This document shows positions 1 through 39,720 of a stretch of 39,720 nucleotides of DNA, in pieces. The translations under genes and the position numbers were made by a program. The stretch lies in sequence record PZ618370.1. One strand, written 5' to 3'. This DNA comes from a phage. Within the stretch, counting starts at the first letter, position 1, and each line of letters starts with the position of its first letter. The notes under the pieces are model-generated. The model was not told where the DNA came from. It saw only the letters and a list, made by a program, of their open reading frames with translations, and made no database searches.

Positions 1-211
1 ATCGGATGACGACCAGTGAACCAATCAGTAGGTAGACCATAGGTTAGCCTGAATGGTGTTACCTAAAGTCCTTGACTACAGTAGCTAAGGTCAGTAGAGT
101 GAGTCTTTATCCACGTACTGACCTTAGCTACTGTAGTCAAGGACTTTAGGTAACACCATTCAGGCTAACCTATGGTCTACCTACTGATTGGTTCACTGGT
201 CGTCATCCGAT
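1..211. repeat. terminal foldback palindrome: arms 1-96 and 116-211 are exact reverse complements, 19-nt spacer 97-115
   Basis: Reverse complement of 1-96 written out by hand equals 116-211 base for base. Hairpin-end read-through or assembly artefact are both possible. Confidence 0.9.
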
Positions 212-242
212 GGTCTCAGACCTACGGTCCTTGACCTACAGT
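116..242 (+). repeat. left copy of direct terminal repeat (at least 127 bp)
   Basis: Identical to 39594-39720 at the window end; T7-like genomes carry direct terminal repeats. Confidence 0.8.
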
Positions 243-484
243 AGCTGAGACCTTAAGGTAGGGACGATGAGTTTTGGACCAAAAGTTTGAGACCACATCT
301 CACAGTTCAAGAACCTCAAGTCTCCCCATAGGCCTACTTCAGTCCAGACCAAAGGCCATACCCCAGTCTATCATAAGGTTGGACAGATGGTCAATACTTC
401 AGGTCAACGATAGGTCATGACGATAGGTGGTGGTGGAGACGATAGGTAGGGACTATGGGTCTGTCTCTGAGTCTCTATCTGTAT

Positions 485-613
485 AACCATAAGTCACTAA
501 CCATAGGTCCTACAACCATAGGTCCTACAACCATAGGTCCTACAACCATAGGTCCTACAACCTACAGTCTCAACCATAAGACACCAACACCTACAGTCAT
601 AGACCTACAGTTA
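485..613 (+). repeat. tandem array of 15-bp unit AACCATAGGTCCTAC (4 perfect copies 499-558, degenerate copies on both sides)
   Basis: Direct reading of sequence; sits in the non-coding left leader, analogous to the repeated motifs in the T7 left end. Confidence 0.85.
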
Positions 614-722
614 ATAGACACACAGCTATAGACTTAAGGACAAAGACATGATAGTCAAAGACTATATCCTCTTACACCATGAGGCCGACGATAGCTTAAT
701 CAATATTATTTCAAATTACCTA

Positions 723-752
723 TTGACTATAGGTCTAGACTATGGCCTAATA
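723..752 (+). promoter_or_regulatory. host sigma70-type early promoter (T7 A1-like)
   Basis: -35 TTGACT at 723-728, about 17-nt spacer, -10-like CCTAAT/CTAATA around 746-752; flanking sequence resembles the T7 A1 promoter context. Confidence 0.45.
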
Positions 753-863
753 GCTTCCGTCAACACGACACGGCAACAACCGGATAGTGAAGACGCCGGG
801 TCATCCCGGTTAAGTAGACAGCCTGATAAGTCATACGAACAACAGGCAGATGACAGAAAGTAG

Positions 864-893
864 TTGACAAGATGTACCGACTTAAAGTAGTAT
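864..893 (+). promoter_or_regulatory. host sigma70-type early promoter (T7 A2/A3-like)
   Basis: -35 TTGACA at 864-869, 18-nt spacer, -10 TAGTAT at 888-893, followed by GTACCACAT as in T7 A3. Confidence 0.5.
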
Positions 894-1004
894 GTACCAC
901 ATCGAAACAACAGTGATGACCAACACTGAAATGGTCTACCTGAAGTCCTCTGACTGAAGGGAATGCTCTTTAACAATCTGGATAACTCTTAATGTGCGCC
1001 GATA

Positions 1005-1100
1005 GCGACTAACTACAGGGTCTTTGAGTCTACCGCGAGACGGGCTTGACTTGAGCGACTGAAGGCCCTGACTGATAGTCACTACTAACTAACTAACTAA
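1005..1100 (+). promoter_or_regulatory. putative RNase III-type processing element upstream of gene 0.3, ending in the three-frame stop TAACTAACTAACTAA
   Basis: Shares ACTACAGG(G)TC(C)TTTGA and GACTGAAGG(C/G)CCTGACTGAT(A/T)GTCAC blocks with the element at 1936-1985; position matches T7 R0.3. Confidence 0.3.
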
Positions 1101-1112
1101 AGGATACACATC

Positions 1113-1565
1113 ATGATTTACACTAACGAACCAGCCAACGTCTTCTATGTGCTCGTGTCTGCCGCTCGTGCTGAACATAGCGATACGCAAAACATGGTAC
1201 GCCAGTTAGACCTTAAGGCGCTGCTGCAAGCCGAACCTGAATACTACGGCGTACTTGAGTGTACGGGTCTTGAGGGATGCTACCGCGAAGAGGGTCAGGA
1301 CGCTGTAAGCACTGAGCGGACCTACCGTGTGCGCTGTGAGAAGCGCGCTCAGGCAATCAACGTGGCTCGTCTGGCCTGTAACGACTTTGAGCAAGACTGC
1401 GTGATGGTCTACAAGTCTCAGACTCACACGGCTGGACTGATGTTCTGCAAGGGGCAGGACGGCTACAAGACTACACGTCTGAACGGGACATTCCAGCAGG
1501 TCGATGCGCCTAAAGGTGAATGCTACACGAAAGATGCTGAAGGTCGCTTCTGGGAGGTGGTGTAA
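1113..1565 (+). CDS. 0.3: S-adenosyl-L-methionine hydrolase/lyase, T3 gene 0.3-type anti-restriction protein
   Basis: 150-aa ORF, first gene after the leader; aligns along its length with T3 SAMase as recalled (PANVFYVLVSA, GCYRE, RVRC, AQA.NVARLACN, QDCV.VYKSQTHTAGL). Confidence 0.8.
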   Translation: MIYTNEPANVFYVLVSAARAEHSDTQNMVRQLDLKALLQAEPEYYGVLECTGLEGCYREEGQDAVSTERTYRVRCEKRAQAINVARLACNDFEQDCVMVYKSQTHTAGLMFCKGQDGYKTTRLNGTFQQVDAPKGECYTKDAEGRFWEVV

Positions 1566-1792
1566 TGTCTAAGGTCAAAGACGTAGTGTCCTCTCGCACT
1601 CACAAGCTGGCTGAGAGCTGGCTTAGTGTCAGAATTGAGACGGATGTAGATAATTGCAAGTGGGTGACGATAGTCTCTCACATCCACCTAAATCAGGAGA
1701 CTCTCCTGCCGCACTGTTACAGCCATGAGTTCACAGACTCTGAGATACTGCGTGACAGTGACTTCCTGAAATACTATGCGAGGTTCCGCTAA
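1565..1792 (+). CDS. hypothetical early protein (75 aa)
   Basis: ORF with SD GGGAGG at 1552-1557; start overlaps the stop of 0.3 (TAATG); no recognisable motif. Confidence 0.5.
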   Translation: MSKVKDVVSSRTHKLAESWLSVRIETDVDNCKWVTIVSHIHLNQETLLPHCYSHEFTDSEILRDSDFLKYYARFR

Positions 1793-1793
1793 T

Positions 1794-1919
1794 ATGTACA
1801 CGATAAGCTATAGCAGCGAGCAGGCGTTCTACGATGGTCTCGTGGAGCTGATGAAGCGCGGGGCCTGCTACACGGCTAACCACCATGCGCTGACCATAAC
1901 GCTGACAGGTGGATACTAA
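1794..1919 (+). CDS. hypothetical small early protein (41 aa)
   Basis: ATG 2 nt after the preceding stop, fills the gap before the 0.7 leader; no SD; hand-translated MYTISYSSEQAFYDGLVELMKRGACYTANHHALTITLTGGY. Confidence 0.3.
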   Translation: MYTISYSSEQAFYDGLVELMKRGACYTANHHALTITLTGGY

Positions 1920-1935
1920 TAGGTTTACGAGTGCC

Positions 1936-1985
1936 AGACTACAGGTCCTTTGACTGAAGGGCCTGACTGATTGTCACTTAACCAC
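1936..1985 (+). promoter_or_regulatory. putative RNase III-type processing element upstream of gene 0.7
   Basis: Second copy of the conserved blocks seen at 1005-1085; position matches T7 R0.5. Confidence 0.3.
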
Positions 1986-2004
1986 ATGAGAAGGAAACAA
2001 CCGT

Positions 2005-2739
2005 ATGAACGCACACGATAAAGTAATCATGAACAACCTTATGTCTCAGCTTCACGCTATCATCTGCGAGGAGTGCTACAAGATTGAAGCCTCTTGCGCT
2101 GGCATAGCAGGTCAGCCACGCTGGAGAGCCTTTGAGATACTGGCACGGGAACATGGTTACAAGCTGTTAGGCTTAGGGCATTTCGCTGCCGCCTTTGAGC
2201 ATGAGGACCTTCCGGGATATGCAATCAAGGTGGGCTTTAAGAAGGACGACTCAGGCGCTGCATATGCGGCATTCTGCCGAGAGAATGAGGGAATGGCTGG
2301 ACTTCCAGTCATCCATCTTGTCAAGCGATTTAGCAGGGCGTACATGGTGGCTATGGATAAGTACCGCTCACTGGATGAAATTGGCGGGGACTACTGCCGG
2401 GACGGTGAGACCTATGAACAGCGAGTCTTAAACGTGTCGTGGCGTGTAGTAAACGCGGTGATAGACCACTGCGAGATGCCGTCAACCGCGCTGTATTGGT
2501 GGCTGGATAGTGCGGCCCGCTCTGAGTTCGCTTACTTAGAGGCCCAGTACATTAAAGACCTTGCGCAGACTGCACGTAAGATTCATACGTTCTTCTACGG
2601 TCTGGCATCGTTCGACACGCACCGGGCTAACGTGATGGTAGATAACAGCGGGCGCTTGATAATCACTGACCCAGTGTCTTGGGCTCAGGCAGACCATCAA
2701 GACGAGTTGCAAGGCATACTCAACACAATAGCTGAGTGA
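2005..2739 (+). CDS. 0.7: serine/threonine protein kinase (T7 gp0.7 kinase domain only, 244 aa)
   Basis: KVGFKKDDSGAAY, catalytic-loop-like FDTHRANVMV and ITDPVS match T7 gp0.7 as recalled; about 115 aa shorter than T7 gp0.7, so the C-terminal host-shutoff domain appears absent. Confidence 0.8.
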   Translation: MNAHDKVIMNNLMSQLHAIICEECYKIEASCAGIAGQPRWRAFEILAREHGYKLLGLGHFAAAFEHEDLPGYAIKVGFKKDDSGAAYAAFCRENEGMAGLPVIHLVKRFSRAYMVAMDKYRSLDEIGGDYCRDGETYEQRVLNVSWRVVNAVIDHCEMPSTALYWWLDSAARSEFAYLEAQYIKDLAQTARKIHTFFYGLASFDTHRANVMVDNSGRLIITDPVSWAQADHQDELQGILNTIAE

Positions 2740-2805
2740 TAGACGAGAGGCCACTACATCTAGTGGTCTCAAAGATTATTTCTCACAACATATAGGAGCG
2801 TCGCC

Positions 2806-2967
2806 ATGAAAGCATTGTTAACTTACATCACAATCATCGCACTCTGGGTTACTGCTGTGGCTACCGATGGCAATGCTGGTCACTGGGGCTGGCTGGCGGT
2901 CGACATCATTATGTCGCCTGTAGGAGTGGTGCGCGGCCTGCTGATTCTCTTCGGGCTTGCGGGATGA
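2806..2967 (+). CDS. hypothetical small membrane protein (53 aa, two hydrophobic segments)
   Basis: ATG at 2806 with SD AGGAG 2795-2799; hand-translated MKALLTYITIIALWVTAVATDG...LLILFGLAG; below the 60-aa cutoff of the ORF track. Confidence 0.4.
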   Translation: MKALLTYITIIALWVTAVATDGNAGHWGWLAVDIIMSPVGVVRGLLILFGLAG

Positions 2968-3164
2968 TTATGGGCTGGGCACTTCTGGTCATCGGCTACG
3001 GGTTAATACTCGCAGTCCTCACGAAAGACATCGTGAAAGCACGTAAAGTCTACCGCTTCCAGTATGTATCGCTGGGGCGCTGGACTGTACGTCAACCTAA
3101 CGGACGATTCATGCGCAACCTCGCGAACGTCTGGGATATAGCAACTCTTGGGAGCAAACTGTAA
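2964..3164 (+). CDS. hypothetical small membrane protein (66 aa, N-terminal TM helix)
   Basis: ORF start overlaps the preceding stop (ATGA), end overlaps the next start; hydrophobic N-terminus GWALLVIGYGLILAVL. Confidence 0.4.
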   Translation: MIMGWALLVIGYGLILAVLTKDIVKARKVYRFQYVSLGRWTVRQPNGRFMRNLANVWDIATLGSKL

Positions 3165-3490
3165 TGAACAAGGCATACGGGATTAATCTGGTACACTCTA
3201 TGGACGCAGACCTTAATCTGCTTTCAGCACTGGCTACGGGCTACCGTCACGGGACCTCAAGTCACACCATTCGTCAACAGCAGGAGCGCGACCGGGTGCT
3301 ACAAGTAAGACTCCGGGCTGAGGGCCATAAGTCCGAGCTGATGTGTCTGGCGTATGGTGGACGACCAATCACCGACGATGGTAAACTTCTGGTCTCAGGC
3401 TGGAAGGCGATAGACCAACGGTCAACCATCAAGCACACGACTCGCGGTGACTTCAGTCATCTTCACGCTAACCCTCTGATATGCAAGTAA
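3164..3490 (+). CDS. hypothetical early protein (108 aa)
   Basis: ORF with SD GGAG; no recognisable motif; no T7 counterpart between 0.7 and gene 1. Confidence 0.5.
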   Translation: MNKAYGINLVHSMDADLNLLSALATGYRHGTSSHTIRQQQERDRVLQVRLRAEGHKSELMCLAYGGRPITDDGKLLVSGWKAIDQRSTIKHTTRGDFSHLHANPLICK

Positions 3491-3495
3491 TTCTG

Positions 3496-3518
3496 ACTTA
3501 ACTATCACTATAGGACTC
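3496..3518 (+). promoter_or_regulatory. phage RNAP promoter (ACTTAACTATCACTATA-GGACT), upstream of the RNAP gene
   Basis: 15/17 match to the promoter family consensus; +1 G at 3513; initiating GGA rather than GGGA. Confidence 0.6.
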
Positions 3519-3587
3519 AAGGTCTAAGACTCCAAGTGAAAGACCAAAGAGACTTTAAGTGAAAGACTAATAACAAGGACTTTAAGT
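3519..3587 (+). promoter_or_regulatory. repeat-rich leader of gene 1 (AAGTGAAAGAC x2, GACTTTAAGT x2); possible RNase III/R1-like site
   Basis: Direct repeats at 3534-3544/3557-3567 and 3551-3560/3578-3587; begins with GACTCAAGGTC shared with the RNase III-like family. Confidence 0.3.
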
Positions 3588-6269
3588 ATGAGCGTCATCT
3601 CTATTGACAAACACGACTTCTCTGACGTGTCGAATGCCATTGAGCCATTTAACCTGCTGGCTGACCACTACGGGCAAGACCTTGCAGTCAAGCAGCTTCA
3701 GCTTGAGCATGAGGCATACACTGAAGGCGAGCGACGTTTCATCAAGAACCTTGAGCGCCAGACTGAGCGCGGGGAACTGGCAGACAATCAGGTCGCCAAG
3801 CCTTTGATGCAGACTCTGGTCCCTAAGATTGCGCAAGCCGTCAAGGAGTGGCACGAAGGAAAAGACGGGAAGCTGTCAACCTCTCGCCCAAGCGTAGCGT
3901 TTACCATGCTGAGCACTGATGAGAAGGCTGTCAAAGACCGCTCTCTGCTCATCTCCTGTGGGTCTGCTGCGGTTATCATACTGAAGGTCATCCTCTCCAA
4001 GCTGGTCAAGCCTGAAGGGATACCGATTACACCGATGGCCTCAGCGATAGGCCGCACACTTGAAGATGAAATCCGCTTCGGTCGCATTCGTGACAAGGAG
4101 CGGGAGCACTTCAAGAAGGCGATAGCTGAGAACCTGAACAAGCGAGCCGGGGCATCCTACAAGAAAGCCTACATGCAAGCGGTTGAAACCTCCATGCTGG
4201 AGCAGGGTCAACTGGAAGATGCGTGGGGAAATTGGAGTCCTACCGAGGCGGTACACGTTGGCATCAAGATGCTTGAGATTGTCATCCAGTCTACACAACT
4301 TGTCGAGCTTAAGCGTTATGGTGCTGGCAATGCATCGGCTGACGTTGAGATGGTCCACCTGTCAGACTTCTGGGTAAAGAAGATGGCACAACGTGGATTC
4401 AGCCTCGCGGGTATCGCGCCAGTATATCAACCTTGCGTAGTACCACCTAAGCCGTGGACTGGTGTCGTGGGTGGTGGGTATTGGGCCAAAGGTCGCAGAC
4501 CGTTGCCGCTGATTCGATTAGGGTCTAAGTCTGCGGTGGCACGTTACGAAGACGTGTACATGCCTGAAGTCTACGACGCTGTGAACATCATTCAGAATAC
4601 ACCTTGGAAAGTGAACAAGAAGGTTCTGGACGTGGTGAACATGGTCGAGAAGCTGAACAACACACCTATTAAAGACATCCCGCAAATGGAACCACTGAAG
4701 CCTGAGGACTATGCAGGTGAGACTGAAGAGGAACTCAAGGCATGGAAGAAAGCTGCTGCTGGTATCTATCGTCGCGAGAAGGCCCGAAAGTCACGCAGAT
4801 TGTCACTGAGCTTTATCGTTAACCAAGCGAACAAGTTTTCTCAGTTTAAGGCCATCTGGTTTCCGTACAACATGGATTGGCGAGGTCGCGTCTACGCTGT
4901 ACCGATGTTCAACCCTCAGGGTAACGACATGCAAAAAGGCCTCCTGACTCTTGCGGTCGGCAAGCCTATTGGTTCCGATGGCTTCAAATGGCTGAAGGTA
5001 CACGGTGCAAACTGTGCGGGTGTAGATAAAGTAACCTTCGAGGAGCGCATTAAGTGGGTGGAAGACAACCATGACAACATCATGGCTACCGCTAAAGCAC
5101 CGATGGATAGCATTGAGTGGTGGGGCAAGTTAGGCTCCCCGTTCTGCTTCCTTGCGTTCTGCTTCGAGTATGCTGGCGTAATGCATCACGGATTGTCTTA
5201 CTCATGCTCGCTGCCGATAGCGTTCGATGGGTCATGCTCTGGGATTCAGCACTTCAGCGCGATGCTTCGTGACCACATCGGTGGACATGCAGTAAACCTG
5301 ACGCCTTCCGGTAAGGTCCAAGACATCTACCGCATCGTGTCTGACCGCATTGAGGAGGAACTTAAAGTCCTGCTGGTTAACGGTACGGACAACGAGATGG
5401 TGACTCAAGAGGACAAGAAAACAGGTGAGATTACCGAGCGTCTTAAGCTGGGGACACGAGAGCTTGCGCGCCAGTGGCTTACCTATGGTATGTCACGAGA
5501 GGTCACTAAGCGTTCGGTCATGACTCTGGCATACGGGTCGAAAGAGTATGGATTCGCAGACCAAGTGTACGAGGATATCGTGATGCCAGCGATTGACTCA
5601 GGGTCTGGCGCTATGTTCACCGAGCCAAGCCAAGCATCTCGCTTCATGGCTAAGATGATTTGGGAAGCTGTTAGTGTGACCGTAGTTGCTGCGGTTGATG
5701 CGATGAAGTGGCTTCAAGGTGCTGCCAAGCTGCTGGCTGCTGAAGTGAGTGACAAGAACACAGGCGAAATCCTGAAGCCGTGCCTTCCTGTACATTGGGT
5801 CACACCCGATGGTTTCCCGGTCTGGCAGGAATACCGAAAGAAAGATACCACTCGTCTGAACCTGATGTTCTTAGGGTCATTCAACCTTCAGCCTACCGTC
5901 AACAGAGGCACGAAGAAAGAGTTGGACAAGCACAAGCAGGAGTCAGGCATTAGCCCGAACTTCGTCCACTCACAAGATGGTAGCCACCTCCGCAAGACTG
6001 TAGTCCACACGCACCGCAAGTATGGCGTGATGTCCTTCGCAGTGATTCACGATAGCTTCGGGACCATCCCGGCTGACGCTGAGTATCTGTTCCGTGGCGT
6101 CCGTGAGACGATGGTAGAGACCTACCGCGACAACGATGTGCTGCTTGACTTCTACGAGCAGTTTGAATACCAGCTTCACGAGAGCCAGCGCGACAAGTTG
6201 CCTGAGCTTCCGAAGAAAGGTAAACTGAATATCGAAGACATCTTGTCTTCAGACTTTGCATTTGCTTAA
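3588..6269 (+). CDS. 1: single-subunit DNA-directed RNA polymerase (T7 gp1 family, 893 aa)
   Basis: Full-length collinear similarity to T7 RNAP as recalled (SREVTKRSVMTLAYGSKE, HWVTPDGFPVWQEY, NFVHSQDGSHLRKTVV, IHDSFGTIPADA, C-terminal FAFA). Confidence 0.97.
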   Translation: MSVISIDKHDFSDVSNAIEPFNLLADHYGQDLAVKQLQLEHEAYTEGERRFIKNLERQTERGELADNQVAKPLMQTLVPKIAQAVKEWHEGKDGKLSTSRPSVAFTMLSTDEKAVKDRSLLISCGSAAVIILKVILSKLVKPEGIPITPMASAIGRTLEDEIRFGRIRDKEREHFKKAIAENLNKRAGASYKKAYMQAVETSMLEQGQLEDAWGNWSPTEAVHVGIKMLEIVIQSTQLVELKRYGAGNASADVEMVHLSDFWVKKMAQRGFSLAGIAPVYQPCVVPPKPWTGVVGGGYWAKGRRPLPLIRLGSKSAVARYEDVYMPEVYDAVNIIQNTPWKVNKKVLDVVNMVEKLNNTPIKDIPQMEPLKPEDYAGETEEELKAWKKAAAGIYRREKARKSRRLSLSFIVNQANKFSQFKAIWFPYNMDWRGRVYAVPMFNPQGNDMQKGLLTLAVGKPIGSDGFKWLKVHGANCAGVDKVTFEERIKWVEDNHDNIMATAKAPMDSIEWWGKLGSPFCFLAFCFEYAGVMHHGLSYSCSLPIAFDGSCSGIQHFSAMLRDHIGGHAVNLTPSGKVQDIYRIVSDRIEEELKVLLVNGTDNEMVTQEDKKTGEITERLKLGTRELARQWLTYGMSREVTKRSVMTLAYGSKEYGFADQVYEDIVMPAIDSGSGAMFTEPSQASRFMAKMIWEAVSVTVVAAVDAMKWLQGAAKLLAAEVSDKNTGEILKPCLPVHWVTPDGFPVWQEYRKKDTTRLNLMFLGSFNLQPTVNRGTKKELDKHKQESGISPNFVHSQDGSHLRKTVVHTHRKYGVMSFAVIHDSFGTIPADAEYLFRGVRETMVETYRDNDVLLDFYEQFEYQLHESQRDKLPELPKKGKLNIEDILSSDFAFA

Positions 6270-6281
6270 CAGGAGATAGTT

Positions 6282-6482
6282 ATGAAATTTGCACACAAGC
6301 AGACTGGCGTTAATGGTGGGACTCAAATCGTGACCGTAACAGAACACAACGGGAAGGGTCTGGTGAAGACCACGGTCATCCCCACCGAGATGTCAAAGCA
6401 GCTTAACGTCCCGTTCAAGTGGCTGGTTAAGCAGGTTGAGCAGACACACGAGCAAGCTCTTAAAGAGGCGGCAACCAAATGA
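6282..6482 (+). CDS. hypothetical protein (66 aa)
   Basis: ORF with SD AGGAG; lies between gene 1 and the phi1.1 promoter where T7 has no gene (T3-like phages carry extra genes here). Confidence 0.5.
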   Translation: MKFAHKQTGVNGGTQIVTVTEHNGKGLVKTTVIPTEMSKQLNVPFKWLVKQVEQTHEQALKEAATK

Positions 6483-6556
6483 CAGACCTACAGTTACTGG
6501 CCCTGTGGCTGGGAGCACTAGCAGTATTCACTCTAATCCAACGCAGAAGAGGTTAA
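6479..6556 (+). CDS. possible 25-aa hydrophobic peptide
   Basis: ATG overlaps the preceding stop (ATGA); hand-translated MTDLQLLALWLGALAVFTLIQRRRG; very short, speculative. Confidence 0.2.
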   Translation: MTDLQLLALWLGALAVFTLIQRRRG

Positions 6557-6560
6557 CCCT

Positions 6561-7040
6561 ATGTTTGGTAAGTCAAAACTCAAAGCACAAATCAAAGAGT
6601 TGAGCATGAAGGCGGCATACTTGGAGCGAGTAGTAATAGTCATGGATAAGGACAACGAGAGGCTGAAGGTTAAACTTGCTGAATCAGAGCGTAAGCGCCT
6701 AACACCACCAGCGGCTGTATTTAGCAAGCGTATGGTAGGCATCAAGTTCAAGGCACTGTTCAACGGGATGTACCAACCGACTGAGTTCAAGACTGGACCG
6801 GGTAACTGCGGTAAGAACGTTAAGCACTTCACAACATCGAAGACTGAGCGCACTATTACCATTCACCAGCACCACGTACACGGGTCTCAGAAAGACTTTG
6901 AGTATCGACTGAGCGACATCGACGGTCGAATCCAGTATGACTACGAGCTGGTTAAGGTCTATGGTGAGGAGGCTGAACAGGAACGTATAAACCAAGACTA
7001 CCGCAACAGACAGCGCTTACACCCTAAACTATCACTATAG
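6561..7040 (+). CDS. hypothetical protein (159 aa, N-terminal coiled-coil-like segment, His-rich centre)
   Basis: ORF with SD GAGG; stop codon TAG lies inside the phi1.1 promoter core; no confident homology. Confidence 0.55.
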   Translation: MFGKSKLKAQIKELSMKAAYLERVVIVMDKDNERLKVKLAESERKRLTPPAAVFSKRMVGIKFKALFNGMYQPTEFKTGPGNCGKNVKHFTTSKTERTITIHQHHVHGSQKDFEYRLSDIDGRIQYDYELVKVYGEEAEQERINQDYRNRQRLHPKLSL

Positions 7041-7045
7041 GATTA
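7023..7045 (+). promoter_or_regulatory. phage RNAP promoter (phi1.1-like)
   Basis: CCTAAACTATCACTATA-GGATT; +1 G at 7040. Confidence 0.8.
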
Positions 7046-7087
7046 GACTCAAGGTCATGACTAAAGTCGTGGCCTTCATGATTAACC
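7041..7087 (+). promoter_or_regulatory. RNase III-type processing hairpin (R1.1-like)
   Basis: Conserved element TAGACTCAAGGTCAT...GTGGCCTTCATGATTA; 5' AAGGTCAT can pair with 3' GTGGCCTT (including G-U pairs); same element before genes 5 and 18.5. Confidence 0.5.
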
Positions 7088-7116
7088 CTAACGTAAACTA
7101 CTGGAGATTCAACCAT

Positions 7117-7296
7117 ATGTATCAGAACACTATCAACTTCGAGCGCATCCGTGAACGTCAGAAGACTGAAGGTTATATTCCGAAGGGACGCAAGCTGAAC
7201 AAGACCAAGCGTGGCGGTGGTGTCAAGGGAGCTTTCCGTAATGCTGAGGGTAAAGACTCTCTGGTAAACCAAGAGAAGTATTTCGTAGGAGCGTAA
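7117..7296 (+). CDS. gp1.1-like small basic protein
   Basis: GRKLNKTKR motif as in T7 gp1.1 as recalled. The track ORF starts at 7057 inside the RNase III-like hairpin; the in-frame ATG at 7117 after GGAG is more plausible. Start uncertain. Confidence 0.45.
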   Translation: MYQNTINFERIRERQKTEGYIPKGRKLNKTKRGGGVKGAFRNAEGKDSLVNQEKYFVGA

Positions 7297-7298
7297 AC

Positions 7299-7586
7299 AT
7301 GAGCATGTTCTCAAGAGCGCATAGCGGCAACCTGAACACTCTTCGTACAGCCATCCACAACTGGCAGACCGAGACGGACTACAATGCAGAGGTCAGCACT
7401 TGGTTTGACCAAGTGATGCACAGGACTTGTATCAAAGCTGTAATAGTCCACGTTCACACACGAGAGGTCCTCATTGAGAAGGACTTCACGGAGTACCCGA
7501 ATATCCACGACGAAGATGTGCAGACCGTAGCGGTTGCCACTTGGTTTAACAAACAGTTCAACGACTACACTGGTCGATTCCTTTAA
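7299..7586 (+). CDS. gp1.2-like protein (host dGTPase inhibitor family by position)
   Basis: 95-aa ORF directly upstream of ligase, SD AGGAG; limited recalled similarity to T7 gp1.2 (SGNL, HDEDV). Confidence 0.55.
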   Translation: MSMFSRAHSGNLNTLRTAIHNWQTETDYNAEVSTWFDQVMHRTCIKAVIVHVHTREVLIEKDFTEYPNIHDEDVQTVAVATWFNKQFNDYTGRFL

Positions 7587-7603
7587 TTCTGGAGACATTA
7601 ACG

Positions 7604-8689
7604 ATGATAACTATTAAAACTAACCCGCACCGCGCTGTAGATTACTCTGAGTCTGGCGTTAAGAAGGCTCTGGAAGCTGCCGGGTCGCTGGAAGCTGAAG
7701 TGAAGTACGATGGTGTCCGGTTGAATCTTCTGGTCTTCCCTACTGGTGAGACTCAATGGTTGAGTCGTGAGTCTAAACCTCTCCCAGCTCTTGAGTGGCT
7801 GTCAGTCCTTACCAACATCGACAACATCGTTGATGACCAGCAAAAAGCTAGCGACTGGCGGTGGTTCCTTAAGCAGGCGGGCTACGAAGGCATGGGCCTG
7901 ATGATTGATGGTGAGGTCATGGTTCCTGCAACCGACTTCAACACTTCCTCAGGTCTAGTCCGTACCATGTGGTCAGACACTAAGAACTACGCTTGGAATG
8001 GCAACCCAGATGCTGACATCGACACCAAGAAGAAGCATAAGGTCCCTTTCCATCTGGCAACCGACCACATCCGCGTGGTTGTCTACGGTATCGTTGACCT
8101 TAACGTCATCAACGACCCGAAAGCCGAAGGTCCTATCCATAGCGTCACACGCCTGAAGGCCGAAGCTATCGTCCCTCTCCTCCAGAAATACTTCCCGGAA
8201 ATCGACTGGGTTCTGTCTGAGTCACACACGGTCTATGACCTTGAGTCGCTCAACTCCCTGTACGAAGAGAAGCGTCTGGAAGGACACGAGGGTCTGGTAG
8301 TCAAGGACCCACTGGGTAAATACAAGCGTGGCAAGAAGTCAGGAATGTGGAAGATGAAGCCTGAGGAGACCATCGACGGGACCGTATGTGGCCTCGTGTG
8401 GGGGACTCCTGGTAAGGCCAACGAAGGCAAGGTCATTGGCTTTGAGGTACTGCTGGAGGACGGCATGGTAGTGAATGCGTGCGGACTGACTGAGGAGCAG
8501 AAGGATGAGTTCACCGCTTCCGTTCTAAACTGGCGTAAGGGGTTATGCTCAAGCACTATTTATGGAAACCCGTTTGCGGGTAATCAGGTGGAAGTCCTAT
8601 TCATGGAGCGCATCCCTGATGGCTCCCTTCGTCATCCCAGCTTCAAGTGCTGGCGTGGAACGGAAGACAATCCAACCGTTAAGAGCTAA
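7604..8689 (+). CDS. 1.3: ATP-dependent DNA ligase
   Basis: 361 aa; IKTNP N-terminus, adenylation-site KYDGVR, EGHEGLVVKDP, KSGMWKMKPE, DGSLRHPSF all match T7 ligase as recalled. Confidence 0.95.
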   Translation: MITIKTNPHRAVDYSESGVKKALEAAGSLEAEVKYDGVRLNLLVFPTGETQWLSRESKPLPALEWLSVLTNIDNIVDDQQKASDWRWFLKQAGYEGMGLMIDGEVMVPATDFNTSSGLVRTMWSDTKNYAWNGNPDADIDTKKKHKVPFHLATDHIRVVVYGIVDLNVINDPKAEGPIHSVTRLKAEAIVPLLQKYFPEIDWVLSESHTVYDLESLNSLYEEKRLEGHEGLVVKDPLGKYKRGKKSGMWKMKPEETIDGTVCGLVWGTPGKANEGKVIGFEVLLEDGMVVNACGLTEEQKDEFTASVLNWRKGLCSSTIYGNPFAGNQVEVLFMERIPDGSLRHPSFKCWRGTEDNPTVKS

Positions 8690-8698
8690 CTAAACGGC

Positions 8699-8731
8699 AA
8701 CCCAGTGGTCTTCGGACTGCTGGGTTTCTTT
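8699..8731 (+). terminator. intrinsic terminator (T7 TE-like) after ligase
   Basis: 12-bp stem AACCCAGTGGTC/GACTGCTGGGTT with UUCG tetraloop, followed by a T-rich tract TCTTTGCGTTTGG. Confidence 0.75.
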
Positions 8732-8753
8732 GCGTTTGGGGATCCAGCCTGAC

Positions 8754-8776
8754 CCTAATTTATCACTATAGGACAA
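8754..8776 (+). promoter_or_regulatory. phage RNAP promoter, divergent (CCTAATTTATCACTATA-GGACA)
   Basis: Two mismatches to consensus at -11/-10; +1 G at 8771. Confidence 0.6.
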
Positions 8777-8804
8777 CCATAACTTCGACCTAAGGAGGCC
8801 GACC

Positions 8805-9065
8805 ATGTTTAAGAACTTAATGTTCAACCGTTATTCCAATACCTTCCACCTGTCCAACAACCCGTTCGCTTGCATTAAGCGTAACGAGAAGCTGGGCTAC
8901 TTCGGGAAGGCCGTTAAGCTGTCACCTACAGTCTACGCTCTTATTACTCCCGGCAAAGCTGAAGAGGCTCGCCAGAAGCGTGAGACCAACGTACCTGTGG
9001 TCTACACTAAGTGGCCTCGAGTTCGTCTGTTCGTTGAGTTCGTGAAGGAGGTGGTCAATGATTAA
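8805..9065 (+). CDS. hypothetical protein (gene 1.6 position, 86 aa)
   Basis: ORF with strong SD AAGGAGG; positional assignment only. Confidence 0.55.
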   Translation: MFKNLMFNRYSNTFHLSNNPFACIKRNEKLGYFGKAVKLSPTVYALITPGKAEEARQKRETNVPVVYTKWPRVRLFVEFVKEVVND

Positions 9066-9507
9066 CCATAAACCAACTGCTGCCCAAGAACTTCTGGAAC
9101 TTAACTTTAACGTAAGAGACGAAGCTAGCTGCGGTAAGGGGATAATCTGCAAGGGACTATCATGTGATCGATGTCCAATGGTAGGTCAGCTGTCAGGTGA
9201 TGGAGAGTACAAGACCCTTCGTGACTTACGGGCCTCTGTGGGAACAGTGGGAACGTGCAGCGAAGACGATGGTGTACGCAAGCCTCCCCACTATCAGGTC
9301 TTTGACGGTGTGGAATCCATTGAGATTATCGCTCGGTCTATGACTGTCAGCGAGTTCCGTGGTTTCTGCATGGGCAACGTCCTGAAGTATCGACTACGAG
9401 CTGGTAAGAAGTCAGAGCTGGCGACTATGGAGAAGGACCTGAACAAAGCAACCTTCTATCAGGAGCTGTTCGACCTACATAAAGGTAAGTGCTATGCTGC
9501 CGAGTGA
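9058..9507 (+). CDS. hypothetical protein (gene 1.7 position; Cys-rich N-terminus CGKGIICKGLSCDRC)
   Basis: ORF with SD GAAGGAGG; C-terminal HY..F.GVE.IEI...F..GN.LKY motif resembles a phage domain of unknown function; not confirmed. Confidence 0.5.
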   Translation: MINHKPTAAQELLELNFNVRDEASCGKGIICKGLSCDRCPMVGQLSGDGEYKTLRDLRASVGTVGTCSEDDGVRKPPHYQVFDGVESIEIIARSMTVSEFRGFCMGNVLKYRLRAGKKSELATMEKDLNKATFYQELFDLHKGKCYAAE

Positions 9508-9585
9508 GTGGTGCCGGGAGATGTACGAGAAGACTCTCAACCCGGACTACATTACGTTATACAACCAATGGAAGGAGCGCGGTTT

Positions 9586-9744
9586 GTGACTGAGGTTGAG
9601 AAGAAATACATCGTGGAGCTTGAGGGTCGAGTTCAGTCCTTCGAGGTTCCGGTGTACGCAAAGTCTCTTGAAGAGGCTACCCTGAAGTCCCAAGAGTATG
9701 AGGACGCTGGGTTTGTGGTCGGACGGATTCGTCCTGAGACCTAA
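9586..9744 (+). CDS. 2: host RNA polymerase inhibitor (T7 gp2-like)
   Basis: [14 protein letters not shown]...[10 protein letters not shown] matches T7 gp2 SFEVPIYAETLDEA...AGFEVTRVRP as recalled. The track ORF starts at GTG 9508 without SD; GTG 9586 follows a perfect AAGGAG (9572-9577). Start uncertain (ATG 9568 also possible). Confidence 0.6.
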
Positions 9745-9762
9745 ACTATCACTGTAGGGCAG
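9740..9762 (+). promoter_or_regulatory. phage RNAP promoter (phi2.5-like)
   Basis: CCTAAACTATCACTGTA-GGGCA; G at -3; +1 G at 9757. Confidence 0.7.
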
Positions 9763-9801
9763 ACGTCCAGTTAGTAACTTTAAATTAGGAGATTTACACC
9801 A

Positions 9802-10500
9802 ATGGCTAAAGAGCAACTGAAGACTTTCACCACTCCGGTAGCTGGTATCGTTGAGCCTTACGCATGGCTAAACAAAGCAGACACCAAGTTTAACGATCGT
9901 GGTGAGCACAAAGTCAACCTGACATTCGACCTGAGCAACCCGAAGGTCCGTAAGATGATTGATGTCTTACAGAAGATTCATGACGATGCGTATGCGAAAG
10001 CACTCGCAGACCACGAGAAGAACCCACCTCAGGTTCAGCGTGGCAAGAAGCCTATTGAACCACGAGAAGGCGACATGCCGTGGATTGAGAATGGTGATGG
10101 TACTGTTACCCTGAAGTTTAAATGCTTTGCGTCTTACCTGAAGGATGGTAAGTCAGAGCCTATCGTATTACGGTTCTACGACACCGATGCTAAGTTAATC
10201 CGTGACGTCCCGAATATTGGTGCTGGCTCCAAACTGAAGGTCAAGTTTAAAGTCCTGCCGTTCAAGTGGAACGCTGCTACTGGTGCAAGCGTTAAGCTGC
10301 AGCTTGAGTCCTGCCTTCTGGTAGAGCTGAAGGAATGGAAAGGTGATGGTGCTGGTGGAGATGGTGGCTGGGGTGATGATGAAGACCTAGGCACTGGATA
10401 CAAAGCGTCAACCGATGGTGACTTCGGTGACGATGACTTCGGTGACGATGGTTCCGAAGGCAGTGACGACTCCAACTCTGGTGGCGATTACGACTTCTAA
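9802..10500 (+). CDS. 2.5: single-stranded DNA-binding protein (gp2.5)
   Basis: 232 aa as in T7 gp2.5; acidic C-terminal tail ending ...GGDYDF (terminal Phe as in T7); preceded by a promoter. Confidence 0.9.
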   Translation: MAKEQLKTFTTPVAGIVEPYAWLNKADTKFNDRGEHKVNLTFDLSNPKVRKMIDVLQKIHDDAYAKALADHEKNPPQVQRGKKPIEPREGDMPWIENGDGTVTLKFKCFASYLKDGKSEPIVLRFYDTDAKLIRDVPNIGAGSKLKVKFKVLPFKWNAATGASVKLQLESCLLVELKEWKGDGAGGDGGWGDDEDLGTGYKASTDGDFGDDDFGDDGSEGSDDSNSGGDYDF

Positions 10501-10952
10501 TGGCCCAATGGTCTGCAAAACGGGGGCACTCTGTGGGTGCCTACCGCTCTGGACTTGAAGCCAAGAACCAGCAGTGGCTGGAACAGAACGGCGTCAAAGC
10601 GGAGTACGAAAGCCATTATATCAACTATGTGATTCCGGCTTCCGACCACAAGTACACACCAGATTTTATCCTTCCTAACGGTATCATCGTGGAGACCAAA
10701 GGTATCTTCGACAGCGATGACCGTAAGAAGCACCTTCTGGTACGAGAACAGCACCCAGAGTTAGACATCCGGTTCGTGTTCTCAAGTTCACGCTCCAAGC
10801 TATACAAAGGGTCCCCGACCACGTATGGCGCATGGTGCGAAAAGAACGGCTTTAAGTTTGCCGATAAGTTCATCCCGGTTGAGTGGCTGCGAGAGGCGAC
10901 TGTACGTCTGCCTTCCGGTATCCTCATCCCCAAGAAAGGAGTTAAGAAATGA
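10500..10952 (+). CDS. 3: endonuclease I (Holliday junction resolvase, gp3)
   Basis: YVIPASDHKYTPDF, GIIVETKG, SDDRKKHLLVREQHPELDIRFVFSSSRSKLYKGSPTTYG, FCEK.G.KFADK match T7 endonuclease I as recalled. Confidence 0.92.
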   Translation: MAQWSAKRGHSVGAYRSGLEAKNQQWLEQNGVKAEYESHYINYVIPASDHKYTPDFILPNGIIVETKGIFDSDDRKKHLLVREQHPELDIRFVFSSSRSKLYKGSPTTYGAWCEKNGFKFADKFIPVEWLREATVRLPSGILIPKKGVKK

Positions 10953-11401
10953 CTCGTAAAGCAATCATTGTCGACCTTACCAATGGCGGCGCTTACACTG
11001 ATAACTTCAAGGAGGGCCAAGAGGTCTTCGTTAAGTTCTGCCGTAAGTCCCTATTCACACGAGATGGGGACCTGTGGCATGTGTCACATGACGGAGTTAA
11101 GTGGAGTGATACAATGTACGGTAAGCGCCTGAAGTTCGTGGACAGCCCTGCAAAACCTGAGGTAATCCCAGCTTCGAGCGTACAGCCTGTGACTGTGAAG
11201 CGTGAAGTCCTTACCATCGACAAGATTGGTGTAGGCCAGACGTTCATCGTCCACGGTAAACCTGAGGAAGTTTACGTTAAGATTAGCAACTCACACGTCT
11301 TCAACCATAAGCGTCTCCAGATGCACACCACGGACGCACAACGCTTCACCCAGCACCTGAATCTGGTGGTCGTAGAATTGGTGGTGTACAATGGTAAGTA
11401 A
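10949..11401 (+). CDS. hypothetical protein inserted between endonuclease I and lysozyme (150 aa)
   Basis: Strong SD AAAGGAG; start overlaps the gene 3 stop and the end overlaps the gene 3.5 start; no T7 counterpart and no recognisable motif. Confidence 0.55.
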   Translation: MTRKAIIVDLTNGGAYTDNFKEGQEVFVKFCRKSLFTRDGDLWHVSHDGVKWSDTMYGKRLKFVDSPAKPEVIPASSVQPVTVKREVLTIDKIGVGQTFIVHGKPEEVYVKISNSHVFNHKRLQMHTTDAQRFTQHLNLVVVELVVYNGK

Positions 11402-11849
11402 GGTACAGTTCAACCCACGGTCCCGGACTGACGCTATCTTCGTTCACTGTTCGGCTACCAAGCCAGAGATGAACATCGGGGTAGAGACCATCCGTATGTG
11501 GCACAAGCAGCAGGGCTGGCTGGACGGAGGCTACCACTTTATCATCAAGCGCGATGGTACTGTGGAAGAGGGTCGCCCGGTCAATGTCGTAGGGTCACAC
11601 GTTAAGGACTGGAACTCCAAGTCCGTAGGCGTCTGCCTTGTAGGTGGAATCAACGCTAAGGGTAAGTTTGAAGCTAACTTCACTCCAGCCCAGATGAACT
11701 CCCTGCGTAACAAGCTGGCTGACCTGAAGGCCCTGTATCCTCAGGCAGAAATCAAAGCACACCATGACGTAGCACCTAAGGCGTGTCCAAGTTTCGACTT
11801 GCAACGCTGGCTGTCTACCAATGAACTGGTCACTTCCGACCATGGATAA
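11391..11849 (+). CDS. 3.5: lysozyme / N-acetylmuramoyl-L-alanine amidase (gp3.5, RNAP inhibitor)
   Basis: KVQF..RS.TDAIFVHCSATKP, GYHFIIKRDGTVEEGR, VGVCLVGGI..KGKF.ANFTPAQM, HH.VAPKACPSFDL.RW, NELVTSD match T7 lysozyme as recalled. Confidence 0.92.
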   Translation: MVSKVQFNPRSRTDAIFVHCSATKPEMNIGVETIRMWHKQQGWLDGGYHFIIKRDGTVEEGRPVNVVGSHVKDWNSKSVGVCLVGGINAKGKFEANFTPAQMNSLRNKLADLKALYPQAEIKAHHDVAPKACPSFDLQRWLSTNELVTSDHG

Positions 11850-11934
11850 GATAGACTTTCTGCTTATCCTTCTGTTATCAGGAGCAATCACCTTCGTAGG
11901 ATGGTGGTTCTTCCCTGAACACTTTGAACTTTAA
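11842..11934 (+). CDS. possible 30-aa hydrophobic peptide
   Basis: ATG overlapping the lysozyme stop; hand-translated MDKIDFLLILLLSGAITFVGWWFFPEHFEL; speculative. Confidence 0.2.
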   Translation: MDKIDFLLILLLSGAITFVGWWFFPEHFEL

Positions 11935-11948
11935 AGGAGAACAACTCA

Positions 11949-12164
11949 GTGATTAAACTTATTGAATTTCTTGGTCGTCTGGTGGTGCGTGGCTATCGTC
12001 GTGCTGCGGTTATGGAACGAAAGGTAGCAGAGAAGGCTGCTGAAGGTGCGGCTGATGCTGCTGCTCTGGCTGACAAGCTGACCATCGAGTCACTGGAAGC
12101 TGGTATGAAGGCACGCCAAGCCGACACCAAAGCTGACCAGTTGGCTCAGTTCTTCAAAGCCTAA
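11949..12164 (+). CDS. hypothetical protein (71 aa, Ala/Lys-rich)
   Basis: GTG start after SD AAGGAGA; stop TAA is part of the following promoter. Confidence 0.45.
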   Translation: MIKLIEFLGRLVVRGYRRAAVMERKVAEKAAEGAADAAALADKLTIESLEAGMKARQADTKADQLAQFFKA

Positions 12165-12182
12165 ACTATCACCTTAGGGATG
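12160..12182 (+). promoter_or_regulatory. phage RNAP promoter, divergent (phi4-like)
   Basis: CCTAAACTATCACCTTA-GGGAT; mismatches at -4/-3; +1 G at 12177. Confidence 0.5.
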
Positions 12183-12229
12183 GGACCATGAGTCCTGTCC
12201 CTTTGTTAGCATTTATGATTAAGGAGTGA

Positions 12230-13933
<1,704 letters not shown>

Positions 13934-13944
13934 GGAGGAATACA

Positions 13945-14109
13945 TTGCTAAGAAAACTTAAAGCTCGCTACCATCGGTTCATGTACAAATGGTGGAGCGA
14001 TGAAGCAGCCTGCCTGTCTAACATTCTGGGAGACCAAAGGTTCGACTCTAAGGCATGGAAGAAAGCTAACCGGAAGTTTATGTATCACTTCTTGCGTACA
14101 GACTTCTAG
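13945..14109 (+). CDS. hypothetical small basic protein (gene 4.3/4.5 position)
   Basis: Track ORF 13912-14109 overlaps the gp4 end; an in-frame TTG at 13945 sits 6 nt after AAGGAGG (13932-13938). Start uncertain. Confidence 0.4.
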   Translation: MLRKLKARYHRFMYKWWSDEAACLSNILGDQRFDSKAWKKANRKFMYHFLRTDF

Positions 14110-14156
14110 GTCTAGACTCAAGGTCATTCACATCGAGTGGCCTTTATGATTAGACT
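14109..14156 (+). promoter_or_regulatory. RNase III-type processing hairpin (R4.7-like) before gene 5
   Basis: TAGACTCAAGGTCATTCACATCGAGTGGCCTTTATGATTAGAC: second copy of the conserved element. Confidence 0.5.
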
Positions 14157-14173
14157 AAAGCGGAGGATTAACC

Positions 14174-16345
14174 ATGTTTGACCTTAAGAGTATCTGGGGT
14201 TCTGACATCGAGACCAACGGTCTCCTTGATACAGTCTCCCAGTTCCACTGTGGGGTCCTGATTAACGCCGAGTCGAATGAGACCCTTAAGTACGGGGTAG
14301 CTCCGATGGTCGGTATCGTCGGTGGCTTCAAAGAGTATGTTCATAAAGTGGAAGAGATTGCCGCATCACCTGATGGTATGCTTGTCTTCCATAACGGTAT
14401 CAACTATGACGTCCCGGCTATAGACAAGCTGAAGCGTCTGTACTTTGGGAAACGTTTTAACTTCCCGAAACACAAGATGATTGATACCTTGGTGCTGGGC
14501 CGCTTGATGTATCCAAACATTAAGTTCTCAGACATAGGCGCGGTGAAAGCTGGTCGTCTGTCACCTAATATGATGGGACGTCAGTCTCTTGAGGCTTGGG
14601 GTTATCGTCTCGGTGAGATGAAAGGTGAGTACAAACACGATTACGTTGCCAAGTGCAAGGCTGAAGGTATCGAATATAAGGCCGGGGACGAATGGCTGTT
14701 CCCGTCTCAGGAGATGCTGGACTATAACGTTCAAGACGTTGTGGTCACACTGGCGTTGTTCAAGAAGTTCCTGACTGACAAGTATTACTTCCAGTCTGAA
14801 CAGTTCGCTTTCGACCAGATTTATGCGTTGCGTCTGGAACATGATGCTGCGTGGACCTGTGCGAAGATGGAACGTAACGGCTATCCGATGAACACCGAGA
14901 TGGTCGAAGGCTTATATCGTGAACTCACCGTCAAACGTGCAGAGCTGCTGGACAAGCTGCGTTCGACTTTCGGTAGCTGGTACGCACCAAAGGGAGGCAA
15001 GGAGTTCTTCAAGCACCCCCGGACAGGCAAGGACCTTCCGAAGTATCCGAGAGTCGTGTATCCTAAGGTAGGGTCAGTATTCAAGAAGCCGAAGAACAAA
15101 GCTCAACGCTTAGGTCTGGAGCCTTGCGAGTTCGACTCACGAGACATGATGGAGGGAGCACCGTTCACACCTATCACTTACGTTGAGTTCAATCCGGGGA
15201 GCGGAGACCACTTAGCGAAAGTCTTGATGGAGCGTGGCTGGGAGCCTGTAGACTTCACTGACACCGGGAAACCTGTAGTCGATGACGAGACGTTAGAACA
15301 CGTTAAGCTACCAGACGCAGAGGCTCAGGCTTGCGTAGAGCTAGTTCGTGAGTATCTGGAAGTCCACAAGCGCATCGGTCAGGCGGATGAAGGTAAGAAC
15401 GCATGGTTGAAACTTGTAGGTACAGACGGACGTATGCACGGTTCAATCAACCCATGCGGGGCAGTAACCGGACGTGCGACTCACAGTTCACCAAACATGG
15501 CTCAGGTCCCTGCTAACGGTGCTCCGTATGGTGAGATTTGCCGTGGAGCTTTCGGTGCAGCTTGGAACAAGACTAACGGTGAGCCAGACCCTTGGATTCA
15601 GGTTGGTGTGGATGCTTCAGGTCTTGAGCTGCGCTGTCTGGGGAACAGAGCGGCTCCGTTTGATGGTGGAGACTATGCGAAGACTGTGGTCGAAGGTGAC
15701 ATCCACTGGGCCAACGCAGTAAACGCTGGGTTAGCACCTAACGTCCCACGCGATAAGTCTAACCATGACCATGATGCTTTCCGTAACAACGCTAAGACGT
15801 TCATCTATGCGTTCCTGTATGGTGCAGGGGCCGCTAAGATTGGACTGATAGTTGGCGGTGGTAAGAAGGAAGGTGCTGCCCTGATGAAGAAATTCATTGA
15901 GGGTACACCAGCTATCAAGGATCTGCGAGAGGCTGTGCAGAACACGCTCATCTCAGAGTCCAAATGGGTAGACGGTGAGAACATAGTGAAGTGGAAACGT
16001 CGATGGCTGAAAGGTCTGGACGGTCGCCGCATTCACATCCGGTCGCCACACTCAGCACTTAACGCTCTACTTCAGGGTGATGGTGCGGTTGTCTGTAAGC
16101 ACTGGATTGTCGAGACCGAGCGTATGCTCGAAGAGGCAGGGTATGTCCACGGCTGGGAAGGAGACTTCGCGTACATGGCTTGGGTTCACGATGAGCTACA
16201 GATTGCGTGTCGTACTCAGGAGATTGCCGAAGAAGTCGTCAAGATTGCTCAACTTGCTATGCGTAAGGTGGGTGAGTTCTATAACTTTAAATGTGTCCTT
16301 GATACCGAAGGTAAGATTGGACCAACGTGGAAGGAGTGTCACTAA
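14174..16345 (+). CDS. 5: DNA polymerase (gp5, family A with 3'-5' exonuclease)
   Basis: 723 aa; VFHNG.NYDVPA, DTLVL.RL, EAWGYRLGEMKGEY, DYNVQDVVVT, RATHS.PN.AQ, DASGLELRCL, NAKTFIY.FLYGAG, YMAWVHDE match T7 gp5 as recalled. Confidence 0.96.
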   Translation: MFDLKSIWGSDIETNGLLDTVSQFHCGVLINAESNETLKYGVAPMVGIVGGFKEYVHKVEEIAASPDGMLVFHNGINYDVPAIDKLKRLYFGKRFNFPKHKMIDTLVLGRLMYPNIKFSDIGAVKAGRLSPNMMGRQSLEAWGYRLGEMKGEYKHDYVAKCKAEGIEYKAGDEWLFPSQEMLDYNVQDVVVTLALFKKFLTDKYYFQSEQFAFDQIYALRLEHDAAWTCAKMERNGYPMNTEMVEGLYRELTVKRAELLDKLRSTFGSWYAPKGGKEFFKHPRTGKDLPKYPRVVYPKVGSVFKKPKNKAQRLGLEPCEFDSRDMMEGAPFTPITYVEFNPGSGDHLAKVLMERGWEPVDFTDTGKPVVDDETLEHVKLPDAEAQACVELVREYLEVHKRIGQADEGKNAWLKLVGTDGRMHGSINPCGAVTGRATHSSPNMAQVPANGAPYGEICRGAFGAAWNKTNGEPDPWIQVGVDASGLELRCLGNRAAPFDGGDYAKTVVEGDIHWANAVNAGLAPNVPRDKSNHDHDAFRNNAKTFIYAFLYGAGAAKIGLIVGGGKKEGAALMKKFIEGTPAIKDLREAVQNTLISESKWVDGENIVKWKRRWLKGLDGRRIHIRSPHSALNALLQGDGAVVCKHWIVETERMLEEAGYVHGWEGDFAYMAWVHDELQIACRTQEIAEEVVKIAQLAMRKVGEFYNFKCVLDTEGKIGPTWKECH

Positions 16346-16533
16346 TGGGCCATTATGACATCGCATACGAAGAGTTCGCTGAAGAAACACGCAGGCGTGA
16401 AGAGCTACGTCAGTCGCGGTGCGAACATCCAGATTGGGTACTTGTCTACTGCACGCAGGATGGCAAGCCAAAAGTAACTCAGTGCAGACTGTGTGGAAAG
16501 ACCAATCACATTGAATCAAAAGGAGAAATCTAA
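16345..16533 (+). CDS. hypothetical Cys-rich small protein (62 aa)
   Basis: ATG overlapping the polymerase stop (TAATG) after SD GGAAGGAG; cysteines spaced C-x11-C-x10-C-x2-C. Track ORF starts at GTG 16327. Confidence 0.5.
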   Translation: MGHYDIAYEEFAEETRRREELRQSRCEHPDWVLVYCTQDGKPKVTQCRLCGKTNHIESKGEI

Positions 16534-16823
16534 TGGCTATGACCAAACGTATGCGAGTTTCGTTCTCGCTGGGTGCTGTGTTGTCAACTGAAAACGCGGA
16601 GAACTTCAAGAAGACTCTCTGCGAGCTGAGCCGTAAGGTCCTCAACGGAGAGAAGACCACTGGTTTTGAGCGTAAGGCGGTAGAGGTTGGTGTGACTGAA
16701 GGCCTGGAAGCTGTAGTCGAACTGGTTTTCAAGAAAGGCATCGTAGATGGGCTGAAAGAAGACCTGAGAAGTTACGCTGACCAGCCGAGCTTTGGTAACT
16801 TCCGGGTGGAGTTCAAGCAATGA
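16533..16823 (+). CDS. 5.5: gp5.5-like protein (H-NS-binding family in T7)
   Basis: 96 aa, MAMTK N-terminus and size/position as T7 gp5.5 (from memory). Confidence 0.65.
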   Translation: MAMTKRMRVSFSLGAVLSTENAENFKKTLCELSRKVLNGEKTTGFERKAVEVGVTEGLEAVVELVFKKGIVDGLKEDLRSYADQPSFGNFRVEFKQ

Positions 16824-17029
16824 GTGAATACATACGGGTCCTAGTGGCCCTTAAGTCCTGCCCGAAGACCTTTCAGTCAAACTATGTGCGCAACAACGCT
16901 GCACTTGTTGCTGAGGCTGCGAGTCGTGGACATCTAAGCTGCCTGTCTATGGATGGGCGTAACAACGGTGCGTGGGAAATTACGTCTGCTGGCACCAAGT
17001 TCCTAAATCAACATGGAGGCTGTCTATGA
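16820..17029 (+). CDS. 5.7: gp5.7-like protein
   Basis: LKSCPKTFQSNYVRNNA.LVAEAASRGH.SCL, GAWEIT..GT.FL match T7 gp5.7 as recalled. Confidence 0.8.
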   Translation: MSEYIRVLVALKSCPKTFQSNYVRNNAALVAEAASRGHLSCLSMDGRNNGAWEITSAGTKFLNQHGGCL

Positions 17030-17304
17030 ATCAAGACGTATCAGGACGCGAACTTAAGGTAGGACAGAAGGTTGCTTTCTGTCTGGCTGGAAAATCCTAC
17101 GCAATGTGTATAGGAGAAGTCGTCAGGGTAATGCCTAAGACGGTATCCATCAAGCATAAGACATTTATTCGCTGGAAAGGAGCTGCCGAGGAAGTCGAGA
17201 CGGTGCGTGCATTCTCTTCAGTGTGTATCGTTGAGGAGCCGAAAGTTTCCTTGATGCCAGCTACAGTCGCTATGGCTACAGGAGGTCTGGACGATGGGTG
17301 CTGA
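17026..17304 (+). CDS. hypothetical protein in the gene 5.9 slot (92 aa, not acidic)
   Basis: ATG 17026 after SD GGAGG, overlaps the 5.7 stop; T7 gp5.9 is a short acidic RecBCD inhibitor, this protein is basic/neutral (KVGQKVAF...GEVVRV). Confidence 0.5.
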   Translation: MNQDVSGRELKVGQKVAFCLAGKSYAMCIGEVVRVMPKTVSIKHKTFIRWKGAAEEVETVRAFSSVCIVEEPKVSLMPATVAMATGGLDDGC

Positions 17305-18166
17305 GAAGAAGAAGATAGCTCTTGTTCTTGATGGTGACTATCTGGTCTTCTCTTCTATGGCTGCTGCCGAGGACGAGACAGATTGGGGCGATGACATCTG
17401 GACCCTTATCTGCGACCACGAGAAGGCTCGCCGTATACTTGAGAACACCATCGCTGAAATCGTTAAGAAGCGCAAGGCGTGGAAAGACGCTAAGATTGTG
17501 ATGTGCTTTACTGACGATAATAACTGGCGTAAGGACGTGCTTCCTACCTATAAGGCCAACCGTAAAGGTTCTCGCAAGCCTGTAGGTTACAATAAGTTCG
17601 TAGCCGAAGTGATGGCCGACCAACGGTTCAACAGCTTCCTTCGTCCTACGCTTGAGGGTGATGACTGTATGGGTATCATCGGGACCCGACCTCAGATTGT
17701 CGGATGTGACCATGCGGTTCTGGTGTCCTGTGACAAGGACTTCAAGACCATCCAGAACTGTGAGTTCTTCTGGTTAACAACTGGTGAAATCCTGAGTCAT
17801 ACGACTGCCGAGGCAGACTACTGGCACATGGAGCAGACCATCAAGGGCGACACTACAGATGGCTACGGTGGTATTCCGGGGATGGGTGAGGACACCACTC
17901 GTGCGTTCCTTGACGAGCCGTACTACTTCGTGCAGGAGAGCCGTGAGCTTAAGACTGGTAAGAACAAAGGCCAGATTAAGACTGAGTGGAAGAAGTATCC
18001 TAAGCGTGAAGACATGACGCTGTGGGACTGCATGGTGACTCTGGCTGCTAAAGCTGGGATGACCGAGGAGGAACTTCTGGTCCAAGCTCAGGTAGCTCGT
18101 ATTTGTCGAGCATCTGACTATGACCCTAAGTCCAAGGAGGTCATCCTGTGGACACCATCCATGTAA
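17294..18166 (+). CDS. 6: 5'-3' exonuclease (gp6, FEN-like)
   Basis: 290 aa; position, size and acidic-cluster motifs (LVLDGDYLVF, CFTDDNNWRKDVLPTYKANRK, DGYGGIPGMG) typical of T7 gp6. Confidence 0.92.
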   Translation: MGAEKKKIALVLDGDYLVFSSMAAAEDETDWGDDIWTLICDHEKARRILENTIAEIVKKRKAWKDAKIVMCFTDDNNWRKDVLPTYKANRKGSRKPVGYNKFVAEVMADQRFNSFLRPTLEGDDCMGIIGTRPQIVGCDHAVLVSCDKDFKTIQNCEFFWLTTGEILSHTTAEADYWHMEQTIKGDTTDGYGGIPGMGEDTTRAFLDEPYYFVQESRELKTGKNKGQIKTEWKKYPKREDMTLWDCMVTLAAKAGMTEEELLVQAQVARICRASDYDPKSKEVILWTPSM

Positions 18167-18240
18167 TTTACTGGGTCGGACTTCTGGCCCTTTACTGCAT
18201 GTACAAGTGGTTTGGGTCAAACAACCGTCCTAAACACTGA
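18148..18240 (+). CDS. gp6.3-like small hydrophobic protein (30 aa, GTG start)
   Basis: GTG 7 nt after GGAGG (18136-18140); hand-translated VDTIHVIYWVGLLALYCMYKWFGSNNRPKH; position as T7 gene 6.3. Confidence 0.35.
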   Translation: MDTIHVIYWVGLLALYCMYKWFGSNNRPKH

Positions 18241-18292
18241 GTCTAACCGATAGTCATATCCTATCAATCCAACAGTCATCCATAGGTGAAAC

Positions 18293-18315
18293 ACTAAACT
18301 ATCACTATAGGGACT
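18293..18315 (+). promoter_or_regulatory. phage RNAP promoter (phi6.5-like)
   Basis: ACTAAACTATCACTATA-GGGAC; +1 G at 18310. Confidence 0.85.
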
Positions 18316-18376
18316 TTAGGACCTAAGATATGACTATAAGATAGACTTTAGTCTTAACTTAAAGAGGAGATTCAAG

Positions 18377-18649
18377 ATGGCGATTAATGCTATTGAAAAC
18401 GTTGTTAAGCAGTTACAGGAAGAAAGGCTTGATGTCCCGAACATCTCCCAGTCTGCCATCCAGTTCCTGCACGTATTGTTCAACGCAAGCTACGCTGAGA
18501 AGATGGGAGCTATTAGTCTCCTCAAGCAGCAGGGCTACAGCGATGCGTTCATTGCTGGATTCATCAAGGGTCTCCAGTATTGCTCTGACACTCTCGACGC
18601 TGCGATTGCTATGCGTCGTGAGCTGAAAGATACCGTTCAGTTTGATTAA
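18377..18649 (+). CDS. gp6.5-like protein
   Basis: 90-aa ORF with SD GAGGAG directly downstream of a promoter; positional assignment. Confidence 0.55.
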   Translation: MAINAIENVVKQLQEERLDVPNISQSAIQFLHVLFNASYAEKMGAISLLKQQGYSDAFIAGFIKGLQYCSDTLDAAIAMRRELKDTVQFD

Positions 18650-18663
18650 CTGTAGGAGGGACT

Positions 18664-18888
18664 ATGTGTTTCAGTCCAAAGATTAGCACTCCGAAGCCTT
18701 CGGTCCAAGCGCCTGAACCAGCACCTCTGAGTGAGGAAGTTGCGTCAGTTGACATCGGGGCTGAATCGGATGTGGATACCAACGAGACCAAAGGTATCAA
18801 AGACCTGAAGGTCAAGAAGGAGTCTGCACCTAAAGACAAATCGTCAGTAAGTCGCACGATGCGTAACTCTGGCGTCAACATGGGGTAA
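18664..18888 (+). CDS. 6.7: virion protein gp6.7
   Basis: MCFSPKI.TPK N-terminus and EPAPL motif as T7 gp6.7 (recalled); SD AGGAGG. Confidence 0.75.
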   Translation: MCFSPKISTPKPSVQAPEPAPLSEEVASVDIGAESDVDTNETKGIKDLKVKKESAPKDKSSVSRTMRNSGVNMG

Positions 18889-18892
18889 GACA

Positions 18893-19297
18893 ATGCTGCC
18901 ATATCTAAACTCACGCGAAGGTCGCCACATGTGCGCTTGTCGCCTCTGGGAAGACGGTCAGTCTAACTTCAAGTCATACGAGGACTTCAAGGCTCATACT
19001 TACCGTATGGCTGACGAGTTCGATGGTGAAGAGTACACAATCTACGATGTCTCAGGTCAACCAGTAGCGTACATCTACATGCTGGCTACCGCATCTTGGC
19101 ACCGACCGACTCCCGGTCTTGACCTTTCAATCGTCGCCATTCGTCGTGACTCGCAGTCCTCCAGCAAGGTTCTTGAGACTGTCAGGCACATCGTAAACGA
19201 AGAGTGCAAGCGTTGGGGTCTTGGCTGGTATTCTCGTGTCAAGCATGTTTCTGGGTCGGTAGACATCGTAACAACTAAGGAGATTAACCGTGGGTAA
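18893..19297 (+). CDS. gp7-like host-range/virion protein
   Basis: 134 aa (T7 gp7 133 aa) in the syntenic position; weak SD, alternative ATG about 36 nt downstream. Confidence 0.5.
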   Translation: MLPYLNSREGRHMCACRLWEDGQSNFKSYEDFKAHTYRMADEFDGEEYTIYDVSGQPVAYIYMLATASWHRPTPGLDLSIVAIRRDSQSSSKVLETVRHIVNEECKRWGLGWYSRVKHVSGSVDIVTTKEINRG

Positions 19298-19538
19298 ATC
19301 AATCAGTAAGGCTTTCAAGAAAGTAGTAAAAGGTGCGTTAGGGACAGTTGGTCTTGGAGCTAAGGAAGCACCTAAGGTTGTTGAGGCTCAGACCCCAGCA
19401 GCGCCAGTGGAAGTCCCGAACGACAAAGTGGAAGATGTGGATACTGAAGTGACCGCATCCGACGAGAAGAAAGTGAAGCGTTCCGGTAAGCGTAGCCTTC
19501 AGGTCTCTCGCACCTCTGGTGGCGGTATTTCTATTTAA
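19290..19538 (+). CDS. 7.3: tail protein gp7.3
   Basis: GTG start after AAGGAG; MGK N-terminus, Lys-rich, C-terminal SRTSGGGISI like T7 gp7.3 ...SGGGINI (recalled). Confidence 0.7.
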   Translation: MGKSISKAFKKVVKGALGTVGLGAKEAPKVVEAQTPAAPVEVPNDKVEDVDTEVTASDEKKVKRSGKRSLQVSRTSGGGISI

Positions 19539-19549
19539 GGAGGTGACGA

Positions 19550-21118
19550 ATGGCTGAACGTGAAGGGTTCGCTGCTGAAGGAGCCAAAGCGGTCTATGAC
19601 CGACTGAAGAACGGTAGACAGCCATATGAGACACGCGCTCAGAACTGTGCTGCTGTCACTATCCCGTCACTGTTTCCTAAGGAGTCCGACAACTCGTCCA
19701 CTGAGTACACAACTCCGTGGCAAGCTGTGGGCGCTCGCTGCTTGAACAACTTGGCTGCAAAGCTGATGTTGGCATTATTCCCTCAGTCACCGTGGATGCG
19801 ACTGACAGTATCCGAATATGAGGCCAAGACCTTGAGTCAGGACTCAGAGGCGGCTGCTCGTGTTGACGAAGGGCTGGCTATGGTCGAGCGTGTGTTGATG
19901 GCCTACATGGAGACTAACAGTTTCCGAGTCCCATTGTTCGAGGCGCTGAAGCAGCTTATCGTCTCAGGTAACTGCCTGCTCTACATCCCTCCACCAGAAC
20001 AAGGAACATACAGTCCTATGCGAATGTACCGCTTAGTGTCATACGTTGTTCAACGTGATGCTTTCGGTAACATCTTACAGATTGTGACTCTCGACAAGGT
20101 AGCGTTTAGTGCTCTACCGGAAGACGTGAAGTCTCAACTAAACGCAGACGACTATGAGCCTGACACAGAGCTGGAAGTGTATACGCACATTTACCGTCAG
20201 GACGACGAGTATCTGCGCTACGAGGAAGTGGAAGGTATTGAGGTAGCAGGGACCGAGGGTTCTTACCCACTGACTGCATGTCCGTACATCCCAGTACGAA
20301 TGGTTCGACTGGATGGTGAAGACTATGGTCGTTCTTACTGCGAGGAGTATCTGGGAGACCTGAACTCGCTGGAGACGATTACAGAAGCTATCACCAAAAT
20401 GGCTAAGGTAGCCTCCAAGGTGGTGGGCCTCGTTAACCCGAACGGTATCACGCAACCTCGTCGTCTGAATAAGGCGGCTACAGGTGAGTTCGTGGCTGGT
20501 CGAGTTGAGGACATCAACTTCCTGCAACTGACGAAGGGTCAGGACTTTACGATTGCCAAGTCGGTGGCTGACGCTATCGAGCAACGTTTAGGCTGGGCCT
20601 TCCTTCTTAATAGTGCTGTTCAGCGTAATGCCGAGCGTGTCACTGCTGAAGAGATTCGTTATGTTGCTGGCGAACTGGAGGCGACCTTAGGTGGCGTGTA
20701 CTCGGTACAGTCACAAGAGCTTCAGTTGCCTATAGTCCGTGTGCTGATGAACCAGCTTCAGTCTGCTGGCATGATTCCAGACCTTCCGAAAGAAGCGGTA
20801 GAGCCTACGGTATCCACTGGTCTGGAAGCGTTAGGTCGTGGTCAGGACTTGGAGAAGCTAACTCAGGCGGTTAACATGATGACTGGTCTTCAGCCGCTAT
20901 CTCAGGACCCTGACATCAACTTGCCGACCCTTAAGCTGCGACTCCTGAACGCTCTGGGTATCGACACAGCTGGCCTACTCCTTACGCAAGACGAGAAGAT
21001 TCAGCGCATGGCTGAGCAGTCGTCTCAACAGGCAGTTGTCCAAGGTGCTAGTGCTGCTGGTGCCAACATGGGTGCTGCTGTAGGTCAGGGAGCTGGTGAG
21101 GACATGGCTCAAGCCTAA
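19550..21118 (+). CDS. 8: portal (head-to-tail connector) protein gp8
   Basis: 522 aa (T7 536 aa), SD AAGGAGG, position before scaffold/capsid. Confidence 0.93.
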   Translation: MAEREGFAAEGAKAVYDRLKNGRQPYETRAQNCAAVTIPSLFPKESDNSSTEYTTPWQAVGARCLNNLAAKLMLALFPQSPWMRLTVSEYEAKTLSQDSEAAARVDEGLAMVERVLMAYMETNSFRVPLFEALKQLIVSGNCLLYIPPPEQGTYSPMRMYRLVSYVVQRDAFGNILQIVTLDKVAFSALPEDVKSQLNADDYEPDTELEVYTHIYRQDDEYLRYEEVEGIEVAGTEGSYPLTACPYIPVRMVRLDGEDYGRSYCEEYLGDLNSLETITEAITKMAKVASKVVGLVNPNGITQPRRLNKAATGEFVAGRVEDINFLQLTKGQDFTIAKSVADAIEQRLGWAFLLNSAVQRNAERVTAEEIRYVAGELEATLGGVYSVQSQELQLPIVRVLMNQLQSAGMIPDLPKEAVEPTVSTGLEALGRGQDLEKLTQAVNMMTGLQPLSQDPDINLPTLKLRLLNALGIDTAGLLLTQDEKIQRMAEQSSQQAVVQGASAAGANMGAAVGQGAGEDMAQA

Positions 21119-21136
21119 ACTATCACTATAGGAACA
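21114..21136 (+). promoter_or_regulatory. phage RNAP promoter (phi9-like)
   Basis: CCTAAACTATCACTATA-GGAAC; +1 G at 21131. Confidence 0.8.
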
Positions 21137-21226
21137 ACACAACTTGAGTGAGTGAACGCATAGCCAGCCGTAATGGGAGGGCAGGTTGTTGTGTTTCCCT
21201 ATTAACTACCAAAGGAGAATGACTCA

Positions 21227-22111
21227 ATGTCTCAATCAGTTTATGCCGAGTTCGGCGTTAGCTCTAATGCAATCACTGGTTCCGTTGAGGACCTGAACGA
21301 ACACCAGAAGTCTATGCTTGAACAGGACGTAGCTGTTCGTGATGGCGACGACGCTATTACCTTCAAGCAACTGGAAGCCGAAAACGAAGAGGCGACCGAA
21401 GAAGACGAGAACGTCGAAGAGACTGAAGGTGAAGAAGACCACGAGTCAGATGACGAAGAGTCTGAGACAGATGGTGAGCAGCCTGAGTTCATCGAACTAG
21501 GTGATGCACCAAAAGAGCTGACTGAAAGTGTCACCGCTCTGGATGAAAACGAAGCTGCATTCGACGACATGGTGTCTTCTGCTGTAGAAGCTGGCAAGGT
21601 CACTGCTGATGAAATTACCGCTATCAAGGCTGAATACGCCAAGGACGGTAAGCTGTCTGACGCATCCTACGCTAAGTTGCAGGAAGCAGGCTACACCAAG
21701 CGTTTCGTAGATTCGTTTGTCCGTGGTCAGGAAGCTCTTGCTGAACAGTATGCTGCTGGTGTGGTTCGCTACGCTGGTGGTGCTGAACAGTTTAACCGCA
21801 TCCTGTCACACCTTGAGTCCAACGACCCGTCAACTCGTGAAGCACTGGAAGCTGCTATCGTTCGTAAGGACATTGCTACTACCAAAGCTCTGCTGAATCT
21901 GGCTGGCAAGACTCTGGGTAAAGCTGTTGGTGTTAAACCTCAGCGTACCATCACCACTCAGGCTAAACCTGTGGTCACACCTAAGGCTCCTCAGGCCGAA
22001 GCATTCAGCTCTAAGGCTGACATGATTAAGGCTATGAGTGACCCGCGATACCTGCGCGACACTAAATACACGATGGAAGTTCGCGCTAAGGTAGCTGCCT
22101 CAAGCCTGTAG
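21227..22111 (+). CDS. 9: capsid assembly/scaffolding protein gp9
   Basis: 294 aa, highly acidic Glu/Asp-rich N-terminal half, located between portal and major capsid genes. Confidence 0.85.
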   Translation: MSQSVYAEFGVSSNAITGSVEDLNEHQKSMLEQDVAVRDGDDAITFKQLEAENEEATEEDENVEETEGEEDHESDDEESETDGEQPEFIELGDAPKELTESVTALDENEAAFDDMVSSAVEAGKVTADEITAIKAEYAKDGKLSDASYAKLQEAGYTKRFVDSFVRGQEALAEQYAAGVVRYAGGAEQFNRILSHLESNDPSTREALEAAIVRKDIATTKALLNLAGKTLGKAVGVKPQRTITTQAKPVVTPKAPQAEAFSSKADMIKAMSDPRYLRDTKYTMEVRAKVAASSL

Positions 22112-22112
22112 G

Positions 22113-22135
22113 ACTAAACTATCACTATAGGGAGA
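22113..22135 (+). promoter_or_regulatory. phage RNAP promoter, strongest consensus copy (phi10-like, class III)
   Basis: ACTAAACTATCACTATA-GGGAGACC; +1 to +6 GGGAGA identical to the T7 class III initiating sequence. Confidence 0.9.
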
Positions 22136-22237
22136 CCAAGAGACAGACTCAAGGTTTCCCTATTACTTCAGTCCATACGGATTGGGCATACAGTAAGTAA
22201 TAAACTTTATCTTTCAATTGAATAGGAGAATTATCAT

Positions 22238-23281
22238 ATGGCAAACGTTCCGGGTCAGAAAATTGGTACAGACCAAGGTAAAGGCAAATCCAGCTCCGAC
22301 GCTCTTGCGTTGTTCCTGAAGGTATTTGCTGGTGAAGTCCTGACCGCATTCACTCGCCGCTCTGTAACTGCTGACAAGCATATTGTCCGTACCATTCAGA
22401 ACGGTAAGTCTGCTCAGTTCCCGGTCATGGGTCGCACCTCCGGTGTGTATCTGGCTCCGGGTGAGCGACTGTCCGATAAACGTAAAGGTATCAAACATAC
22501 CGAGAAAGTGATTACCATTGATGGTCTGCTGACTGCCGATGTGATGATTTTCGACATTGAAGACGCGATGAACCACTATGACGTGGCTGGTGAGTATTCC
22601 AACCAGTTGGGTGAAGCTCTGGCTATCGCTGCCGATGGTGCGGTTCTGGCTGAAATGGCTATCCTGTGTAACCTCCCATCCGCATCCAACGAGAACATCG
22701 CGGGTCTGGGTACCGCGTCCGTACTGGAAGTTGGTAAGAAAGCTGACCTCGACACACCAGCTAAACTGGGTGAGGCAATCATCGGTCAACTGACCATTGC
22801 TCGTGCGAAGCTGACCTCCAACTACGTTCCTGCTGGCGACCGTTACTTCTACACCACGCCGGACAACTACTCTGCAATCCTCGCGGCTCTGATGCCGAAC
22901 GCTGCTAACTATGCTGCGCTGATTGACCCAGAGACTGGTAACATCCGTAACGTTATGGGCTTCGTTGTTGTTGAAGTTCCGCATCTGGTTCAGGGCGGTG
23001 CTGGTGAGACTCGTGGTGAAGATGGTATCTCTATCGCTTCCGGTCAGAAACACGCATTCCCGGCGACTGCTGCTGGCGACGTTAAAGTTGCTATGGATAA
23101 CGTTGTGGGTCTGTTCTCTCACCGTTCTGCTGTGGGTACTGTGAAGCTGCGTGATTTGGCGCTGGAACGTGACCGTGACGTCGATGCTCAGGGTGACCTG
23201 ATTGTTGGTAAGTACGCTATGGGTCACGGTGGTCTTCGTCCTGAAGCGGCTGGCGCACTGGTTTTCAGCTCAGCGGCGTAA
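22238..23281 (+). CDS. 10A: major capsid protein 10A
   Basis: 347 aa; long identical blocks with T7 gp10A as recalled (DALALFLKVF.GEVLTAF, GKSAQFPV, HTEKVITIDGLLTADV, DIEDAMNHYDV, ALMPNAANYAALIDPE, IRNVMGF.VVEVPHL, HRSAVGTVKLRDLALER, KYAMGHGGLRPEAAGA). Confidence 0.97.
   Translation: MANVPGQKIGTDQGKGKSSSDALALFLKVFAGEVLTAFTRRSVTADKHIVRTIQNGKSAQFPVMGRTSGVYLAPGERLSDKRKGIKHTEKVITIDGLLTADVMIFDIEDAMNHYDVAGEYSNQLGEALAIAADGAVLAEMAILCNLPSASNENIAGLGTASVLEVGKKADLDTPAKLGEAIIGQLTIARAKLTSNYVPAGDRYFYTTPDNYSAILAALMPNAANYAALIDPETGNIRNVMGFVVVEVPHLVQGGAGETRGEDGISIASGQKHAFPATAAGDVKVAMDNVVGLFSHRSAVGTVKLRDLALERDRDVDAQGDLIVGKYAMGHGGLRPEAAGALVFSSAA
23260..23266 (+). other. candidate -1 programmed ribosomal frameshift site G GUU UUC near the end of gene 10A
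   Basis: Heptamer GGTTTTC 5 codons before the 10A stop; the -1 frame stays open for 50 codons to TAA at 23410-23412. Confidence 0.55.
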
Positions 23282-23412
23282 GCACCTTTAGCCAACCTAA
23301 CGTCGCTACAGTAGCGGCTGCACCTGAAGAGGAGACTCTAACTCCTCAACAGAAAGCTGCGCGTACTCGTGCTGCGAACAGGGCCGCTAAACTGGCTGAG
23401 TCAAACAACTAA
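23260..23412 (+). CDS. 10B: C-terminal extension of minor capsid protein 10B (full 10B = 22238..23412 with a -1 shift at 23260-23266)
   Basis: -1 frame hand-translated with no stop: GFQLSGVSTFSQPNVATVAAAPEEETLTPQQKAARTRAANRAAKLAESNN; comparable in length to the T7 10B extension. Confidence 0.5.
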   Translation, partial: GFQLSGVSTFSQPNVATVAAAPEEETLTPQQKAARTRAANRAAKLAESNN

Positions 23413-23416
23413 TTGA

Positions 23417-23455
23417 AACCCCTTGGGTGCCTTCGGGTGCTTGAGGGGTTTTTTG
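23417..23455 (+). terminator. late intrinsic terminator (T7 Tphi-like)
   Basis: AACCCCTTGGGTGCCTTCGGGTGCTTGAGGGGTTTTTTG: imperfect long hairpin with UUCG loop and T6 tract, near-identical in design to T7 Tphi as recalled. Confidence 0.85.
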
Positions 23456-23475
23456 CTTAAAGTGAGAGGAGACTT

Positions 23476-24042
23476 ATGGCTCAATACATTCCACTGAATG
23501 CTAACGATGACTTAGATGCCATCAACGATATGTTAGCCGCTATCGGTGAACCAGCAGTCCTACAGCTTGACGAGGGGAACGCTGACGTCTCGAACGCTCT
23601 ACGTATCCTGCATCGCGTCAATCGTCAGGTCCAAGCTAAAGGCTGGAACTTTAACATCAACGAAGCAGCTGTCCTGACACCTGACATCCAAGACAATAGG
23701 ATTCGATTCTTGCCGTCATACCTTCGTGTAATGACCGCTGGGGCCACCAGCTACTACAGCAACATGGGTGGGTACCTGTACGACCTGTCCACCCAGTCAA
23801 CCACTTTCACCGACCCTATCACGGTAGAGCTTGTGGAGATGAAGCCATTCTCCGAGATGCCTGTGGTCTTCAGGGACTACATCGTAACTAAAGCTAGCCG
23901 TGAGTTCAACGCTAAGTTCTTCGGTAGCCCAGAGTCAGAGCTATACCTTCGTGAGCAGGAAGCAGAACTCTATCAGCAGGTTATGGAGTACGAGATGGAC
24001 ACTGGTCGCTACAACATGATGTCTGACATCGGGAGGGACTAA
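23476..24042 (+). CDS. 11: tail tubular protein A (gp11)
   Basis: 188 aa; A.ELSAVNDILA.IGEP, RIL..VNRQ.Q..GW.FNI, R.Y.VTKASR.FN..FFG.PE, MEYEMD.G.YNM match T7 gp11 as recalled. Confidence 0.9.
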   Translation: MAQYIPLNANDDLDAINDMLAAIGEPAVLQLDEGNADVSNALRILHRVNRQVQAKGWNFNINEAAVLTPDIQDNRIRFLPSYLRVMTAGATSYYSNMGGYLYDLSTQSTTFTDPITVELVEMKPFSEMPVVFRDYIVTKASREFNAKFFGSPESELYLREQEAELYQQVMEYEMDTGRYNMMSDIGRD

Positions 24043-24269
24043 TGGCTAGTCACAACCTGAAGATTCACCGCCAGCACTTTGGTCCGGTACAGCTAGGTCT
24101 AAAGACAGCAGAGCTGAGACTTAACGACCGGGACTTTAAGGTTGGCGATTGGCTTATCCTGAATGAATGGGACAACGGGTATACTGGACAACAGGTAGCA
24201 CGTAAGGTTGTCCACATTGCTGACGTTGGTGACATCGCTGAGGGATACGTTCTAATGAGTATGATTTAA
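24042..24269 (+). CDS. small ASCH/PUA-like domain protein (75 aa) inserted between tail genes 11 and 12
   Basis: Contains GLKTAELR, matching the ASCH signature GxKxxExR; ATG overlaps the gp11 stop; no counterpart in T7. Confidence 0.5.
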   Translation: MASHNLKIHRQHFGPVQLGLKTAELRLNDRDFKVGDWLILNEWDNGYTGQQVARKVVHIADVGDIAEGYVLMSMI

Positions 24270-24278
24270 GGAGGGCCT

Positions 24279-26636
24279 ATGCCGCTAATTACTCAATCAA
24301 TCAAGAACCTTAAAGGCGGCATTAGCCAGCAGCCTGACATACTGAGGTTCTCAGACCAAGGCGAGGCACAGATTAACTGCTGGTCATCCGAGAGTGATGG
24401 CCTCCAGAAGCGCCCACCTACAGTCTTCAAGCGCCGACTTAACATCGACGTGGGGAGCAACCCTAAGTTCCACCTTATTAACCGTGACGAGCAGGAGCAG
24501 TATTATATCGTATTCAATGGGTCCAACATTCAGGTAGTTGACTTGAGTGGTACTCAATACCCAGTGTCAGGTGCAGTAGACTACGTTAAGTCATCCAACC
24601 CACGGGATGAAATCCGTGTCGTTACCGTGGCAGACTATACGTTCGTAGTTAACCGTAAGGTTGTCGTCAAAGGTGGAAGCGAGAAGTCACACTCTGGCTA
24701 TAACCGCAAAGCACGAGCTTTAATTAACCTTCGCGGTGGACAGTACGGTAGAACCCTTAAGGTTGGAATCAACGGAGGAGTCAAGGTCTCGCATAAGCTA
24801 CCAGCAGGTAATGATGCCGAGAATGACCCACCTAAGGTTGACGCTCAGGCCATAGGTTCAGCTCTGAGAGACCTTCTTGTTGCTGCCTATCCAGACTTCA
24901 CGTTCGACCTTGGGTCTGGCTTCCTGTTAATCACGGCCCCTTCAGGGACTGACATTAACTCAGTAGAGACGGAGGATGGCTACGCTAACCAGCTAATCAG
25001 CCCAGTCCTAGACACAGTGCAGACAATCTCTAAGTTGCCTCTTGCTGCCCCTAATGGATATATCATTAAGATTCAGGGTGAGACCAACAGTAGCGCTGAT
25101 GAATATTACGTGATGTATGACTCCAACACTAAGACTTGGAAGGAGACAGTGGAGCCGGGAGTGGTCACTGGGTTCGATAATGCAACAATGCCACATGCTC
25201 TGGTGCGACAAGCTGATGGCTCCTTTGAGTTCAAGACGCTGGAATGGTCTAAGCGTGGTGCGGGTAATGACGACACAAACCCTATGCCTAGCTTCGTGGA
25301 TGCTGTGATTAACGATGTGTTCTTCTACAGGAACAGACTTGGGCTCTTGTCAGGAGAGAACGTAATCATGAGCCGTTCAGCCAGCTACTTTTCGTTCTTC
25401 CCTAAGAGTGTGGCGACATTGAGTGATGATGATCCTATTGACGTAGCTGTAAGTCACCCTAGAATCTCAATCCTTAAGTATGCCGTTCCGTTTAGCGAGC
25501 AGCTACTACTTTGGTCAGATGAGGTGCAGTTCGTGATGACAAGCTCAGGGGTCCTTACCTCGAAGTCTATCCAGCTTGATGTAGGCTCAGAGTTTGCCTT
25601 AGGTGATAATGCCAGACCGTTCGCTGTAGGACGCTCAGTCTTCTTCTCAGCGCCTCGTGGGTCATTCACCAGCATTAAGCGATACTTCGCTGTAGCAGAT
25701 GTGTCTGACGTGAAGGATTCTGATGATATCACGGGCCACGTGCTGTCCTATATCCCTAACGGGGTGTTTGACATTCACGGAACAGGGACTGAGAACTACA
25801 TCTGCGTCAACTCTACAGGTGCTTACAACCGAATCTACATCTACAAGTTCTTGTTTAAGGACGGCGTACAGCTTCAAGCCTCTTGGTCGCACTGGGAGTT
25901 CCCTAAAGCTGATAAGATTCTGGCGTCTGCGTCGATTGGCTCTACCATGTTCATTGTTCGTCAGCACCAAGGCGGCGTAGACCTTGAGCACCTTAAGTTC
26001 ATCAAGGAGGCAACTGACTTTCCATTAGAGCCATATAGACTCCACGTTGACTCCAAGGTGTCTATGGTAATCCCAATTGGCTCATATAACGCTGACACCT
26101 ATAAGACTACGGTCGACATCGGTTCTGCTTATGGTGGAAACGCCCCGTCTCCCGGTCGGTACTATCTGATTGACAGTCAGGGTGCCTATGTGGACCTTGG
26201 TGAATTGACCGACATCTCAACTGTGGTTATGCTCAATGGCGATTGGTCGGGACGTACAGTGTTCATCGGACGGTCTTATCTGATGTCCTACAAGTTCTCA
26301 CGGTTCCTGATTAAGATTGAAGACGAGAGCGGCACTCAGTCTGAGGACACTGGACGTCTACAACTTCGTAGGGCTTGGGTCAACTACAAGGACACTGGCG
26401 CTCTTAGACTCATTGTCAGAAATGGTGAGCGGGAGTTCGTGAACACCTTTAATGGGTACACCCTTGGTCAGCAAACCATCGGTACTACAAACATTGGTGA
26501 CGGGCAGTATCGCTTCGCCATGAATGGTAACGCATTAACCACGAGTCTAACCTTAGAGTCCGACTATCCTACCCCAGTGTCCATCGTTGGGTGTGGCTGG
26601 GAGGCGTCATACGCTAAGAAAGCTCGTTCCGTCTAA
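24279..26636 (+). CDS. 12: tail tubular protein B (gp12)
   Basis: 785 aa (T7 794 aa), SD AAGGAGGG, syntenic position. Confidence 0.9.
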   Translation: MPLITQSIKNLKGGISQQPDILRFSDQGEAQINCWSSESDGLQKRPPTVFKRRLNIDVGSNPKFHLINRDEQEQYYIVFNGSNIQVVDLSGTQYPVSGAVDYVKSSNPRDEIRVVTVADYTFVVNRKVVVKGGSEKSHSGYNRKARALINLRGGQYGRTLKVGINGGVKVSHKLPAGNDAENDPPKVDAQAIGSALRDLLVAAYPDFTFDLGSGFLLITAPSGTDINSVETEDGYANQLISPVLDTVQTISKLPLAAPNGYIIKIQGETNSSADEYYVMYDSNTKTWKETVEPGVVTGFDNATMPHALVRQADGSFEFKTLEWSKRGAGNDDTNPMPSFVDAVINDVFFYRNRLGLLSGENVIMSRSASYFSFFPKSVATLSDDDPIDVAVSHPRISILKYAVPFSEQLLLWSDEVQFVMTSSGVLTSKSIQLDVGSEFALGDNARPFAVGRSVFFSAPRGSFTSIKRYFAVADVSDVKDSDDITGHVLSYIPNGVFDIHGTGTENYICVNSTGAYNRIYIYKFLFKDGVQLQASWSHWEFPKADKILASASIGSTMFIVRQHQGGVDLEHLKFIKEATDFPLEPYRLHVDSKVSMVIPIGSYNADTYKTTVDIGSAYGGNAPSPGRYYLIDSQGAYVDLGELTDISTVVMLNGDWSGRTVFIGRSYLMSYKFSRFLIKIEDESGTQSEDTGRLQLRRAWVNYKDTGALRLIVRNGEREFVNTFNGYTLGQQTIGTTNIGDGQYRFAMNGNALTTSLTLESDYPTPVSIVGCGWEASYAKKARSV

Positions 26637-26643
26637 CTTATTG

Positions 26644-26693
26644 AAGGGCCTATAGATTTACCTTAACTATCACTATAGGGACTATAGGCCCTT
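26644..26693 (+). repeat. 12-bp perfect inverted repeat AAGGGCCTATAG / CTATAGGCCCTT bracketing the phi13 promoter
   Basis: Reverse complement checked by hand; arms 26644-26655 and 26682-26693; position matches T7 RNase III site R13. Confidence 0.7.
26661..26683 (+). promoter_or_regulatory. phage RNAP promoter (phi13-like)
   Basis: CCTTAACTATCACTATA-GGGAC; +1 G at 26678. Confidence 0.85.
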
Positions 26694-26712
26694 AAGGTTA
26701 TAAGGAGACTTT

Positions 26713-27183
26713 ATGTATATTCGCAAGGCTACGGAACCAGATGTCCAATACTTTCTGTGGCATCTTTCAGCAGATGATGTTAATGAGTGCAAAGCAAACT
26801 ATGGGTCAACAGTTGGTCTCTCTGAAAGACTGCTTAAGCACCTATCTCCGTCATCTGTGGTTTTAACGAACGGTGTAGGCGAACACTTCGCCTATGGTGG
26901 AAACCAAGGGGACAACGTATGGTTCTTGACTTCCGGTCTGGTCCACAAGCTGAGACCTAAAGAGAAGCGAGAGTTCATAAAGCGTATCTCTGAGTACAGG
27001 GACTTAATGTTAGACCAATACGGGACCATCTGGAACTACGTGTGGTCAGGCAATAAGTCTCACATTAAATTCTTGAAGTTACTTGGGGCTAAGTTCCATG
27101 ATGATTGGACTATCAGCCCGGTAACTGGTGAGCGTTTTCAATTATTCACTATCTCTAAGGGGGACGTATGTGTGAACCCGTAA
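26713..27183 (+). CDS. internal virion/assembly protein (gene 13 position)
   Basis: 156 aa ORF with SD AAGGAG after phi13; positional assignment, similarity to T7 gp13 not verified. Confidence 0.55.
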   Translation: MYIRKATEPDVQYFLWHLSADDVNECKANYGSTVGLSERLLKHLSPSSVVLTNGVGEHFAYGGNQGDNVWFLTSGLVHKLRPKEKREFIKRISEYRDLMLDQYGTIWNYVWSGNKSHIKFLKLLGAKFHDDWTISPVTGERFQLFTISKGDVCVNP

Positions 27184-27755
27184 GTATCGGCATGGGTATC
27201 ATGGCTGTAGCCGGGGCCACTATGTCCGCATCCCAACAGGCCAAGGCCGAAGGTGCAGCAATTGACGCTCAGAACCGACAGGCTCAGGAAATGGTTAAGC
27301 AGATGAACTACTCTGACGCCAACCTGAAGATGCAGGAGCGCGACCTGAAGGAGCAGCAGATGGCTGAACTGACAGAGACCACGCTTAACGGTATCCGCAA
27401 TCAGGGTATGGTCCGAGCTGCGGTGGCTGAGTCCGGTCTGGAAGGTAACTCTATGGACAGGATTGAACGTCAGGTCGAAGGAGATACAGTCAAGGAGCGA
27501 GCAGGGATTACCGAAAGTTACAACCGCGACTATGCGGCTATCTTCGGGAACCGTATAGCCAACATTGAGAACACCAAGTCTGCTATTCGTGGTCAAGGTA
27601 AAATCATCAAGACTAGCCCACTGGCTCATGCACTTAATGTTGCTAACGCCGGGATGCAGGGATACGCTGCTGGTAAGTCAATCTCTGGGGCATCAAGCTC
27701 TGGTGGTTCTGCACCGATTAGTGCTGCTAAAGGCACACCTACAGGTCATAGCTAA
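27168..27755 (+). CDS. 14: internal virion protein B (gp14)
   Basis: 195 aa (T7 196 aa); MC N-terminus, EGNSMDRI, NYNRDYAAIF, C-terminal AAKGT.TG match T7 gp14 as recalled. Confidence 0.85.
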   Translation: MCEPVSIGMGIMAVAGATMSASQQAKAEGAAIDAQNRQAQEMVKQMNYSDANLKMQERDLKEQQMAELTETTLNGIRNQGMVRAAVAESGLEGNSMDRIERQVEGDTVKERAGITESYNRDYAAIFGNRIANIENTKSAIRGQGKIIKTSPLAHALNVANAGMQGYAAGKSISGASSSGGSAPISAAKGTPTGHS

Positions 27756-27766
27756 GAGGAGGACTA

Positions 27767-30049
27767 ATGGCTAGTAATATTGAATCAGCTCTGGCTAATC
27801 GGACTATGGGTCGTGGCAGAGCTCCGGGTAAAACTATCGCCGTCAACTATCAAGCAGCCAGCGTTCAGGCTCCGACTGGTGACTCCGGTCTGGCTCGTGC
27901 ATTAACCAACTTCGTTGAGTCTGGGACTGGATTGTACAAGCAGTTCAAAGACGAGGAGAAGACACGGGCCGACGAGCGGTCTAACGAGATTATCCGTAAG
28001 CTGACACCTCAGCAAAGACGTGAGGCTATCCAGAACGGCACACTGCTGTATCAGGACGACCCTTACGCTATGGAAGCACTTCGAGTCAAGACTGGACGTA
28101 ACGCTGCCTTTGCGGTGGATGACGAGATTAACGTTAAGATTCAGAATGGTGAGTTCCGCACACGTCAGGAAATGGAAGAATATCGCCACCAGCGACTTCA
28201 AGACGCAGCTAAGTCCTATGCTGAAGAGGCTGGTATTAACCCTACCGATGAGTTCTTCCAGCGAGGGTTCAACGATAACATCACAGACCGCAACATCGCT
28301 ATCTATGGGTCCTTCAATAAGTATTTCAGTAAGCAGTCTGAAGAGACAGCAATGTTGAATACTCGTATTGAGATGAACTCATTCCTGAACGATGGAGACC
28401 TGATGCGTTCACCTGAGTCAGGTAAGACCTTCATGGCCTACCTTCGTGATGGACTGACTACAGCTGCTATCCCTTCGGACCAGCGAGCACGGGAGGTAAT
28501 TACCCAGACGGTCCGTGACGCAATCCAGAAGTCTGGTGGCTCAAACTTCCTACAGCAAGTACGAGGCGAGCGAATCACACTTAACGGTGTGGATGCTACA
28601 GTCGAAGAGATTGTAGGACCTGACGTCTTCAATGCTGCTATGGTAGAGGCTCAAGGCACTGAGTACAAACTGGTGGCTAAATATCAGGAAGACTTAGCGC
28701 TTGGAGTTCAGTCTGCTATTCTTCAGGATGACCCAACCATCGGTCTGGCCCAGATTCAGAAGCTCAAGGAGCAGAACAACCTGCTTCAACCGGGTGAAGA
28801 ACTCACACCTCAGCGTCAGATGCTTATTAATGCCGAAGCCAGCCTACTGGAAGCGGTCAAGCGTAAGTCTGCTGAACAGGCAAAAGAGAACACTAAGTTA
28901 ATCCAGACTCAGAACAAGCAACTGGTCATCGACCAAGTGTATCAGCGACGTCTGGCTGGGGACAACGTGTCAACCAACTATGAGGACCTTCCTGTCTCTG
29001 AGGCTACAGGAGAGTTCAAACGTTCAGACATGAACAACTATGCGTCTGCCAAGCTACAGCAGATTGACCAGATGGACATCCCTGAGGCAGCTAAGGACGC
29101 TCAGAAGGTGGCATTGTTAAGAGCTGACACTAACAACGGTCCGTTCCGTAATGCCTTCCAGACGCTGACTCAGGACGCTGCTGGTGAGTGGCAAGCTGCT
29201 GTCATCCGTGGACAGTACGACCCAGACAAGATGCAACGCTTCGAGTCTCTTCGTCGTGCCTACACTCAGGACCCTTCAAGTTTCGCTGCTCTGTATCCTG
29301 ACCAAGCTCAGTTGTTCTCTACGTTCGACCAGATGGACAAGATGGGTCTGGACCCTCAGACGATGATTGAAGCTGATAAGCAAGCTGCAAGTCAAAGCCG
29401 TGAGATGCGCATGGAGTCAGACAAGGCGTGGCAGGAGTTGAAGAACGACTCCAAGAACACCCAGTTGTCTCGTCTCCCAACGTCTCTTGACTCAAGTGCT
29501 CGTAAGGTCTGGGACTCATGGTACTATCGTACAGGTAACGCTGACGCTGCAACTCAGCAGACTCAACGCTGGCTGAATGAAAATACCGTAACGTTCCAGT
29601 CTGAAGGCTCTGACGGTAAGTCCATCGGCATGGTGTCAAAGCACCAGCTTATGGTTGGGGATAACCCAGAGTCGTGGCAGGTTGGTCGAGACATTATCGA
29701 CACAGCTCGTCAGCAGCTCATTAAGGCCAACCCTTGGGTAGTGAACTCTCAGTTGTCAGTTGTTGAGCAGAACGGCTCTATCTTCCTCCAAGACGCTACA
29801 GGGACTATTCGTATTCGCTACGATAAAGAACTTGTAGGTAAACTCTACCGTGAACAACAGCAGAAGGCACAAGATGCCGCATACGCTCAGGCAGAACGTG
29901 ACGCTAACAAGCGAGCGCGTATCGTCGGGACTAAAGCTGCTGGTGACAAACGTCGAGCTGACCGAGAGGCCACCATCGAGAAGCGCGGAGGGATGTACAA
30001 TGACGTCTCATTGGAGGGTATCGCAAACGTACTAATCGGTAAGGAGTAA
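27767..30049 (+). CDS. 15: internal virion protein C (gp15)
   Basis: 760 aa; DERSNEIIRKLTPQQRREAIQNGTLLYQDDPYAMEALRVKTGRNAAF nearly identical to T7 gp15 as recalled; many further collinear blocks. Confidence 0.92.
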   Translation: MASNIESALANRTMGRGRAPGKTIAVNYQAASVQAPTGDSGLARALTNFVESGTGLYKQFKDEEKTRADERSNEIIRKLTPQQRREAIQNGTLLYQDDPYAMEALRVKTGRNAAFAVDDEINVKIQNGEFRTRQEMEEYRHQRLQDAAKSYAEEAGINPTDEFFQRGFNDNITDRNIAIYGSFNKYFSKQSEETAMLNTRIEMNSFLNDGDLMRSPESGKTFMAYLRDGLTTAAIPSDQRAREVITQTVRDAIQKSGGSNFLQQVRGERITLNGVDATVEEIVGPDVFNAAMVEAQGTEYKLVAKYQEDLALGVQSAILQDDPTIGLAQIQKLKEQNNLLQPGEELTPQRQMLINAEASLLEAVKRKSAEQAKENTKLIQTQNKQLVIDQVYQRRLAGDNVSTNYEDLPVSEATGEFKRSDMNNYASAKLQQIDQMDIPEAAKDAQKVALLRADTNNGPFRNAFQTLTQDAAGEWQAAVIRGQYDPDKMQRFESLRRAYTQDPSSFAALYPDQAQLFSTFDQMDKMGLDPQTMIEADKQAASQSREMRMESDKAWQELKNDSKNTQLSRLPTSLDSSARKVWDSWYYRTGNADAATQQTQRWLNENTVTFQSEGSDGKSIGMVSKHQLMVGDNPESWQVGRDIIDTARQQLIKANPWVVNSQLSVVEQNGSIFLQDATGTIRIRYDKELVGKLYREQQQKAQDAAYAQAERDANKRARIVGTKAAGDKRRADREATIEKRGGMYNDVSLEGIANVLIGKE

Positions 30050-30053
30050 CATA

Positions 30054-33000
30054 ATGGCGACTCGTGGTATTCGCAATAACAATCCGGGTAACATCCGGGT
30101 AAGTAAGGACCAATGGGAAGGAATGACTGGGGATGATGGTGCATTCGTCACCTTTGATAGTCCAGAGTCTGGCGTCCGAGCTTTAGGTAAAAACCTGCTG
30201 TCCTACGGTCGCCAAGGTTATGACTCCATCGAGAAGATTATCAACAGATGGGCTCCTCCTAACGAGAACGACACTCAGGCTTATATTGACTCTGTGGTGG
30301 CTGCGACTGGTATTCCAGCTACCCAGAGTCTCGACCTCTCGAACCCGGACACCCTGTCTTCTCTGGCTCAAGCTATCAGCTTCCATGAGACAGGCTCCCG
30401 GTACAATCCTGAAGTATATCAGAAGGGAGTCGCACGAGCACTAAACGGTATCAGCCCAAAGACTCCACCAGTAAGCGCTAACGTATTTGACGCACTCACG
30501 GAAGGACTCAAGGCTAAACCTAAAGTAGCTCTGGGAGGGAACCTTCCGACCGCTGCTGGTCTGAACATTGAGGGTCAAGCACCTGAAGCTCCAAACGAAT
30601 CGTTCGGTGAGATGTTCTATAAGGCTACTGGCGAGACAATGCAGGAACGAGAGGACCGCTCTACGTGGTTCGGTTTCGGTGCTGCTACAGAAGCTGAAGT
30701 GAAGAACTCTATGGTCGGCGTGGCTATCCGCGCTGGTCAGACCGAGGACTCACTTGATGTAATTGGCGATGTGTACAACCCGACCCGCTGGAACAACCAT
30801 AAGTGGACTCGTGATGAGCTGGACCAGATTCGTAACGCTGGGGTTCTGCCTCAGTATTACGGAGTCATTACTGGTGGCTCTCCTCAGAACCTGACCGAGC
30901 TGATTAACTTGGCGCTTGAGAACCAGAAGTTGGATCAAGAGAAGGCCAAGGCCGGGATTGGTGCTCAGTTAGCTGCTGGCGTGATTGGTGCTGGTGTAGA
31001 CCCGCTGACCTACGTTCCTATCGCTGGACAGGTTGGTAAAGGTGGTAAGCTGGTCAACAAGATGTTCACCGTGGCTGCTCAATCTGGAGCGCTGGCTGGT
31101 GTGTCTGAGATGGCTCGTACCTCAGTGGCTGGCGGTGATGCTCATGTGGCTGAAGCTATCCTCGGAGGTGCTCTCTTCGGTGGCGGAATGACCGCTATCG
31201 CTGACGGCTTAGGAAGAGCCTTAGGTCGCAACACTAACGAGTTCGCTGGCCCGGCTACACGTCTGGAAGCTCGTGAGACTGCTCGTAACGTTGATGGTCA
31301 GGACCTGTCTCGTCTCCCTATTCAGGAAGGTGAGCAGACCTTTAGTCATCAAGGCGTTAAGTTCGCTGACGTTCAGAATGAGCCGGGTAGTGTACGACTG
31401 GAGGATGGTTCAATCCTGATTGGTGAGAACCCTCTGAACCCTAAGACACGTCAGGTCTTTGACGAAGTGATTGAGCCTGAACGTGCAGCCGCTGGTGTGA
31501 ACCTTGGTGGGCTGACTGAGATTGGACTGAAGCTGCTTCGGTCCGAGAACCCTGAGATTCGCGGAGTCGCTGCTGACTTAGTGCGTTCACCGACTGGTAT
31601 GCAGTCAGGAGCCTCAGGTAAAATTGGGACCACTGCGTCAGACGTGTTCGAGAGACTTCGTGCTGTGGACCATCGGTTCTACAACGACATCGACGATGCT
31701 GTTACTGAGGCACTCAAGGACCCCTACTTCCAGACAGCATTCTGGCGAGACTCTGCCGCATTCCGTCAGGACATCTACCAGCGTGTGTCTATGGCTATTG
31801 AAGATGGCAGTGGGAACCTGAAGGCTGAACTGACTCCGGGAGAACTGAAAGTCTATGGCCTGCTGAAGAATCAGTTTGACGCAAAGCGTGAGATGATGGA
31901 GAACCCAGCTATGTTTGGTCGTCCAGACGCTAAGTCTATCTTCCCCGGCAGTCGCTTCAAGGGAACCTACGTCCCGCATGTGTATAGCAATCAGATGAAG
32001 GAGCTGTACATCAAGGAGCTTGGAAGCCCAGAGGCACTACAGGAGGCCATCAAGAAGTCATGGTTGACCAGCTATGCGTCTCGACCTGAAGTCAAGAAAC
32101 GTGTGGACGAGGCACTCTTAGAGGCTGACCCTACGTTGACTGCAGATGGACTTGCGGCTGCGGTCGATAAGTACGCTAACGATAAGGCTTACGGTATCTC
32201 TCACACCGAGCAGTTCGAACGTTCATCCGTAATGGAAGAGAACATCAATGGTCTGGTGGGTCTGGAGAACAACAGCTTCCTTGAGGCTCGTAACCTGTTC
32301 GATAGCGACATGTCAATCGTCTTACCTAACGGTCAGACCTTCAGTGTCAACAATCTGCGTGAGTGGGACATGGATAAGATTGTCCCTGCTTATAACCGTC
32401 GAGTTAATGGTGACATTGCTATCATGGCTGGTACAGGAAAGACTACGAAGGACATGAAGGACTTGGTTGAGACCTTGATGAACAAGGCTGGGGATGACGG
32501 TAAGTTGAAAGGTGAAGTATCTACCTTACGTGACACCCTGAAGATTCTAACTGGTCGTGCTCGACGTGATGGCGCTGATGATGCGGCCTTCGCTACCGTG
32601 ATGCGCACGATGACAGACCTATCGTTCTTCGCTAAAAATGCCTACATGGGTGTGCAGAACTTAACGGAGATTGGTGGTATGCTGGCTCGTGGTAACGTTC
32701 GTGCATTGCTACATGGAGTTCCTATGTTCCGTGACCTAGCCTTCCGTAACAAGAAGGTAGGGGCCTCAGAGATTAAGGACCTGCACAATGTTATCTTCGG
32801 TAAGGAACTGGATGACTCAATCCGTCCGTCTAAACAGGATGTCATCGACCGTCTGCGGTCTTACAGTGACCTAGGTCGTGGTGCAGCCACAGCTCTGGGG
32901 ACTGCCAAGTATTACACTGGTGAACTTGCAGTACGCTCGCCGTTCACTAAAGTCCTCAACGGTACGACAAACTACCTGTTAGATGCTGGACGTCAAGGCT

Positions 33001-33941
33001 TCCTGTCTGACATCGTGGAGCATAGTCTGACTGGCAGTAAGCGTCGGTTCGATGACCGCTGGCTGAAGACCGCTGGTATCTCTGACGAGCAGTGGAAGGG
33101 CATTAAGTCCCTAATCCGTGAGTCAGTGACTCGTGGTCCAGACGGGAAGTACACCATCAAGGATAAGAAGGCGTTCAGTCAGGACCCAAGGGCTATGGAC
33201 TTATGGCGTATGGGTGACACCATCGCTGATGAAACGTTACTCCGGCCCCACAAGCTGTCTAACATGGACGCCAAGGCTTATGGTCCTCTCGCTAAGACTG
33301 TCCTTCAGTTTAAGAACTTCGTCATCAAGTCCATAAACGGTAGAACCATGCGTACCTTCTATAACGCCACGAAGAACAACCGAGCGATTGACGCTGCACT
33401 ATCGACCGTGATGTCTATGGGTCTGGCTGGTATCTACTACATGGCTCAGGCGCACGTCAAGGCTTATGCTATGCAGGATGGTCGAGACCGTGACTACCTT
33501 AAGCAAGCTCTGGACCCGACGATGATTGGTTATGCGGCTCTGTCTCGTAGTTCACATCTGGGTGGCCCACTCGGGGTAGCTAACATTCTGGGTGGCATCG
33601 CTGGGTATGAGGACACCAAGATGCTCCGTTCGTCTATCCTACCTCGTTCGCCTACAGAGAAGCCTGAACGTGCCATCTCGTATGGTGCAGCTACAAGTGG
33701 CCCTGTGATGAATGTTGTTGGTAACTTCTTGGAGCAGGTTCCAGCTTTTGGATATGCTGCTAACGTTGGTGCTTCGGCTTACAACTTGGCTGGCTACCTC
33801 AAGGCTGATACTCGGGTAAACGAGAGAGACTACATGACCGGGATGTATAACACCTTCCGTGAACTGGTTCCGAACGACCCGATTACTCAGAAGTTGCTAC
33901 TGGGAACGTTTGAGGAGCAAGGTATCCACATCAAGGACTAA
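30054..33941 (+). CDS. 16: internal virion protein D (gp16) with a non-canonical N-terminal domain
   Basis: 1295 aa; middle and C-terminal regions collinear with T7 gp16 (ETARN, SPTGMQSGASGK, NPAMFG, GTYVPHVY, SRPEVK, DKAYGISH, FFAKNAYMG.QN.TEI, RSP.TK.LNGTTNYLLDA, AMDLWR, LRPHK, NNRAIDAALS); first ~130 aa lack the SLT motifs of T7. Confidence 0.92.
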   Translation: MATRGIRNNNPGNIRVSKDQWEGMTGDDGAFVTFDSPESGVRALGKNLLSYGRQGYDSIEKIINRWAPPNENDTQAYIDSVVAATGIPATQSLDLSNPDTLSSLAQAISFHETGSRYNPEVYQKGVARALNGISPKTPPVSANVFDALTEGLKAKPKVALGGNLPTAAGLNIEGQAPEAPNESFGEMFYKATGETMQEREDRSTWFGFGAATEAEVKNSMVGVAIRAGQTEDSLDVIGDVYNPTRWNNHKWTRDELDQIRNAGVLPQYYGVITGGSPQNLTELINLALENQKLDQEKAKAGIGAQLAAGVIGAGVDPLTYVPIAGQVGKGGKLVNKMFTVAAQSGALAGVSEMARTSVAGGDAHVAEAILGGALFGGGMTAIADGLGRALGRNTNEFAGPATRLEARETARNVDGQDLSRLPIQEGEQTFSHQGVKFADVQNEPGSVRLEDGSILIGENPLNPKTRQVFDEVIEPERAAAGVNLGGLTEIGLKLLRSENPEIRGVAADLVRSPTGMQSGASGKIGTTASDVFERLRAVDHRFYNDIDDAVTEALKDPYFQTAFWRDSAAFRQDIYQRVSMAIEDGSGNLKAELTPGELKVYGLLKNQFDAKREMMENPAMFGRPDAKSIFPGSRFKGTYVPHVYSNQMKELYIKELGSPEALQEAIKKSWLTSYASRPEVKKRVDEALLEADPTLTADGLAAAVDKYANDKAYGISHTEQFERSSVMEENINGLVGLENNSFLEARNLFDSDMSIVLPNGQTFSVNNLREWDMDKIVPAYNRRVNGDIAIMAGTGKTTKDMKDLVETLMNKAGDDGKLKGEVSTLRDTLKILTGRARRDGADDAAFATVMRTMTDLSFFAKNAYMGVQNLTEIGGMLARGNVRALLHGVPMFRDLAFRNKKVGASEIKDLHNVIFGKELDDSIRPSKQDVIDRLRSYSDLGRGAATALGTAKYYTGELAVRSPFTKVLNGTTNYLLDAGRQGFLSDIVEHSLTGSKRRFDDRWLKTAGISDEQWKGIKSLIRESVTRGPDGKYTIKDKKAFSQDPRAMDLWRMGDTIADETLLRPHKLSNMDAKAYGPLAKTVLQFKNFVIKSINGRTMRTFYNATKNNRAIDAALSTVMSMGLAGIYYMAQAHVKAYAMQDGRDRDYLKQALDPTMIGYAALSRSSHLGGPLGVANILGGIAGYEDTKMLRSSILPRSPTEKPERAISYGAATSGPVMNVVGNFLEQVPAFGYAANVGASAYNLAGYLKADTRVNERDYMTGMYNTFRELVPNDPITQKLLLGTFEEQGIHIKD

Positions 33942-33959
33942 ACTATCACTATAGGAAAC
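33937..33959 (+). promoter_or_regulatory. phage RNAP promoter (phi17-like)
   Basis: ACTAAACTATCACTATA-GGAAA; +1 G at 33954. Confidence 0.8.
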
Positions 33960-34004
33960 GGAGACGCTACCATAGGTCTCCATTTAAATCACAAAGGAGG
34001 CATA

Positions 34005-36191
34005 ATGTCCACGATTACACAATTCCCTGCAGGAAACACTCAGTACAGGATTGAGTTCGACTACCTATCCAGAACGTTTGTTGTTGTTACGCTGGTGAAT
34101 AGCTCTAACCCTACCCTGAACCGTGTACTGGAAGTTGGTCGAGATTACCGATTCCTTAATCCAACGATGATTGAGATGTTGGTTGACCAATCAGGTTTCG
34201 ACATCGTTCGTATTCACCGTCAGACTGGAACTGACTTAGTGGTAGACTTCAGAAATGGCTCAGTGTTGACAGCCAGTGACCTGACCAATGCAGAGCTTCA
34301 GGCTATCCATATTGCAGAAGAGGGCAGAGACCAAACGGTTGACTTAGCGAAGGAATATGCTGATGCTGCTGGGACCTCTGCCGGCAACGCTAAGGATAGC
34401 GAGGACGAAGCACGACGAATCGCTGAGGATATCAAGGCATCTGGTCGAATTGGCTATATTACCCGTCGCTCCTTCGAGAAAGGCTTCAACGTTATAACAT
34501 GGAACGAGGTACTGCTATGGGAAGAGGATGGTGAGTATTACCGTTGGGATGGTACGCTTCCAAAGAACGTTCCTGCTGGTACAACTCCTGAAACTTCCGG
34601 TGGGATTGGGGTAGGTGCGTGGGTTCTCGTAGGCGATGCTTCACTTCGTATCGCACTAGCTTCTGAAGTAGGGGCATCAATGGTGTCCCGTAACGGCTCA
34701 CCCCTAGGCAGAATCATTCGTGCATCACTCTTCGAATACCTTACCGAATCAGATCAGCGAGCATTACTTACTACTTCTGGAGCAGTAGTTGCAGCGGATT
34801 ATGCGTTAAAAGCAGCTATAGCTGCTGGAGTTATGGTCCTTGATATACCACGGAACCTAGGGATTATTGAACTTGGTAGAGATCCAGCGACGCTTCCATT
34901 GGGGTTCTCGCTTATAGGATGGGGCTGCCGTCGACCTTATACTGTATCAGATGACAGTAGCTTCCTTAATTGCGGGGTAGTTATCCGCGTAGCAGCTGGG
35001 GCAAGTTTTCCTTTTTATTCAACTGGTCGTCATGTGTTCCGGGATATTGTTTTTGACGGGCGGGATAAAACAACGTATCTTTTTTATTCCACAGATAGGT
35101 ATGCTGAGTTCAACGGTACTCGACTAGAGGGGTGCGGAATTTACCGTTTTGCTATTGGTATTGGTTGGAATAAGGGAGGATCAGCAAGATACATCGCAAC
35201 AGTGAAAGCACACTTTTGTTCCCTATCTGGAAATGGGGACACAGTTAAAAATTTAATAGACTCTATGATGATTGGTTGCACAATCAATGCCAATGACCGA
35301 GGCGTAGCTCTTGTCGGCGGGGCAAATAGTAACTTTTTCGGAGAATGCCGGAACGAATGGAACGCTGGTGATAACTGGTATGCGCATGAATCAATAGAAA
35401 ACCAGATTTCAGGTGAACTGTGCGACAGGGCTGGGCGAGGCGGGGTAGTTGCTGGCAAGGATTCGTCATGGATTGTAACCGGAGTTGTCGTCGCTCGCAG
35501 TGGTGCTAATCAACCAATGAATGATAACTACTCAGCAAACTTTGTTATTATTGATAACGGTAAAATCGTAATCTCTGGGGTGAGAACCAGAAACGGAGCT
35601 AACGAGGGGGGTCAGGGTGGGACAAATTCTCCATCGTTTAACGTATCGGTTCTCGGTTCTGGTAATGGGACACTCCTGGTATCTGGAAGTGATATGACCG
35701 GTTTTGTTACTTCGGTAATTAACCAGAAGGCTCCTACATTAAATAAAGCTATAACCGGAAATCTCGGTATGGATGATGATGTAAATGTTGGAATGTCTCA
35801 GGTTATTAAAGGAAGACGGATTATTGGTTCACAGTCATCGGGTAGATTGCAAGACACTGTGGGAGCAACGTTATCATTCACTAAGCCCAATATTGCGCAA
35901 GATTTATATGCTACATACATCACCAGAGCCATATTGATTGAGTGTAGAATTGGCAATACTGCACAAGGTGATTATATAAAAATACCTATAGGGGTAAGGC
36001 ACGAAAACAATTTCTATCTTGATGTCATTACCAGTGGAATTGTCGCAAGCTCTGAAAGGATTGGTCTTTCAGGAACTGGGGTTACTGTTAGCTTATCTAT
36101 TGATAGTTCAACAGGTGACATCTCAGTTACGTTAACTAGCGTTGATGGGTTGGTGAGAGATGTTAATGTCTCTTTACTGCCATCAATTTAA
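34005..36191 (+). CDS. 17: tail fiber/tail spike protein gp17: T7-like N-terminal adaptor fused to a large beta-helix-like C-terminal domain (possible depolymerase)
   Basis: N-terminal ~150 aa resemble T7 gp17 (F.YL.R.FVVVTL, VDF.NGSVL.A.DL, Q..H.AEE.RD). The remaining ~580 aa are Gly/Asn/Ser/Thr/Val-rich with repeated G-x-G and NxxG segments, unlike the T7 gp17 C-terminus. C-terminal ~1 kb is visibly AT-richer. Confidence 0.9.
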
Positions 36192-36308
36192 GAGTGAGAA
36201 CGAAAGTCGAAACAGAACTGTGGTTGTGGAGGTAGAGGTTGACTACACGCTGACCAACGCATGTAATAACTTTGGGTCACGGACGACCCGCTTTAAACTG
36301 GAGGTTTT

Positions 36309-36503
36309 ATGATTGAGTTAGACTTCAAGAATGAGGTCCTTAAAGCCTCTCCTATCGTCGGGACCGCTGCGGCTGATGGTGCCAGTCGGTTCTTCTTCGG
36401 GCTCACACTTAACGAATGGTTCTACGTTGCAGCTATCGCGTACACCGTTGTCCAGATTGGTGTGCTAGTCTATAAAACGATTAAAGGAGGTGGTAAAACA
36501 TGA
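36309..36503 (+). CDS. 17.5: class II holin (gp17.5)
   Basis: LDF.NE..KA.PIVGT..AD...R.FFGL.LNEWFYVAAIAYTVVQIG match T7 gp17.5 as recalled. Confidence 0.88.
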   Translation: MIELDFKNEVLKASPIVGTAAADGASRFFFGLTLNEWFYVAAIAYTVVQIGVLVYKTIKGGGKT

Positions 36504-36763
36504 CGCAGATGGACTTAGAGAAGTTCCTCTTAATGCTGGATACTGAACGGGCTCGACTCATGCTGCAAGACCTGCGGGATGACTCTAAGCGTTCACCTCA
36601 GCTCTACAACGCCATTGAGAAGCTGCTTGCTCGTCATAACTTTGTGTTAAGCAAGGTGTCTGTTGACGAGAAGACGCTGGCTGATATGGAGGCCCTGAAC
36701 GCAGAGTACGATAAGGTGCTTTCAGCGACTGAGGATAATGACACAGGGTATGGCGTTCAATAA
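36500..36763 (+). CDS. 18: terminase small subunit (gp18)
   Basis: 87 aa (T7 89 aa), start overlaps the holin stop (ATGA), immediately upstream of the R18.5-like element. Confidence 0.8.
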   Translation: MTQMDLEKFLLMLDTERARLMLQDLRDDSKRSPQLYNAIEKLLARHNFVLSKVSVDEKTLADMEALNAEYDKVLSATEDNDTGYGVQ

Positions 36764-36814
36764 GTGTTAGACTCAAGGTCATTACTATATGTAGTGGCCT
36801 TTATGGTTAACACT
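36764..36814 (+). promoter_or_regulatory. RNase III-type processing hairpin (R18.5-like)
   Basis: GTTAGACTCAAGGTCATTACTATATGTAGTGGCCTTTATGGTTAAC: third copy of the conserved element. Confidence 0.5.
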
Positions 36815-36864
36815 AACTAGTGGAGGCGACTCTACGTGAAATCTGATAAACCGGGAGGGCAACT

Positions 36865-37314
36865 ATGCTCGAATTTTTAAAGAGAGCGGCTCCGTGGTTA
36901 CTTGCAGCAGTGATGTTTGCTGGTGGCTACCACACCGCTAACAATAAGTGGGAGGCTAAGGTCAATGCAGAATACACCTCGAATCTTAAGGCATCGGAAG
37001 ATACAAGGCTTGCTGTCCAAGCTGAAGTCAACAAAGTGTCCAAACGGTTTCAGGACGAAATGTCCTCGTTGGAAGGCAGCACTGATAGGATTATTGCTGA
37101 CCTTCAGTCTGACAATAAGCGGGTGCGCGTCCGAGTCAAACCAACGAGCGGAACCACGCAAAGTGACGGTCGATGCATCATTGATGGTTACGCCGAACTT
37201 GACGAACGAGATGCTAAACGTCTTATCGCCATCGGAGTGAAAGGAGACAAGTGGATTAAGGCCCTTCAGGACACTGTGAGAGCCTTGCAGCAAGATAAGG
37301 AGGTGACGCATTGA
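36865..37314 (+). CDS. 18.5: i-spanin (Rz-like, gp18.5)
   Basis: 149 aa; N-terminal TM segment [12 protein letters not shown], followed by a charged helical region; embedded o-spanin gene in the +1 frame. Confidence 0.8.
36965..37240 (+). CDS. 18.7: o-spanin (Rz1-like lipoprotein, gp18.7) embedded in gene 18.5
   Basis: [25 protein letters not shown]: signal sequence with lipobox ISG-C; C-terminal SLMV.PNLT.EMLNV matches T7 gp18.7 as recalled. Track ORF starts at TTG 36917; ATG 36965 chosen. Start uncertain. Confidence 0.7.
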   Translation: MQNTPRILRHRKIQGLLSKLKSTKCPNGFRTKCPRWKAALIGLLLTFSLTISGCASESNQRAEPRKVTVDASLMVTPNLTNEMLNVLSPSE

Positions 37315-39074
37315 GTAACGATTTAGTGGCGCGTCAGGCGCTAATGACTGCCCGTATGAAGGCAGACTTCGTGTTCTTCCTGTTCGTCCTGTGGAAAGCT
37401 CTGTCACTCCCAGTCCCGACTCGCTGTCAGATTGACATGGCGAAGAAGCTATCGGCTGGGGACAGCAGGCGCTTCATCCTGCAGGCGTTCCGTGGTATCG
37501 GGAAGTCCTTCATTACATGTGCCTTCGTGGTCTGGAAGCTATGGAACAACCCAGACTTGAGGTTCATGATTGTGTCGGCCTCAAAGGAACGAGCCGATGC
37601 GAACTCCATCTTCATCAAGCGAATCATCGACCTCATGCCACAGCTTCAGGAACTCAAACCTAAGCAGGGACAGCGAGATGCGGTTATCAGCTTCGATGTT
37701 GGGCCAGCAAAGCCAGACCACTCACCTTCGGTTAAGTCCGTTGGTATCACTGGTCAGTTGACTGGTAGTCGTGCTGACATCCTTATTGCAGATGACGTTG
37801 AGGTTCCAAACAACTCAGCGACTCAGGCTGCGCGAGACCGACTGTCAGAGCTTGTGAAAGAGTTCGACGCTATTCTGAAGCCGGGAGGTACAATCATCTA
37901 TCTGGGTACTCCTCAGAACGAGATGACCCTGTATCGTGAGTTGGAAGGCCGCGGGTACACCACTACTATCTGGCCCGCTCGTTATCCACGCGACAGGAAG
38001 GACTGGCAGTCTTACGGCGACCGTCTGGCTCCTATGCTTCAGGCAGAGCTTGAAGAGGACCCTGAGTCCTTCTACTGGCGTCCAACAGATGAGGTACGAT
38101 TCGAGGATACGGACCTGAAGGAACGTGAGCTGTCATACGGTAAAGCTGGCTTCGCTCTACAGTTCATGCTTAACCCGAACCTGAGTGATGCTGAGAAGTA
38201 TCCTCTGAAGCTCCGTGACCTTATCGTAGCCGACTTGGACCCAGAGTCCAGCCCAATGGTCTACCAATGGTTGCCAAACACTCAGAACAAGCGTGAGGAC
38301 GTTCCTAACGTTGGACTCATGGGTGACTCATACCACACGTATCAGACTGTAGGTTCTGCCTTCAGCTCGTACACCCAGAAGATTCTGGTCATTGACCCTA
38401 GTGGTCGTGGTAAGGATGAAACTGGTTATGCGGTACTGTACCAGCTCAACGGCTACATCTTCGCTATGGAAGTTGGTGGTATGCGTGGTGGATATGAAGA
38501 CTCTACGCTGCAAGCCTTGGCTAAGATTGGTCGTAAGTGGAAGGTCAACGAATACGTCATTGAGGGTAACTTCGGTGATGGTATGTACCTTGAGCTGTTC
38601 AAGCCTGTAGCGGCCCGTATCCATCCAGCGGCTGTAACTGAAGTGAAGAGTAAGGGTCAGAAAGAACTACGCATCTGTGACGTTCTGGAGCCTATCATGG
38701 GGTCTCACCGTCTTATCGTCAACGCTGCTGCTATCGTCCAAGACTACCAGACAGCCTCTGATAAGGATGGTGTGCGTAACCCTATCTACTCTCTCTTCTA
38801 TCAGATGACCCGTATCTCTCGTGAACGTGGAGCCTTGGCACATGATGACCGACTTGATGCGCTGGCTATCGGTGTACAGTTCTTCGTTGAGTCTATGGCT
38901 AAGGATGCCAACAAAGGTGAACGTGAAGTCACTGAGGAGTGGCTGGAGGAACAGATGGAGAACCCACGGAAAGGCTTCGAGTCCATCCACACTGAGTTCT
39001 GGGACAATGGGGTCAGGGTAACTCACGATACGGACGACGAGCTTGGATTAGGGTCATACGTTACGTTCCACTAG
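37311..39074 (+). CDS. 19: terminase large subunit (gp19)
   Basis: 587 aa (T7 586 aa); [131 protein letters not shown] match T7 gp19 as recalled; TTG start after AAGGAGG. Confidence 0.96.
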
Positions 39075-39084
39075 CTGAATGAAT

Positions 39085-39131
39085 AACTATAGGAGAAAGC
39101 TGCATGAATACGCAGTTAGTACCCTATAGTT
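39085..39131 (+). repeat. 9-bp inverted repeat AACTATAGG / CCTATAGTT with 29-nt spacer between terminase and phiOR
   Basis: Arms 39085-39093 and 39123-39131 verified by hand; arms resemble the promoter core. Confidence 0.6.
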
Positions 39132-39168
39132 ACTACCAGTCTAACCTACTGTTTTACAAGGAGTTTGG

Positions 39169-39191
39169 ACTTAACTATCACTATAGGGAAG
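39169..39191 (+). promoter_or_regulatory. phage RNAP promoter near the right end (phiOR-like)
   Basis: ACTTAACTATCACTATA-GGGAA; +1 G at 39186. Confidence 0.85.
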
Positions 39192-39370
39192 ACCCCCGGT
39201 TACTTATAGTATTACTGTAGTGAATATACATATGCAGACTTTATGCAAGACCTTAGGAGGCAGACTCCGAGTTCTTACCTAAGGCTTGCACCGATGGAAG
39301 GAGGGTGATATTAATCATAATCCCTCCAATACAGATAGTAAAGACCATAGATACAGGAGGTATGTAGCAT

Positions 39371-39529
39371 ATGGCAAAGACCAAAGCTGTGCTTAAAGCT
39401 CTGGTGACCAACCGAGCTACATACAGGTTTCTTGCTGCTGTTCTACTTGCTGCTGGCGTTACTGCTGGAAGTAAGTGGGTCGGGTGGGTCGAGACTCTCG
39501 TATGCTCTCTGGTCTCTCAGTGTAATTAA
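39371..39529 (+). CDS. hypothetical small membrane protein (gene 19.5 position, 52 aa)
   Basis: ATG 10 nt after AGGAGG (39355-39360); hand-translated MAKTKAVLKALVTNRATYRFLAAVLLAAGVTAGSKWVGWVETLVCSLVSQCN; downstream of phiOR as T7 gene 19.5. Confidence 0.3.
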   Translation: MAKTKAVLKALVTNRATYRFLAAVLLAAGVTAGSKWVGWVETLVCSLVSQCN

Positions 39530-39563
39530 TGCAATCATGGTAACGATTCATGAGCGGAAGACC

Positions 39564-39604
39564 TAAGGTCAGTACGTGGATAAAGACTCACTCTACTGAC
39601 CTTA
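39564..39604 (+). repeat. palindromic hairpin element at the inner boundary of the right terminal repeat (11-bp arms TAAGGTCAGTA / TACTGACCTTA, 19-nt spacer)
   Basis: Same arms as 86-126, but the spacer is the reverse complement of the left-end spacer. Confidence 0.8.
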
Positions 39605-39720
39605 GCTACTGTAGTCAAGGACTTTAGGTAACACCATTCAGGCTAACCTATGGTCTACCTACTGATTGGTTCACTGGTCGTCATCCGATGGTCTCAGACC
39701 TACGGTCCTTGACCTACAGT
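39594..39720 (+). repeat. right copy of direct terminal repeat
   Basis: Identical to 116-242; runs to the last base of the window. Confidence 0.8.

What the first reader, a model, noticed from the sequence alone, without database searches (positions are those of the whole stretch)
1..242. Left terminus is a perfect foldback palindrome fused to the direct terminal repeat
Positions 1-96 are the exact reverse complement of 116-211, separated by a 19-nt non-palindromic spacer (97-115, GAGTGAGTCTTTATCCACG). Positions 116-242 recur as a direct repeat at 39594-39720, as expected for a T7-like terminal repeat. Equivalently, 39564-39689 is the exact reverse complement of 1-126, with the spacer flipped between the two ends. 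This is the sequence you would read going down one strand, around a covalently closed hairpin loop, and back up the other strand. It is therefore either a captured hairpin-ended molecule or a snap-back/chimeric assembly artefact; a T7 hairpin intermediate next to the right-end repeat has been reported for concatemer processing, which makes the first option conceivable. The true repeat length cannot be fixed because the window edges cut it.
Basis: partly seen in the sequence, partly recalled or inferred. Interest (0 to 1): 0.6.

Follow-up and report, generated by a model that had tools for sequence, protein, structure and literature searches.

The report
Assembly foldback at conserved packaging hairpin
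The palindromic left end is not a real phage genome end: the assembler added a snap-back extension that turns around at a small conserved DNA hairpin about 190 bp before the true terminal repeat, in the same position as the little-known "M-hairpin" that phage T7 uses when cutting its replicated DNA into genomes.

Summary
The sequence facts are correct, but the reading of the ends is not. Both the direct repeat (116-242 = 39594-39720) and the inverted match (1-127 = rc 39563-39689) are exactly 127 nt, and 96+19+12 = 127. At k=127 the window contains 114 non-genomic k-mers (starts 2-115), bounded by one canonical k-mer on each side. This is a de Bruijn graph foldback edge joined to a circularised contig. 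The real terminal repeat is predicted at 298-475 (TCTCACAG..., 178 bp), by homology with K1F, Pisces and T7. The pivot is a native hairpin at 39563-39605 with a 12-bp stem. It is present in all 25 Kayfunavirus loci examined, shows compensatory changes, carries three unrelated loop sequences and lies about 184 bp from the repeat. T7, T3, K11 and gh-1 have hairpins in equivalent positions that fold better on the bottom strand; in T7 this is the neighbourhood of the M-hairpin next to gene 19.5. Four GenBank assemblies from three laboratories open exactly at this hairpin, always on the same side. I cannot tell without reads whether the snap-back DNA formed in infected cells or during library preparation. 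I put in-cell origin at about 55%.

The parts
1..115 (.). Non-genomic foldback extension: 1-96 is the reverse complement of 116-211 and 97-115 is the native hairpin loop in flipped orientation. It belongs to the foldback graph edge 1-242.
   Evidence: The 127-mers starting at 2-115 are absent from the canonical circular unit on either strand, while the 127-mers at 1 and at 116 are canonical. No relative has this sequence upstream of the 116 equivalent.
116..242 (+). 127-nt assembler overlap (k-mer vertex B), identical to 39594-39720. It is not the phage terminal repeat. Biologically it is part of the last 182 bp of unique right-end DNA.
   Evidence: (exactly 127 nt). ST3 (SPAdes 3.15.2) has the same start and a 127-nt overlap.
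39594..39720 (+). Second copy of the 127-nt assembler overlap.
39563..39605 (.). Native conserved hairpin (M-hairpin analogue) and pivot of the foldback. Outer stem 39563-39574 / 39594-39605 (12 bp); inner helix 39576-39578 / 39589-39591; apical loop 39579-39588.
   Evidence: DNA fold -11.3 kcal/mol on the top strand with z -3.6, -12.8 on the bottom strand with z -5.3. Present in 25 of 25 related loci. Covariation. It is the most stable 50-nt DNA hairpin of the window on either strand.
116..297 (+). Unique right-end DNA between the hairpin loop and the terminal repeat (continuation of 39594-39720). It contains a second imperfect inverted repeat, 123-151 / 220-249.
   Evidence: Records with determined ends stop 53-57 nt beyond the 39720 equivalent. 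Alignment to Pisces and K1F. Inverted repeats I2 and I3.
298..475 (+). Predicted true direct terminal repeat (178 bp), present once in this assembly. It starts with TCTCACAGTTCAAGAACCTCAAG and is followed at 476-484 by TATCTGTAT, a motif resembling the concatemer-junction motif.
   Evidence: K1F repeat of 178 bp with the same start and end. Pisces PhageTerm repeat starting at the same base. T7 left end TCTCACAGTGT. K11 annotation of 'concatemeric junction' tatctgttg immediately after its repeat.
39371..39529 (+). Gene 19.5 homologue (52 aa, membrane-type small protein). The hairpin begins 34 nt after its stop codon.
   Evidence: Its relatives were used to fetch 25 loci. T7 gene 19.5 ends 30 nt before the T7 inverted repeat.
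39163..39192 (+). Phage-type promoter in the position of T7/T3/K11 phiOR, upstream of gene 19.5.
   Evidence: GTTTGGACTTAACTATCACTATAGGGAAGA. phiOR annotations in T7, T3 and K11.

Best explanation
The window is a k=127 de Bruijn (SPAdes-type) assembly of a Kayfunavirus (K1F-like, T7 relatives) genome. The two terminal repeats were collapsed, so the genome closed into a circle of 39,478 bp.

The contig is three graph edges read in a row:
- a foldback edge (1-242);
- the long genome edge (116-39689);
- a short edge (39563-39720).

The foldback edge exists because the library contained DNA in which the bottom strand runs through the hairpin loop and, after the 12-nt stem, continues as the top strand. 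This is rc(X)-loop'-X, where X is the DNA to the right of the hairpin, leading to the terminal repeat and the left end of the next genome.

The pivot is a conserved DNA hairpin. It lies 34 nt after gene 19.5 and about 190 bp before the true terminal repeat (298-475). It is the positional counterpart of the T7 M-hairpin.

Proposed mechanism (inferred, T7 model). At a concatemer junction the bottom strand is nicked just left of the hairpin. Its 3' end snaps back on the inverted repeat and is extended by the phage DNA polymerase through X and the repeat. This gives the downstream genome its own copy of the repeat behind a hairpin cap. Terminase later cuts the cap off at 297/298.

Reads from that hairpin-capped DNA, or from the released cap, created the foldback edge.

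Sub-claims and confidence:
- assembly-graph origin and misplaced repeat, about 0.9;
- pivot is a conserved M-hairpin-type element, about 0.75;
- snap-back DNA formed in vivo rather than in the library, about 0.55.
For: Graph signature.
- Both repeats are exactly 127 nt and 96+19+12 = 127.
- Only at k=127 does a single canonical k-mer precede the 114 novel ones.
- The related ST phages were assembled with SPAdes 3.15.2 from 2x300 reads.

True ends.
- Pisces (PhageTerm), IMM-002 and EV136_1 start at window 298.
- The K1F 178-bp repeat starts and ends at the equivalents of 298 and 475.
- Records with curated ends stop 53-57 nt past the 39720 equivalent.

Hairpin conservation.
- It is present in 25 of 25 loci, with three unrelated loop sequences and one orientation only.
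- Three pairs carry compensatory changes, 94.9% of cells are paired, and 0 of 500 shuffles reach the observed covariation score.
- Its distance to TCTCACAG is 182-195 nt in 20 of 21 loci, while its distance from gene 19.5 varies from 36 to 156 nt.

T7 link.
- The T7 inverted repeat 39568-39608 starts 30 nt after gene 19.5 and is centred 190 bp left of the repeat.
- Heineman et al. 2009 describe an M-hairpin 'adjacent' to gene 19.5 whose deletion gives concatemer-processing defects.
- A hairpin 'containing the TR' is reported in T7 infection.
- The foldback strand is the bottom strand, and this strand folds better in the window, Pisces, K1F, T3, T7, K11 and gh-1. In T7 the values are -11.1 against -7.2 kcal/mol, because G.T wobbles occur only on the bottom strand.

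Recurrence and one-sidedness.
- ST3, ST21, SD6 and PRF-SP2 come from Nepal, China and Malaysia and carry two different loop types.
- All four open exactly at the loop/right-arm boundary, or at the homologue of window 1-127.
- No contig end was seen at the mirror-image (Y-type) positions, and the Y-type junction has 0 hits in viral contigs.
Against: - No reads are available, so the molecules behind the foldback edge were never seen.
- The bottom-strand hairpin is the most stable 50-nt DNA hairpin in the whole window (-12.8 kcal/mol, next best -12.3). Thermodynamics alone could therefore select this site and this strand for an in-vitro snap-back.
- Library preparation is documented to make chimeric reads at inverted repeats.
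- No other assembled copy of the foldback exists in 50,697 phage records, IMG/VR, JGI metagenomes or GTDB genomes.
- Most permuted Kayfunavirus assemblies run straight through the hairpin.
- No T7-group record in a 60-record sample opens at the T7 inverted repeat.
- The T7 inverted repeat is dispensable: evolved T7 clones delete it together with part of gene 19.5.
- The text of the T7 hairpin papers (Chung 1990; Kim 1996, 1997) could not be read. That the T7 inverted repeat I located is the mapped M-hairpin rests on 'adjacent to gene 19.5' plus position.
Confidence: 0.55

Rival explanations
1. Same assembly-graph picture, but the snap-back DNA was made in vitro. During fragmentation, end repair or PCR, a bottom-strand 3' end lying in the hairpin folded back on the 12-nt stem and was extended. 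This gave chimeric inserts abundant enough, at very high phage coverage, to survive graph cleaning. In this reading the hairpin is only the best self-priming site in the genome.
For: - Inverted-repeat-dependent chimeric reads are a documented product of sonication and enzymatic-fragmentation libraries.
- The site is the most stable DNA hairpin in the window, and the strand that folded is the more stable one.
- The foldback is not seen in most related assemblies, so its level sits near an assembler threshold.
Against: - Hairpins within 0.5-1 kcal/mol (8691, 30282, 10543) and an equally long perfect 12-bp inverted repeat (26644-26693) produced no break or foldback in this contig.
- The same site and the same side recur in assemblies from three other laboratories, with two different loop sequences.
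- Such artefacts are described as low-frequency, whereas this edge survived coverage-based cleaning.
- The product is the one expected from the T7 hairpin pathway.
Confidence: 0.38
2. The mature virion DNA really ends in a covalently closed hairpin (a hairpin telomere, as in N15 or poxviruses), or has a foldback left terminus.
For: The sequence alone is compatible with reading round a closed end.
Against: - Only one end of the contig shows a foldback.
- The loop has a single orientation in all relatives, so there is no flip-flop.
- Relatives have experimentally or PhageTerm-determined direct terminal repeats starting at the 298 equivalent.
- The arm length equals k-31, so the assembler sets it.
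- The genome encodes a T7-type large terminase next to the site.
Confidence: 0.03
3. The native hairpin is real, but it acts at the RNA level as an RNase III site or a 3' stabiliser/terminator of the phiOR/gene 19.5 transcript, and has nothing to do with DNA processing. The foldback is then an unrelated artefact of any stable inverted repeat.
For: - It lies just downstream of the last gene and of a phiOR-like promoter.
- The gh-1 record annotates a stem-loop in the same intergenic region as a putative RNase III site.
Against: - In T7, T3, K11, gh-1 and Kayfunavirus the structure is more stable on the non-transcribed (bottom) strand. In T7 the top strand has A.C mismatches where the bottom strand has G.T pairs.
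- Its distance is conserved relative to the terminal repeat, not relative to gene 19.5.
- There is no run of T after the stem.
- There is no Rfam match.
- Deleting the T7 M-hairpin gives concatemer-processing defects.
Confidence: 0.12

Closest known systems
[quoted passage not shown]
   Same: - An inverted repeat immediately downstream of gene 19.5 and about 190 bp left of the terminal repeat at the concatemer junction.
- The foldback arms are made of repeat-side DNA, as in the T7 hairpin 'containing the TR'.
- The bottom-strand fold is favoured.
   Different: - There is no sequence similarity to the T7/T3/K11 hairpin family (AGGGAT...ATCCCT).
- The Kayfunavirus version has a perfect 11-14 bp outer stem and a 19-21 nt interior with interchangeable sequences.
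- Formation in vivo and a role in processing have not been shown for it.
- In T7 the element is non-essential.
T7-group direct terminal repeat and concatemer junction
   Same: The window has a T7-type repeat: TCTCACAG start, 178 bp, followed by a TATCTGT motif.
   Different: It lies at 298-475 and is present once.
End overlap of circular contigs from de Bruijn assemblers (SPAdes, k = 127)
   Same: The direct repeat is exactly 127 nt, and contig ends fall on branching k-mers. The related ST3 record shows the same overlap and was assembled with SPAdes 3.15.2.
   Different: An extra palindromic edge of 115 nt is attached here, which is unusual in a deposited contig. No other example was found.
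Inverted-repeat chimeric (snap-back / PDSM) reads from NGS library preparation
   Same: The chimera joins the two strands at a short genomic inverted repeat.
   Different: It occurs at one site and in one orientation, recurs across laboratories, and coincides with a known biological hairpin-forming position.
Hairpin telomeres and rolling-hairpin replication (poxviruses, N15, parvoviruses)
   Same: The down-round-and-back sequence topology.
   Different: There is no flip-flop, no second hairpin end, a terminase-packaged direct-repeat genome, and the hairpin is internal to the unit genome.

Membership tests
T7-type direct terminal repeat (claim made for 116-242 / 39594-39720) | Begins at the conserved genome left end (TCTCACAG...) shared by T7, K1F and relatives with mapped ends | tested here: not met
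   116 begins TACTGACCTTAG. TCTCACAG is at 298. K1F, Pisces, IMM-002 and EV136_1 start at the 298 equivalent.
T7-type direct terminal repeat (claim made for 116-242 / 39594-39720) | Repeat length is a property of the phage (about 160-230 bp) and the repeat ends just before the ATCTGT junction motif | tested here: not met
   Its length is exactly 127 = k, and it ends inside unique right-end DNA. In contrast, 298-475 (178 bp, followed by TATCTGTAT) meets this feature.
T7-type direct terminal repeat (claim made for 116-242 / 39594-39720) | Present at both physical ends of virion DNA (read-start pile-ups, doubled coverage) | not testable with these tools
   No reads are available.
De Bruijn-graph foldback edge plus circular overlap | The non-genomic k-mers form one run bounded on each side by exactly one canonical k-mer at the assembler's k | tested here: met
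   At k=127 the novel k-mer starts are 2-115 and contiguous, and the k-mers at 1 and 116 are canonical. At k = 55, 77, 99 and 141 the left boundary does not fall at position 1.
T7 M-hairpin-type concatemer-processing hairpin | Inverted repeat next to gene 19.5, left of the terminal repeat at the concatemer junction | tested here: met
   The hairpin 39563-39605 begins 34 nt after gene 19.5 and its loop centre lies 192 bp before 298. The same holds in 25 of 25 relatives. The T7 inverted repeat is 30 nt after gene 19.5 and 190 bp before the repeat. The M-hairpin is described as 'adjacent' to gene 19.5.
T7 M-hairpin-type concatemer-processing hairpin | Selection for the DNA secondary structure | tested here: met
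   Three pairs have compensatory changes, 94.9% of cells are paired, and 0 of 500 shuffles reach the observed score. The stem is kept while the loop is replaced wholesale. The bottom strand is the more stable in 7 of 7 phages.
T7 M-hairpin-type concatemer-processing hairpin | Sequence homology to the T7 element | tested here: not met
   T7, T3 and K11 share AGGGAT...ATCCCT. The Kayfunavirus stem is CTAAGGTCAGTA, with no alignable similarity. The relation is positional and structural only.
T7 M-hairpin-type concatemer-processing hairpin | Hairpin-ended DNA carrying the terminal repeat is formed in infected cells | tested here: inconclusive
   The assembled foldback has the expected polarity, with repeat-side arms and the bottom strand turning. 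Contig breaks recur on that side only. The molecules themselves were not observed, and in-vitro origin is not excluded.
T7 M-hairpin-type concatemer-processing hairpin | Deletion impairs concatemer processing but is not lethal | not testable with these tools
   Known for T7 from the literature and consistent with viable T7 clones that lack the inverted repeat. Not known for Kayfunavirus.
Covalently closed hairpin telomere of a mature genome | Hairpins at both ends, with the loop in flip and flop orientation among genomes | tested here: not met
   The right end of the window has no foldback. The loop has a single orientation in all 25 loci and in the GenBank relatives.
Library-preparation inverted-repeat chimeras | Arise at many inverted repeats, in both orientations, roughly according to hairpin stability | tested here: inconclusive
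   Only this site and this side are visible at assembly level, although hairpins of similar stability exist. Assemblies reveal only edges that pass coverage filters, so read-level counts are needed.

The most novel reading that the evidence does not exclude
Routine short-read assemblies of K1F-like phages have captured, at single-nucleotide resolution, the in-vivo hairpin-capped product of concatemer processing, which until now is known only from gel mapping in T7. The turn-around point is a conserved hairpin that folds better on the bottom strand, and a hairpin is found in the same position in five Studiervirinae genera. This would mean that hairpin-primed duplication of the terminal repeat is the general mechanism of the subfamily. 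It would also mean the hairpin species is abundant enough in phage DNA preparations to be measured directly in existing public read sets.
Probability: 0.5. Interest if true: 0.6.

Novelty: new member of a known kind. Interest (0 to 1): 0.45.

Why it matters
Practical value:
- The first 115 nt and one copy of the 127-nt overlap should be removed.
- The genome should be re-opened at 298, with a 178-bp terminal repeat at each end, giving a mature length of about 39,656 bp.
- The same hairpin explains why several GenBank Kayfunavirus records start at an odd place.

Biological value:
- How T7-like phages regenerate the terminal repeat lost in concatemers has been open since the 1970s-1990s, and the hairpin model rests on a few T7 papers.
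- A conserved, covarying hairpin at a fixed distance from the repeat, in genera with unrelated hairpin sequences, supports that model.
- Public Illumina runs of these phages may already contain junction reads that give the apex, the strand and the outer cut site of the hairpin species.

Tried and rejected
- Looking for other assembled copies of the foldback:
  - BLAST of the junction against 50,697 phage records gave no record covering at least 80% of it.
  - An exact X-type junction scan of IMG/VR gave one hit, which turned out to be a natural 14-bp stem variant and not a foldback.
  - The Y-type junction gave 0 hits.
  - JGI metagenomes and GTDB genomes gave 0 hits.
- Flip-flop of the loop among relatives: none found.
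- Rfam families in 38900-39720 at E<=1: none.
- T7-group records opening at the T7 inverted repeat: none in a 60-record sample. This is uninformative, because most of those records are reference-guided.
- The 60 records closest to SD6: only SD6 opens at the hairpin.
- The primary T7 hairpin papers could not be read. They are not held, and several full-text searches failed to find a description of the mapped apex.
- Uniqueness of the hairpin in stability as an argument for biology: rejected. It is the most stable hairpin in the genome, which cuts both ways.

Full report
**1. Observation**

- 1-96 is the reverse complement of 116-211.
- The spacer 97-115 is GAGTGAGTCTTTATCCACG.
- 116-242 equals 39594-39720.
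- The left end is the reverse complement of the right-end region. The match is in fact 127 nt long: rc(39563-39689) = 1-127.

The repeat finder gives the same arms. The right end contains a short native inverted repeat: CTAAGGTCAGTA (39563-39574), a 19-nt loop (39575-39593) and TACTGACCTTAG (39594-39605). The long palindrome at the left end is this small hairpin with its right-hand flank copied onto both arms and its loop flipped.

**2. What the numbers say about the assembly**

Both the direct repeat and the inverted match are exactly 127 nt, and 96 (arm) + 19 (loop) + 12 (stem) = 127.

I took 116-39593 as one circular genome unit (39,478 bp) and asked which 127-mers of the window are absent from it on either strand. 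The answer is the 114 k-mers starting at 2-115, in one contiguous run. The k-mers at 1 and at 116 are canonical. At k = 55, 77, 99 or 141 the left boundary does not fall at position 1.

This is the signature of an edge of a k=127 de Bruijn graph printed together with its two end vertices. The window is therefore three edges in a row:
- a foldback edge (1-242);
- the long genome edge (116-39689);
- a short edge (39563-39720).

Because the native stem is only 12 nt, no k of 21 or more could create the junction from normal reads. The library must have contained inserts that carried the junction.

**3. Where the real ends are**

BLAST places the window in Kayfunavirus (K1F-like Studiervirinae).

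- Records whose ends were determined start at window 298. Examples are Pisces, with a 190-bp repeat predicted by PhageTerm, IMM-002 and EV136_1.
- Records with curated ends stop 53-57 nt beyond the equivalent of 39720, that is at 295-299.
- K1F has a 178-bp terminal repeat that begins TCTCACAGTTCAAGAACCTCAAG, identical to window 298. It ends ...CTGAGTCTC | TATCTGTAT, as at window 475/476.
- T7 starts TCTCACAGTGT.
- K11 annotates tatctgttg, immediately after its repeat, as the concatemeric junction.

The true repeat is therefore predicted at 298-475 and is present once. Positions 116-297 are the last 182 bp of unique right-end DNA. The 127-nt repeat is an assembler overlap, not the phage repeat.

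**4. The pivot is a conserved element**

Using the gene 19.5 homologue (39371-39529) I fetched 25 related loci.

- All 25 carry the hairpin, with an outer stem of 11-14 bp.
- There are three unrelated interior sequences: cgtggataaagactcactc, tcatagctgacgctactct and cgtgggataaaccctccactc. Each has its own small inner helix.
- The orientation is always the same, so there is no flip-flop.
- The most distant locus keeps the stem through two double changes (TTAAGGTCTGTA / TACAGACCTTAA).
- On an 11-sequence alignment, three pairs show compensatory changes, 94.9% of cells pair, and 0 of 500 shuffles reach the observed covariation score.
- The distance from the hairpin centre to TCTCACAG is 182-195 nt in 20 of 21 loci, although insertions move the hairpin 36-156 nt away from gene 19.5.

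The element is therefore tied to the repeat and not to the gene.

**5. Comparison with T7 and other genera**

T7 has an imperfect inverted repeat at 39568-39608. It lies 30 nt after gene 19.5 and is centred 190 bp left of the right repeat.

- It folds at -11.1 kcal/mol (z = -4.0) on the bottom strand.
- It folds at only -7.2 kcal/mol (z = -1.9) on the top strand, because G.T pairs on the bottom strand are A.C mismatches on the top.

The best bottom-strand hairpin within 330 nt upstream of the repeat is placed as follows:

| Phage | Hairpin centre relative to repeat start |
|---|---|
| T3, T7, K1F, Pisces, window | -185 to -196 (centre of the best-scoring 58-nt scan window) |
| K11 | about -144 (my estimate from the position of the hairpin within its scan window) |
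| gh-1 | about -170 (my estimate from the position of the hairpin within its scan window) |

In every case the bottom strand is the more stable one. T7 and T3 differ by two compensatory pairs in the inner stem; I read this by eye.

The searchable literature gives one anchor. [quoted passage not shown] The primary papers are not held. Identifying the T7 inverted repeat that I located with the mapped M-hairpin is therefore an inference from adjacency and position.

**6. Polarity**

The window's foldback reads rc(X)-loop'-X, where X is the DNA to the right of the hairpin, towards the repeat and the next genome's left end.

In strand terms:
- The bottom strand runs canonically through the loop and the 12-nt stem.
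- It then continues as the top strand.
- This is the product of a bottom-strand 3' end snapping back on the inverted repeat and being extended.

It is also the product required by the T7 hairpin model for giving the downstream genome its own copy of the repeat. That model is from my own knowledge and could not be checked here. The mirror-image product, Y-loop-rc(Y), would lack the repeat.

**7. Recurrence**

Four GenBank assemblies open at the two k-mer vertices that an X-type foldback creates.

- ST3_da Silva starts at TACTGACCTTAG, the 116 equivalent, and has a 127-nt end overlap.
- ST21, deposited in reverse orientation, starts with the homologue of window 1-127 and then follows the canonical path (GTCTTCC...). 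It ends at the reverse complement of the 116 equivalent, giving a 96-nt overlap.
- Both ST phages were assembled with SPAdes 3.15.2 from 2x300 reads.
- SD6 (China) starts at the right arm and ends with the last loop base.
- PRF-SP2 (Malaysia) starts at the right arm and has a 25-nt overlap. Both SD6 and PRF-SP2 carry the other loop type.

A circular contig opening at one given base has a chance of about 1 in 39,000, so this is not coincidence. I saw no record opening at the Y-type positions.

Most permuted assemblies run through the hairpin. The foldback species is therefore usually below the assembler's threshold.

**8. In-vivo or in-vitro origin**

For a biological origin:
- The site is the known hairpin-forming position of the T7 group.
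- The polarity is the one the pathway needs.
- It recurs across laboratories and across loop types.
- Other hairpins of similar stability, and an equally long perfect 12-bp inverted repeat at 26644-26693, gave no break.

Against:
- The bottom-strand hairpin is the single most stable 50-nt DNA hairpin in the window (-12.8 kcal/mol, next best -12.3). Thermodynamics alone could pick both the site and the strand.
- Chimeras that depend on inverted repeats are a documented library artefact.
- No second assembled foldback exists in any collection searched.

I put in-vivo origin at about 0.55 and in-vitro origin at about 0.4. Either way the 115 nt are not part of the mature genome.

**9. Rejected readings**

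- A hairpin telomere of the virion DNA is contradicted by four things: the one-sidedness, the absence of flip-flop, the mapped direct repeats of relatives, and an arm length equal to k-31.
- An RNA-level role for the native hairpin is possible. The gh-1 record annotates a nearby stem-loop as a putative RNase III site. The arguments against it are:
  - the bias towards the non-transcribed strand;
  - the fixed distance to the repeat;
  - the lack of a T tract;
  - the absence of an Rfam match;
  - the T7 deletion phenotype.

**10. Limits**

- T7 clones from an evolution experiment (MZ375244 and many others) have lost the whole inverted repeat together with the distal part of gene 19.5, by recombination between ATAGAGTC repeats, and are viable. 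This agrees with the literature statement that the element is non-essential. The hairpin route cannot therefore be the only way to make ends in T7.
- Nothing here shows that the Kayfunavirus hairpin functions in processing.

**11. Verdict**

- The terminal-repeat interpretation is wrong.
- The hairpin-or-artefact dichotomy is right but cannot be settled without reads.
- The useful result is a conserved, previously unannotated counterpart of the T7 M-hairpin in K1F-like phages, and the recognition that assemblies break, or fold back, exactly there.

Noticed in passing
window 499-573: Four tandem copies of a 15-nt unit (AACCATAGGTCCTAC; the last copy is degenerate) lie just right of the predicted terminal repeat. 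The whole 200-950 region is full of related ACCTACAGT / CCATAGGTC motifs, which recall the short repeat arrays next to the T7 repeat.
   Followed up: no
window 123-151 with 220-249 (also 39601-39629 with 39698-39720): A second imperfect inverted repeat (16 nt at 88% plus 14 nt at 93%, about 68 nt apart) lies between the hairpin and the terminal repeat. It is also present in a relative (L009). It could be a terminase or packaging recognition structure.
   Followed up: partly
window 26644-26693: The only other perfect 12-bp inverted repeat in the window (AAGGGCCTATAG / CTATAGGCCCTT) brackets a phage promoter (TTAACTATCACTATAGGGA) in its 26-nt loop.
   Followed up: no
L042 (MZ375244.1, T7 clone T7_60S) and L043 (MZ375251.1, T7_100L): Many T7 mutant-clone records (MZ3752xx) share a deletion from inside gene 19.5 to the last base of the T7 inverted repeat, between ATAGAGTC direct repeats. 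Other clones carry a T-to-C change in the right arm that keeps a G.T pair on the bottom strand only.
   Followed up: partly
L010-L034, between gene 19.5 and the hairpin: The stem of the Kayfunavirus hairpin is nearly invariant, but its interior occurs as three unrelated sequences of 19-21 nt. Insertions of 30-120 nt occur between gene 19.5 and the hairpin, while the hairpin-to-repeat distance stays at about 184 nt.
   Followed up: partly
GenBank hits: Several near-identical Kayfunavirus genomes are deposited under unlikely hosts: Enterococcus phage EFA-1 and IME_EF3, Staphylococcus phage MBBL139 and Acinetobacter phage vB_Aba_01KA. These are probably contaminant or mislabelled records.
   Followed up: no
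L010/L011 (ZG49, KX669227.5): The ZG49 record carries a terminal redundancy of about 400 nt that spans gene 19.5 and the hairpin and ends 72 nt after the hairpin. This is another misplaced 'end' in this region, and it does not match a standard k-mer length.
   Followed up: no
L046 (gh-1, NC_004665) 501-570: The gh-1 record annotates a stem-loop between the last gene and the terminal repeat as a putative RNase III site (R13). A stronger hairpin that folds better on the bottom strand lies just upstream of it, about 170 nt before the repeat.
   Followed up: partly

Follow-up and report, generated by a model that had tools for sequence, protein, structure and literature searches.

A T7-type short-repeat array behind the terminal repeat of a Kayfunavirus genome and its possible part in concatemer-junction maturation

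The left leader of the phage DNA in sequence record PZ618370.1 carries a run of tandem 15-bp repeats, and this locus raised two questions: what kind of element the array is and whether it has a role for the phage. The analysis covered the whole stretch of 39,720 nucleotides, which is called the window here, and positions are counted from its first letter. The reading that we favored, with a probability of about one half, is a joint one: the array would be a homologue of the short repeats that follow the terminal repeat (TR) of T7 and, in addition, a putative cis element of concatemer-junction maturation.

The original prediction had described four perfect head-to-tail copies with degenerate copies on both sides, and re-reading of the sequence together with TRF confirmed every one of the units (Table 1). 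In the window, TRF reported a tract with a period of 15, 4.3 copies, 100% matches, and a score of 128, and an independent repeat search returned the same four in-register copies. Against a null of 200 simulated windows of 39.7 kb (first-order Markov model), the best TRF score had a mean of 40 and a maximum of 70. The degenerate core ACCWWMRGTC pointed the same way. It occurred 26 times in the window versus 1.41 times expected, none of 100 dinucleotide shuffles reached 26, and 10 of the 26 matches were within positions 61 to 598. Nine plus-strand cores were found at positions 486 to 612, with successive spacings of 14, 15, 15, 15, 15, 13, 16, and 14 bp, and the core variants of the array in this genome were ACCTACAGTC and ACCATAGGTC. 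The repeat array is real and far beyond chance. As for cores dispersed through the interior of the genome, the 12 copies exceeded the 1.4 expected from dinucleotide shuffling, but Markov models of order 3 to 5 gave 3 to 5; this excess was too weak, and the dispersed cores were dropped as a meaningful signal.

Table 1. Features of the terminal-repeat region and of the right end of the window
Feature	Position	Strand	Basis or remark
Unique region left of TR (right end of mature genome)	116-297	+	Counterpart of T7 right-hand short repeats
TR, single collapsed copy (TCTCACAGTT...GAGTCTC)	298-475	+	Homology to K1F and EPr2
TATCTGTA, conserved ATCTGT motif right after TR	476-483	+	Position of T7 class II pause signal; last base differs
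First degenerate unit AACCATAAGTCACT	485-498	+	Sequence read
Four perfect head-to-tail AACCATAGGTCCTAC copies	499-558	+	Sequence read, TRF, repeat search
Perfect tract including first 4 nt of next unit	499-562	+	
Degenerate unit AACCTACAGTCTC	559-571	+	
Degenerate unit AACCATAAGACACC, then AAC	572-585	+	Kayfunavirus-conserved
Degenerate unit ACCTACAGTCAT	589-600	+	Kayfunavirus-conserved
Degenerate unit AGACCTACAGTTA	601-613	+	Kayfunavirus-conserved
Non-coding tail of array region, ATAGACACACAGCTATAGACTTAAGG...AGACATG.TAGTCAAAGAC	614-660	+	Conserved, 16-relative alignment
First host-type early promoter candidate (TTGACT, 17 nt, CCTAAT)	723-751	+	By-eye alignment to T7 promoter A1
Exact duplicate of 116-242, 127-nt assembly overlap	39594-39720	+	Sequence comparison

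The first 1100 bases of the window matched 388 phage records, most of them Kayfunavirus (K1F-like, T7 subfamily Studiervirinae), and the matches began only at base 116. An 893-amino-acid single-subunit RNA polymerase (3588-6269) was 97 to 98% identical to that of Kayfunavirus contigs. Judged by these matches, the source genome was that of a Kayfunavirus, a T7-like member of the Studiervirinae that has a direct terminal repeat. The record of K1F, which starts with TCTCACAGTTCAAG, carries an exact repeat of 178 bp at its two ends, and in phage EPr2 the homologous 179 bp are annotated as a direct terminal repeat (DTR). By homology, the corresponding segment of the window was assigned as the true TR, and its start sequence occurred once in the window. 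Because the TR homologue was present once and the two ends of the window shared 127 nt, the window is a circularly permuted assembly with a collapsed TR, in which the shared 127 nt are evidently an assembly overlap left of the true TR and not a terminal repeat. One unit is 39,478 bp long, which would give a mature genome of about 39,656 bp; the array helps to locate these true genome ends in the permuted assembly. The original prediction had also stated that the core recurs inside the terminal repeat. The repeat that it referred to was evidently the 127-nt overlap, and those copies lie in the unique DNA left of the TR. What stands of the statement is that the true TR holds diverged variants, and only these (ACCTCAAGTC, ACGATAGGTC and its G/A forms, ACTATGGGTC, and CCATAGGCC).

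The array follows the TR closely. The TR ends in GAGTCTC at position 475, next come a T and ATCTGT (477-482), and three bases on, at 485, the array begins, which puts its start 10 bp past the TR and 2 bp past TATCTGTA. The candidate promoter listed in Table 1 was missed by the consensus scan, whose next candidate was at 864-893, and no phage-type promoter (CACTATAGG-type) or phiOL-type origin was found by the promoter scan of positions 100 to 1100; a phage promoter of the right end is located at about 39179. Since host-type promoter candidates begin at about 723 and 864 and the first gene starts at 1113, the array lies in a promoter-free, non-coding leader. A constant spacer between TR and promoter was considered and rejected, as the distance from ATCTGT to TTGACT was about 240 bp here and in K1F and about 360 bp in PE3-1.

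The DNA to the left of the TR also held core-like copies, one of them on the minus strand (142-151) and the others at 168-177, 220-229, 234-243, 250-259, and 278-287. In replicating DNA, the order at the junction is a conserved hairpin after gene 19.5, the left array (116-297), the TR, TATCTGTA, and the right array (485-613 plus the tail). The motifs of the junction were of the ACC(T/A)(A/T)(A/C)(A/G)GTC type, mainly in one orientation, and 13 to 16 bp apart. Over 12 Kayfunavirus junctions, strict cores numbered 63 on the plus strand and 6 on the minus strand within 200 nt to the right of the TR, 34 plus and 14 minus within 200 nt to its left, and 4 plus and 3 minus inside it; the background level was 0.084 per 200 nt and strand. 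With a relaxed core pattern, the TR contained 5 to 10 plus-strand copies versus 1.2 expected. A companion array left of the TR and degenerate copies within the TR were therefore both present. Because the arrays bracket the two cut sites of the TR, any role would seem to belong to the concatemer junction as a whole and not only to the left end that enters first.

This layout bears directly on the possibility that the array is an element of DNA entry or of the virion, which would control the initial, transcription-independent entry of DNA or anchor the last-packaged end in the portal or core channel. The left end of T7 DNA enters the cell first, and the array is located 190 to 320 bp from this leading end. 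In addition, the strong strand skew of the array, with a GC skew of -0.52 and an AT skew of +0.33 at positions 500-599, might influence a strand-tracking motor. Arrays in general had a G-poor top strand, and the mean GC skew over 62 related arrays was -0.23 versus +0.07 +/- 0.11 genome-wide. However, the same motif is equally placed on the left side of the TR, where the genome has its trailing end, and this points to the junction and not to the entering end. The initial entry step is also not known to depend on sequence. An entry or virion element was considered very unlikely.

The motif that separates the TR from the array took the place of CTATCTGTT, which is found at the right TR edge of T7, and its position was invariant in 66 loci. 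T7 RNA polymerase has a class II pause/termination signal with the consensus HATCTGTT, and this signal, as ATCTGTT, sits at the T7 concatemer junction (bioRxiv 10.1101/2021.01.11.426313). Class II signals of T7 reportedly tolerate no base change, and the polymerase halts 6 to 8 nt downstream of the motif (bioRxiv 10.1101/2021.01.11.426313). The window differed from T7 in that TATCTGTA, the immediate left neighbor of the array described here, departs from the strict 8-mer in one base, the last. All Kayfunavirus loci had ATCTGTA or ATCTGTC, and T7-, T3-, and Przondovirus-like loci had ATCTGTT. In the PE3-1 record, the equivalent 8-mer, CTATCTGT, is annotated as "concatemeric junction." It appears that TATCTGTA corresponds to the class II pause signal of the T7 concatemer junction, and it is a putative pause site for the Kayfunavirus polymerase.

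The short distance between this motif and the array, set beside the halting of T7 polymerase 6 to 8 nt downstream of its signal, could also mean that the array is a transcription element. It would then provide extra pauses or a roadblock that keeps late read-through out of the early region, or host-polymerase promoter-like sites such as the leftward A0. In T7, the leftward promoter A0 has its annotation at nt 224, within the array, and a weak leftward sigma-70-like match at 573-545 in the window was made of repeat units. In addition, host polymerase reportedly uses the T7 junction sequence as a promoter in some contexts (bioRxiv 10.64898/2026.02.12.705533), which counts for the same explanation. 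On the other hand, the match at 573-545 scored 9/12, and promoter-like sites numbered 3 versus 1.6 expected in shuffles. The A0 promoter of T3 sits within the TR, outside the array, the cores are unlike the class II signal, and a transcription element leaves the array left of the TR unexplained. Thus, it seemed quite unlikely that the array acts in transcription.

The question of what kind of element the array is was answered by the comparison with T7. The order of elements in T7 is the same, with GTGTCCCT directly followed by ATCTGTTACAG and then by CCTAAAG repeats, and T3 is arranged likewise. Dunn and Studier are said to have named the short repeats that flank the T7 terminal repetition SRL and SRR in 1983, and no papers that tested the T7 short-repeat arrays were found in the open literature. 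The core ACCTACAGTC was identical to the T7 core ACCTAAAGTC at 9 of 10 bases, ACCATAGGTC was identical to it at 7 of 10, and intermediate forms, such as ACCTAAAGTC itself, were present in Kayfunavirus loci. The same place after the TR and a nearly identical core indicate that the array is a positional and sequence homologue of the T7 post-TR repeats.

The likeness extended further. In both phages, the repeats come right after the TR end and ATCTGT and ahead of the early promoters; they are imperfect direct repeats with a period of 12 to 16 bp and one orientation, and related copies are found left of the TR and, in degenerate form, inside it. Local perfect duplications also occur in the T7 array, e.g., AGACCAGACCTAAAG. 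The differences were that the cores of this phage are ACCTACAGTC and ACCATAGGTC and those of T7 are CCTAAAG, that this phage has no phage promoter (phiOL) after the array, that ATCTGTA replaces the ATCTGTT of T7, and that this genome contains a perfect block of four 15-bp copies. All of the structural features of the T7 type that we looked for (a genome with a TR, the position, imperfect direct repeats, kinship of the core, and a companion array) were found, and the array is very probably a T7-type post-TR short-repeat array. The original prediction had drawn the parallel with T7 as an analogy, and the shared site after the TR and ATCTGT, together with a core one base from that of T7, makes the relationship stronger than that.

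A survey of the subfamily placed the array in a wider context. The TR end was followed by ATCTGT in 66 of the 93 Studiervirinae loci that were fetched, and these 66 anchor-bearing loci, with the T3 locus counted in, yielded 62 distinct post-TR sequences. By inspection, repeats with a period of 12 to 16 bp were present in nearly all 62, and TRF made a call in 51. The motif family was CCTAAAG in T7- and T3-like phages, ACCTGAGGTA in a group with 58% polymerase identity, and CTCCTAATGTC in locus L031; a 23-bp unit was repeated 2.9 times in L049, and a 21-bp unit was repeated 11.4 times in L044. The cores of the subfamily shared the pattern ACCTnn(A/G)G, and the cores ACCTACAGTC, ACCTAAAGTC, and ACCTGAGGTA were kept across genera whose RNA polymerases were only 58 to 63% identical. 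Pure neutral turnover is ruled out by this comparison because the genera are too diverged for likeness in non-coding DNA to persist through descent alone.

Within Kayfunavirus, we compared 16 distinct arrays that lie between the same two anchors. Every one of the 16 contained cores of the form ACC(A/T)(T/A)(A/C)(A/G)GTC. Array length ranged from 96 to 275 bp, and the copy number across relatives, which the original prediction had put forward as a check, was about 4 to 16 core-like units (4 to 15 by a stricter core pattern at the same loci). Core-to-core spacing was 13 to 16 bp in 96 of 125 intervals. In the alignment, the TR-distal units ACCATAAGACACCAAC, ACCTACAGTCATAG, and ACCTACAGTTAATAGACA were orthologous across genomes, and their cores were near-invariant and their spacers variable. 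The array was lost in none of the 23 Kayfunavirus arrays examined, two of which had few cores under the strict pattern.

The same comparison disposed of a small protein-coding gene at this locus. An ATG-initiated ORF of 58 codons (455-631) runs across the array, so that the repeat would encode a TIGPT pentapeptide, and "gp0.1" or "hypothetical protein" is annotated over the homologous stretch in some relatives. However, the ATG is ATT in K1F and EPr2, no reading frame survives the unit lengths of 13, 14, and 16 bp seen in relatives, there was no PHROG match, and the ORF start would fall inside the TR. Public annotations of the stretch were also inconsistent ("alpha,alpha-trehalase" and "N4-like RNA polymerase"). 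The 58-amino-acid ORF is effectively refuted as a gene, and the ORFs called across the array region in public records are spurious. Two further candidates were rejected. An RNA family gave only sub-threshold microRNA-like matches, and these arose from the artificial fold-back of 96 bp at 1-211. In the case of primase sites, those of T7 are GGGTC, TGGTC, and GTGTC, the cores give AGGTC or CAGTC, and the T7 units are often without GTC.

The units that had been amplified differed from one lineage to another. The amplified unit was ACCATAGGTCCTACA, present four times, in this window; ACCTACAGTCCTACA, as 7 copies of 15 bp, in ZG49; ACCATAGGTCTCAACA, present five to six times (6.2 copies of 16 bp by TRF), in PE3-1; and ACCTACAGTCTAACCA, as 4.6 copies of 16 bp, in GA2A. 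The units ACCTACAGTCTAACT, ACCTACAGTCTCACTA, ACCTCAAGTCATC, and ACCTACAGTCACCG, as well as a 26-bp double unit, were amplified at other loci. In total, at least nine different units were independently expanded in lineages of the T7 subfamily, and 10 of 15 blocks had their start no more than about 30 nt from the TR end.

The expanded unit of the window was single-copy in the relatives L002, L003, and L029. The exact two-copy junction of AACCATAGGTCCTAC had no match in viral or metagenome collections, and a single-unit probe found only two relatives, both already known and with one copy each. The phage collection contained no close isolate, i.e., none with more than about 93% identity over the region. 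Because the perfect four-copy block is private to this genome and relatives have one copy, it is quite probably the product of a recent slippage expansion, and replication slippage or unequal exchange between neighboring units was the likely cause. According to the original prediction, an array that was absent or scrambled in close relatives would be a neutral slippage product. This description fits the perfect block, which was absent in all relatives and in the viral and metagenome collections, but not the core-bearing array, which was present in all Kayfunavirus relatives examined.

The array as a whole could still be a neutral, slippage-prone spacer, that is, non-coding DNA that buffers the early promoters from the genome end and is kept similar by concerted evolution as units are constantly gained and lost. 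The variation described above fits such a spacer: length and copy number varied about four-fold (96 to 275 bp), different lineages expanded different units, and the perfect block of the window was without counterpart in the collections. No coding or RNA-family signal was found either. A neutral spacer does not readily fit the retention of the core between genera with 58 to 63% identical RNA polymerases, or the old, non-tandem distal units that hold their cores while their spacers drift. It also does not readily fit the absence of loss among the 23 Kayfunavirus arrays or the presence of the same motif, in the same orientation, on the other side of the TR. A neutral spacer thus seemed unlikely. 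The sequence comparisons indicate instead that the array itself is conserved, with a core under constraint and with copy number and spacers free, and that it is not neutral junk.

If the core is constrained and the arrays flank the TR, a role at the concatemer junction is the reading that we preferred. We tentatively propose, with somewhat less than even confidence in this part, that the array is a putative cis element of concatemer-junction processing and packaging. Replicating genome units would be joined through one TR, with the arrays on both sides flanking the cut sites, and the two arrays that bracket the TR would serve as cis elements of junction maturation. They might offer a multi-site, oriented platform for the end-processing machinery beside the two cut sites and aid its assembly or stopping. 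The machinery would consist of the phage RNA polymerase, pausing at ATCTGT, and the terminase proteins gp18 and gp19. Several cores would be needed and their exact number would not, and a function that works through several cores with no fixed count would allow the copy number to drift.

Terminase recognition arrays of other phages include the cosB R sites and cosQ of lambda and the pacL/pacR boxes of SPP1. Like these and like pacB of T3 and T7, the array consists of short repeated motifs in non-coding DNA by packaging cleavage sites. Unlike them, it has more copies, in variable number, and it is only a putative member of this group. The comparison also drew on the organization of Pac, which consists of PacB, recognized by gp18, and PacC, cut by gp19 (PMC9860248). 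Packaging is mutually specific between T3 and T7, and the determinants are within 5% of the genome termini (PMC3276506). A pacB- or cosB-like element would differ in sequence between mutually specific phages, and the post-TR arrays of T3 and T7 both carry CCTAAAG/CTTAAAG. Because T3 and T7 share the motif despite their specific packaging, the array is unlikely to be a terminase specificity site. Deletions in a T7 plasmid-transduction system, described by Chung and Hinkle in 1990, reportedly placed the essential cis sequences in the TR and to its left, and the right-hand array would then be at most an efficiency element. Also against a role in maturation were the ATCTGTA of Kayfunavirus versus the strict ATCTGTT and the about four-fold range in copy number, which has no known phenotype.

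Two extensions of the maturation reading were considered. In one, copy number would serve as a dial by which junction processing or end protection is tuned, and lineages would have been repeatedly selected for more cores near the pause and cut site. Such a dial would explain the nine or more independent expansions and their clustering near the TR end, and we regarded it as doubtful to improbable. In a related reading, each unit, in which CAGTCTC directly precedes AACCTACAGT, would be a pseudo-terminus that mimics the right-end cut (after GAGTCTC) and the left-end cut (before TCTCACAGT), and the units might act in terminase scanning or as decoys.

An array at this place is to be expected at the end of a T7-like genome, has long been known as a feature, and carries little weight alone. 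The survey of 62 sequences, with a repeat array behind the TR and ATCTGT in nearly all of them, was a modest contribution. The only point that seemed mildly new was the recurrence of independent expansions with starts that cluster near the TR end, at a distance of up to about 30 nt. The constraint on the core and the presence of arrays on both sides of the TR sharpen a question that dates back to the publication of the T7 sequence.

The start of the contig showed a separate peculiarity. Positions 1-127 were the exact reverse complement of 39563-39689, so that the contig opens with a fold-back, and its structure was as expected of hairpin-primed synthesis from the bottom-strand 3' end at 39563. 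The fold-back could be either a library chimera or a captured intermediate. Its turn was a conserved hairpin with a 12-bp stem directly after gene 19.5, a position at which T7 also has a hairpin, one reportedly proposed as a processing intermediate. In 19 loci, the hairpin arms were conserved, and the loop took one of three alternative forms, each of which extended the stem.

The short-repeat array that follows the terminal repeat (TR) contained units that looked like the genome ends. Specifically, the array unit and its spacer (CAGTCTC/AACCTACAGT, at 559 to 571 and at unit boundaries) resembled the right-end sequence, GAGTCTC, followed by that of the left end, TCTCACAGT. The array repeats might be pseudo-termini. 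Far bigger perfect arrays were found at the post-TR position in other T7-subfamily genomes (the table gives examples), and 10 of the 15 perfect post-TR blocks in genomes of this subfamily started no more than about 30 nt from the end of the TR.

The degenerate core of the array units, ACCWWMRGTC, was also found in the genome interior, at 3414, 7164, 8924, 13087, 14213, 20683, 21421, 24416, 28736, 33969, 37100, and 38345. These 12 copies represented a weak excess over expectation, which was about 1.3 copies based on base and dinucleotide composition and 3 to 5 copies based on Markov models of order 3 to 5. The 12 interior cores in the window showed no obvious link to promoters.

A perfect palindrome, TTTTGG-A-CCAAAA, was located at 272 to 284, which is 14 to 26 bp to the left of the TR start. 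The palindrome was part of a block (GATGAGTTTTGGACCAAAAGTTTGAGACCACA/TCTCACAG) that was identical in K1F, EPr2, PE3-1, and SHAK9454, and it is a candidate for part of the left-end cut signal. Within the TR, the sequence GGTGGTGGTGG at 424 to 436 included a stretch that agreed with Chi of E. coli (GCTGGTGG) at 7 of 8 positions; this Chi-like sequence was not conserved in K1F.

Further to the left of the TR was a hairpin whose arms were unchanged in 19 related loci. Its loop occurred as three alternative sequences, and every one of them added inner base pairs (GTG/CAC or TAGC/GCTA). The position of the hairpin agreed with that of the T7 'M-hairpin'. We also considered whether the hairpin was an intrinsic terminator, and this reading was ruled out because the hairpin had no T-run.

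Coordinates of the hairpin, of the TR copies in two public records, and of perfect post-TR arrays in related loci
Feature	Genome or locus	Coordinates	Description
Hairpin CTAAGGTCAGTA-(19 nt)-TACTGACCTTAG	Window	39563-39605, copy at 85-127	Directly past gene 19.5, ~210 bp left of TR
TR	SHAK9454 (OR594184)	249-620	Two tandem copies
TR	EPr2 (OM256482)	1-679	Copies at 1-179 and 501-679, right-end sequence between
Perfect post-TR array	L044	~190-440	21-bp unit, 11.4 copies
Perfect post-TR array	L049		23-bp unit, 2.9 copies
Perfect post-TR array	PE3-1	729-810	16-bp unit, 5-6 copies
Perfect post-TR array	GA2A		16-bp unit, 4.6 copies

The TR was present in the window as a single, internal, collapsed copy at 298 to 475, and we infer a mature genome of about 39,656 bp that starts at 298. 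The two contig ends had a 127-nt exact overlap in common (39594 to 39720 matched 116 to 242), as is typical when a de Bruijn assembler run at k=127 meets a circular or concatemeric graph. In addition, window positions 1 to 127 were the exact reverse complement of 39563 to 39689, and the contig started with a perfect 96-nt inverted repeat that had arms at 1 to 96 and 116 to 211 and a 19-nt loop between them. Matches to relatives began at base 116, and none were found further left. Such a fold-back structure would be the expected product of hairpin-primed extension from a bottom-strand 3' end at 39563. The fold-back was either a chimera that arose in the library or during assembly, or an intermediate of replication or processing that ended in a hairpin and was captured.

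The junction between genome units appears to be misassembled or permuted in the public records of SHAK9454 and EPr2. Furthermore, proteins were annotated across the non-coding junction in several records; these included an 'alpha,alpha-trehalase', an 'N4-like RNA polymerase', and hypothetical proteins.

The first gene (1113 to 1565) matched PHROG 2226 ('SAM-dependent methyltransferase', E 1e-46) and probably belongs to the T3-type anti-restriction genes, whose products degrade SAM, whereas K1F and EPr2 carry an Ocr-like gene 0.3 in its place. The first gene's ribosome-binding site was directly preceded by a 4-bp tandem repeat, ACTA x 4.2 (ACTAACTAACTAACTAA, 1084 to 1100), which yielded TAA stops in all three frames.

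Follow-up and report, generated by a model that had tools for sequence, protein, structure and literature searches.

What positions 2005-3490 encode, just ahead of the phage RNA polymerase gene, and what use the phage makes of them, is the question raised by this locus. The window is the whole stretch of DNA analysed (39,720 nucleotides, record PZ618370.1). Its closest matches in a DNA search were Kayfunavirus genomes of identical layout. Judged from its sequence, the window is a Kayfunavirus (K1F-like Studiervirinae) genome, and comparison with the relatives puts the phage in the K1F group and not in the T3 group, which an earlier note on this DNA had named. Positions 2005-3490 form the distal portion of the block of early (class I) genes. 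Upstream of the block are a SAM lyase gene and a sigma-70-like promoter (10/12 match). The downstream boundary is gene 1 (3588-6269), an 893-aa ORF for a T7-type single-subunit RNA polymerase that carries this annotation in all relatives. A Gp2 homologue is encoded at about 9508-9744. The block is probably transcribed by the RNA polymerase of the host in the first minutes of infection, ahead of the phage polymerase gene. A phage promoter at 39174, near the right genome end, could read through in concatemers and transcribe the region later, so early-only transcription is less certain. No intrinsic terminator was found by a consensus scan of the + strand between 900 and 3500, and the only Rfam matches in 1-7200 were miRNA-like and due to an end palindrome. 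The 85-nt spacer 5' of the kinase gene contains a 10-bp G+C-rich hairpin at 1942-1965 (fold of 1915-2010, -24.1 kcal/mol, z -2.1). The parts of the locus, from this hairpin to gene 1, all lie on the + strand.

The ORF check returned the four ORFs with the coordinates and lengths claimed before: a kinase gene (2005-2739, 244 aa), orfA (2806-2967, 53 aa), orfB (2964-3164, 66 aa) and orfC (3164-3490, 108 aa). The stop and start codons overlap as described, in ATGA at 2964-2967 (orfA/orfB) and TAATG at 3162-3166 (orfB/orfC), and translation of the three small genes is coupled. The membrane and soluble assignments were reproduced by hydropathy, with two hydrophobic stretches in the 53-aa product, one N-terminal stretch in the 66-aa product and none in the 108-aa product. 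Each of the four genes was compared with three relatives. The results showed purifying selection on all four (dN/dS 0.08-0.36), and the homologues of each number from tens to hundreds. This indicates that they are genuine genes rather than chance ORFs. The small ORFs had been called unannotated, but relatives carry all three as hypothetical proteins, and in one K1F record they bear the names gp0.36, gp0.37 and gp0.38. They are therefore not novel and appear in many genome papers. The earlier note would have been refuted by ordinary conserved genes with known roles; the genes proved ordinary and conserved, and no known roles came with them. Sequence, profile and fold searches gave families and no clue to function, in line with the uncharacterised status first assigned to them. 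Pfam, NCBIfam, PADLOC and PDB sequence searches for the function of orfA, orfB and orfC gave nothing above noise, and a literature search for functional work on gp0.36-0.38, T3 gp0.6 and Kayfunavirus early genes returned genome tables only.

The kinase gene is a gene 0.7 homologue whose product has only a T7K-family Ser/Thr(/Tyr) kinase domain. It was matched by phrog_15752 (5e-109), phrog_2828 (1e-51) and a kinase-domain profile (1e-59), and the family is listed as PF27024 in a precomputed table. BLASTP against T7 gp0.7 gave an E value of 3e-33 at 34% identity, and against the T3 protein 7e-38; identity to both in the kinase core was 34-40%. The alignment to T7 gp0.7 stops at T7 residue 239 of 359, and an SO (host-shutoff) domain profile built from 24 sequences found nothing in six frames of the whole genome (best E 2.4). 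The protein is therefore a kinase-domain member and does not have the two-domain architecture; the first reading of the sequence was right that the kinase domain is kept and the host-shutoff domain missing. The motifs G74-x-G76, K93 in VIKVGFKK, and F194-D195-x-H197-x-x-N200 (FDxHxxN) are intact, and D213-P214-V215 with the autoinhibitory S216 (DPVS) is present. The motif roles are taken from work on the T7 kinase, in which G76F is catalytically dead (PMC13645617). With 25 full-length kinases as reference, 41 of the 48 invariant columns are present, and the changed ones are R24, L28, V36, S79A, C130A, L138Y and E236T. R24, L28 and V36 of T7 fall within an N-terminal segment missing from the 244-aa protein; this shortened segment, S79A and C130A are unlike all 25 kinases compared. 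The conserved motifs point to an intact catalytic core and predict an active enzyme.

The kinase lineage occurs in about 46 of about 226 Kayfunavirus records (~20% of genomes). The K1F genome lacks the kinase and has gp0.36-0.38. The kinase is better read as an accessory insert upstream of a conserved gp0.36-0.38 backbone, which reverses the order implied when the three ORFs were described as lying in the space ahead of gene 1. Natural deletion and fusion variants, namely a SAMase::kinase fusion in ST37, a remnant in ST15 and the chimeras P0233 and P0271, indicate that the block is dispensable in nature and prone to recombination.

By profile and BLAST, orfA belongs to the K1F gp0.36 family (phrog_7319 at 1e-19; 68% identity to K1F gp0.36), which has 51 phage records. 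It has a good Shine-Dalgarno sequence (AGGAG) and a dN/dS of 0.12-0.24. Its signature, DGN..GW..D...P.G.VRG, covers a conserved loop and the second hydrophobic segment and is also present in LET1, K1F and both paralogues of Kosakonia phage Kc166A, where the gp0.36 copies stand in tandem. The slot 5' of gp0.37 is usually occupied by a small hydrophobic hairpin peptide, either of the 53-56-aa type or of an unrelated 41-aa, Gly/Ala/Leu-rich type found in ST29, ST37 and ST15. T7 gp0.5 was rejected as a homologue (BLASTP E 1.5) and falls in another PHROG (phrog_16572).

orfB belongs to the family of K1F gp0.37 ('0.6') and T3 gp0.6 (phrog_2385), again by profile and BLAST. It matched phrog_2385 at 5e-28 and T3 gp0.6 did so at 9e-30; identity was 82% to K1F gp0.37 and 33% to T3 gp0.6 (E 6e-7). 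Since most homologues have 64-65 aa, its start may instead be the ATG at 2970, giving 64 aa. Hydropathy indicated an N-terminal transmembrane helix, which is followed by a basic C-terminal domain (protein pI 11.0) with the motif RWTVRQPNGRF; T41, V42, R43, N46, G47, R48 and F49 are invariant in the family. The dN/dS was 0.11-0.34, and the family has 499 phage records across Studiervirinae. T7 gp0.6 is reported to be an MreB inhibitor, and it was rejected as a relative of orfB: gp0.6A is in phrog_8393, the hhalign probability was 0.4%, and BLAST gave no match. On sequence grounds orfB is assigned to the T3 gp0.6 family and not to T7 gp0.6, and the '0.6' label in the K1F and EcoDS1 records is positional. 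PF26807 was also rejected as a domain of orfB; it was seen in two database chimeras and belongs to their gp0.35 part. The predicted topologies of gp0.36 and gp0.37 come from hydropathy and the positive-inside rule. The gene 0.6 product of the T3-like phage AP5 was likewise given a transmembrane domain, by TMHMM (PMC4283147).

orfC was assigned by profile to the K1F/EcoDS1 gp0.38 family (phrog_7066 at 2e-44; 145 homologues), which has 226 phage records. The protein is basic and soluble (pI 9.6, net charge +5), with a dN/dS of 0.11-0.36. The conserved core of the family is ERD.VL..R..AEG ... DGKLL ... TTxGDF[S/T]HL, and in the C-terminal motif T92, G95, D96, F97, H99 and L100 are invariant across divergent members. 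An exhaustive profile search of 1.84e9 representatives found 14 clusters (50% identity) of relatives, all of them small phage-like proteins. The AF2 model is a helical bundle of moderate confidence (pLDDT 70; about 85-89 in the 40-88 core) with a predicted helix rich in Arg and Gln. Fold and sequence searches gave no informative relatives: the fold matches were generic helical bundles, and the top BFVD matches were members of its own family, including EcoDS1 Gp0.38.

Just 3' of the kinase stop codon is a conserved 10-bp hairpin at 2747-2770, GAGGCCACTA-CATC-TAGTGGTCTC (-19.2 kcal/mol, z -2.3). LET1 and ST29 have a nearly identical stop codon, hairpin and downstream AAAGATTAT behind the kinase, and in K1F the same stretch stands behind the unrelated gene 0.35. 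Sequence comparison thus marks this region as a module junction common to the kinase and K1F gene 0.35. The hairpin was considered as a terminator and rejected; the consensus scan does not flag it, and it is not a classical terminator because no T-run follows it. A phage-RNA-polymerase promoter lies at 3496-3518, directly 5' of gene 1. Its core, ACTATCACTATAGG at 3501-3514, is identical to that of 7 other promoters within the window, in which the core has 14 matches at <=3 mismatches vs 2.9 expected. K1F and ST29 have a counterpart in the equivalent position, and a phage promoter is absent from this position upstream of gene 1 in the T7 and T3 annotations.

Two readings would deprive the locus of functional genes. 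The 244-aa kinase might be a decaying, nonfunctional derivative of a full-length gp0.7 produced by a recent nonsense mutation or deletion, because T7 and T3 gp0.7 exceed it by 115-125 aa, it lies in a region prone to deletion (remnants or fusions in ST15, ST37 and P0271), and truncated T3-like kinases, P0346 and P0291 for example, turn up sporadically in the databases. However, all relatives of more than 52% identity have 229-244 aa, and over 40 clusters, diverging down to 52% identity, have a common C-terminus (...ITDPVSW...AIAE). Kinase lengths are bimodal, with 38 clusters at 240-259 aa vs 45 at 360-379 aa. The split is old, as even the nearest full-length kinase shares only 47% identity in the core; the dN/dS of the kinase gene is 0.08-0.17, its catalytic motifs are all intact, and no frame downstream holds an SO remnant. 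We therefore regard decay as highly improbable. The kinase-only form is a stable lineage with its own PHROG (15752) and not a broken gene, and the description of this gene as a one-off shortened version must be revised. It is still harder to believe that none of the three small ORFs is a gene and that 2740-3587 is an untranslated regulatory leader of gene 1. Their short length, the lack of Pfam domains, and the conserved hairpin and phage promoter inside the region would fit such a leader, but the substitution pattern already contradicts it (dN/dS 0.11-0.36 with dS up to 1.4), and the ORFs have Shine-Dalgarno sequences, stop/start coupling, PHROG families with many members, and amino-acid motifs kept in homologues of 30-50% identity.

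Two further readings accept the genes and give them other roles. gp0.36 and gp0.37 may serve the phage at the membrane by excluding superinfection, controlling genome entry or timing lysis, and not by anti-defence. Both are early products, small and predicted to sit in the inner membrane, and a small hydrophobic hairpin peptide of some type is usual before gp0.37. Exclusion by early small membrane proteins is known from other lytic phages, as with T4 Imm and Sp. Against this, we found no sequence or profile link to exclusion, holin or antiholin families, IMM-002 lacks gp0.36, and the P0233 chimera has lost both gp0.36 and the transmembrane helix of gp0.37. Phages that differ greatly in receptor and host also keep the gp0.37 family, and this points to a conserved target in the host, either intracellular or at the membrane. 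We consider this membrane role unlikely. Less likely still is that the SO function was split off or replaced in trans, with gp0.38 supplying a DNA-binding or host-transcription-shutoff activity. The charge and the predicted Arg/Gln-rich helix of orfC are compatible with such a role, as is its place in the same early unit as the kinase, just 5' of gene 1, and gp0.38 is universal in a genus whose kinases all lack SO. But orfC is present in about 180 kinase-less genomes, including K1F, and is therefore not a kinase partner. Its family aligned with full-length kinases at an hhalign probability of 0.4%, over a stretch outside the SO region, the fold search returned generic helical bundles only, and the SO profile matched neither orfC nor any other frame. 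orfB was rejected as a detached SO domain (hhalign probability 0.7%; no SO profile match in the window), and a relationship of any of the three small ORFs to SO was rejected on the six-frame search.

Among known systems, T7 gp0.7 has a homologous kinase domain and is likewise an early gene upstream of gene 1. It also has SO (residues 243-359), whereas the genome in the window has no SO/DNA-binding domain, and the N-terminal helical segment of the window's kinase is ~26 residues shorter, besides S79A and C130A. Gene 0.7 of T7 and T3 lies directly next to gene 1; here three genes stand between them. The engineered T7 delta-SO(1-242) has the same domain content as the natural kinase described here, and T7 residues 1-242 are an active kinase (PMC13645617). 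In T7, SO is a DNA-binding domain that directs the kinase to nucleic-acid-binding substrates and postpones autoinhibition, and delta-SO yields about 31% of the wild-type phosphopeptides (PMC13645617). JSS1_004 of Salmonella phage JSS1, of the same kinase family, is an early anti-defence kinase of a T7-like enterobacterial phage. It is bifunctional (kinase and SO; 54% similar to T7 gp0.7) and requires both domains for full anti-Dnd activity (PMC12345140), whereas the kinase studied here corresponds to its first domain only. T3/phiYeO3-12 gp0.6 resembles orfB in size (about 65 aa), N-terminal transmembrane helix and early-region location, and the basic tails of both contain (R/W)(F/W)TVR-x-x-NGRF; in T3, gene 0.6 is upstream of 0.7, whereas the K1F-like counterpart is downstream of the kinase slot. 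The direct orthologues of orfA, orfB and orfC are gp0.36, gp0.37 and gp0.38 of K1F (NC_007636), with the same order, coupling and place before the promoter and gene 1; EcoDS1 gp0.6 and Gp0.38 are likewise counterparts of orfB and orfC. K1F differs in having Ocr in place of the SAM lyase, no kinase, and a gp0.38 of 86 aa without the 22-aa N-terminal extension of orfC. T7 gp0.5 (47 aa, two hydrophobic segments), followed by a small basic protein, is only a positional and architectural analogy to orfA-orfB.

In this study, we believe it quite probable that the early block combines an accessory SO-less kinase cassette with a conserved gp0.36-0.38 backbone, and that both would act in host takeover. 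The kinase would be a freely diffusing, promiscuous early enzyme with host proteins, among them defence proteins, as its substrates. On the model of T7 delta-SO, lack of tethering to DNA would make it less biased to nucleic-acid-binding targets and would bring its self-shutoff forward, and kinase-independent transcription shutoff would be absent. Inhibition of the host RNA polymerase would be left to the Gp2 homologue. gp0.36 is predicted to be a small hairpin membrane protein, and gp0.37 a single-pass membrane protein whose basic, predicted cytoplasmic tail would be offered at the inner membrane to a host target that is conserved. gp0.38 would be a small, basic, helical cytosolic protein whose C-terminal motif may bind a host partner. 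The three would be dispensable accessories for host manipulation or anti-defence, a role made plausible by their position, early timing and dispensability. It is rather doubtful that they have new takeover or anti-defence activities, with gp0.38 as a novel inhibitor that acts on a conserved host protein, such as a transcription, RNA-processing or defence component, and perhaps compensates for the absence of SO. If such compensation were true, the natural SO-less kinase would represent a different, untethered use of a hyper-promiscuous kinase.

Within its genus the block is nothing unusual, and all of the window's content is already in dozens of deposited genomes; its sole topical feature is the natural SO-less kinase. 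Papers of 2025-2026 showed that SO of T7-type kinases steers them to nucleic-acid-binding defence proteins and that full anti-Dnd activity requires it (PMC13645617, PMC12345140). A selected SO-less lineage within a mostly kinase-less genus is a ready-made natural comparison, which can show the contribution of the kinase domain itself and what takes the place of SO. Among the 'known unknowns' of T7-like early regions, few have been sampled as widely as the three small genes. For the gp0.37/T3 gp0.6 family alone the count is about 500 sequenced phages, including many that are therapy candidates against Klebsiella, Salmonella Typhi and E. coli K1, and assigning functions to the three genes would therefore be of wide annotation value.

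The early block, which holds the kinase gene and three small ORFs before gene 1, and the left 25 kb of the window had 83-95% DNA identity to genomes of Kayfunavirus (K1F-like Studiervirinae), with the same gene layout. The SAM lyase of the window phage is T3-like, but the phage does not belong to the T3 group. In the gene table of Enterobacter phage B1, a SAM lyase and small ORFs are likewise followed by a protein kinase of 243 aa, three hypothetical proteins (53, 64 and 108 aa) and an 893-aa RNA polymerase (PMC12785254). One K1F record names the three small genes gp0.36, gp0.37 and gp0.38. The small ORFs are therefore not unannotated, as the earlier note had supposed.

The positions and lengths proposed for the four ORFs were all exact: 2005-2739 (kinase, 244 aa), 2806-2967 (gp0.36, 53 aa), 2964-3164 (gp0.37, 66 aa) and 3164-3490 (gp0.38, 108 aa). 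The small ORFs are indeed tightly coupled, through the stop/start overlaps ATGA (2964-2967) and TAATG (3162-3166). Good Shine-Dalgarno sequences serve the 53-aa ORF (AGGAG) and the 108-aa ORF (GGGAG). An alternative ATG at 2970 in the 66-aa ORF fits the 64-65 aa typical of most homologues. Hydropathy bore out two membrane proteins and one soluble protein, with two hydrophobic stretches in the 53-aa product, one N-terminal stretch in the 66-aa product and none in the 108-aa product. The computed pI was 11.0 for the 66-aa protein and 9.6 for the 108-aa protein. Two further small early ORFs (1565-1792 and 1776-1919) separate the SAM lyase from the kinase; they encode a 75-aa DUF7300 protein (Pfam, 5e-19) and a 47-aa protein of phrog_33188, which also adjoins gp0.35 in Enterobacter phage vB_Ecl_MII_004.

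The kinase matched phrog_15752, a kinase family of 260 positions, at 5e-109 and the T7 family phrog_2828 at 1e-51. Its identity to T7 and T3 gp0.7 (34-40%) is confined to the core. Aligned with 25 full-length kinases, it kept 41 of the 48 invariant columns, among them G74/G76, K93 in VIKVGFKK, F194-D195-x-H197-x-x-N200 and D213-P214-V215-S216. The alignment places its final residue at T7 position 239 of 359. A six-frame scan of all 39.7 kb of the window with a profile of the C-terminal shutoff, DNA-binding domain (SO; 24 sequences) found no SO-type sequence (best E 2.4); the control, a kinase-domain profile, scored 1e-59. Therefore, SO is absent from the genome and has not moved elsewhere. The view that the kinase domain is kept and the shutoff domain is missing was thus confirmed. 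Database relatives with >52% identity are all 229-244 aa long and share the tail ...ITDPVSW...AIAE, whereas the next relatives (<=43% identity) are two-domain proteins of ~370 aa, so the length distribution is bimodal. This uniformity rules out a recent truncation. P0289, P0296 and P0301 form a second, unrelated short lineage (~246 aa) that ends directly after DPVS. Since they are nearer to full-length kinases than to the window kinase, SO was lost on more than one occasion in the kinase family.

T7 residues 1-242 form an active, hyper-promiscuous kinase; a delta-SO phage yielded ~31% of wild-type phosphopeptides and reached its plateau earlier, and a survey found the two-domain architecture "mostly retained" among Autographiviridae homologues (PMC13645617). 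Full anti-Dnd activity of the JSS1 kinase requires both domains (PMC12345140). By analogy, the window kinase should be an untethered, shorter-lived promiscuous kinase without kinase-independent transcription shutoff. At about 9508-9744, the window encodes a homologue of the Gp2-type inhibitor of host RNA polymerase (Pfam RNA_pol_inhib, 6e-20), and host transcription shutoff in the window phage is therefore independent of the SO domain of gp0.7.

The 53-aa protein is the orthologue of K1F gp0.36 (68% identity, phrog_7319), with a conserved signature, DGN..GW..D...P.G.VRG, covering the loop and the second hydrophobic segment. In phages ST29, ST37 and ST15, this slot is occupied by an unrelated hydrophobic peptide of 41 aa that is rich in Gly, Ala and Leu, MIPLLATFGLGLALGANVLTAGLVAMGAFLVSSFILGWGRI (L002 3366-3491, L008 2168-2293 and L009 2202-2327 in the respective loci). 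Its composition is reminiscent of T7 gp0.5, and no PHROG match was found for it. The slot is vacant in phage IMM-002. T7 gp0.6 is an MreB inhibitor; a relationship of gp0.37 to this protein was rejected by PHROG and profile comparison. The 66-aa gp0.37 instead shares PHROG 2385 with T3 gp0.6, as well as an N-terminal helix and a TVR..NGRF motif, and its family ranges over Kayfunavirus, T3-like, Klebsiella KP32-like, Dickeya and Pectobacterium phages. By the positive-inside rule, its basic 45-residue tail is probably cytoplasmic. The 108-aa protein belongs to the gp0.38 family (phrog_7066), of which an exhaustive profile search found only 14 clusters among 1.84 billion representatives. The core ERD.VL..R..AEG...DGKLL...TTxGDF[S/T]HL persists in members down to 30-50% identity, and the N-terminus is variable (forms of 70, 83-86, 108 and 130-139 aa). 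AlphaFold2 modelled a helical bundle (H9-25, H33-52, H56-63 and H71-88; pLDDT 70, core ~85-89), with a C-terminal tail of low confidence that is yet invariant in sequence. No functional study of gp0.36, gp0.37 or gp0.38 was found in the literature.

By tblastn, ~46 phage records carry the kinase lineage (>80% identity), against 226 for the 108-aa protein, 499 for the 66-aa family and 51 for the 53-aa protein. K1F has no kinase, and its three small genes, ordered as in the window, immediately precede gene 1. Within the block, it is the kinase that is accessory. Its last codons, the stop, a 10-bp hairpin (2747-2770) and AAAGATTAT recur almost unchanged in K1F, at the 3' end of gene 0.35, which is unrelated to the kinase, and in the hairpin downstream of that gene; this segment (window 2729-2785) looks like a conserved shared module junction for cassette exchange. 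ST29 has a small duplication at this junction. An in-frame SAMase::kinase fusion of 309 aa is found in three Salmonella Typhi phages, ST37 (L008 1153-2082), ST34 and ST35; it originated by deletion between GGCTACAAG (window 1461-1469) and GGTTACAAG (window 2155-2163). The two sequences are 8/9 identical and encode 'DGYK' and 'HGYK'; the fusion lost the first 52 kinase residues and kept the whole catalytic core. In ST15 (L009 1852-2123), the SAMase is reduced to its first 50 residues and the kinase to its last ~40. In two natural chimeras among database proteins, the gp0.35 N-terminus is followed by a C-terminal half, that of the kinase in P0271 (174 aa) and that of gp0.37 in P0233 (66 aa); PF26807, listed in a precomputed table, belongs to their gp0.35 part. 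Both are further evidence of microhomology-mediated deletions in the early region. As the natural variants show, propagation requires neither the kinase nor gp0.36 nor the transmembrane part of gp0.37. Insertions into the block are also tolerated. In IMM-002, a gene of 140 aa lies between gp0.37 and gp0.38 (L007 2236-2658; annotated as endonuclease VII in the RefSeq version, NC_048071.1). In Kosakonia phage Kc166A, gp0.36 occurs as two tandem paralogues, and a further gene, of 120 aa, separates gp0.38 from gene 1 (L011 2031-2362 and 2856-3218).

At the left end (1-242), bases 1-127 match the reverse complement of about 39563-39689 exactly, and bases 116-242 are the same as the final 127 bases (region 39563-39720), so this end carries an inverted copy of the terminal-repeat region. 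The resulting perfect palindrome (~230 nt) is most likely an assembly artefact and accounts for spurious Rfam microRNA matches at 61-158. In the non-coding left end, a 15-nt unit, AACCATAGGTCCTAC, is repeated perfectly in tandem (4.3 copies, 499-562), which creates the repetitive 'TIGPT' pseudo-ORF at 455-631. A 10/12 match to the sigma-70 consensus lies at 864-893, and no consensus terminator was found on the + strand up to 3500. A phage-RNA-polymerase promoter of full consensus (3496-3518, core 3501-3514) lies ~75 nt upstream of the gene 1 ATG at 3588, with seven further exact core copies at 7028, 18298, 21119, 22118, 26666, 33942 and 39174. Its position is conserved in K1F and ST29. T7 and T3, unlike the window phage, have no phage promoter annotated before gene 1. 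This arrangement implies putative positive autoregulation of gene 1 in Kayfunavirus.

We propose that the host RNA polymerase would transcribe the block early from left-end promoters. The kinase would give a short, untargeted phosphorylation burst, gp0.36 and gp0.37 would enter the inner membrane, and gp0.38 would work in the cytoplasm via its conserved C-terminal motif. We are highly confident of the families, domain content and accessory status. Gp0.36-0.38 are probably dispensable host-manipulation or anti-defence accessories, and any particular target would be named with far less confidence.

Phage-autonomous membrane roles, such as superinfection exclusion, are an unlikely alternative to such accessory functions. 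It is quite improbable that gp0.38 supplies the SO function in trans, because neither it nor gp0.37 resembled SO in profile comparisons and the SO-profile scan. That the kinase is a decaying gene is less credible still, given the common tail and narrow length range of its close relatives. We give almost no weight to non-coding small ORFs: dN/dS was 0.08-0.36 in all four genes (Nei-Gojobori, against Pectobacterium phage LET1, Salmonella phage ST29 and K1F; dS up to 1.4), which indicates, from substitution patterns, translated genes rather than chance ORFs.

The contents of the block are already known from dozens of deposited genomes, have PHROG families and represent no new kind; the window adds one member to families that are known but uncharacterised. 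The natural SO-less kinase is the sole timely aspect of the block. With this kinase lineage and many kinase-less sisters, Kayfunaviruses offer a test of the recently proposed role of SO.

Follow-up and report, generated by a model that had tools for sequence, protein, structure and literature searches.

A phage-type promoter directly upstream of the RNA polymerase gene in a Kayfunavirus genome

The gene 1 locus

The window analysed here, a stretch of phage DNA of 39,720 nucleotides, is a Kayfunavirus genome (K1F-like; Autographiviridae, Studiervirinae) with a T7-like gene order throughout, and the 3.5 kb around the promoter described below are 92–94% identical to many Kayfunavirus genomes. Gene 1 (3588–6269, + strand) encodes a T7-type single-subunit RNA polymerase of 893 amino acids, which is 64% identical to T7 RNA polymerase over its full length and carries the specificity loop TRLNLMFLGSFNLQPT. 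The start of gene 1 at 3588 is backed by the N-terminal alignment to T7 RNA polymerase. The genome also encodes a gp0.7-like kinase and homologues of gp2, the host-polymerase inhibitor, and of gp3.5, the lysozyme.

The 97-nt intergenic gap between the preceding ORF and gene 1 (3491–3587) contains a predicted phage promoter of the single-subunit RNA polymerase type at 3496–3518, which covers positions −17 to +6, consists of ACTTAACTATCACTATA followed by GGACTC from +1, and lies on the same strand as gene 1. Setting the start by register with the TATA–G junction of T7 promoters places +1 at G3513, 75 nt before the gene 1 ATG at 3588. A whole-genome search for TTAACTATCACTATAGGA with up to three mismatches returned 10 sites, every one of them on the + strand, whereas shuffled sequence leads one to expect 0.01. 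A weight matrix spanning −17 to +6 gives 11 copies, again all on the + strand, with +1 at 3513, 7040, 8771, 9757, 12177, 18310, 21131, 22130, 26678, 33954 and 39186. The 3513 copy scores 34.0 bits (31.3 bits when excluded from the matrix), within the range of the other copies (31–37 bits, save the weak 12177 copy at 25 bits), and its −17 to −1 sequence is the same as that of the 39186 copy at the phiOR position near the right end. It differs from the strict majority consensus CCTAAACTATCACTATA at −17 and −14, both of which vary across the family. Its core, ATCACTATA followed by GGA, is in register with the T7, K11 and CR8 promoters and shows the CACTATA with GG at the start that defines the T7 group. 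A sequence-only reading of this DNA had proposed a promoter matching 15 of 17 consensus positions, starting at 3513 and lying 75 nt before gene 1, and all of this proved correct, the 15 of 17 when counted against the strict majority consensus. The same reading had suggested that with its GGA start the promoter may be weak, an idea that finds no support: five of the 11 promoters in the genome, the gene 9 and gene 17 ones among them, start with GGA, and so GGA at +1 to +3 is no distinguishing mark of the 3513 copy. A consensus scan for an overlapping sigma-70 promoter like the 'C' promoter of T7 and T3 showed none near 3440–3520.

The weight-matrix scan detected no site above 12 bits to the left of 3513, and hence no phiOL-type copy, and none on the − strand. 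The next phage promoter downstream lies at 7023–7045 (+ strand, +1 at 7040), about 770 nt beyond the end of gene 1, and the genome therefore has no phage promoter directly after gene 1, unlike T7, T3 and K11. Two extra ORFs (6282–6482 and 6561–7040) separate the leader of the 7040 promoter from gene 1, and this leader (7040–7090; GGATTAGACTCAAGGTCATGACTAAAGTCGTGGCCTTCATGATTAACC) reads like the phi1.1A leader of T7 (L034) at 5848–5900 (..ACTCAAGGTCATTCGCAAGAGTGGCCTTTATGATTGACC), which presumably contains the RNase III site R1.1. The weak 25-bit copy at 12160–12182, CCTAAACTATCACCTTA followed by GGGATG, stands ahead of the primase/helicase gene, and it looks deliberately weak because the same off-consensus bases are kept in EcoDS1 and Dev2.

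The remainder of the 75-nt leader (3519–3587, + strand) is A-rich, purine-rich and unstructured and contains repeat motifs; A makes up 43% and purines 64% of 3513–3587. The two copies of an imperfect 21-nt direct repeat (3527–3547 and 3550–3570) are 86% identical. Five motifs of the form GACY(N0-3)AAG, which begin at 3514, 3528, 3542, 3551 and 3578, make up, within 80 nt, the densest such cluster in the genome. Tandem Repeats Finder reported no array in the leader, which holds imperfect direct repeats and motifs only. The direct repeats pointed out in the sequence-only reading are thus real, but the regulatory role suggested for them there is left unsupported by a leader that is unstructured: single-sequence folds are no better than shuffles (z = +0.5 to +0.6), a consensus fold of five divergent relatives has only five pairs at −1.5 kcal/mol, and Rfam gave no match for the leader. 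The promoter precedes a gene with its own ribosome-binding site, a Shine-Dalgarno-like AAGGA at 3575–3579 (+ strand), 8 nt before the ATG and within GGACTTTAAGTATG. A consensus scan found no convincing terminator between the promoter and gene 1. A terminator-like 5-bp hairpin inside gene 1 at 4950–4964 is at chance level, four such sites being found where 5.6 are expected. The class II pause signal ATCTGTT has just two occurrences, at 6085 and 12435, also at chance level. Across the whole genome, GAC[TC]NNAAG is about fourfold over-represented on the + strand (31 against 7.7 expected) and occurs 24 times on the − strand, and ACTCAAGGT recurs shortly after three promoters, at 3515, 7047 and 22147.

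Two host sigma-70-type early promoters are predicted at the left end on the + strand. In EcoDS1, the first annotated 'host RNAP promoter' corresponds by homology to the one at 723–751 (TTGACT-17-CCTAAT; 96% identity to EcoDS1 469–505 plus flanks), and the second to the one at 864–893 (TTGACA-18-TAGTAT). An early terminator (TE) hairpin, AACCCAGTGGTCTTCGGACTGCTGGGTT followed by a T-run, is located after the ligase gene at 8699–8737 (+ strand); it is homologous to the TE annotated in EcoDS1 and probably marks the end of the host-polymerase early unit that holds gene 1. Further to the left, bases 1–96 are the perfect reverse complement of 116–211, with 19 nt between the arms; 116–242 repeats, as judged by eye, the last 127 bases of the window (39594–39720); and the true left genome end, a terminal repeat beginning TCTCACAGTTC..., starts at 298 by homology to EcoDS1. 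These features suggest that the assembly in the record was circularly permuted and begins with a fold-back artefact. At 499–558, barely within the terminal repeat region on the left, a 15-nt unit (AACCATAGGTCCTAC) is repeated four times in tandem and followed by a degenerate copy; related ACCTACAGT motifs lie near these repeats, and in CR8, too, repeats are annotated in a comparable location.

Conservation and co-variation with polymerase specificity

Promoter-type sequence is found upstream of the gene 1 ATG in 24 of 25 close relatives from IMG/VR, the sole exception being a distant contig with 48% polymerase identity, and K1F and Peacock also carry a gene 1 promoter. The comparison of the gene 1 upstream region across related phages, which the sequence-only reading had put forward as a check, was extended to 79 contigs encoding T7-type polymerases by means of an automatic promoter finder, which had no seed in L066 and L082; the promoter of L041 was confirmed by eye. 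All 23 Kayfunavirus/Caroctavirus contigs, whose polymerases are at least 78% identical, keep a promoter of their own type 75–93 nt before the estimated gene 1 start, and in the same 23 contigs the next promoter lies at least 230 nt past the gene 1 end. Among about 55 T7-, T3- and K11-like contigs, none carries a promoter in the 600 nt before gene 1; where promoters were found in them, the nearest upstream copy is usually 1.3–4 kb away (phiOL), and another stands right behind the gene 1 stop codon. Annotation bears the survey out: the records of T7, K11 and T3 show phiOL and a promoter just after gene 1. The contrast is one of position: in K1F-like phages phiOL is missing, as is a promoter directly after gene 1, and the promoter stands just before gene 1 instead. 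Two contigs outside the K1F clade have promoters in the early region, namely a T3-type promoter (CAATCACCCTCACTAAA followed by GGGAAT) about 617 nt upstream of gene 1 in L078 (~9384) and a promoter of its own AAGACTCACTAAAG type about 972 nt upstream in L083 (~9020), so that a promoter upstream of gene 1 is to be met outside the K1F-like phages as well.

GenBank contains 221 phage records with a 116-nt block comprising the promoter and leader, and in 105 of these the identity is at least 99%. Among 23 distinct relatives, conservation within the region is highest at the promoter, which has a mean pairwise identity of 0.92 compared with 0.86–0.88 for gene 1 and 0.59 for the upstream ORF, and 65% of its columns are invariant against 20% of gene 1 third codon positions.

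Whole-genome promoter sets were compared in six genomes representing three specificity types. The specificity bases are AACTATCACT in the window, EcoDS1 and Dev2, AACCCTCACT in GW1 and EcpYZU01, and AAGGTACACT in CR8, and the gene 1 copy bears, at −12 to −8, the specificity bases of its own genome in all six. The specificity loop of the polymerase, which is TRLNLMFLGSFNLQPT in Dev2 as in the window, TRLDLMFLGTFRLQPT in GW1 and EcpYZU01, where the promoter bases are T3-like, and TRIKLMFMG-VQYRPT in CR8, shifts in step with the promoter type (N..N, D..R and K..Q/Y, respectively). The D at the position of T7 N748 and the D..R pattern in the GW1/EcpYZU01 loop are, we take it, as in T3. T7 RNA polymerase carrying the K1F loop activates a promoter with the K1F bases at −12 to −7 by 17-fold and in an orthogonal manner (PMC3458549). 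Since a dead promoter is not expected to track two independent specificity switches, the gene 1 promoter does not appear to be dead, and this co-variation provides, on comparative sequence grounds, what we regard as the strongest argument that the promoter is used. The identity of the promoter, its placement, its conservation and its co-evolution with polymerase specificity are observed directly in these genomes.

The gene 1 copy of the Dev2 subclade, alone among its promoters, has A instead of T at −2 (CACTAAAGG). The substitution is fixed in every member of the subclade seen (L029, which is Dev2, at 2379–2401, and L015, L016, L018–L020 and L023), and the leader in this subclade is 81 nt long with another repeat pattern. 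A at −2 also occurs in five of 17 T7 promoters, all five of which we take to lie in the class II region. The Dev2 variant hints at tuning of the gene 1 promoter; it could reflect either selection for a weaker promoter or relaxed constraint.

Proposed function and alternative explanations

Conservation together with co-variation with polymerase specificity argues strongly for promoter use. The gene 1 promoter is real and, on these strong comparative grounds, appears to be functional: the element at 3496–3518 very likely serves as a promoter for the phage's own T7-type RNA polymerase, with gene 1 as the first gene of the first phage-polymerase unit. Since the promoter lies on the same strand immediately upstream of gene 1 with no convincing terminator in between, a self-transcription loop, that is, positive feedback on polymerase synthesis, is the natural reading. 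The arrangement has the features of an autogene, in that a cognate promoter precedes the polymerase gene on the same strand, no terminator beyond the chance-level hairpin at 4950 precedes the gene end, and an independent source of the first polymerase is predicted in the sigma-70-type promoters at 723 and 864 with TE at about 8700. Because these host promoters and TE are homologous to annotated EcoDS1 elements, host RNA polymerase can presumably make the first gene 1 mRNA.

From these features we infer initiation at G3513 in vivo, feedback and a shut-off of that feedback, which may proceed as follows. Host RNA polymerase would transcribe from the left-end sigma-70 promoters (~723 and ~864) through gene 1 to about 8700, giving rise to the first polymerase molecules. 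The first phage polymerase would then bind ACTTAACTATCACTATA and the adjoining GG at 3496–3515 and initiate at G3513, producing an mRNA whose 75-nt leader is A-rich and unstructured and supplies a ribosome-binding site of its own, the AAGGA that lies 8 nt ahead of the ATG. Polymerase synthesis would thereby become self-reinforcing, and with the gp0.7-like kinase and the gp2-like inhibitor at work it would no longer rely on host polymerase. If T7 is a guide, the gp3.5 lysozyme homologue, together with competing late promoters, might finally limit the loop. A literature search found no transcript 5'-end, in vitro or transcript-mapping data for any Kayfunavirus. The claim of the sequence-only reading that gene 1 of T7 is reached only by host RNA polymerase is too strict: phiOL of T7, at nt 405, points rightward upstream of gene 1, and so T7 gene 1 is not strictly beyond the reach of T7 RNA polymerase. 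The annotated records of K11 and T3 also have phiOL upstream of gene 1.

Alternatively, the promoter and its A/T-rich leader might owe their retention chiefly to a role in replication, as an origin or primer site equivalent to the primary origin of T7/T3, and gene 1 transcription would be a by-product. The region from phi1.1B to gene 1.1 is, we assume, the primary replication origin of T7, and in T3 the position just after gene 1 is annotated as the primary origin; the lack of both phiOL and a promoter directly after gene 1 in K1F-like genomes is in line with such a role. The window at 3504–3590 is collinear with T7 (L034) 5914–6009, from phi1.1B through the gene 1.1 ATG, and its alignment to T7 phi1.1B has a local score of 63, whereas windows taken along T7 at 40-nt steps score no more than 51. 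When the promoter is left out, the best BLAST match of the leader in T7 is 5966–6009 (E = 3e-4), the 14-nt GGACTTTAAGTATG being identical to the gene 1.1 initiation region (T7 5997–6009), and a leader-only profile finds its best match at the place between phi1.1B and gene 1.1 in T7 and in seven T7-type contigs. The individual profile matches are weak, however (E = 0.005–2.4), and come from T7-type genomes closely related to one another; T3-like and K11-like genomes have no profile match at the corresponding place, and most have none at all. Moreover, much of the similarity consists of the common ribosome-binding region and ACTTTAAG motifs and could be convergent. The A+T content of the leader is only 63–65%, compared with 71% in the T7 region and 77% in the T3 region, and is no higher than that of the leader at the phi6.5 position of the same genome, and the one primase-type site in the leader (TGGTC, − strand, at 3546) is near chance for a pentamer in 75 nt. 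A role mainly as an origin thus seems distinctly improbable, and an origin role as such is compatible with use as a polymerase promoter and does not exclude it. A related conjecture, which we hold tentatively and consider unlikely, is that the module after T7 gene 1, made up of a promoter of the phi1.1B type, an A/T-rich leader serving as origin and the ribosome-binding region of gene 1.1, has moved to a position before gene 1 in Kayfunavirus/Caroctavirus, where a single element would act as both primary origin and natural autogene driver and the GACTNNAAG motifs of the leader would be functional parts. If so, the moved module would couple the start of replication to self-amplification of the polymerase.

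Two further explanations would deprive the element of its role as a promoter. The RNase III site R1 precedes gene 1 in T7, and in T3 it is annotated at exactly this intergenic position, which raises the question of whether the element is really an equivalent RNA processing site in the early polycistronic mRNA, its resemblance to a promoter being secondary. A read-through RNA can indeed be drawn as an interrupted hairpin at about 3502–3565, but shuffled sequence folds just as well (z = +0.5 to +0.6), the consensus structure of the five divergent relatives amounts to the five pairs at −1.5 kcal/mol, Rfam gives no match, and the conserved and co-varying bases are the specificity bases of the promoter rather than paired positions. 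An RNase III site of the T3/T7 R1 type, with its stable and conserved interrupted hairpin of about 50 nt, was therefore rejected on the structure tests, and the processing-site explanation is very improbable. A chance match or the decaying relic of a disused promoter can be given hardly any credence: the sole hint of a relic is the A at −2 in the Dev2 subclade, a base that the five T7 promoters share, and against it stand a chance expectation of 0.01, a gene 1 copy that has tracked two independent specificity switches, and a promoter better conserved than the adjacent coding sequence. A promoter serving the phage's own polymerase is the reading that we prefer.

Comparison with known systems

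The promoter element is already known at the annotation level in EcoDS1 and CR8 and is ordinary for its clade, so that the value of the present analysis lies in confirmation and clade-level comparison, not in discovery. What is added is the clean split between clades, the co-variation with specificity, the −2 variant of Dev2 and, tentatively, the link to T7 phi1.1B. K1F-like phages are widely isolated, as the 221 GenBank records with the promoter-leader block illustrate, and, in contrast to the T7 scheme, their polymerase gene appears to form a self-amplifying unit found in nature; they include K1F itself, whose promoter and specificity loop serve synthetic biology. The arrangement matters for models of infection timing and for the engineering of these phages and of their polymerase–promoter pairs.

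The closest counterpart is the 'promoter phi' of EcoDS1 (NC_011042; 2244–2266), which has the identical 23 bp at 75 nt from the gene 1 ATG in the same genus and between the same flanking genes; it shows no substantive difference from the window and is a GenBank feature without an experimental qualifier. K1F (NC_007456) has the same promoter sequence, unannotated, at 2474–2496. The Citrobacter phage CR8 (Caroctavirus, HG818824) carries a 'predicted promoter' of its own type at 3356–3378, 87 nt before gene 1. Like the window, CR8 has no phiOL, and its next promoter lies about 250 nt past the gene 1 end. CR8 differs from the window in promoter specificity (AAGGAAGGTACACTATA) and in the specificity loop, and its leader has diverged, yet retains GACTTTAAG-type repeats.

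In T7 and T3, the first class II promoters and the primary origin (phi1.1A/phi1.1B and phi1.05, respectively) lie just after gene 1, which is thus outside their unit, whereas the 3513 promoter is the first rightward phage promoter in the window genome and has a leader that resembles the phi1.1B-to-gene 1.1 region of T7. The phiOL promoters of T7, T3 and K11 are located 2.5–3 kb upstream of gene 1, before the host promoters. Directly before gene 1, T3 has a minor E. coli C promoter and the RNase III site R1, and the T7 record lists a C promoter. The textbook scheme for T7 treats gene 1 as a purely host-transcribed early gene (PMC5592923).

Promoters close to polymerase genes have been described in more distant phages. 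In Pseudomonas phage LUZ100, ONT-cappable-seq located a promoter, phi1, directly before the polymerase gene, and a two-step model was proposed in which host polymerase acts first and self-amplification follows (PMC10134795). LUZ100 and the window phages are only distantly related and have in common a phage-specific promoter immediately before the polymerase gene. LUZ100 differs in that its start site is experimentally mapped, in its temperate features, and in the gate proposed for its loop, a MarR-like repressor (PMC10134795), nothing similar to which was seen in the part of the window's early region that was examined. In Vibrio phage phiA318, a predicted promoter upstream of the kinase and polymerase genes was read as autoregulation, and gh-1 and K1E were described by the same authors as having no such promoter (PMC4099482). 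The phiA318 promoter differs from that of the window in standing ahead of the kinase gene too, in being no more than a prediction and in coming from another subfamily.

The engineered parallel is the T7 'autogene', in which T7 gene 1 was reportedly placed behind a T7 promoter by Dubendorff and Studier in 1991. Such an autogene is toxic unless restrained and is hard to tolerate in plasmids. It has found later uses (PMC6395690, PMC1500874). As in the window, the polymerase gene of the T7 autogene is driven by its cognate promoter and a priming dose of polymerase is required. The T7 autogene is artificial, whereas the arrangement in the window is natural, fixed across a phage clade and has priming by host promoters built in, and it therefore bears on why a virus stably keeps an arrangement that is so hard to tolerate in plasmids.

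Follow-up and report, generated by a model that had tools for sequence, protein, structure and literature searches.

T7 encodes several non-essential early proteins that help it take over the host, such as gp0.4, gp0.6, and gp1.2, which act against FtsZ, MreB, and dGTPase, respectively. Its primary origin of replication lies at the phi1.1 promoters. No genes are known between gene 1 and phi1.1 in the T7 map. In contrast, T3-group phages carry a gene at this position, gene 1.05, whose family includes proteins from phiYeO3-12, phiSG-JL2, Erwinia phage L1, and EcoDS1. In T3-like and Erwinia/Pantoea phages, a phage promoter lies directly upstream of gene 1.05. In the literature that we searched, the terms "gp1.05" and "gene 1.05" appear solely in genome tables, with no function given; we found no literature matches for the corresponding families (PF25755 and phrog_8103), and gene 1.05 is absent from a preprint that describes a screen of accessory genes.

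We analyzed a stretch of 39,720 nt (PZ618370.1; "the window") from a phage, which is a T7-like Kayfunavirus of the K1F/EcoDS1 group. Right after the RNA polymerase gene (gene 1), it has three tightly packed open reading frames, which we call ORFs A, B, and C. The features of this region are as follows:

3496-3518, + strand: phage RNA polymerase promoter before gene 1 (exact match to the core ACTATCACTATAGG at 3501-3514)
3588-6269, + strand: gene 1, single-subunit RNA polymerase, 893 aa (ORF list; labeled as RNA polymerase in relatives)
6282-6482, + strand: ORF A, 66 aa (phrog_8082, E = 3.5e-41, full length, residues 1-66 of 66)
6479-6556, + strand: ORF B, 25 aa, MTDLQLLALWLGALAVFTLIQRRRG (intact in relatives; dN/dS; hydropathy)
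6556-6561, + strand: left ACCCTA microhomology of the gp1.05 cassette (alignment)
6561-7040, + strand: ORF C, 159 aa, gp1.05 family (PF25755, 5e-24; phrog_8103, 9e-56)
7021-7026, + strand: right ACCCTA microhomology of the gp1.05 cassette (alignment to LM33_P1, CR44b, and K1F; junctions)
7023-7045, + strand: phi1.1-type phage promoter (match to the core ACTATCACTATAGG at 7028-7041)
8699-8726, + strand: TE-like intrinsic terminator downstream of the ligase gene (terminator scan; 12-bp stem, then a run of T)

An earlier note on this DNA described two ORFs that are extra relative to T7, along with a possible 25-aa peptide. The ORF list confirms all three reading frames, and they are indeed extra, but the count of extra genes is three and not two, since the 25-aa ORF B is genuine. 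When we compared the ORFs with 16 related genomes, all three were under purifying selection, with dN/dS well below 1: 0.03-0.33 for ORF A, 0.10-0.15 for ORF B (in comparisons with dS around 1), and 0.15-0.28 for ORF C. Each is preceded by a Shine-Dalgarno-like motif: AGGAG for ORF A (6271-6275), AAGAGG for ORF B (6463-6468), and another AAGAGG for ORF C (6547-6552). The modules are mosaic, as the correlations between the pairwise distances of ORF A, ORF B, and gp1.05 are just 0.01-0.30. A scan of 6000-9000 against Rfam, which covers the interval of ORFs A-C, gave no match. We also considered a 55-aa ORF in an alternative frame (6436-6603), but the pattern of substitutions in that frame is anti-coding, which rules it out. 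Overall, ORFs A-C are ordinary accessory early genes: members of known but uncharacterized families plus one overlooked micro-gene. We did not find any functional characterization of these proteins in the literature that we searched.

The layout of transcription signals is in keeping with early expression, which the note had also proposed: neither a promoter nor a terminator lies between gene 1 and the ORFs. The 14-nt promoter core occurs exactly at 8 sites in the window, and 3 further sites differ from it by 1-2 bases. The nearest phage promoter upstream of ORFs A-C is the one at 3501, and a scan with the window's own promoter core found no phage promoter between gene 1 and 7028. Given this layout, ORFs A-C would be transcribed along with gene 1: host RNA polymerase would read through from promoters at the left end to the TE terminator, and the phage RNA polymerase would initiate from the one at 3501. 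The early transcription unit to which ORFs A-C belong would end at the TE-like terminator, and TE is annotated at the equivalent place in EcoDS1. Similarly, the records for EcoDS1 and CR44b have a promoter annotated at the place equivalent to 7023-7045. By analogy with T7, transcription from this phi1.1-type promoter would begin at G7040. Its core overlaps the stop codon of ORF C (TAG, 7038-7040), and the last codons of ORF C are also encoded within the promoter. The sequence TTAACCCT hinted at a relic of a T3-type promoter upstream of ORF C; this candidate was rejected, as no match to the T3 consensus was found within 3 mismatches.

The earlier note recognized that T3-group phages have a gene at this position but left the ORFs unassigned. 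Both larger ORFs can be assigned: the 66-aa protein belongs to phrog_8082, and the 159-aa protein belongs to the gp1.05 family (PF25755). ORF C matches PF25755 (Phage_T3_1_05) with 84.5 bits (the cut-off is 27), and the alignment includes residues 58-128 and 72 of the 73 model positions. Its homolog in EcoDS1 is annotated as gp1.05. Like the T3-group genes, it sits between genes 1 and 1.1 in a T7-group phage, a position that gave gp1.05 its name although it does not strictly define the family. The note had also named clear homology to a characterized 1.05-type protein of known function as grounds for refuting its reading; the homology to the T3 gene 1.05 family is clear, but no characterized function turned up in the literature searched.

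The family comprises 304 clusters (at 50% identity). Every genomic context that we read was from a phage, in either T7-like or other phage replication or early regions, with some members ahead of gene 1 or at other early-region sites. All 146 family representatives, which were found with a profile that includes ORF C, match PF25755 and only PF25755. Four positions that are invariant in the family are present in ORF C (G79, C83, Q103, and G122), as are eight that are at least 90% conserved (F76, G81, G84, V87, K111, F113, Y115, and R123). Of the 66 long representatives, 46 have a membrane helix at around positions 1-22, with a helical region between it and the domain.

ORF C differs from the T3-type proteins in several ways. 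First, T3-type 1.05 genes have their own promoter (phi1.05), whereas ORF C does not and has ORF B directly in front of it. Second, the T3-type protein is short, at about 90 aa according to the report on AP5. Third, gp1.05 from phiSG-JL2 has a membrane helix and a helical region, while ORF C has a helical stalk without the membrane helix and has an extra C-terminal helix. On the other hand, the 3' end of the phiSG-JL2 gene overlaps the phi1.1 promoter, as in ORF C.

In an AlphaFold model of ORF C (pLDDT 92), a type of prediction that the earlier note had proposed, a long helix with a heptad pattern is followed by a beta domain of six strands and then by a C-terminal helix. The relevant parts of the gene are:

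6564-6701, + strand: N-terminal helix, residues 2-47 (secondary structure of the model; pLDDT about 97)
6717-6959, + strand: six-stranded beta domain, residues 53-133 (model; Pfam match at 58-128)
6864-6881, + strand: histidine cluster, H102-Q-H-H-V-H107 (alignments)

The N-terminus was described as coiled-coil-like, and the model agrees: residues 2-47 form a continuous helix with L7, I11, L14, A18, L21, V25, M28, N32, L35, and L39 at the a and d positions of the heptads. Asn32 falls at an a position. Across the N-terminal sequences of 21 relatives, the helix is hypervariable past its first 14 or so residues. The beta domain contains a glycine-rich loop (G79-x-G81-x-C83-G84) along with the invariant Q103 and G122. 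Because fold matches for the full-length protein were dominated by the long helix and hence uninformative, we predicted the structure of the beta domain alone, which gave an all-beta fold (pLDDT 92.6). A fold search with this domain found no solved structural counterpart; there were only weak neighbors, including Hfq and WYL domains, which are small nucleic-acid-binding barrels. Searching BFVD identified uncharacterized proteins of T7-like phages and nothing else. At the sequence level, neither single sequences nor profiles matched any protein in the PDB, and Pfam, NCBIfam, and PHROGs gave uncharacterized families only. The family consensus GLGPCGKT does resemble the Walker A motif of P-loop NTPases (GxxxxGK[ST]). 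However, position 85 may be K, L, E, or R and position 86 may be N, T, E, Y, or V, and the domain is predicted to be all-beta, not alpha/beta, so we rejected this assignment.

Some close relatives lack gp1.05. Relative to K1F, LM33_P1, and CR44b, the window has a clean insertion or deletion of 465 bp, and PE3-1 and Vec13 have the same junction. The relatives without gp1.05 retain a single ACCCTA or a 1-nt shorter ACCTA (K1F and others). With a single copy at the junction, the inserted or deleted segment is the 465 bp at about 6557-7021. We estimate that roughly 40% of Kayfunaviruses carry the cassette and that roughly 60%, well over half, lack it. In total, gp1.05 matches 138 records, versus about 220 for ORF A and ORF B, and two metagenomic relatives have a frameshifted copy. 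Since closely related phages do without the gene, gp1.05 is probably a dispensable accessory gene and not part of core replication.

ORF B is more widespread. As determined by a DNA search, it occurs in 220 phage records, and in 97 of these it is at least 95% identical. It was intact and of equal length in all 39 of the related loci that we read; its stop codon switches among TAA, TAG, and TGA at a fixed position; and its variable sites are concentrated at third positions (10, 6, and 16 sites at the first, second, and third codon positions). A sister lineage without ORF A has a copy that is 68% identical. Nothing else in the stretch from gene 1 to gene 1.1 is as well conserved as ORF B, which is found throughout the genus and also occurs in the sister lineage. 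Its ATG overlaps the TGA of ORF A (ATGA), and this arrangement suggests that its translation is probably coupled to that of ORF A. The mean Kyte-Doolittle hydropathy over 17 residues, starting at L4, is 2.24, and the hydrophobic stretch lies between Asp3 and RRR. Thus, ORF B is predicted to be a single-pass membrane peptide, and D3 and the RRR tail suggest an N-out/C-in topology. Its size, its single hydrophobic helix, and the basic residues at its C-terminus are typical of small single-pass membrane proteins of bacteria and phages. AcrZ, MgtS, and the type I toxin peptides are examples, but the analogy is one of function. ORF B may regulate a membrane protein, perturb the membrane, or anchor gp1.05. 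Searches of PHROGs, Pfam, and NCBIfam did not find any related sequence, and scanning metagenomes with a degenerate pattern identified further Kayfunaviruses only.

We think it reasonably likely that the locus contains three real early genes and that gp1.05 is a non-enzymatic, dispensable accessory protein that acts at the face of the membrane. ORF C lies on a 465-bp presence/absence cassette, which separates ORF B from the phi1.1 promoter. Its product would have a small beta-barrel head mounted on a stalk that forms a parallel coiled coil. The model and the family together suggest an adaptor without enzymatic activity, whose binding surface might be formed by the loop of G79, G81, C83, and G84 together with Q103, K111, Y115, and R123. 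Most of the long homologs seem to use an N-terminal membrane helix as their anchor, so the head probably works on the cytoplasmic side of the inner membrane. The protein would be a dispensable accessory for host takeover or for countering host defenses. This would resemble gp0.4, gp0.6, and gp1.2 of T7, which have no homology to ORFs A-C, so the analogy is of genomic role only: like ORFs A-C, the T7 proteins are small and early, are encoded between gene 0.3 and TE, vary among relatives, and are dispensable. Several points weigh against this reading. ORF C itself does not have a membrane helix, and Erwinia phage L1 and pEa_SNUABM_57 have neither the helix nor ORF B, so membrane localization is not universal. 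The invariant cysteine and glutamine could indicate chemistry instead of binding. Finally, both the timing of transcription and the oligomerization of the coiled coil are features that we infer.

A second explanation, which we put forward only tentatively, is that ORF B and ORF C are the two parts of a split membrane-anchored gp1.05, with ORF B as a detached anchor that recruits the stalk to the inner membrane. In 46 of the 66 long members, such as gp1.05 from phiSG-JL2 and from Pantoea phage Bubbas, the membrane helix is fused to the rest of the protein, while gp1.05 from Kayfunaviruses lacks it. In every Kayfunavirus genome that carries gp1.05, ORF B ends 4-5 nt before the start of gp1.05. 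The sister lineage, whose RNA polymerase is 73% identical, lacks ORF A yet keeps its ORF B, which directly precedes a gp1.05 with just 31% identity. Furthermore, the predicted topology, with basic residues after the helix, is alike in the fused and split forms. However, ORF B is intact in K1F, LM33_P1, PE3-1, Vec13, and CR44b, which lack gp1.05, which implies that ORF B has a role of its own. The distances between ORF B sequences and between gp1.05 sequences are just weakly correlated (r = 0.30, or 0.27 for the N-terminal helix alone). Also, long forms without the helix occur without an ORF B upstream, and the similarity between the membrane helices is uninformative. It is conceivable, though we would not bet on it, that a membrane-tethered early effector encoded as one chain by other T7-like phages comes in two pieces in Kayfunaviruses, with ORF B as the detached anchor or a partner of gp1.05. 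If so, ORF B would keep a second role at the inner membrane in the phages that lack gp1.05.

Two other proposed functions for gp1.05 fared worse. First, because the gene lies where T7-group phages have their primary origin, gp1.05 might help to start the replication of phage DNA. Indeed, a putative replication origin is annotated between phi1.05 and gene 1.05 in phiSG-JL2, a Sphingobium-associated member of the family lies between the genes for DNA polymerase and exonuclease, and the weak fold neighbors of the beta domain include Hfq and WYL domains. However, roughly 60% of the genus, K1F among them, lacks the gene but has an otherwise intact promoter region, and some members of the family are encoded ahead of gene 1 or at another early location. 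We consider a role in replication to be unlikely.

Second, the earlier note suggested that gp1.05 binds metal via its histidine cluster. The motif HQHHVHG is present, at residues 102-108; H102, H104, and H105 are maintained within the Kayfunavirus subgroup; and the invariant Cys83 is in the same domain. But across the family, only Q103 is invariant at this spot, and relatives have TQRHTDG, KQTHTDH, IQSHDDG, or TQRTEKG instead. Outside of the subgroup, the histidines are replaced by T, K, I, R, S, and others, and H107 is mostly aspartate; these replacements are found in T3-like, Erwinia, Yersinia, and Pseudomonas members. In the model, the cluster runs along a beta strand, so its residues alternate between faces. 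Nor does ORF C match any metal-binding family in Pfam or NCBIfam. Because the cluster is lineage-specific, metal binding is not supported, and we consider it very improbable.

We also considered whether ORF B is not translated and is conserved as a DNA or RNA signal: an element upstream of the promoter or at the origin, a processing site, or the ribosome binding site for gp1.05. At the DNA level, ORF B is at least 95% identical in 97 of the 220 records, whereas no records reach this level across the 1.2-kb interval; the AAGAGG that gp1.05 uses lies within the 3' end of ORF B; and ORF B abuts the promoter in phages without gp1.05. Still, the third-position bias (10/6/16), the dN/dS of 0.10-0.15, the fixed length, and the turnover of stop codons all point to a protein, and substitutions in ORF B swap one hydrophobic residue for another. 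A GAGG or GGAG is maintained 10-12 nt upstream of ORF B despite differences in the C-terminus of ORF A, and the AAGAGG is conserved even where no gene follows. There is no stable RNA fold over the ORF B region (z = +1.77), and, as mentioned above, the interval has no match in Rfam. It is hard to credit that ORF B is solely a nucleic acid signal.

That programmed frameshifting fuses ORFs A and B or ORFs B and C into one protein is barely credible: the ORFs do overlap or nearly abut, and a B-C fusion would recreate the membrane helix, helical region, and domain of the relatives, but the spacer between B and C is 4 nt in most genomes and 5 nt in others, so the relation of the frames is not conserved; the frame of gp1.05 is closed by a TAA (6534-6536) just upstream of its start; and the junction of A and B varies in sequence and does not contain a slippery heptamer.

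These results do not overturn the current view of T7-group biology, as this is an ordinary block of accessory early genes. They do identify a 78-nt gene, ORF B, whose conservation extends to about 220 sequenced Kayfunaviruses; many of these phages are candidates for phage therapy. They also describe a family, gp1.05, that is widespread, that seems from its sequences to be usually membrane-anchored, and whose fold has no solved relative. The presence or absence of gp1.05 within one genus provides natural isogenic comparisons for studying its function.

Several labels in this region are misleading, namely "gp1.1," "1.05," "microtubule-binding protein," and "DUF2842" on neighboring genes. Among the annotated records that we read here, ORF B is annotated only in phage IMM-002, as "DUF2842." This record is heavily over-annotated, and ORF B does not match any family in Pfam at E ≤ 1, so we rejected the label. 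ORF A was found in 221 phage records and 156 clusters, and we did not find any relatives outside of Kayfunavirus among them; it also had no match in Pfam, NCBIfam, or the PDB. Judging from this distribution, ORF A is a Kayfunavirus-specific ORFan that follows gene 1. Its counterparts, which share its position and size (phrog_8082; 66-71 aa), are labeled as "gp1.1" in K1F and as "1.05" in CR44b. Notwithstanding the K1F label, ORF A is unrelated to gp1.1 of T7 (PF08200), as it does not match PF08200 (Phage_1_1) at E ≤ 1. Instead, the match to PF08200 (5e-10) belongs to the next gene downstream, at 7057/7117-7296.

A DNA search with 1.2 kb around the three ORFs matched 221 phage records, nearly all of them from Kayfunavirus, and we assigned the window to this genus (the K1F/EcoDS1 group of the T7-like Studiervirinae). 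The closest record over this interval is Escherichia phage TM1, with 92% identity. T7 is not known to carry any gene in the stretch from gene 1 to phi1.1A/B. In the window, the three ORFs that an earlier note had described in this position are all present, and each is preceded by a Shine-Dalgarno-like motif at normal spacing, as read from the sequence.

Features of the early region (ORF list, except for the hairpin)
3588-6269: gene 1, RNA polymerase, 893 aa
6282-6482: ORF A, directly 3' of gene 1
6479-6556: ORF B
6561-7040: ORF C
8699-8726: strong terminator-like hairpin (12-bp stem and T run), 3' of the ligase gene, where EcoDS1 has the early terminator TE

We conclude that ORFs A, B, and C are all protein-coding genes, because of their dN/dS ratios, the fixed length and stop codon turnover of ORF B, and the lack of RNA signals. 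When the homologous interval of 16 related genomes was compared with the window (Nei-Gojobori method), dN/dS was 0.03-0.33 for ORF A and 0.15-0.28 for ORF C; for ORF B (25 codons), it was 0.10-0.15 in comparisons with dS of about 1. Across 16 distinct sequences of ORF B, codon positions 1, 2, and 3 had 10, 6, and 16 variable sites, and many of the position-1 changes are synonymous changes of leucine. One of the two alternative frames is interrupted by stops, and the pattern in the other is anti-coding. Among 39 loci taken from GenBank phages and IMG/VR, the length of ORF B is constant at 25 codons. The start of ORF B overlaps the stop of ORF A (ATGA) in all loci but one, and its stop codon varies (TAA, TAG, or TGA) at a fixed position; the substitutions swap one hydrophobic residue for another. 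The ORF B region has no stable RNA fold (z = +1.77), and an Rfam scan of 6000-9000 gave no match. By DNA search, the ORF B segment was found in 220 records (97 at 95% identity or above), while no record was at least 95% identical across the whole 1.2-kb interval.

The phage promoter core ACTATCACTATAGG has eight exact sites in the window and three more with one or two mismatches. The cores that bracket ORFs A-C are at 3501, upstream of gene 1, and at 7028, where the core overlaps the last codons and TAG stop of ORF C. Since no signal separates gene 1 from the ORFs and the TE-like hairpin does not come until 8699-8726, ORFs A-C appear to lie inside the early transcription unit. This layout agrees with the earlier proposal that they would be co-transcribed early with gene 1, and it suggests that translation of ORF B may be coupled to that of ORF A. 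With the consensus phage promoter at 3496-3518, which precedes gene 1 by about 70 nt, the RNA polymerase would be able to increase its own transcription along with that of ORFs A-C; T7 is not known to have a phage promoter directly upstream of gene 1.

The earlier note could not assign the ORFs, but ORFs A and C belong to families that are already catalogued, although uncharacterized. ORF A has a full-length match to phrog_8082, is found in 221 phage records, and forms 156 clusters at 90% identity, mainly from contigs of about 40 kb. It had no relatives in Pfam, NCBIfam, or the PDB, even with profile searches. It is labeled "gp1.1" in K1F and EcoDS1 and "1.05" in CR44b; we rejected its identification as T7 gp1.1 because PF08200 matches the next ORF downstream instead. 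That 79-aa ORF (7057-7296) is itself probably overextended: in relatives, the annotated gp1.1 homolog has 59 aa (180 nt), which would place the start at ATG 7117, and the matches cover only residues 21-79 (PHROG) or, within these, 26-62 (Pfam gp1.1).

ORF C belongs to PF25755 ("Enterobacteria phage T3 gene 1.05 protein"; score 84.5 bits, cutoff 27, residues 58-128) and to phrog_8103, and its homolog in EcoDS1 is annotated as gp1.05, the name we use here. A profile search, run exhaustively over 1.84 billion representatives, identified 304 clusters at E ≤ 0.001, and PF25755 was the sole Pfam match of all 146 representatives examined. All of the genomic contexts that we read are early or replication regions of phages: 3' of gene 1 (T3-like phages, Erwinia L1, Pantoea phages, and Kayfunavirus), 5' of gene 1 (Pseudomonas Pifdecavirus), elsewhere in the early region (Melnykvirinae), or between the polymerase and exonuclease genes (a Sphingobium-associated contig). 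In the family members P0271, P0273, and P0274 (182-188 aa), the PF25755 profile matches two separate stretches. The label "microtubule-binding protein" in several records was not supported by any search here, and we read it as an artifact of coiled-coil similarity. We found no experimental work on any family member in the literature searched.

The AlphaFold model of gp1.05 (pLDDT 92) has a helix (2-47), a beta domain (53-133), and a second helix (135-153). The modeled first helix, with a regular a/d heptad and Asn32 at an "a" position, fits the coiled-coil-like N terminus noticed earlier; it is hypervariable among Kayfunaviruses except for its first 14 or so residues. The domain alone is predicted to be a six-stranded beta structure (pLDDT 92.6), and a BFVD fold search with it returned only uncharacterized proteins of T7-like phages. 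Across the 146 representatives, G79, C83, Q103, and G122 are invariant and F76, G81, G84, V87, K111, F113, Y115, and R123 nearly so. Metal binding by the HQHHVHG cluster, also suggested earlier, is unsupported because the cluster is not conserved: relatives have TQRHTDG, KQTHTDH, IQSHDDG, or TQRTEKG. A Walker A reading of the consensus GLGPCGKT was rejected, as neither Lys85 nor position 86 is constant and the domain is predicted to be all beta. Judging from the model and the family, gp1.05 is most likely a small binding module carried by a coiled-coil stalk; it would work close to the inner membrane, on the cytoplasmic side, as a dispensable host takeover or counterdefense factor.

Alignment with K1F, LM33_P1, and CR44b reveals a clean 465-bp indel (about 6557-7021), with a copy of ACCCTA at each boundary in the window (6556 and 7021). 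Genomes without gp1.05 have a single ACCCTA, or the 1-nt-shorter ACCTA (K1F and others), running into the promoter. These cassette boundaries are modestly new. Relatives of gp1.05 were found by tblastn in 138 records, of which about 86 are Kayfunavirus, as estimated from an evenly spaced sample rather than a full count; versus about 221 that carry ORFs A and B, this estimate puts gp1.05 in roughly 40% of the genus. Because gp1.05 is as diverged within the genus as ORF A (dS above 1), its sequences argue for long presence and repeated loss rather than recent insertion. In two metagenomic Kayfunavirus contigs (L050, 1333-1796; L054, minus strand, 2267-2742), gp1.05 is split between two frames within or just past the N-terminal helix, which could be pseudogene decay or assembly error. 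The pairwise distances of the three ORFs are poorly correlated with one another (0.01, 0.30, and 0.28), so the ORFs would be independently recombining modules. A further 76-aa ORF lies between gene 1 and ORF A in EcoDS1 (L001, 1586-1816) and LM33_P1 (L024, 1260-1490) but is absent from the window; thus, two or more independent presence/absence cassettes exist in the interval. LM33_P1's RNA polymerase gene is annotated as two CDSs (in L024 1-1244, one ending at 530 and one at 558-1244), which suggests a frameshift or a sequencing error in the record.

The ORF B peptide (MTDLQLLALWLGALAVFTLIQRRRG) contains a single hydrophobic span, whose mean hydropathy across 17 residues is 2.24, with an acidic residue before it and three arginines after. 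By the positive-inside rule, it is predicted to be a single-pass inner-membrane peptide, N-out/C-in. Among the annotated relatives that we read, only IMM-002 annotates it, as "DUF2842," which a Pfam scan did not reproduce. A genus-wide 25-aa predicted membrane gene that is almost never annotated is also modestly new. ORF B is kept in members of the genus without gp1.05 (K1F, LM33_P1, PE3-1, Vec13, and CR44b), in which the phi1.1 promoter lies 8-9 nt past its stop. A metagenomic sister lineage, whose RNA polymerase shares 73% identity with that of the window and for which no close relative was found in GenBank, lacks ORF A; its ORF B (MTYLTMFALWMGALAAFTLLQTRRG, 17/25 identical) is immediately flanked by gene 1 on one side and, on the other, by a gp1.05 with only 31% identity. 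Thus, ORF B is the element that stays constant in the interval; ORF A and ORF C can each be dispensed with in some phages.

Family architecture offers one possible role for ORF B. Of 66 gp1.05 representatives of at least 140 aa, 46 (including those of phiSG-JL2 and Pantoea phage Bubbas) have a membrane helix at residues 1-22 or so, then about 70 helical or coiled-coil-like residues, and then the domain; this mostly membrane-anchored architecture is modestly new as well. Kayfunavirus gp1.05 lacks the membrane helix, yet ORF B always precedes it, and the sister lineage retains the pairing without ORF A. This pairing suggests that the two could be a split version of the anchored protein, but we rate this as rather unlikely: ORF B persists without gp1.05, the two covary weakly, and Erwinia L1 and pEa_SNUABM_57 lack ORF B and have a long, helix-less gp1.05 that follows a phage promoter. 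A conserved frameshift fusion of ORFs B and C is excluded by the spacer, which is 4 or 5 nt depending on the genome.

Two other sequence features were noted. The 9-mer TTAACCCTA occurs three times in the window (6553-6561, 7082-7090, and 28236-28244; 0.21 expected by chance), with two copies flanking gp1.05 and the promoter. It coincides with the beginning (5' side) of the consensus T3 promoter, but a full T3-type promoter is absent. An 11-bp hairpin (GGUCAUGACU...AGUCGUGGCC, 7051-7076) lies about 10 nt past the inferred phi1.1 start. It has no Rfam match, it is conserved in K1F, LM33_P1, and CR44b, and the 41-nt stretch containing it has a folding z of -3.45; it could be a 5' stabilizing stem or an RNase III-type site.

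Follow-up and report, generated by a model that had tools for sequence, protein, structure and literature searches.

The element at 7037-7091 of the window (the whole 39,720-base stretch of DNA that was analysed) has a 159-aa open reading frame (ORF) as its 5' neighbour. It is followed by a 59-aa ORF at the gene 1.1 position, by the gene for gp1.2 (dGTPase inhibitor) and by an ORF in the ligase (gene 1.3) position. The element overlaps a phage promoter at 7028-7040, for which +1 would be G7040 by T7 convention, so that transcripts from this promoter would begin with the hairpin and keep seven of its eight lower-stem positions. A listed 79-aa ORF begins further 5', at ATG 7057 within the hairpin, and extends the 59-aa ORF in frame; since the PHROG match takes in the 59-aa ORF from residue 1 at the 7117 start, 7117 is the likely start and the 7057 extension is probably spurious. 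The second copy of the element lies directly 5' of gene 5, encoding DNA polymerase (14174-16345), and the third begins at the stop codon (36761-36763) of the small terminase gene 18, upstream of the Rz-like spanin gene 18.5 (36865-37314). The original prediction had placed these elements before genes 1.1, 5 and 18.5, and the genes found downstream (the gene-1.1-position ORF with gp1.2, DNA polymerase, and gp18.5) bore this out.

The window is a complete T7-like genome in which every long ORF lies on the + strand, and is more specifically a complete Kayfunavirus (K1F-like) genome. Its nearest public relatives are Kayfunavirus phages of E. coli, Salmonella and related hosts, with identity of up to about 95%. 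The promoter consensus is identical to that of K1F (NC_007456), the type Kayfunavirus (CTAAACTATCACTATAGG), with 9 exact core matches and 2 variants located at the K1F junctions. A perfect phage promoter is present at 3501-3513 (K1F 2479-2491), about 75 nt 5' of the phage RNA polymerase gene (3588-6269), which implies positive feedback on gene 1; at the equivalent place the T7 record lists an E. coli promoter (C) alone. Bases 116-242 are identical to the final 127 bases (39594-39720) and form the direct terminal repeat. A 100% inverted copy of 116-211 stands at bases 1-96, with a predicted hairpin of -80.7 kcal/mol, and a fold-back assembly artefact at the genome end, not biology, probably accounts for the first ~115 bases.

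To locate the element, both strands of the window were scanned with the pattern TAGACTCAAGGTCAT-N(8-14)-GTGGCCTTYATGRTTA. The scan gave exactly three matches, all on the + strand, at 7044-7084, 14113-14152 and 36768-36809, where the chance expectation was 0 and 100 dinucleotide-preserving shuffles gave no match. The 3' block GTGGCCTTYATGRTTA by itself had no further good match in the window. With their flanks, the whole hairpins are ~55 nt long and occupy 7037-7091, 14106-14159 and 36761-36816. The exact scan thus showed that the three-copy element proposed earlier is real, and the limits first given for it (7041-7087, 14109-14156 and 36764-36814) roughly correspond to the hairpins including their lower stems. 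The spacer had been described as 10-11 nt; the middle between the two blocks is 10, 9 and 11 nt in copies 1, 2 and 3, respectively, so that the description fits copies 1 and 3 but not copy 2.

Folding of each copy, which had been put forward as a check, predicted one common stem-loop in all three, consisting of a lower stem, an asymmetric internal loop, an upper stem and a small terminal loop of 4-5 nt. The lower stems are 7-8 bp long and differ in sequence from copy to copy (AGGAUUAG/UUAACCCU, GGUCUAG/UUAGACU and AGUGUUAG/UUAACACU). The internal loop is 4/5 nt, with ACUC on the 5' side and YAUGR on the 3' side. The upper stem is 10-11 bp long and opens with 8 conserved bp, AAGGUCAU/GUGGCCUU, two of which are U-G; the pairing of these blocks with G-U pairs was anticipated, and we found it as A-U, A-U, G-C, G-C, U-G, C-G, A-U and U-G. 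The distal upper stem adds a further 2-3 bp inside the seemingly variable middle, complementary within each copy (GAC/GUC, UC/GA and UAC/GUA). Since the distal and lower stems differ between copies yet still pair, the paralogues by themselves already show compensatory variation.

In the R1.1-equivalent hairpin (copy 1, 7037..7091, + strand; covariance model score 62.8 bits, E = 1.6e-13), the lower stem pairs 7039-7046 with 7082-7089 with one A.C mismatch, the internal loop is formed by 7047-7050 (ACUC) and 7077-7081 (CAUGA), and the upper stem pairs 7051-7061 with 7066-7076 (11 bp, two U-G) below the loop UAAA at 7062-7065. The R4.7-equivalent hairpin (copy 2, 14106..14159, + strand; 63.4 bits, E = 1.2e-13) has its lower stem at 14109-14115/14150-14156, its internal loop at 14116-14119/14145-14149, its upper stem at 14120-14129/14135-14144 (10 bp) and its loop at 14130-14134. 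For the R18.5-equivalent hairpin (copy 3, 36761..36816, + strand; 65.1 bits, E = 4.3e-14; fold z = -4.9) the corresponding positions are 36763-36770/36807-36814 for the lower stem, 36771-36774/36802-36806 for the internal loop, 36775-36785/36791-36801 for the upper stem (11 bp) and 36786-36790 for the loop.

The predicted fold energies of the three hairpins were -19.4, -19.4 and -23.4 kcal/mol on the + strand, compared with -16.8, -10.0 and -12.5 kcal/mol on the minus strand at the same coordinates. The + strand folds better because of the conserved G-U pairs, which points to an RNA made from the transcribed strand. As intergenic hairpins, the elements could in principle make the host or phage RNA polymerase terminate or pause, a reading that we regard as extremely improbable: direct reading showed a U-run 3' of none of the three hairpins, a terminator scan of 6900-7300 found none, and the stems are broken by the 4/5-nt internal loop and are merely moderate in G+C. 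With no uninterrupted G+C-rich stem followed by a U-run, intrinsic termination was rejected.

We aligned the three copies with T7 R0.3, R0.5, R1.1, R1.3, R4.7 and R18.5 and with the T3 sites. The window copies resembled T7 R0.5 and R1.1 as closely as the T7 sites resemble one another. The core of T7 R0.5, R1.1, R4.7 and R18.5 is nearly identical to that of the window copies, strand and gene junctions also agree, and the sequence shared by this T7 group, ACUCAAGGUC...GUGGCCUUYAUGAUU, is present in the window copies as well. R1.1 RNA is the substrate of the Nicholson laboratory, and copy 2 and T7 R1.1 have identical ACTCAAGGTCATTC and GAGTGGCCTTTATGATT, that is, 14 + 17 consecutive nucleotides. 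Across the internal loop and the adjoining 8 bp copy 2 is identical to T7 R1.1, and copies 1 and 3 differ from it by 1-2 nt. Sequence differs from the T7 sites in the loop, in the lower stem and in the distal part of the upper stem, with complementarity kept. Two differences in context were observed: copy 1 lies right after a single K1F-type promoter whereas T7 R1.1 lies between phi1.1A and phi1.1B, and in the window, unlike T7, no gene 4.7 intervenes between the site and gene 5.

No RNase III site features are annotated in the T7 RefSeq and K1F RefSeq records. The T3 record (AJ318471) carries ten stem-loops annotated as 'RNase III recognition site', and T3 R0.3, R0.5, R1.1, R1.3, R4.7 and R18.5 show the same motif and fold as the window copies. 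The T3 arrangement is also that of the window, with R1.1 overlapping the 3' end of phi1.1, R4.7 directly before gene 5 and R18.5 overlapping the end of gene 18.

To measure covariation, we assembled a 15-sequence alignment of 3 window, 6 T7 and 6 T3 sites with a two-helix structure. In this alignment 93.3% of cells were paired, compared with 30-51% when the 3' partners were slid by 1-3 columns, and 9 pairs had changes on both sides. A covariance model built from the alignment gave the window sites scores of 62.8-65.1 bits (E about 1e-13) for all three, and recovered R6.5 and R1 of T7 and T3, which had been held out of training. All five model matches in the window were on the + strand, and the minus strand of the window gave no match below E = 5. 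The model also found five sites in K1F. Three of the five are at the junctions shared with the window (5566-5621, 12853-12906 and 36446-36501), and two are in the early region, before gene 0.3 and around 1766-1820.

A larger set was then collected. An exact-pattern scan of IMG/VR returned 120 stretches, on contigs mostly of about 40 kb, i.e. T7-like phages, and model matches from the IMG/VR contigs together with the window came to 150, of which 96 were distinct. Among these 96 sequences 95.4% of cells were paired, compared with 27-48% in the slid controls, and compensatory changes were found in all 8 lower-stem pairs and in 4 distal upper-stem pairs (12); none of 500 shuffles reached the observed covariation values. 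The invariance of AAGG/CCUU in this set is partly ascertainment, as the collecting pattern contained AAGG/CCUU; the lower and distal stems were left free by the pattern. Orthologues in related contigs kept the core and had the distal stem swapped for another complementary sequence (e.g. AUGAC/GUCGU to GCUG/CAGU). A search of the whole window against Rfam at gathering thresholds gave no match to any curated covariance model; the T7 R sites appear to have no Rfam representation, and hence we do not count this result against the assignment. A literature search for RNase III sites in K1F or Kayfunavirus found nothing relevant. The equation of the three elements with T7 R1.1, R4.7 and R18.5, made in the original prediction, holds on the near base-for-base alignment, the annotated T3 sites, synteny and the covariance model.

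On these sequence comparisons, the three elements are very probably T7-family RNase III mRNA-processing hairpins, acting in cis as signals in polycistronic mRNAs, and as such are a textbook, already known feature of the T7-group phages. Their sequence, fold, covariation, strand and synteny were seen directly, as was their homology to experimentally cleaved T7 sites. The cleavage coordinates that we take to be those of Dunn & Studier 1983, read on T7 NC_001604, fall after YAU of YAUG(A/G), presumably at the same motif position in five T7 sites (R0.3, R0.5, R1.1, R4.7 and R18.5). At these coordinates T7 R0.5, R1.1, R4.7 and R18.5 read (A/C)CTCAAGG(T/C)C...GTGG(C/T)CTTYAT↓G(A/G)(A/T)T, where the arrow marks the cut. 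From homology and these assumed coordinates, cuts are predicted after U7079 (/G7080), U14147 (/G14148) and U36804 (/G36805).

We infer from the same comparisons that the sites are cleaved in this phage, at these exact bonds and with effects on mRNA stability and translation. Host RNase III would bind the roughly two-turn quasi-continuous helix made up of the lower stem, the asymmetric internal loop and the upper stem, and would make a single cut on the 3' side of the internal loop at CCUUYAU↓G; the position of the target site within this loop would limit the cut to one strand. The upstream RNA would then end in the upper stem-loop and be shielded from 3'-to-5' exonucleases. The downstream RNAs (genes 1.1-1.3; gene 5 onward; gene 18.5 onward) would gain a 5' end about 25-60 nt before the ribosome-binding site and would start with GAUUA or GGUUA. 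T7 R1.1 RNA receives a single phosphodiester cut (PMC4858673). Internal loops restrict cleavage to one strand, leaving protective 3' hairpins (PMC1540722; PMC3867540). For good reactivity, at least 11 bp of helix must separate the cut from the loop (PMC1540722; PMC3867540). Counted from the predicted scissile bond to the terminal loop, the window hairpins have 3 internal-loop positions plus 10-11 bp, giving 13-14 helix positions, and T7 R1.1 has 13; all three window hairpins therefore reach the required length of at least 11 positions (PMC1540722).

The same hairpins might act uncut: between cistrons they could block 3' exonucleases, in leaders they could serve as 5' structures, or they could bind RNase III and escape cleavage. 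Stable folds conserved only on the + strand would suit such a role, R1.1 variants that bind RNase III yet resist cleavage are known (PMC1540722), and transcripts from the 7028-7040 promoter have the copy 1 hairpin at their extreme 5' end. We nevertheless consider uncut elements unlikely, since the loop and 8 bp that govern reactivity are identical (copy 2) or within 1-2 nt of those of the efficiently cleaved T7 R1.1, and since it is sequence and not just pairing that is conserved in AAGGUC/GGCCUU and YAUGAUU, as a recognition site for an enzyme predicts. T7 has ten RNase cleavage sites, often beside or paired with promoters (PMC6938266). It is able to grow in RNase III-deficient hosts (PMC6938266), so the contribution of the sites to fitness may be small.

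The two remaining model matches in the window are diverged hairpins of the R1.1-type family on the + strand. The hairpin at 1928..1980 (26.2 bits, E = 3.8e-4; -20.3 kcal/mol, z = -3.6) resembles T7 R1 (ACAGGUCC...GGGCCUGACUGAUU), and its orthologues in three related contigs show compensatory changes in the distal upper stem. The hairpin at 2733..2785 (26.2 bits, E = 3.8e-4; -21.1 kcal/mol, z = -4.0) reads GAGAGGCCACUA-CAUC-UAGUGGUCUC with a lower stem and overlaps the stop codon of the kinase gene; no orthologue of it was found among the related-contig loci compared. Both are true, diverged relatives of the main sites and bracket the gp0.7 kinase gene.

This gene (2005..2739, + strand) encodes a gp0.7-like protein kinase of 244 aa (phrog_15752, E = 5e-109). 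The T7 record places the gene at 2021-3100, for a gp0.7 of 359 aa, and the window protein appears to be a kinase-only version. The T7 gp0.7 kinase phosphorylates RNase III and raises its kcat about five-fold (PMC4858673), which makes the gp0.7-like kinase a functional partner of the sites. No kinase gene annotation was found in K1F and phiHAO2-2. The K1F annotation shows no gp0.7 kinase gene in the stretch from gene 0.6 to gene 1, and K1F is without the two hairpins that flank the kinase gene in the window.

Compared with the ten sites annotated in T3, the model thus gave five canonical sites in the window, and canonical R6.5 and R1.3 were not found there. Three further candidates on the + strand were seen outside the model. 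The site at 12176..12205 has a different architecture, with an 11-bp hairpin (AGGGAUGGGAC / GUCCUGUCCCU), made up of what is transcribed first from the promoter before gene 4, followed by UUGUUAGCAUU; by its alignment with T7 R3.8 and the annotated T3 R3.8 it is a probable R3.8-type site. At 26643..26693 a 12-bp stem (AAGGGCCUAUAG / CUAUAGGCCCUU) encloses the gene 13 phage promoter in its loop. The fold has an architecture like that of annotated T3 R6.5 and R13 and was missed by the covariance model, and we list it as a weak, possible R6.5/R13-type site. Before gene 0.3, folding and direct reading of 1006..1087 gave a hairpin with an enlarged upper part and a 3' half, CGACUGAAGGCCCUGACUGAUAGUCAC, that nearly repeats the one at 1928-1980. 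It was missed by the model in the window, although K1F has a model match at the equivalent place, and it is possibly, at a weak grade, an R0.3-type site.

The sequence GACTCAAGGT occurs eight times in the window. Besides the three hairpins, it is found on the + strand at 3514 and 22146 and on the minus strand at 8247, 19838 and 21819, the minus-strand copies, absent from the original prediction, lying inside genes. Partial copies of the element had been reported at 3514 and 22145; the sequence is indeed there, at 3514 and at 22146 (not 22145), but neither copy is an RNase III site of R1.1 type. Both were rejected as such, with the 3' half absent and neither place among the model matches up to E = 10. 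The copy at 3514 was also rejected as a hairpin, as 3500-3590 folds no better than shuffles (z = -1.3); it falls at +2 of the RNA started at the promoter before gene 1. The copy at 22146 lies within the loop and 3' arm of a homologue of the gene 10 leader 5' stem-loop. In T7 this stem-loop reads GGGAGACC-ACAAC-GGTTTCCC, and its counterpart at 22130-22160 of the window, immediately behind the promoter before gene 10, reads GGGAGACC-N15-GGTTTCCC. In this window region (22118-22165) the loop is 15 nt, with GACTCAA, compared with 5 nt in T7, and in K1F it is longer still. Both partial copies are explained as instances of a genome-wide word, GACTNNAGGT, to which GACTCAAGGT belongs and of which the 5' hairpin arm GACUCAAGGU is one instance.

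The word GACTNNAGGT is strand-symmetric and has 29 copies in the window (14 on the + strand and 15 on the minus strand), compared with about 1.2 expected from base composition. The + strand copies are at 142, 725, 1937, 3514, 7046, 7164, 13087, 14115, 21421, 22146, 36770, 37554, 38345 and 39620. Of all 65,536 gapped 4+2+4 words it is the most frequent in the window, exceeding those of the promoters. K1F likewise has it in first place, with 26 copies, and there are 28 copies in phiHAO2-2, 4 in T7 and 3 in T3; genome-wide over-representation was seen in phages of Kayfunavirus type alone. Enrichment is confined to spacing 2, with 29 copies compared with 0-7 at other spacings. Eleven copies are intergenic, in roughly 9% of the genome, and 18 are in coding sequence, where synonymous-codon shuffling left 2.9 (maximum 9). 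The looser form GACTNNNNG occurs 118 and 106 times in coding sequence in its two orientations, compared with 52 and 42 after shuffling, an excess of about 11 sd. Chance and codon usage were therefore rejected as the source of the extra GACTCAAGGT copies, the excess being spacing-specific and above the synonymous-codon shuffles. Among the related contigs compared, the density of the word tracks the K1F-type promoter. In K1F and phiHAO2-2 the strict-word positions were 92-100% identical and the flanks 91-98%, a comparison of low power between genomes that are 93% identical. A literature search for the over-represented word found nothing relevant.

The fit of the 5' half of the element to this strongly over-represented, strand-symmetric word, together with the T3 primary origin annotated near R1.1, raises the question of whether the elements are DNA-level signals, either as carriers of GACTNNAGGT or as belonging to a replication origin close to the promoter of gene 1.1, with the RNA fold incidental. 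All five model matches lie on the transcribed strand, the conserved U-G pairs would be C.A mismatches on the opposite strand, and the compensatory changes keep RNA pairing. T7 and T3 have the element too, without enrichment of the genome-wide word, and three dispersed intergenic positions misfit a single origin. Such a DNA-level explanation of the hairpins is very unlikely, and RNA processing by RNase III remains the preferred reading.

Words of related form are present at the left end of the genome. Four tandem copies of a 15-nt repeat, AACCATAGGTCCTAC, lie at 499-573, with related short repeats at 206-242, 407-460 and 589-611, and these non-coding left-end repeats are built from GAC../..GGTC-type words. 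Beside the terminal repeat, GACTNNAGGT is itself arrayed with a 15-nt period; Kayfunavirus-type contigs have such arrays, of ACCTNNAGTC, at the place corresponding to that of the T7 array. In T7, ACCTAAAGTC/CCTAAAG is clustered at the genome ends, with 16 of 22 + strand copies within 1-340 or 39671-39837, and these CCTAAAG arrays flanking the T7 terminal repeats would be the counterpart of the left-end repeats. Unlike in T7 and T3, the word in the window, K1F and phiHAO2-2 is also scattered through coding sequence on both strands, where synonymous codon choice maintains it. We tentatively suggest, while holding it doubtful, that GACTNNAGGT marks a DNA-level signal across the genome, for binding, priming or packaging and related to the CCTAAAG arrays of the T7 ends. 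If this were true, the hairpins and the 'partial copies' would be built on, or constrained by, a second code. The word is the sole item here that might lead somewhere new.

The assignment leaves knowledge of RNase III and of T7-like gene expression unchanged, and its value is mainly one of annotation: five canonical RNase III sites, with up to three of non-canonical type, can be marked on a Kayfunavirus genome, where the public relatives K1F and phiHAO2-2 carry no annotated RNase III site features. It predicts exact mRNA ends, and shows near base-for-base conservation of the T7 processing signal between genera of the Studiervirinae, which is useful for reading phage transcriptomes and for engineering K1F-type phages.

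Follow-up and report, generated by a model that had tools for sequence, protein, structure and literature searches.

Gene 3.2 of K1F-like phages: a constant core with exchangeable N-terminal modules and a predicted fold of two SH3-like barrels

In this study, we analyzed a 150-aa ORF located between the endonuclease I and lysozyme genes of a phage DNA of 39,720 nucleotides (sequence record PZ618370.1; the whole stretch is called the window below). We are highly confident that the ORF is gene 3.2 and that its product, gp3.2, combines a constant C-terminal core with one of several exchangeable N-terminal modules, the two being joined by a Pro-rich linker (Table 1). In structure models, gp3.2 is predicted to consist of two SH3-like small beta-barrels, one on each side of the linker. 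The original prediction described the gene as unassigned and wedged between its neighbors. It has indeed no assigned function, but it already bears the name gene 3.2 and is a resident of the genus Kayfunavirus: a catalogued, genus-wide hypothetical protein that is neither novel nor a sporadic insertion. What is new here is the predicted two-barrel fold, the architecture of a constant core with swappable cassettes, the purifying selection and the assignment to a transcription unit.

Table 1. Features of the gene 3.2 locus and its flanks (positions in the window)
Feature	Position	Strand	Remarks
Putative phage RNA polymerase promoter 5′ of gene 2.5, start of the transcription unit	9742–9758	+	TAAACTATCACTGTAGG
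Gene 3, endonuclease I	10500–10952	+	PF05367 Phage_endo_I, E 3e-82
Shine-Dalgarno AAAGGAG	10935–10941	+	7 nt 5′ of the gene 3.2 ATG, within the 3′ end of gene 3; read from the sequence
Gene 3.2, ORF of 150 aa plus stop	10949–11401	+	ORF list; ATG start
N-terminal module type A, aa 1–64	10949–11140	+	Exchangeable; predicted SH3-like five-strand barrel
Pro-rich linker, aa 65–80	11141–11188	+	DSPAKPEVIPASSVQP; predicted disordered (pLDDT <50); conserved right-hand cassette junction
C-terminal core, aa 81–150	11189–11398	+	Predicted basic SH3-like small barrel; entire protein in the 74–76-aa versions
Invariant polar motif S113-N-S-H116-x-F118-(N119)...Q124-M-H126-T-T128...R132-F133	11285–11347	+	Surface motif; strands 4–5 and the next turn of the core in the model
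Gene 3.5, amidase/lysozyme	11391–11849	+	PF01510 Amidase_2, E 5.5e-16
Next putative phage promoter, 5′ of gene 4; end of the unit 2.5-3-3.2-3.5	12162–12178	+	Promoter-motif match

Gene 3.2 locus, transcription unit and selection

Over the 5 kb around the ORF, many genomes of Kayfunavirus (K1F-like Studiervirinae) are 92–96% identical to the window, the nearest being Escherichia phage vB_EcoP_SP7. Both the sequence and the ORF list confirmed the predicted reading frame and its strong Shine-Dalgarno; at the base composition of the window, an open frame of 150 codons would arise by chance from the given start with a probability of ~5e-4. The predicted overlaps on both sides were also found. The ATG of gene 3.2 (10949–10951) and the TGA of gene 3 (10950–10952) have two bases in common within an ATGA, and the ATG of gene 3.5 lies within gene 3.2, of which the last 11 nt form the overlap. 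The 4-nt overlap with gene 3 occurs in 20 of 20 loci (the window and 19 related ones) and the 11-nt overlap with gene 3.5 in most of them. A stop-start overlap of genes 3 and 3.2 is present in three divergent contigs as well (L020, L021 and L022), and the neighbor 3′ of gene 3.2 varies in other clades. A published table (PMC4925675) lists the same AAAGGAG-N7-ATG context for the gp3.2 homolog of 74 aa in Citrobacter phages. Upon inspection of the sequence, no Shine-Dalgarno was seen before V81 that could serve separate expression of the core from an internal start. Judged by this arrangement, gene 3.2 is placed for translational coupling to endonuclease I. In T7, where the original prediction had genes 3 and 3.5 adjoining, endonuclease I (10210–10707) and lysozyme (10707–11162) do abut, and gene 3.2 is missing.

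To place the gene in a transcription unit, we used a phage promoter motif, TAAACTATCACNNTAGG, derived from the promoters annotated in Citrobacter phage CR44b. The motif has 11 plus-strand matches in the window, compared with 0.08 expected by chance. The matches at 9742 and 12162 bracket genes 2.5, 3, 3.2 and 3.5 together with two small ORFs; in the interval between the two matches, the motif does not recur. In the region 9500–12400, sites resembling sigma-70 promoters or terminators are not more numerous than in shuffled sequence, and an internal promoter or terminator was rejected on this ground. Because the interval between the flanking promoters has neither a motif match nor an above-chance number of sigma-70 or terminator sites, gene 3.2 is assigned, by promoter matches, to the class II DNA-metabolism unit: it is a middle-class (class II) gene in one phage-RNAP unit with the SSB (2.5), endonuclease I and amidase genes. 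The expectation that it is expressed with the DNA-metabolism genes thus agrees with the promoter map.

The substitution pattern identifies gene 3.2 as a genuine protein-coding gene under purifying selection. Across 19 related loci, the last 66 codons gave a dN/dS of 0.13 at a dS of 0.71, and genes 3 and 3.5 both gave 0.12. Among six genes with a type A module, dN/dS was 0.17 for the N-terminal module, 0.33 for the linker and 0.08 for the core, with dS ~0.6 in each. Since dN/dS is low while dS is ~0.6 in all segments, selection acts on the protein and does not reflect conservation at the DNA level. Taking all sets together, the core has a dN/dS of 0.08–0.13 at dS 0.4–0.7, equal to that of genes 3 and 3.5, and the N-terminal modules have 0.17–0.29; the linker in the type B set has 0.03. 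We give next to no credence to the notion that gene 3.2 is a chance ORF or an annotation artefact without translation, against which stand the dN/dS of 0.08–0.17 at dS ~0.6, the conservation in 220 phages, the strong Shine-Dalgarno with its coupling and the confident fold predictions for both domains.

Family distribution, constant core and predicted fold

Homology searches of the kind that the original prediction had proposed placed gp3.2 in a family without an assigned function. It matches PHROG 16385 (E 6.2e-50, aa 47–150) and PHROG 15211 (E 1.5e-40, aa 79–150), both listed as function unknown. The homologs are named gp3.2 in Escherichia phages K1F and EcoDS1 and in Cronobacter phage Dev2, and gp3.01 in Citrobacter phage CR44b; the best full-length match among GenBank phages is 87% identical (RDN8.1). 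The full protein has no match in Pfam at E<=1 or in NCBIfam, and 11 core sequences gave nothing but noise in Pfam at E>0.02. No match was obtained in the PDB by sequence search with either the single sequence or a core profile, nor with the defence models of PADLOC-DB (0 families at E<=10). FeoA and DtxR-type SH3-like domains (Pfam FeoA) likewise have no sequence match to the full protein or to the 11 cores. In the literature on gp3.2, its PHROGs and CR44b gene 3.01, we found mention in genome tables only and no functional or architectural account.

By tblastn, the C-terminal 70 aa are encoded in 220 of 50,697 phage records. An endonuclease I at least 80% identical to the window copy is present in 221 records and any endonuclease I in 1,454, which leaves more than 1,200 endonuclease I-bearing records, T7 and T3 among them, without gene 3.2. 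The correspondence between 220 core records and 221 records with a Kayfunavirus-type endonuclease I indicates that gene 3.2 is essentially universal in the genus. Outside Kayfunavirus, it occurs in a small clade of Providencia phages and is missing from the T7, T3 and KP32 groups. The family matches group into 255 protein clusters. We also ran an exhaustive HMM search with a profile of the type A module plus core against 1.84 billion representative proteins. It returned 17 matches, all from the small T7-like phage family except two (P0131 and P0133), which were set aside as spurious repeat proteins. Given that there are 17 matches only and that all but the two spurious ones belong to the same phage family, gp3.2 has no cellular homologs in this search, and module A has no other context.

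The core is the part of gp3.2 that does not change. Within Kayfunavirus, the last ~70 residues are nearly invariant, and the fixed residues are kept even in proteins with 30–37% identity to the window core. Two alignments (A3 and A4) took in Kayfunavirus, Providencia-phage and other divergent members; the residues invariant among the divergent members are G96, F99, Y109, S113-N-S-H116, F118, Q124-M-H126, T128 and R132-F133, all of which are found in the window protein. N119 is invariant in A3 and nearly so in A4. In every clade, the core has a basic pI (8.2–10.2), whereas the pI of the modules ranges from 4.2 to 9.3. Proteins of 74–76 aa that consist of the core alone also occur, starting right at the gene 3 stop. 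One of them, of 74 aa, belongs to Salmonella phage ST66, a close relative. Absence from close relatives, which the original prediction named among the outcomes that would count against it, is therefore true of the N-terminal half only; the core is kept.

Fold prediction, also proposed at the outset, gave confident models for both module A and the core. For the core, we used AF2 with an alignment extended by homologs from the Providencia clade; an alignment of low diversity had given a core pLDDT <50. In the models, gp3.2 forms five- or six-stranded small barrels that are superposable on SH3 or SH3-like domains. The models cover module A and the core, and a barrel fold for modules B–E is an assumption. 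A fold search of BFVD returned family members and unnamed small phage proteins only, and no catalytic motif is recognizable in gp3.2.

These results bear on a further reading, in which gene 3.2 would be a homing endonuclease or another selfish mobile insertion. The region does take such insertions, including T7 gene 3.8 and HNH_3 ORFs of the relatives: two loci (L007 and L018) have such an ORF between genes 2.5 and 3, and Salmonella phage PRF-SP1 has one between 3.2 and 3.5. These ORFs served as a positive control and match PF13392 at 9.8e-15 to 6.6e-16, whereas gp3.2 has no match to HNH, GIY-YIG, LAGLIDADG or any other Pfam family at E<=1. Moreover, its predicted fold is that of two SH3-like barrels, and its core is present in ~220 of 221 Kayfunavirus-type records rather than sporadically, with only the N-terminal module varying. 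We consider this reading so improbable as to be effectively refuted; the original prediction, which saw no HNH or other nuclease motif and no likeness to a homing endonuclease, was right on both counts.

Exchangeable modules and possible roles of gp3.2

The window protein carries a type A module, to which A2 is homologous; type B is found in K1F, EcoDS1 and CR44b, further types are C, D and E, and P1–P3, Q and R occur in other clades. At least five of these sequence types are, by BLAST and hhalign, unrelated to each other and to the core. The exceptions among the types are A and A2 (hhalign probability 99.7%), P1, P2 and P3 (>=98.5%) and a partial match of B and E (60% over 28 residues); otherwise, the probability is at most 14%, and apart from these exceptions an origin of the modules by duplication, from the core or from one another, was rejected. 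In 186 protein clusters, we counted 67 modules of type B, 35 of A, 24 of D, 13 of C, nine of A2 and six of E, and the GenBank phage records with types A, B and D number 11, 56 and 27, respectively. A module matches at one place per record, and among the matches listed all of these places are the gene 3.2 locus. The type A module, which makes the window protein one of the less common members of the family, has no PHROG. Every Kayfunavirus module is joined to the core by the Pro-rich segment ...KPQVLPASSVPPVTVKR...; this segment and the conserved end of gene 3 frame the cassette. The junction ...PQVLPASSVPPVTVKR is common to proteins carrying modules of types A, B, C and D. Tandem modules occur in the combinations B+A2, A+D, B+D, C+D and Q+D, and four proteins (P0123, P0071, P0083 and P0095) have an N-terminal module decayed by in-frame deletion, frameshift or late start in front of an intact core. 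The GC and GC3 of the modules resemble those of the neighboring genes, and a foreign origin by composition was rejected for this reason.

Type B modules have diverged heavily at synonymous sites, with a dS of 1.24 (dN/dS 0.26), compared with 0.38 for their own core and 0.22–0.29 for genes 3.5 and 3. This divergence indicates a reshuffling of old alleles through recombination, not local hypermutation. A search of the window at the DNA and protein levels did not find any part of gene 3.2 repeated elsewhere that could act as a template, and hypermutation of the DGR type was rejected in view of this result and of the synonymous divergence. Because the mean dN/dS of the N-terminal modules is well below 1, diversifying selection is not demonstrated. 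With respect to hosts, eight of the 11 GenBank records with a type A module are phages of Enterobacter cloacae, although Enterobacter accounts for 18 of the 220 gene 3.2 records; the Fisher p value of 5e-8 for this association is inflated by closely related isolates. The most variable positions of type A (11–22, 30–38, 44 and 50–55) correspond to the beta1-beta2, beta2-beta3 and distal loops. In canonical SH3 domains, these loops make up the ligand-binding face. The variability is only suggestive, since in most proteins the loops are more variable than the strands.

Judging from these sequence patterns, the swappable N-terminal cassette suggests a host-specific binding role. We tentatively propose, with somewhat less than even confidence, that gp3.2 is a non-enzymatic binding adaptor, in which a constant barrel serves for docking and an exchangeable one for recognition. 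The constant basic barrel would dock on a component of every infection, either a nucleic acid or a conserved protein of phage DNA metabolism, and the most economical docking candidate would be endonuclease I. What makes this enzyme the obvious choice is the coupling to gene 3, the only feature of the locus that stays the same in all clades. Through the exchangeable N-terminal barrel, gp3.2 would gain a contact specific to the strain or host, possibly with a host factor that varies or with a protein of a defence system, and it would then act as an accessory in host takeover or counter-defence rather than as a core replication protein. The adaptor proposal is favored by the fact that the invariant half can stand alone while the other half is exchangeable, dispensable, faster-evolving and distributed non-randomly among hosts. 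On the other side, the host association is confounded by the relatedness of the isolates, and simple synteny may account for the constant position next to gene 3.

The main rival holds that the core alone is functional, as a 70-aa basic nucleic-acid-binding barrel in phage DNA metabolism, and that the N-terminal modules are 'moron'-like passengers. The modules would have inserted in front of the core and behind the gene 3 stop, the sole place that tolerates them, where they would be kept in frame for the translation signals and the two halves would not cooperate. The common and intact core-only versions, the decay of N-terminal modules while the core persists, the additive modules of the tandem forms, the basic core and the unremarkable GC and GC3 of the modules all fit such passengers. 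However, in ~186 clusters and 20 loci, from a search anchored on the core, the modules are always fused in frame and never form a separate ORF. In addition, the Pro-rich linker accompanies every Kayfunavirus module and is under strong constraint in the type B set (dN/dS 0.03). Among the matches listed, 50,697 phage genomes have the modules at no other place, and type A does not occur elsewhere in 1.84e9 representative proteins, which is unexpected for free-standing morons. We regard the passenger explanation as possible but rather unlikely.

Alternatively, gp3.2 could bind endonuclease I and serve as its dedicated partner, whether as regulator, inhibitor, chaperone or targeting subunit; its variable module would direct the junction-resolving enzyme to host DNA or nucleoid proteins. 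Every clade keeps the overlap with gene 3 while the neighbor on the other side varies, the distribution of gp3.2 is about one to one with that of the Kayfunavirus-type endonuclease I, and the core is a basic barrel. Yet the >1,200 endonuclease I phage records without gene 3.2, including T7 and T3, speak against a dedicated partner, as does the high conservation of endonuclease I whatever the module type. The existence of T7, T3 and KP32-like phages without the gene also means that endonuclease I does not need gene 3.2. Such a partnership seems improbable to us.

It has also to be considered that the variable module is itself a target, recognized by abortive-infection or other host sensors, so that cassette swap or loss would be an escape. 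Module loss and replacement are frequent, a deep allelic divergence is maintained (dS 1.24) and the distribution of modules is host-linked, all in agreement with this idea. But pure escape would favor loss everywhere, and most lineages keep a module (dN/dS 0.17–0.29) and some keep two. We consider a role as target still less probable than a dedicated partnership with endonuclease I.

Returning to the binding adaptor, we can formulate it more specifically. In this version, gp3.2 would be a cassette-programmable adaptor, in which an invariant effector or docking barrel, maybe acting with endonuclease I or DNA, would be retargeted by SH3-like barrels swapped by recombination at the gene 3 end and the Pro-rich linker, which would tune takeover or counter-defence to enterobacterial hosts. 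Such an adaptor would be a counterpart, inside the cell, of the module exchange seen in tail fibres. We judge this version unlikely. T7-like phages are the best-understood lytic phages, and the K1F-like genus, with phages of E. coli, Salmonella Typhi, Enterobacter, Citrobacter and Cronobacter, has been widely isolated for therapy. Three traits together make gene 3.2 a plausible host-interaction or arms-race locus: the core is invariant, there are at least five unrelated cassettes that can be swapped, and the modules track the host genus. If the adaptor proposal is true, module identity could help to predict or engineer host range beyond receptor recognition, and the partner of the core would offer a new point of control over DNA metabolism of the T7 type; if it is wrong, gene 3.2 is an ordinary conserved hypothetical protein.

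Comparison with known systems

The closest counterparts of the window protein are gp3.2 of K1F, EcoDS1 and Dev2 and gp3.01 of CR44b, which have a homologous core (up to ~97–99% identity), the same position after gene 3 and the same overlaps. They differ in the N-terminal module, which is of type B in K1F, EcoDS1 and CR44b, absent in Dev2 and of type A in the window. At the level of fold class, the predicted barrels resemble FeoA, the C-terminal SH3-like domain of DtxR/IdeR, domain I (KOW) of EF-P, ribosomal protein L2 and eukaryotic SH3.

Several small class II proteins of T7 bind host factors, namely gp2 (RNAP), gp5.5 (H-NS), gp5.7 (RNAP), gp5.9 (RecBCD) and gp4.5 (Lon). Like these accessory proteins, gp3.2 is small, non-enzymatic, genus-specific and dispensable in other genera, and it shares their genomic neighborhood and expression class; it has no homology to any of them. 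To our knowledge, none of these T7 proteins combines a constant domain with exchangeable cassettes. The homing endonucleases of the gp3.8/HNH_3 type are likewise extra ORFs in the gene 2.5–4 cluster and are tightly packed on their neighbors. In contrast to them, gp3.2 has no His-Me finger, is predicted to have another fold and occurs throughout its genus, not sporadically.

By analogy only, the exchange of N-terminal modules resembles that in tail fibres and tailspikes, which likewise swap unrelated modules as cassettes at conserved junctions and show a host-linked distribution; there, the exchanged parts are recognition modules. Unlike tail fibres and tailspikes, gp3.2 is a small intracellular product of a middle gene and not a virion protein, and its variable part is N-terminal.

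Promoter motifs and antisense frames

The phage-RNA-polymerase promoter motif TAAACTATCACNNTAGG is matched 11 times in the window against a chance expectation of 0.08, and every match (11/11) lies on the plus strand. Judged by motif matching, these sites are a predicted promoter map that spans the entire genome. Because all of the matches share this strand, the two antisense ORFs found inside gene 3.2 are probably chance frames.

Table. Features of the window and of related loci; L handles denote related loci compared with the window
Feature	Location	Strand	Remarks
Promoter motif TAAACTATCACNNTAGG	window 3498, 7025, 8756, 9742, 12162, 18295, 21116, 22115, 26663, 33939, 39171	+	motif match
Antisense ORF, 84 aa	window 10993-11247	-	inside gene 3.2
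Antisense ORF, 56 aa	window 11084-11254	-	inside gene 3.2
30-aa ORF MDKIDFLLILLLSGAITFVGWWFFPEHFEL	window 11842-11934	+	ATG overlaps amidase stop (ATGGATAA)
71-aa ORF	window 11949-12164	+	3' of amidase gene; PHROG 1950, E 9e-25
Small ORF, 117 aa	L020 4466-4819		without family match
Small ORF, 79 aa	L020 4800-5039		weakly PHROG 1950-like
HNH_3 homing endonuclease gene	L007 364-813		IMG/VR phage; between genes 2.5 and 3
HNH_3 homing endonuclease gene	L018 426-875		IMG/VR phage; between genes 2.5 and 3
HNH_3 homing endonuclease gene	L029 1016-1465		Salmonella phage PRF-SP1; between 3.2 and 3.5

Small ORFs around the amidase gene

The 30-aa ORF has a strongly hydrophobic sequence that resembles a single membrane helix. 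Escherichia phage vB_EcoP_SP7 has an annotated ORF, SP7_0018, at the equivalent position, and the related locus L019 carries a similar C-terminal sequence (...GWWFFPEHFEL). The product could be a small membrane peptide tied to the lysis/amidase function. The family of the 71-aa ORF, PHROG 1950, is one of unknown function, and the ORF also resembles DUF5471 below threshold. A relative of this ORF is found in the Providencia-like contig L020, where it lies between gp3.2 and the amidase.

Coupling of gene 3.2 and homing insertions in the cluster

In the Providencia-phage clade, represented by L020, two additional small ORFs keep the gp3.2 homolog and the amidase apart. The window's coupling of gp3.2 to gene 3.5 is therefore not a universal feature, whereas its coupling to gene 3 is.

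The record of phage SHAK9454 (L025, OR594184.1) is marked UNVERIFIED, and its feature table places primase/helicase, endonuclease VII and DNA polymerase I over a stretch whose actual sequence is endonuclease I-gp3.2-amidase. The labels are at odds with this sequence, and the annotation looks coordinate-shifted.

Genuine HNH_3 genes are inserted into the cluster in related phages, and the insertion between 3.2 and 3.5 also occurs in many relatives of PRF-SP1. Therefore, the cluster is a homing hotspot; gene 3.2 is distinct from these insertions.
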